Source of the DNA: Escherichia coli
GTDB taxonomy: Bacteria > Pseudomonadota > Gammaproteobacteria > Enterobacterales > Enterobacteriaceae
Direction: 5' to 3' (one strand)
Assembly (NCBI RefSeq): GCF_003334815.1
Contig: NZ_QOWO01000140.1
Length of the DNA stretch: 224 nt
Part shown: positions 1-224 of the stretch, piece by piece
Layout of the letters: each line of letters begins with the position of its first letter
Numbering within the stretch: the first letter of the stretch is position 1
Made by a program: the position numbers and the translations under genes
Notes under the pieces: model-generated
What the model saw: only the letters and a program-made list of their open reading frames with translations
Told to the model about the DNA's origin: nothing
Databases searched by the model: none

Positions 1-15
1 AATTTGAGAGACTCA

Positions 16-35
16 CGAACAACTTTCGTTGTTCA
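16..35 (-). other. Spacer RNA hairpin with GAAA (GNRA) tetraloop, 7-8 bp stem
   Basis: Plus 17-23 gaacaac is the exact reverse complement of plus 28-34 gttgttc. Loop is plus 24-27 tttc, which is GAAA in the minus-sense RNA. Positions 16/35 add a G-U closing pair in the minus-sense RNA. Confidence 0.5.
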
Positions 36-75
36 GTGTTTCAATTTTCAGCTTGATCCAGATTTTTAAAGAGCA

Positions 76-115
76 AATATCTCAAACATCACCCGAAGAT
101 GAGTTTTGAGATATT
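76..115 (-). other. Spacer RNA hairpin with UUCG tetraloop (extended stem, about 16 bp with a 2x2 internal loop)
   Basis: Perfect 11-bp inverted repeat: plus 76-86 aatatctcaaa pairs with 105-115 tttgagatatt. Inner stem 89-93/98-102 is 5 bp in the minus-sense RNA, including one G-U pair. Positions 87-88/103-104 form a 2x2 internal loop. Loop is plus 94-97 cgaa, which is UUCG in the minus-sense RNA. Confidence 0.6.
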
Positions 116-148
116 AAGGCAGGTGACTTTCACTCACAAACCAGCAAG

Positions 149-224
149 TGGCGTCCCCTAGGGGATTCGAACCCCTGTTACCGCCGTGAAAGGGCGGTGT
201 CCTGGGCCTCTAGACGAAGGGGAC
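149..224 (-). tRNA. gltW: tRNA-Glu (anticodon UUC), complete 76-nt gene with genomically encoded 3' CCA
   Basis: Reverse complement of 149-224 is GTCCCCTTCGTCTAGAGGCCCAGGACACCGCCCTTTCACGGCGGTAACAGGGGTTCGAATCCCCTAGGGGACGCCA. It folds as a cloverleaf: acceptor stem GTCCCCT/AGGGGAC (7 bp), D-stem GTCT/GGAC, anticodon stem CCGCC/GGCGG with loop CTTTCAC (anticodon TTC, plus-strand 188-190 as gaa), 4-nt variable loop, T-stem AGGGG/CCCCT with T-loop TTCGAAT (plus 165-171), discriminator G, then CCA (plus 149-151 as tgg). From memory this matches the E. coli rrn-operon tRNA-Glu. The four copies (gltT/gltU/gltV/gltW) are identical in the mature tRNA, so the copy cannot be resolved here. gltW is chosen only because it is the minus-strand copy in K-12 reference orientation; that assumes the window is in reference orientation. 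Confidence 0.95.

Follow-up and report, generated by a model that had tools for sequence, protein, structure and literature searches.

Organization of the window

The window, by which we mean the whole 224-nt stretch of Escherichia coli DNA that was analysed, carries on its minus strand a whole tRNA-Glu(UUC) gene followed by 148 of the 193 nt of the spacer that separates tRNA-Glu from 23S rRNA (Table 1). A preliminary description of this DNA had placed a complete tRNA-Glu(UUC) gene there, on the minus strand, which stands: in addition to the ARAGORN prediction (149-224), the Rfam tRNA family (RF00005) matches positions 152-224 of the minus strand (60.1 bits, E = 5.7e-13; gathering score, 29). 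Read along the minus strand, the window opens with GTCCCCTTCGTCTAGAGGCCCAGGACACCGCCCTTTCACGGCGGTAACAGGGGTTCGAATCCCCTAGGGGACGCCA, and its tRNA-Glu is identical to that of K-12 gltU and gltV. The window edge coincides exactly with the tRNA 5' end, so only the downstream identity to rrnC and rrnE bears on the length class of the 16S-to-tRNA spacer. Both tRNA-Ile(GAU) and tRNA-Ala(UGC) are absent from the window, in which ARAGORN finds only tRNA-Glu, and for this reason the window is not of the Ile/Ala spacer type.

Downstream of the tRNA gene, a boxB-like hairpin, a boxA and most of an Rfam StyR-44 match follow one another on the same strand. Protein-coding potential was ruled out, since the window holds just three open reading frames of 20-26 aa, all on the plus strand, opposite to the spacer strand. 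At a permissive threshold no other Rfam family emerged in the window: SNORD24, ceN33, a plastid UTR, mascRNA and Tymo_tRNA-like all scored far under their gathering scores (E = 0.1-0.9) and were set aside as chance matches or tRNA-like echoes. A 10-nt direct repeat occupies positions 11-20 and 132-141 (ACTCACGAAC and ACTCACAAAC; on the RNA strand, GUUCGUGAGU and GUUUGUGAGU), one copy lying after the tRNA and the other after the second hairpin; as an element it would be a short two-copy family, and we take it to be probably due to chance.

Table 1. Features of the 224-nt window and of two chromosomal loci that contain it
Record	Feature	Coordinates	Strand	Basis or context
Window	tRNA-Glu(UUC), complete	149-224	minus	ARAGORN, anticodon TTC, sole tRNA found
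Window	Encoded CCA end of tRNA-Glu	149-151	minus	Read from sequence
Window	tRNA-Glu-to-23S transcribed spacer, first 148 of 193 nt	1-148	minus	ER1709 locus: tRNA ends at 6149, 23S starts at 5955
Window	boxB-like hairpin	76-115	minus	Inverted repeat I1; MFE and centroid folds
Window	Spacer boxA, TGCTCTTTAAAAA	63-75	minus	Motif TGCTCTTTAA(N)AA present
Window	StyR-44 (RF01830), model positions 1-71 of 107	1-71	minus	81.5 bits against gathering score 54, E = 3.5e-13; match cut off by window edge at its 3' end
Window	23S leader-trailer helix, predicted outer part of 5' strand	43-64	minus	RNAcofold with 23S 3' flank of the ER1709 locus
Window	Second spacer hairpin, inside StyR-44 region	14-38	minus	Folds and Rfam StyR-44 consensus structure
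ER1709 (L001)	Window	6001-6224		yieP upstream, tRNA-Asp/tRNA-Trp and hdfR downstream; K-12 rrnC neighbourhood
ER1709 (L001)	5S rRNA	2844-2959	minus	Annotation
ER1709 (L001)	23S rRNA	3054-5955	minus	Annotation
ER1709 (L001)	tRNA-Glu	6149-6224	minus	Annotation
ER1709 (L001)	16S rRNA	6310-7851	minus	Annotation
ATCC 11775 (L002)	Window	6001-6224		Next to clpB, rrnG neighbourhood
ATCC 11775 (L002)	23S rRNA	3052-5955	minus
ATCC 11775 (L002)	tRNA-Glu	6149-6224	minus
ATCC 11775 (L002)	16S rRNA	6310-7851	minus

Identity of the window and its rRNA neighbours

A megablast search of 5,426 complete E. coli genomes recovered the window over 224/224 nt at 100% identity (E = 8e-113). A place covering at least 80% of the window is present in 5,394 of the 5,426 genomes, and the best place is at least 99% identical to the window in 4,985 records. 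The median number of matching places per genome is 7, because window positions 1-77 are also common to spacers of the Ile/Ala type. A tRNA-Glu annotation lies under every BLAST match of the window. In K-12 MG1655, the window is an exact substring of the rrnC (gltU) and rrnE (gltV) spacers, while rrnB (gltT) differs by 4 mismatches (98.2% identity) and rrnG (gltW) is 93.3% identical. The near-identity to the K-12 rrn operons that the preliminary description had anticipated, together with the tRNA-Glu gene, bears out its reading of the whole window as a 16S-23S spacer of the tRNA-Glu type, over the full length.

The 23S and 16S neighbours of the window were deduced from homologous loci, the chromosomal copies inspected being those of ER1709, ATCC 11775, MG1655 and CFT073. 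By annotation or Rfam, 16S lies upstream and 23S downstream on the same strand at all 11 homologous loci inspected, the K-12 rrnG stretch reaching 23S, not 16S; no locus with protein-coding flanks in place of the rRNA genes was found among them. Annotation and Rfam covariance models agree on the operon order on one strand, namely 16S, tRNA-Glu, StyR-44, 23S and 5S, and in the ER1709 locus the covariance models confirm the large-subunit rRNA (2858.8 bits), the small-subunit rRNA (1581.2 bits) and 5S. The homologous loci thus display the arrangement proposed beforehand, with 23S on the left side, 16S on the right side and both on the minus strand. In every homologous locus examined, the start of the minus-strand 23S gene lies 45 nt to the left of window position 1, and in the exact-match copies 16S ends 85 nt to the right of position 224, giving a full 16S-23S spacer of 85 + 76 + 193 = 354 nt. 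For the window itself, the rrn-spacer reading predicts the 23S 5' end, GGTTAAGCGACTAAG..., 45 nt to the left of position 1 on the minus strand, and the 16S 3' end, ...GGATCACCTCCTTA, is expected 85 nt to the right, or about 171 nt if the upstream spacer is rrnB/rrnG-like. The preliminary description gave neither these flank distances nor the spacer signals considered below (the boxB-like hairpin, boxA, the 23S leader strand and the StyR-44 region).

Taken together, the window belongs, on the minus strand, to the internal transcribed spacer of a tRNA-Glu-type rrn operon of E. coli, a reading to which we assign a probability of roughly 0.98. The window is indistinguishable from K-12 rrnC and rrnE, and assignment to a single operon was rejected since both match exactly; an rrnC-like and an rrnE-like copy are not separable by the window, and the same holds for the strain. 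ATCC 11775 carries an exact copy of the window in the clpB (rrnG) context, indicating that copies have been homogenised differently between strains. The window is an already known, textbook piece of the E. coli rRNA operon and holds no new system; in agreement with the preliminary dismissal of an accessory or novel locus, only ordinary rrn spacer features were found.

Antitermination signals and conserved hairpins of the spacer

The boxB-like hairpin abuts boxA on its 5' side; its lower stem of 11 bp is separated by a 2x2 internal loop from an upper stem of 5 bp, which is capped by a UUCG loop. The boxA core TGCTCTTTAA occurs exactly twice in the 12.2-kb ER1709 locus, once in the 16S leader and once in the spacer, against 0.04 occurrences expected by chance, and it is invariant in 9 spacers from four genera, Escherichia, Salmonella, Klebsiella and Enterobacter. 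The leader copy lies 135-144 nt upstream of the 16S 5' end and falls inside the published leader boxA interval, -147 to -133 (PMC10250234). No convincing boxC motif was found in the window. A second boxB-boxA-boxC set has been described upstream of 23S, the set being the signal for the Nus-factor antitermination complex (PMC10250234), and PMC4807359 cites Pfeiffer and Hartmann (1997) for a study of what the spacer boxA contributes to efficient synthesis of 23S. Going by the literature, the spacer boxA would be the signal at which NusB/NusE(S10) are loaded into the rrn antitermination complex, with Rho-resistant transcription of 23S as the outcome.

The second hairpin, with the core GAACAAC-GAAA-GUUGUUC at positions 17-34 and a GNRA loop, corresponds to the conserved stem of the StyR-44 consensus. 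Folding of the spacer beats all 200 shuffles (z = -3.79). Covariation was analysed in an alignment of 9 spacers, comprising E. coli variants, two Salmonella types, K. pneumoniae, K. aerogenes and E. hormaechei, in which boxA and the next 35 nt are invariant. Across these 9 sequences, the boxB-like hairpin has 16 pairs, 97.2% paired and 3 with changes on both sides, and the second hairpin has 10 pairs, 98.9% paired and 4 with changes on both sides. Jointly, 97.8% of the cells of the two hairpins are paired, and shifting the partners by 1-3 columns lowers this to 25-47%. A compensatory change is seen in 7 of the 26 hairpin pairs, and the observed covariation score was reached by none of 500 shuffles, a result that comes from 9 sequences with few independent substitution events. 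Both hairpins covary across genera in this small sample (9 sequences, few independent events), and the covariation does agree with the long-standing model of the spacer region.

The upper stem of the boxB-like hairpin differs in rrnG, Salmonella and Enterobacter copies yet still pairs, and Klebsiella and Enterobacter have a different helix at the place of the second hairpin. In K-12 rrnG (L006), CAGAC-UGUUAA-GUCUU replaces the CUCAUC-UUCG-GGUGAU of window positions 87-104 with pairing kept, so that the swap of upper stem and loop represents heterogeneity within one genome with the structure preserved.

StyR-44 region and the leader-trailer helix

The ER1709 locus contains a full-length StyR-44 match (5963-6071, 124.9 bits), which begins inside boxA (window position 71) and stops 8 nt short of the mature 23S 5' end (5963 versus 5955 in ER1709). 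RNase III leaves a 7-nt extension at the 23S 5' end, and the 8-nt distance is accordingly as expected of a spacer remnant. We know of no promoter or target that belongs to StyR-44 itself. The RNA species was cloned from the spacer upstream of 23S, a location that it has in each of the seven operons, and it is possibly an intermediate of maturation (PMC2943607).

These boundaries bear on whether positions 1-71 give rise to a small regulatory RNA with a function of its own or to a by-product of pre-rRNA processing. StyR-44 has a curated Rfam family, whose gathering score the match exceeds, its region holds a conserved and covarying hairpin, and it is seen on northern blots with growth-rate regulation in S. 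Typhi and E. coli (PMC2943607). However, its discoverers themselves cautioned that the RNA is "processed from longer precursors", perhaps being "merely a metastable RNA intermediate" of maturation (PMC2943607), its boundaries (inside boxA and 8 nt from 23S) fit a spacer remnant, and its conservation is accounted for by the functions of boxA and of the leader-trailer helix. We consider an independent regulatory RNA quite unlikely; StyR-44 is a probable processing fragment of the pre-rRNA spacer and not a gene. It is likewise hardly to be expected that segment 1-71, once released by RNase III and tRNA-processing enzymes, is kept as a functional RNA, for example one that titrates Nus factors or reports the rate of rRNA synthesis. 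The sole support for such a functional fragment is its detectability on northern blots in the literature.

Sequences flanking the rRNAs pair into leader-trailer helices that are cut by RNase III, and the last 45 nt of the spacer, to the left of the window, presumably hold the RNase III site. When the spacer was folded together with the 23S-5S spacer of the ER1709 locus, RNAcofold gave a continuous helix beside the mature 23S ends, left of the window, and in addition predicted pairing at window positions 5-11 and 43-64. By this thermodynamic prediction, positions 43-64, together with 5-11, may pair with the 23S-5S spacer.

Extrachromosomal copies and tRNA-only matches

A copy or fragment of an rrn operon carried on a plasmid, a phage or a transducing particle, in place of a chromosomal operon, could in principle be the source of the window. 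In the complete E. coli genomes, 10 of 37,958 places are plasmid-borne, and matching records also occur in PLSDB and in the phage collection. By these counts, however, the prior for a plasmid origin is only about 0.03% of places, and the plasmid and phage records inspected are whole or partial rrn operons with unchanged gene order that are unannotated, UNVERIFIED, or evident chromosomes of 4.8-5.4 Mb filed as plasmids. Four odd records were inspected: two "plasmids", one of 7.2 kb from E. coli and one from Salmonella Senftenberg, and two UNVERIFIED "phage" contigs, of which one is labelled Staphylococcus phage. In each of them Rfam places 16S, tRNA-Glu, StyR-44 and 23S in this order, and a mobile or extrachromosomal origin was rejected since they are all pieces of rrn operons or mislabelled chromosomes. 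Among the plasmid, phage and genome matches inspected, no non-rrn context was found for the full-length window. Such an origin is highly improbable, and it would leave the identity of the window as an rrn spacer unchanged.

Records filed as phages, several of them UNVERIFIED, or as plasmids (L008-L010, L013 and L014; CP088871.1, OR844775.1, OR850364.1, OR850889.1 and PV358070.1; and the PLSDB records of 4.8-5.4 Mb) are really rrn operon fragments or whole chromosomes, and the "Staphylococcus phage" record carries an enterobacterial spacer. Contaminated or mislabelled phage and plasmid records of this kind can mislead searches of mobile-element collections.

A further alternative is a tRNA-Glu gene that stands alone, outside any rRNA operon, and is followed by an intergenic region of unrelated sequence. 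Matches limited to the tRNA do occur, for example in Aeromonas phage AP1 and Dickeya phage phiDP10.3 (window 146/149-224 only). The alternative nevertheless has a negligible probability and is refuted by the full-length identity to rrn spacers: this 100% identity extends over the 148 nt downstream of the tRNA, with boxA and StyR-44, and all full-length matches inspected sit between 16S and 23S.

Proposed role of the spacer

In the scheme set out here, the present data supply the identity of the window, the tRNA and the order of the genes, along with the sequence of boxA and the two covarying hairpins, while factor binding, the processing steps and the reach of the leader-trailer helix into the window are drawn from the literature or from predicted folds. 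The operon would be transcribed into one long pre-rRNA containing 16S, tRNA-Glu, 23S and 5S. RNase P and 3' trimming nucleases excise tRNAs from pre-rRNA, and tRNA-Glu would be cut out of its precursor in this way. Downstream of the tRNA, the boxB-like hairpin and then boxA would constitute a second antitermination set, in which the nascent boxA RNA would bind NusB-NusE(S10); NusB-NusE, with NusA, NusG, SuhB and S4, would let RNA polymerase cross the 23S gene fast and in a Rho-resistant state. The distal spacer, with the 45 nt to the left of the window, would provide the 5' strand of the 23S leader-trailer helix, the substrate of RNase III, and the leftover spacer fragment would be the species cloned as StyR-44. 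Nothing in the data contradicts the explanation of the window as an rrn spacer.

The result is a negative one in that the window can be removed from lists of candidate new systems. The region is among the most studied bacterial non-coding DNA, with known uses in strain and operon typing by heterogeneity of the internal transcribed spacer and as an assembly marker of rrn copies.

Comparison with known systems

The K-12 rrnC and rrnE spacers (gltU and gltV) equal the window in all 224/224 nt, in strand logic and in the distances to 23S (45 nt) and 16S (85 nt), and their mutual differences lie only outside the window. The K-12 rrnB and rrnG spacers (gltT and gltW) are alike in tRNA-Glu, boxA and architecture; rrnB, however, differs by its 4 mismatches in the window and by a 16S-to-tRNA spacer of 171 nt instead of 85 nt, and rrnG, at 93.3% identity, by the replaced upper stem and loop of the boxB-like hairpin, which nonetheless pair. 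The distance from 16S to tRNA-Glu thus falls into two length classes, 85 nt (rrnC and rrnE) and 171 nt (rrnB; L003 2-172). Over the part fetched, rrnG (L006 346-430) shares the longer 16S-to-tRNA sequence, the extra block of which is unrelated in sequence.

Spacers of the Ile/Ala type (rrnA, rrnD and rrnH) share window positions 1-77, that is, boxA and the StyR-44 region, but they carry tRNA-Ile and tRNA-Ala rather than tRNA-Glu and are without positions 78-224. The two types meet in a CFT073 copy (L007 301-628; NC_004431.1 3858177-3858504), in which about 104 extra nt lie between two copies of window positions 51-77. The extra nucleotides consist of a tRNA-Ala 3' end (CCCGCATAGCTCCACCA) and the tRNA-Ala-to-23S spacer of Ile/Ala-type operons, so that this copy is a Glu/Ala chimaera in which boxA is present twice; an intact tRNA-Ala is not called by ARAGORN. 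Recombination or gene conversion between rrn operons is the probable origin of the chimaera, which may correspond to the "ribosomal spacer loop" of the older literature.

The Salmonella Senftenberg record (NZ_LN868946.1; L011 about 1408-1446) has a 39-nt insert directly 3' of the tRNA-Glu CCA that is absent from E. coli. At its end the insert has GGTCAAACCTCCAGGGGACGCCA, which repeats in degenerate form the T-arm and the acceptor 3' half of tRNA-Glu and suggests the scar of a partial tRNA duplication in the spacer.

Compared with the Rfam StyR-44 family (RF01830), the window matches positions 1-71 of 107, including the conserved hairpin, and the rest lies beyond the window edge. The boxB-boxA-boxC set of the rrn leader has the boxA core TGCTCTTTAA and a preceding hairpin in common with the spacer of the window. 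The spacer boxA reads ...TTTAAAAA, and the leader boxA, as we take it, reads ...TTTAACAA. The leader set includes boxC, whereas the window is without a clear boxC. In the lambda nut site, boxA comes first and is followed by boxB, which binds the N protein, a protein with no host equivalent (PMC10250234), whereas in the window the boxB-like hairpin precedes boxA.

Follow-up and report, generated by a model that had tools for sequence, protein, structure and literature searches.

Introduction

The rrn operons of Escherichia coli carry a second, nut-like set of boxB, boxA and boxC elements upstream of 23S (PMC10250234, PMC8632103, PMC11404451), in which boxB lies upstream of boxA (PMC10250234) and boxA is where the rRNA antitermination complex nucleates (PMC10250234, PMC8632103). 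According to the model of Wahl, boxA bound to NusB/NusE at the RNA exit holds the leader strand until the trailer emerges, and in the same body of work structure is found to outweigh boxC sequence in the 16S leader-trailer helix, disruption of the pre-23S helix is found to harm 50S biogenesis, and leader-trailer helices are described as structurally diverse and interrupted by bulges and loops (PMC10250234, PMC8632103, PMC11404451). Covariation has been reported for 23S leader-trailer helices in general (PMC11404451). The pre-23S transcript is cut by RNase III at +3/+7 nt from the mature 5' end (PMC8708148).

The segment directly before 23S has also been described as a small RNA. StyR-44, an RNA of 109 nt that is processed from longer precursors, maps upstream of 23S in each of the seven operons; it gives a discrete, growth-regulated band on Northern blots of S. 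Typhi and E. coli, and its authors were unable to rule out a metastable intermediate of rRNA maturation (PMC2943607). Here we describe how a small hairpin between the spacer boxA and 23S compares with these systems.

Results

Location and orientation of the hairpin

The window, by which we mean the whole stretch of 224 bases that was analysed, is a 16S-23S spacer from E. coli, of the type that contains tRNA-Glu, written as the reverse complement of the transcript. Matches of 100% identity were found in thousands of chromosomes of E. coli, with a median of 7 sites per genome, and all spacer copies in the ecoli_genomes collection were chromosomal except for ten that are plasmid-borne. Because the tRNA-Glu gene and the Rfam hits lie on the minus strand, and because the order in an annotated genome is 16S, tRNA-Glu, the window's spacer and then 23S, the RNA sense is the minus strand. 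The features discussed below are listed in the order in which they are transcribed.

149-224, minus strand: tRNA-Glu(UUC) gene, from ARAGORN, Rfam and the annotated gene order
76-115, minus strand: boxB-like hairpin with a UUCG loop, upstream of boxA
63-75, minus strand: spacer boxA, UGCUCUUUAAAAA, read from the sequence and invariant in 7/7 K-12 operons
43-64, minus strand: leader strand 5' of the hairpin (AAUCUG, UCA, GCUGAAAAUU), predicted by cofolding and a duplex scan
39-42, minus strand: GAAA linker between the leader helix strand and the hairpin, predicted to be single-stranded
14-38, minus strand: full hairpin, CAC-U-GAACAAC-GAAA-GUUGUUC-GUG, from folding, the inverted-repeat arms and the Rfam model
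24-27, minus strand: GAAA tetraloop of the GNRA class, with GAAA, GAGA and GCAA as E. coli alleles
5-11, minus strand: leader strand 3' of the hairpin (UCUCUCA), predicted by cofolding only
1-71, minus strand: match to the first 71 of the 109 nt of StyR-44, at 81.5 bits and E = 3.5e-13

Geometry, stability and chance expectation

The two arms of the stem, at 17-23 (GAACAAC) and 28-34 (GTTGTTC), are 100% complementary over 7 bp and are separated by a 4-nt gap, the tttc of the plus strand (24-27) being GAAA on the minus strand. The initial annotation had proposed a perfect 7-bp stem with a GAAA loop in the minus-sense RNA, placed near the 23S-proximal end of the spacer, and it was right on each point, including the sense of the RNA and the position, since 23S starts 45 nt beyond window position 1 in the annotated genome. 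Folding extended the stem by three pairs (14-16/36-38) beyond a bulged U (window 35), giving a full, non-coding element at 14-38 that occupies -83 to -59, counted from the 5' end of mature 23S, and lies 24 nt from boxA, on its downstream side. The loop is a four-nucleotide G-N-R-A closed by a C-G pair.

When the 1-50 region was folded in the RNA sense, as had been suggested as a check, the hairpin formed, with z = -2.33 for the 50-nt fold. Perfect stems of at least 7 bp were found in 155/2000 dinucleotide shuffles (7.8%) when loops of 3-8 nt were allowed, and in 29/2000 (1.5%) when the loop was set at 4 nt. Taken alone, the hairpin is just mildly unusual by the shuffle test, and we judge it to be real because it is conserved with compensatory change, as described below. 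The 7-bp stem had a pair probability of ~1.0 in the nascent, excised and duplex contexts, and the three basal pairs rose from 0.25-0.7 alone to 0.9-0.95 with the trailer present. Nearest-neighbour energies were also calculated for all 256 loops, and every G..A loop came out at -10.3 kcal/mol; since GACA and GAUA are among these equal loops, the energy model fails to explain a choice of GNRA over GNYA.

Alleles among E. coli operons and strains

All seven K-12 operons contain the hairpin, in Glu and Ile/Ala spacer types alike. The rrnB copy has a GAGA loop, the rrnG and rrnH copies carry a C-to-U change that converts the loop-closing C-G to U.G, and a GCAA loop is found in other E. coli strains. 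Alleles were counted in 5,426 genomes, containing 37,968 (~38,000) spacer copies, by megablast queries of 30-32 nt for which any mismatch in the central 26 nt was scored as no match. The GAAA loop was closed by C-G in 20,426 copies and by U.G in 4,254, GAGA was found in 11,836 copies and GCAA in 916, and a more divergent allele was found in 306 copies from 165 genomes. Together these five exact variants account for 37,738/37,968 copies (99.4%), so that an intact stem with a GNRA loop is present in at least 99.4% of E. coli copies, with loop shares of 66% for GAAA, 31% for GAGA and 2.4% for GCAA. The statement in the initial annotation that some rrn copies carry GAGA rather than GAAA therefore holds for K-12 rrnB and for the E. 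coli population, and the comparison of rrn copies that it called for found both the stem and the GNRA loop class among the paralogues.

The divergent allele, GAAUAGUC-GAAA-GAUUAUUC, matches the E. albertii allele exactly. In its stem, two C-G pairs have become U-A by double changes, one A-U has become G.U, and one pair has been added, whereas the GAAA loop is retained. The GNRA class is thus conserved in E. coli and E. albertii (at least 99.4%). The allele frequencies (GAAA, GAGA, GCAA and the albertii-type stem) may also serve as markers of rrn copies.

The hairpin is a helix of the StyR-44 family

The StyR-44 (RF01830) match in the window scores well above the gathering threshold of 54 bits, although its 3' end is cut by the end of the window and the remainder lies beyond position 1. 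At a genomic locus (L001, 754-862), the match spans 109 nt and model positions 1-107 of 107, scores 124.9 bits, and ends exactly 7 nt before the annotated 23S start. In 7/7 K-12 operons the 109-nt element lies directly upstream of 23S. RF01830 itself annotates the hairpin as one of its helices, with three pairs, one bulge, seven pairs and a 4-nt loop, so that the element is already known, both from an Rfam family and from the rrn spacer that has been studied best. The initial annotation had missed this catalogued family, and also that the flanks of the hairpin are the predicted leader strand of the pre-23S processing helix.

Since the 124.9-bit match ends 7 nt before 23S and the published RNase III cuts are at +3/+7, the 3' end of StyR-44 corresponds to the -7 site, and this coincidence suggests that StyR-44 is a discarded leader fragment. 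The family and the window differ in two respects. The consensus loop of the family is uAAa, whereas the loop of the E. coli window is GNRA, and in the Rfam structure a local helix, GCUGAAAAUU/AAUUUUCGC, closes off the hairpin, where our prediction has long-range leader-trailer pairing. The local helix and the leader-trailer pairing compete for the same leader strand.

Hairpins at the same position in other genera

Representative genomes were scanned with a pattern anchored on the spacer boxA region in which the hairpin was left free, giving at least 120 loci, and the inserts between the conserved blocks AAGCUGA... and ...AGUYUCUCAA were compared. The nearest genera sampled were Enterobacter, Citrobacter, Shimwellia, Serratia, Brenneria, Photorhabdus and Xenorhabdus, with no Salmonella or Klebsiella among the loci listed, those two genera being covered by the Rfam consensus only. 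The matches listed comprised 76 unique inserts from 51 species, of which 70 folded with z < -2; these inserts are mutually unrelated in sequence, are 27-94 nt long and form one or two hairpins each. Hairpins of unrelated sequence, length and loop were present in 46/51 of the species among the matches listed, and UNCG loops in 10/51. The loops of Enterobacterales outside Escherichia were, among the matches listed, GCUCA, UUUAU, UUUAAU, CCGUAAUA, UUUACU, ACCGA, GCCGA, GACAA and GAAU. The remaining 5/51 species among the matches listed had no hairpin (Aeromonas, Zobellella, Moritella, Zophobihabitans and Ferrimonas), and in these taxa the same flanks enclose 10-25 nt at the hairpin position.

Compensatory change was evaluated in sets of related inserts. 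In an alignment of Escherichia and Enterobacter (A3), 96.2% of the cells were paired, compared to 77.5% in shuffles and 24-48% when the partners were slid. Changes on both sides were seen at 7/10 pairs in this alignment and at 5/16 pairs in a Photorhabdus/Xenorhabdus set, counts that rest on few independent lineages and are indicative rather than a strict test. As judged from these sequences, a hairpin at this position is conserved, and its sequence and loop class vary between genera.

These results separate two ideas that had been joined in the initial annotation, which looked to related species for conservation of both the stem and the GNRA loop class. The hairpin is kept, with compensation, but outside E. 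coli and E. albertii the GNRA class is not, being found in only 7/51 species among the matches listed, and its proposed standing as a functional feature is not supported, given its loss in the nearest genera sampled and the Rfam consensus loop. Likewise, the suggestion of a structured role in the precursor gains from the presence of the hairpin in all paralogues and from the compensatory changes in its stem, while the part of it that was specific to GNRA is unsupported.

The inserts also vary within single genomes. The rrn copies of Photobacterium alginatilyticum (L104-L113) carry at least nine different inserts, whose loops include GAAA, GCGA and UUCG, and a short and a long version of the hairpin occur in a single genome of Vibrio marinisediminis (L033-L034).

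Flanks of the hairpin and the leader-trailer helix

The E. coli leader, from boxA to 23S, was cofolded with the 3' flank of the 23S gene of the same operon. The 23S-5S spacer sequence ...GAUGAGAGAAGAUUUUCAGCCUGAUACAGAUU... was the predicted partner of window positions 64-43 and 11-5, and the hairpin remained local. The predicted partner of the 5' flank lies ~3 kb downstream, in the 23S-5S spacer, and the predicted partner of UCUCUCA, which belongs to the widely conserved AGUYUCUCAA block, is a trailer GAGAGA that adjoins the partner of the 5' side segment. Since the trailer partners of both flanks adjoin each other, the hairpin is predicted to form a bulged branch. The same succession of intermolecular, local and intermolecular pairing was obtained in cofolds for Vibrio, Enterobacter, Citrobacter, Photorhabdus, Xenorhabdus, Shewanella, Grimontia and Pseudoalteromonas, and in Moritella and Zophobihabitans, which are without the hairpin, the leader paired continuously. 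Downstream of AGCUGA the leaders differ, and in the cofolds each has a complementary trailer (AAAUU in E. coli, UAAAUA in Pseudoalteromonas and AUAAAUAAAGA in Moritella).

An unbiased duplex scan was then made over ~3.45 kb of downstream sequence. The best partner of the left flank (20-22 nt) was located just before 5S, and it fell in the 23S-5S spacer in 23/23 distinct long loci from 14 species, with duplex energies of -16 to -24 kcal/mol there, compared to -11 to -18 kcal/mol elsewhere. The right flank (12-13 nt) is a short segment, and its best partners were mostly inside 23S, around +1730. The scan was thus indecisive for UCUCUCA, and the pairing of the right flank with the trailer is a prediction of the cofolds alone. 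Complementarity between leader and trailer is a property of the flanks, and the hairpin is predicted to be a local branch rather than a strand of the helix.

The pairing, a thermodynamic prediction like the junction that it implies, runs from beside the 23S ends to the last two A's of boxA (the 23S-5S spacer being locus L129). The pre-23S leader-trailer helix is usually quoted at ~30 bp, next to the 23S ends (PMC8782170), and the predicted outer extension far exceeds this length. We also observed that UUGAAAC (39-45, minus strand) is nearly invariant in Enterobacterales with unrelated hairpins, though the linker is predicted to be unpaired.

Other elements of the spacer

The hairpin was compared to the named elements of the nut-like set. 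It does not qualify as boxB, since it is located downstream of boxA, and the boxB-like hairpin is the one at window 76-115. Nor does it qualify as boxC; UCUGUGUGGG has no match at the hairpin, and when up to three mismatches were allowed the sole match, at 131-140, was at chance level (156/200 shuffles).

Two other parts of the spacer vary among the K-12 operons. In rrnG, the apical half of the boxB-like hairpin (window 76-115) is swapped for another self-complementary sequence, and the Ile/Ala operons have an unrelated hairpin at that position. A variant that is 9 nt shorter, with ACUCUGAAGUGAAAC in place of ACACGAUGAUGAAUCGAAAGAAAC, is present in rrnG and rrnD; this site is the small local hairpin nearest to 23S, ~20-40 nt before it, and corresponds to columns 159-175 of alignment A1, beyond window position 1.

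A second small hairpin, GUGA-GUGAAAG-UCAC, follows tRNA-Glu at a distance of 18 nt (minus strand, window 123-137, with its loop at 127-133). Its 7-nt loop, GUGAAAG, is exactly complementary to the tRNA-Glu anticodon loop CUUUCAC (window 186-192) and is invariant in 15 distinct Glu-type spacers from eight genera of Enterobacterales. The stem covaries, with both sides changed at 7/9 pairs, and 0/500 shuffles matched its covariation score. The hairpin is absent from Aeromonas, Zobellella and Zophobihabitans, a search of the window returned no Rfam match at this site, and a brief literature search found no paper on it. A kissing loop between this hairpin and tRNA-Glu, in its precursor or mature form, is purely hypothetical. 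We considered an analogue for tRNA-Ala. In the Ile/Ala spacers of E. coli (K-12 L002/L004/L006), the boxB-like hairpin that directly precedes boxA has a UGCAAA loop complementary to the anticodon loop of tRNA-Ala(UGC). Conservation of this loop did not extend to the sister genera Enterobacter, Citrobacter, Serratia, Photorhabdus and Rahnella, and the analogue was therefore rejected as probably due to chance.

Discussion

A probable side branch of the pre-23S leader-trailer helix

The results are best accounted for, and in our judgment probably so, if the hairpin is a self-folding and evolutionarily variable side branch of the pre-23S leader-trailer helix. In the predicted structure, a three-way junction is formed in the outer part of the leader-trailer helix on which RNase III processing takes place, where the trailer strand would run straight through and the leader strand would bear the hairpin as a bulged branch. 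The hairpin may form as it leaves the polymerase, with the stable tetraloop aiding nucleation. By pairing with itself, it would hide 25-90 nt of otherwise free sequence and set two leader segments side by side, and these segments would stay available while ~2.9 kb of 23S is transcribed. RNase III would then cut at -7 and the hairpin would be discarded with the spacer fragment. Selection would then act on the ability to fold, and on neither the sequence nor the loop class, so that the GNRA loop of Escherichia would be one of several stable loop solutions.

The proposed insulating and juxtaposing role fits the published model in which boxA delivers the leader, and the enrichment of GNRA and UNCG tetraloops fits selection for quick and stable local folding. 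Any benefit of the branch is dispensable and could be near neutral, since five taxa among the matches listed are without the hairpin. In addition, the three common loop alleles of E. coli are all GNRA, which is not required by a pure model in which any stable hairpin will do.

Alternative roles for the hairpin

That last observation bears on whether the GNRA loop of Escherichia is itself functional, either by docking in a helix minor groove or receptor of the nascent pre-50S particle or through recognition by a protein, for instance an assembly factor or a component of the antitermination complex. The class is kept in at least 99.4% of ~38,000 copies, the GAGA and GCAA alleles are altered at N and R alone, a GAAA loop persists on the divergent stem of the E. 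albertii type, and the nearest-neighbour model leaves the lack of common GNYA alleles unexplained. GNRA loops are, however, unusually stable and would be favoured without any partner, and since 4 of the 12 possible single changes stay within GNRA, two such alleles would be expected by chance with a probability of roughly 0.1. A GAGA share of 31% speaks against a GAAA-specific 11-nt receptor. The class is also lost in the nearest genera sampled and in the Rfam consensus (uAAa), five taxa among the matches listed do without the hairpin, and ten species among them have UNCG at the same position, a loop for which we know of no tertiary docking. We therefore regard a contact made by the Escherichia loop as unlikely, and a GNRA-specific contact beyond the genus level is not supported. 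A related idea, which also seems to us unlikely, gives the position right after the leader strand next to boxA a function within the spacer nut site. A fast-folding hairpin there would be read either by an early 50S assembly factor or by the antitermination complex, for instance through the S4/NusA lid of the RNA exit ring, and in Escherichia the GNRA loop would be required for this. If this were true, it would explain why three alleles in ~38,000 copies have all stayed GNRA.

The remaining alternatives concern the fragment that contains the hairpin, or the DNA that encodes it. The hairpin might be a determinant of processing or decay, by blocking exonucleases or positioning an endonuclease for clearance of the spacer, a role that we consider quite improbable. 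Stable tetraloop hairpins commonly impede 3'-5' exonucleases, but a 10-bp stem alone is too short to be a substrate for RNase III, the hairpin is internal to StyR-44 rather than at either end, no RNase has been tied to it, and the hairpin-less taxa among the matches listed share the same flanks. It is nevertheless the case that the host fragment accumulates to levels sufficient for cloning and Northern blots (PMC2943607). The discrete, growth-regulated StyR-44 band in S. Typhi and E. coli would also be consistent with a trans-acting sRNA of which the hairpin is a module, such as a stabilizing or target-binding stem-loop (PMC2943607), and the stem probability of ~1.0 is maintained in the excised 109-nt fragment. 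We think this very unlikely, given that the StyR-44 authors themselves leave a maturation intermediate possible (PMC2943607), that the 3' end of StyR-44 coincides with the RNase III -7 site, that no StyR-44 target is known, and that the hairpin sequence is hypervariable from genus to genus, and even among the operons within a genome, which is unexpected for target recognition. There is, finally, very little to recommend a signal in transcription, whether an intrinsic terminator, a pause hairpin or a promoter-associated palindrome. The arms do form a perfect DNA palindrome that can fold on either strand, but a scan of the window found no terminator-like or promoter-like sites on either strand, and the site lies just after boxA, within a highly processive antiterminated operon. 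An intrinsic terminator was rejected in particular, as the G+C-rich stem followed by a U-run that defines one is not seen here; a U-run is absent after the stem.

Implications

As a discovery, the hairpin carries little weight, since it is part of an Rfam model and lies in one of the most-sequenced spacers in biology. What is gained is a clearer description of it, as a fixed-position branch beside the strand that boxA is thought to deliver. Mutagenesis of the pre-23S leader has been considered worth revisiting (PMC10250234), and the hairpin would offer a cheap and well-defined target for such work, in which swapped loops, flipped stems and a clean deletion would all follow natural variants.

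Comparison with known systems

The closest described relative is StyR-44, with which the window agrees in a match that begins at model position 1, in the layout of the helices, in location in the seven operons and in the length of 109 nt. Compared with leader-trailer helices and their boxC elements, the flanks of the hairpin likewise come just past boxA and, in each of the genera that were tested, complement the trailer, whereas the E. coli hairpin itself is predicted to be a local branch outside of the intermolecular helix. With the GNRA tetraloops of rRNA, group I and group II introns and RNase P, the hairpin shares a G-N-R-A loop closed by C-G and alleles that vary only at N and R. Functional GNRA loops, however, normally keep their class over wide phylogenetic distances and have an identifiable receptor, in contrast to the hairpin, whose class is lost in the next genera and for which no receptor is known. 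The likeness to the stem-loops of 16S-23S spacers that are used in strain typing, and more loosely to rRNA expansion segments, lies in a fixed insertion point between conserved blocks. As in the hypervariable spacer stem-loops, the content of the hairpin varies by species and by operon and is always self-complementary. In contrast to expansion segments, this branch would leave with the discarded spacer and never become part of the ribosome.

Follow-up and report, generated by a model that had tools for sequence, protein, structure and literature searches.

The window, as we call the whole 224-nucleotide stretch of Escherichia coli DNA that was analyzed, was found in a genome match search to be 100% identical to E. 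coli chromosomes, within their rrn operons, and of 5,426 complete E. coli genomes, 5,425 contained some match to it, with a median of seven locations in a genome. The gene order in an annotated example is 16S rRNA, tRNA-Glu, and 23S rRNA, the last of which starts 45 nt past window position 1. On the basis of this operon order and the location of tRNA-Glu on the minus strand, the minus strand represents the RNA sense. Besides tRNA-Glu, the window takes in the adjoining 148 nt of the spacer that leads from this gene to 23S in a Glu-type rrn operon. This agrees with the first-pass annotation of this DNA, made from the sequence alone, as tRNA-Glu-to-23S spacer transcribed from the minus strand. 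The following features were assigned:

149 to 224, minus strand: tRNA-Glu(UUC) gene, the spacer tRNA of Glu-type rrn operons (ARAGORN; Rfam tRNA, 60.1 bits; RefSeq annotation)
186 to 192, minus strand: anticodon loop of tRNA-Glu, CUUUCAC
118 to 142, minus strand: first trailer hairpin, GGUUUGUGA-GUGAAAG-UCACCUGCC, with its loop motif at 127 to 133 (from the fold; outside boxB)
76 to 115, minus strand: spacer boxB-like hairpin (inverted repeat, MFE, pair probabilities, covariation)
63 to 75, minus strand: spacer boxA, UGCUCUUUAAAAA in RNA sense, with the core UGCUCUUUA at 67 to 75 (read from the sequence)
1 to 71, minus strand: match to StyR-44 (RF01830), a spacer segment downstream of boxB (cmscan)

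In the transcript, tRNA-Glu is thus followed by the trailer hairpin, boxB, boxA, and the 23S leader. The StyR-44 match scored 81.5 bits against a gathering score of 54 (E = 3.5e-13) and runs off the window end; it begins inside boxA, contains a GAACAAC-GAAA-GUUGUUC hairpin at 17 to 34, and excludes the boxB hairpin. StyR-44 corresponds to Salmonella Typhi npcRNA 44, and the first position of the model lies within boxA (CUUUAAAAAUCUGG...). Should StyR-44 exist as a stable fragment, a cleavage within boxA, directly after boxB, would account for its 5' end. Over 76 to 115 itself, an Rfam search up to an E value of 10 returned no credible family; the overlapping candidates SNORD24, ceN33, Spd-sr07, mir-8315, and DicF scored far under their gathering thresholds and were rejected. 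Elsewhere in the window, a 10-nt direct repeat (11 to 20 and 132 to 141, ACTCACGAAC and ACTCACAAAC) was observed, with 90% identity between copies spaced by 121 nt. One of them sits beside the GAAA hairpin, the second supplies the 5' side of the GUGAAAG hairpin, and we consider this two-copy repeat to be probably a matter of chance.

The feature under study is the hairpin at 76 to 115, for which the first-pass annotation had described an 11-bp inverted repeat with a 5-bp inner stem, closing on a tetraloop that reads UUCG only in minus-sense RNA. Both elements were recovered at the positions given there. A repeat finder placed the arms at 76 to 91 and 100 to 115 (16 nt each, 88% complementary), with a perfect outer stem of 11 bp (76 to 86 with 105 to 115; AATATCTCAAA and TTTGAGATATT), a 2x2 internal loop (87 to 88 and 103 to 104), and an inner stem (89 to 93 with 98 to 102) that comprises 5 bp in minus-sense RNA (U-A, C-G, A-U, U·G, and C-G). 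The U·G pair becomes an A·C mismatch in the plus sense, and the loop at 94 to 97 reads cgaa in the plus sense and UUCG, on a canonical C-G closing pair, in the minus sense. Read base by base, the minus-sense RNA is AAUAUCUCAAA-AC-UCAUC-UUCG-GGUGA-UG-UUUGAGAUAUU, which includes the extra-stable cUUCGg tetraloop (UUCG closed by C-G). The asymmetry between the strands was also apparent from folding: when the minus sense was folded as a 71-mer, the hairpin formed at -17.9 kcal/mol (z = -4.59), with 0 of 200 shuffles as good, compared to -14.5 kcal/mol (z = -2.0) and 8 of 200 shuffles for the plus sense.

In a partition function for the whole 354-nt 16S-23S spacer, most pairs of the hairpin had probabilities of 0.86 to 1.0, the exceptions being the terminal pair (0.41) and two outer-stem pairs by the internal loop (0.56 and 0.72). 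On the strength of the shuffle z-scores and these pair probabilities, the structure at 76 to 115 is well beyond chance. Long-range partners were rejected as the preferred structure: the best duplexes of the arms with sequences elsewhere in the 5.3-kb rrnB transcript reached -11.7 and -14.9 kcal/mol, whereas the arm-arm duplex reached -15.4 kcal/mol and is local.

The last paired base of the hairpin (window position 76, a U) directly abuts the first base of UGCUCUUUAAAAA (position 75), and the core of this element, UGCUCUUUA, is an exact match to the rrn boxA consensus (PMC6614797, PMC2724277). Since the hairpin ends where boxA begins, we identify it, with high confidence, as a boxB-like stem-loop belonging to the second (spacer) nut-like antitermination site of the E. 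coli Glu-type rRNA operon. Four of the features that define an rrn spacer boxB were observed, namely, location in an rRNA-operon spacer, a position 5' of boxA, an adjacent boxA consensus, and structure without a sequence consensus. The first-pass annotation had held that no role could be assigned to the hairpin; its context, adjoining boxA at 63 to 75, does assign it, as the spacer boxB. The E. coli rrn order, boxB and then boxA, is the reverse of that in lambda nut (PMC6614797, PMC6614801, PMC8632103, PMC10250234). The spacer set is said to include boxC (PMC10250234); by inspection of window positions 1 to 62, no GU-rich boxC-like motif resembling the leader element UGUGUGGG was seen.

The spacer boxB is, to be clear, already known and part of the textbook anatomy of rRNA operons. 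The boxB-boxA nut-like antitermination site reportedly goes back to Berg, Squires & Squires (1989, J Mol Biol 209:345), a study cited by all four of the papers on element order named above, and Pfeiffer & Hartmann (1997) reportedly linked the spacer boxA to efficient 23S synthesis. What is added here is solely a quantitative picture of the covariation of the spacer boxB.

That picture is based on a scan of one genome per species for a tRNA-Glu 3' end followed, after 50 to 80 nt, by TGCTCTTTAA, which yielded 110 loci with 92 distinct spacers, 85 of them from Enterobacterales (Enterobacteriaceae, Erwiniaceae, Morganellaceae, Hafniaceae, Pectobacteriaceae, and Budviciaceae) and 7 from Aeromonadales. 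The scan was a non-exhaustive one, from which some expected taxa are absent, such as the E. coli and Salmonella representatives and Proteus, where the gap of 88 nt falls outside the range of 50 to 80 nt. Spacers identical to the E. coli window between tRNA-Glu and boxA also turned up in assemblies of Chryseobacterium mucoviscidosis (a 249-nt contig with a coverage of 1.5) and in a metagenome-assembled genome labelled Oxalobacter sp., and these almost certainly reflect contamination or mis-binning.

Folded singly, all 85 Enterobacterales spacers contained a hairpin of 14 to 18 pairs, spanning 36 to 43 nt and ending 0 to 2 nt before boxA. To count covariation, 84 distinct Enterobacterales sequences were aligned with MAFFT from sequence alone, and the E. 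coli helix was read off this alignment, in which 93.7% of the helix cells were paired, compared to 25.6 to 45.9% when the partners were slid by 1 to 3 columns. Changes on both sides of a pair, that is, compensatory changes, occurred in 13 of the 16 pairs, and 137 double-change cells were observed versus 29 ± 4.5 in shuffles, with none of 500 shuffles attaining the observed number, although such shuffle counts do not translate into probabilities, because the sequences are related. RNAalifold, which was not told the helix, predicted the same one. With up to six pair types per helix position, the slid-partner control and the variety of pairs together make a convincing case for covariation. Additionally, the helix contained 65 G·U cells across the relatives, against only 7 A·C cells, and the pairing is therefore under selection on the minus-sense RNA rather than on DNA. 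The invariance of boxA in the same alignment is uninformative, since the sequences had been collected by requiring TGCTCTTTAA.

Neither an absence of covariation or conservation nor a preferred alternative fold, the two outcomes that the first-pass annotation had set against the pairing, was encountered. Its emphasis on the UUCG loop was, by contrast, only partly justified: the tetraloop is present in the window, but it is lineage specific, being found in just 12 of the 85 distinct relatives. The others carried UACG (15), UGCG (10), or UCCG (5), so that 42 of 85 had some UNCG loop, while the remainder had triloops, GNRA loops, or others, amounting to 33 loop types in all. Within this collection, UNCG-type loops are clearly common but optional, and the hairpin as aligned is conserved in shape and position and not in loop or sequence.

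The same layout, with unrelated sequence, was seen in four other settings. In E. coli rrnH, an Ile/Ala-type operon, a hairpin of unrelated sequence (ACUUC..AGUG.ACCU-GCAA-AGGU.CACU..GAAGU) lies 3 nt before the same boxA, and the E. coli rrn leader has its own short hairpin, again unrelated in sequence and 3 nt before boxA. A strong hairpin ending 0 to 2 nt before boxA was present in 26 of 32 distinct spacers between tRNA-Ala and boxA (E. coli rrnH and 31 from metagenomes), and a boxB-like hairpin is located 1 nt before boxA in Proteus. An exception was provided by the rrn operon on plasmid p1 of Plesiomonas shigelloides (NZ_CP062197.1), where boxA (UGCUCUUUAAAAAUCUGG) follows the tRNA-Glu CCA end after 5 nt and both the boxB hairpin and the GUGAAAG hairpin are missing. 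This naturally boxB-less spacer indicates that the hairpin can be lost or, alternatively, that the tRNA substitutes for it as the upstream structure. In Erwinia sp. S63, Dryocola boscaweniae, and one metagenome, tRNA-Glu spacers were found to carry a boxB of the E. coli tRNA-Ala type (outer stem ACUUCAG...CUGCGAAGU), which suggests that boxB modules may have been exchanged between spacer types, giving rise to mosaic spacers.

What the hairpin does is best considered against the known workings of the site to which it belongs. The spacer nut-like copy serves 23S synthesis. BoxA RNA is bound by NusB-NusE, which nucleates the rRNA antitermination complex and, together with NusA, NusG, SuhB, and S4, forms the rrnTAC. 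Polymerase equipped with it elongates faster, pauses less, and is resistant to Rho, and the complex retains the nut-like RNA and 5' flank until they can pair with the later-made 3' flank for RNase III processing (PMC8632103, PMC6614801). With shape and position retained among relatives and loop and sequence left free to vary, the most plausible reading is that boxB serves as a structural element independent of sequence. The role we favor, if tentatively and with somewhat less than even confidence, is that of a presenter that keeps boxA single-stranded. BoxB would then be a fast-folding, self-contained helix, recognized, if at all, by its shape, which would sequester the 40 nt upstream of boxA and allow boxA to emerge single-stranded, at a fixed place, ready for loading of NusB/NusE; UNCG-type loops would do nothing more than nucleate folding. 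The mean unpaired probability of boxA was 0.80 to 0.87 with the native hairpin and 0.61 to 0.63 when its 40 nt were shuffled, a gain in the expected direction that was not significant, with 5.5 to 9.5% of the shuffles reaching the native value. Counting against an insulator of this kind, boxA was mostly paired anyway in a thermodynamic fold of the whole spacer.

Deletion of the leader boxB was reported to have little effect on 30S function or growth, and boxB has been described as not required (PMC10250234, PMC6614797), which implies that any function of boxB is subtle or redundant. Dispensable as boxB may be in reporter and deletion assays, its pairing has nevertheless been maintained by compensatory changes and its distance to boxA has stayed fixed at 0 to 2 nt. 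One might go further and speculate, with low confidence, that the spacer boxB is not a dispensable relic, that its shape and its abutment to boxA are under purifying selection in Enterobacterales and beyond, and that it has a real role, for example as an insulator or pause element that re-anchors the complex on the spacer boxA after the 16S cut and in this way brings the 5' flank of 23S to its 3' partner. At the least, the conservation sharpens a question that the literature finds puzzling, namely, why rrn operons retain boxB without an N protein.

Several other explanations were weighed against the presenter role. First, the hairpin might act as a pause or weak terminator-like signal, in which the stem and the U-rich UGCUCUUU slow RNA polymerase just after boxA, the delay giving NusB/NusE/SuhB time to assemble, or reassemble, on the spacer site after 16S release. 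Such a signal would be compatible with the boxB identity, differing in mechanism only, and a stable 16-bp two-tier hairpin does directly precede a tail with 5 U in 8 nt, at a conserved spacing of 0 to 2 nt to boxA. We nonetheless regard it as unlikely, since pausing at hairpins is suppressed in polymerase modified by the rrnTAC (PMC8632103), the base of the stem is rich in A-U, the U-run is interrupted, and a terminator and promoter scan of the window returned 0 sites, even if its 8-nt loop limit renders that scan insensitive to a two-tier stem. By the same features (A-U-rich stem base, interrupted tail, and no sites in the scan), the hairpin was also rejected as an intrinsic, Rho-independent terminator.

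Second, the hairpin could be a determinant of RNA processing or stability rather than a transcription element, serving as a site or barrier for the RNases that mature the 3' trailer of tRNA-Glu and the 5' leader of 23S and, for example, setting the ends of spacer fragments such as StyR-44. Its location between tRNA-Glu and the 23S leader, the start of StyR-44 inside boxA, immediately 3' of the hairpin, and the conservation of structure with free sequence would all fit. We consider this quite unlikely, because the 16-bp helix, with its internal loop, is shorter than typical RNase III substrates, because the known 23S RNase III site lies elsewhere, and because the leader, which lacks a tRNA, has an equivalent hairpin ahead of its boxA.

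Third, a specific protein might bind the hairpin, making it a host analogue of lambda N-boxB that is read by its stem or by the A-A/U-U pairs by the internal loop. Outer-stem columns such as UAU...AUA and the AA/UU pairs by the internal loop are at least 90% conserved, and both NusA and SuhB bind rrn nut RNA (PMC6614801). That conservation may, on the other hand, reflect only shallow divergence, and the 33 different loops among 85 sequences, the unrelated sequences of the same-position hairpins in Ile/Ala spacers and the leader, and the lack of any known host N-like protein (PMC10250234) leave a specific protein site very unlikely. Finally, a chance palindrome, or a DNA-level element such as a cruciform or a protein-binding palindrome, with no function as RNA is effectively refuted, as, common though short A+T-rich palindromes are and dispensable as boxB reportedly is in reporter assays, neither would account for a z of -4.6, compensatory changes in 13 of 16 pairs, 93.7% pairing versus at most 46% for slid partners, and the excess of G·U (65) over A·C (7) cells that points to selection on a single RNA strand rather than on duplex DNA.

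Upstream of boxB, the trailer hairpin produced an observation that may be more interesting than boxB itself. Its loop motif, GUGAAAG, was found in 84 of the 85 distinct Enterobacterales spacers, and also in Proteus; no copy occurs in the Aeromonadales spacers, Aeromonas caviae, or the Plesiomonas plasmid operon. The stem of this hairpin covaries, with positions 2 to 4 from the loop paired in 65 to 66 of 66 sequences by 3 to 7 base combinations. GUGAAAG is an exact (7 of 7) complement of the tRNA-Glu anticodon loop, CUUUCAC, located 59 nt upstream in the same transcript; CUUUCAC occurs only once in the whole rrnB operon and was invariant in 107 loci, and the 7-bp duplex between the two amounts to -6.5 kcal/mol. 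We hypothesize that the loop could possibly engage in a loop-loop contact with the anticodon loop, in which it would display a GAA codon, and that the stretch from tRNA-Glu to boxA may form a module of two hairpins, the first of which docks through its loop on the anticodon loop of tRNA-Glu. Covariation offers no test of such a contact, since both partners are invariant. The searchable literature contained no description of the GUGAAAG motif (matches to the string were unrelated primer and miRNA items) and, concerning anticodon-complementary spacer loops, only HIV primer papers. A comparable codon-display idea for the Ile/Ala spacer, where the boxB apex CUGCAAAG complements 6 nt of the tRNA-Ala anticodon loop, was discarded; we judged the match to be due to chance because close relatives carry CUGAAAAG instead.

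Among known elements of the same spacer, StyR-44 (Rfam RF01830) adjoins the hairpin, but the family starts inside boxA and does not include it. The 23S RNase III processing stem is likewise distinct, as the first-pass annotation had correctly maintained: the hairpin is a local structure, whereas the flank duplex of that stem (-54.1 kcal/mol) is formed outside the window by the last ~27 nt before 23S and the 23S-5S spacer. RNAduplex, applied to the 23S 5' flank and the 23S-5S spacer, also predicted a GUCUCUC/GAGAGA extension at window positions ~5 to 11 on the minus strand, and by this prediction the 23S leader-trailer helix may just touch the window with its far end.

More broadly, the "Box-B helix" of bacterial and cyanobacterial ITS regions resembles the hairpin: it is a stem-loop, its sequence varies, and together with a conserved boxA it is routinely annotated as one of the ITS antiterminator elements (PMC2666751). 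In other phyla, however, it differs in sequence and length, and the annotated Taylorella boxB lies ~75 nt from boxA instead of abutting it. The boxB of lambda nutL and nutR, too, is the hairpin part of an RNA signal that includes a boxA and directs the assembly of Nus factors into an antitermination complex on RNA polymerase. In lambda, however, boxA precedes boxB, and a five-nucleotide GNRA-like loop is read specifically by the N protein, whereas the rrn spacer has the reverse order, a UUCG loop that is free to vary in relatives, and no known N-like partner. With its four-nucleotide loop, its position 5' of boxA, and the wide variation of loops, the hairpin was rejected as an N-binding boxB of the lambda type. 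The closest counterpart is the boxB of the E. coli rrn leader, a hairpin 0 to 3 nt before UGCUCUUUAA that is part of the same operon and the same Nus-factor system and likewise has no sequence consensus (PMC6614797). With about 8 predicted pairs and a GAGAAAA loop, the leader hairpin is shorter and unrelated in sequence, and its site has a recognizable GU-rich boxC and serves 16S, while the spacer copy, with its longer two-tier helix and UUCG loop, serves 23S.
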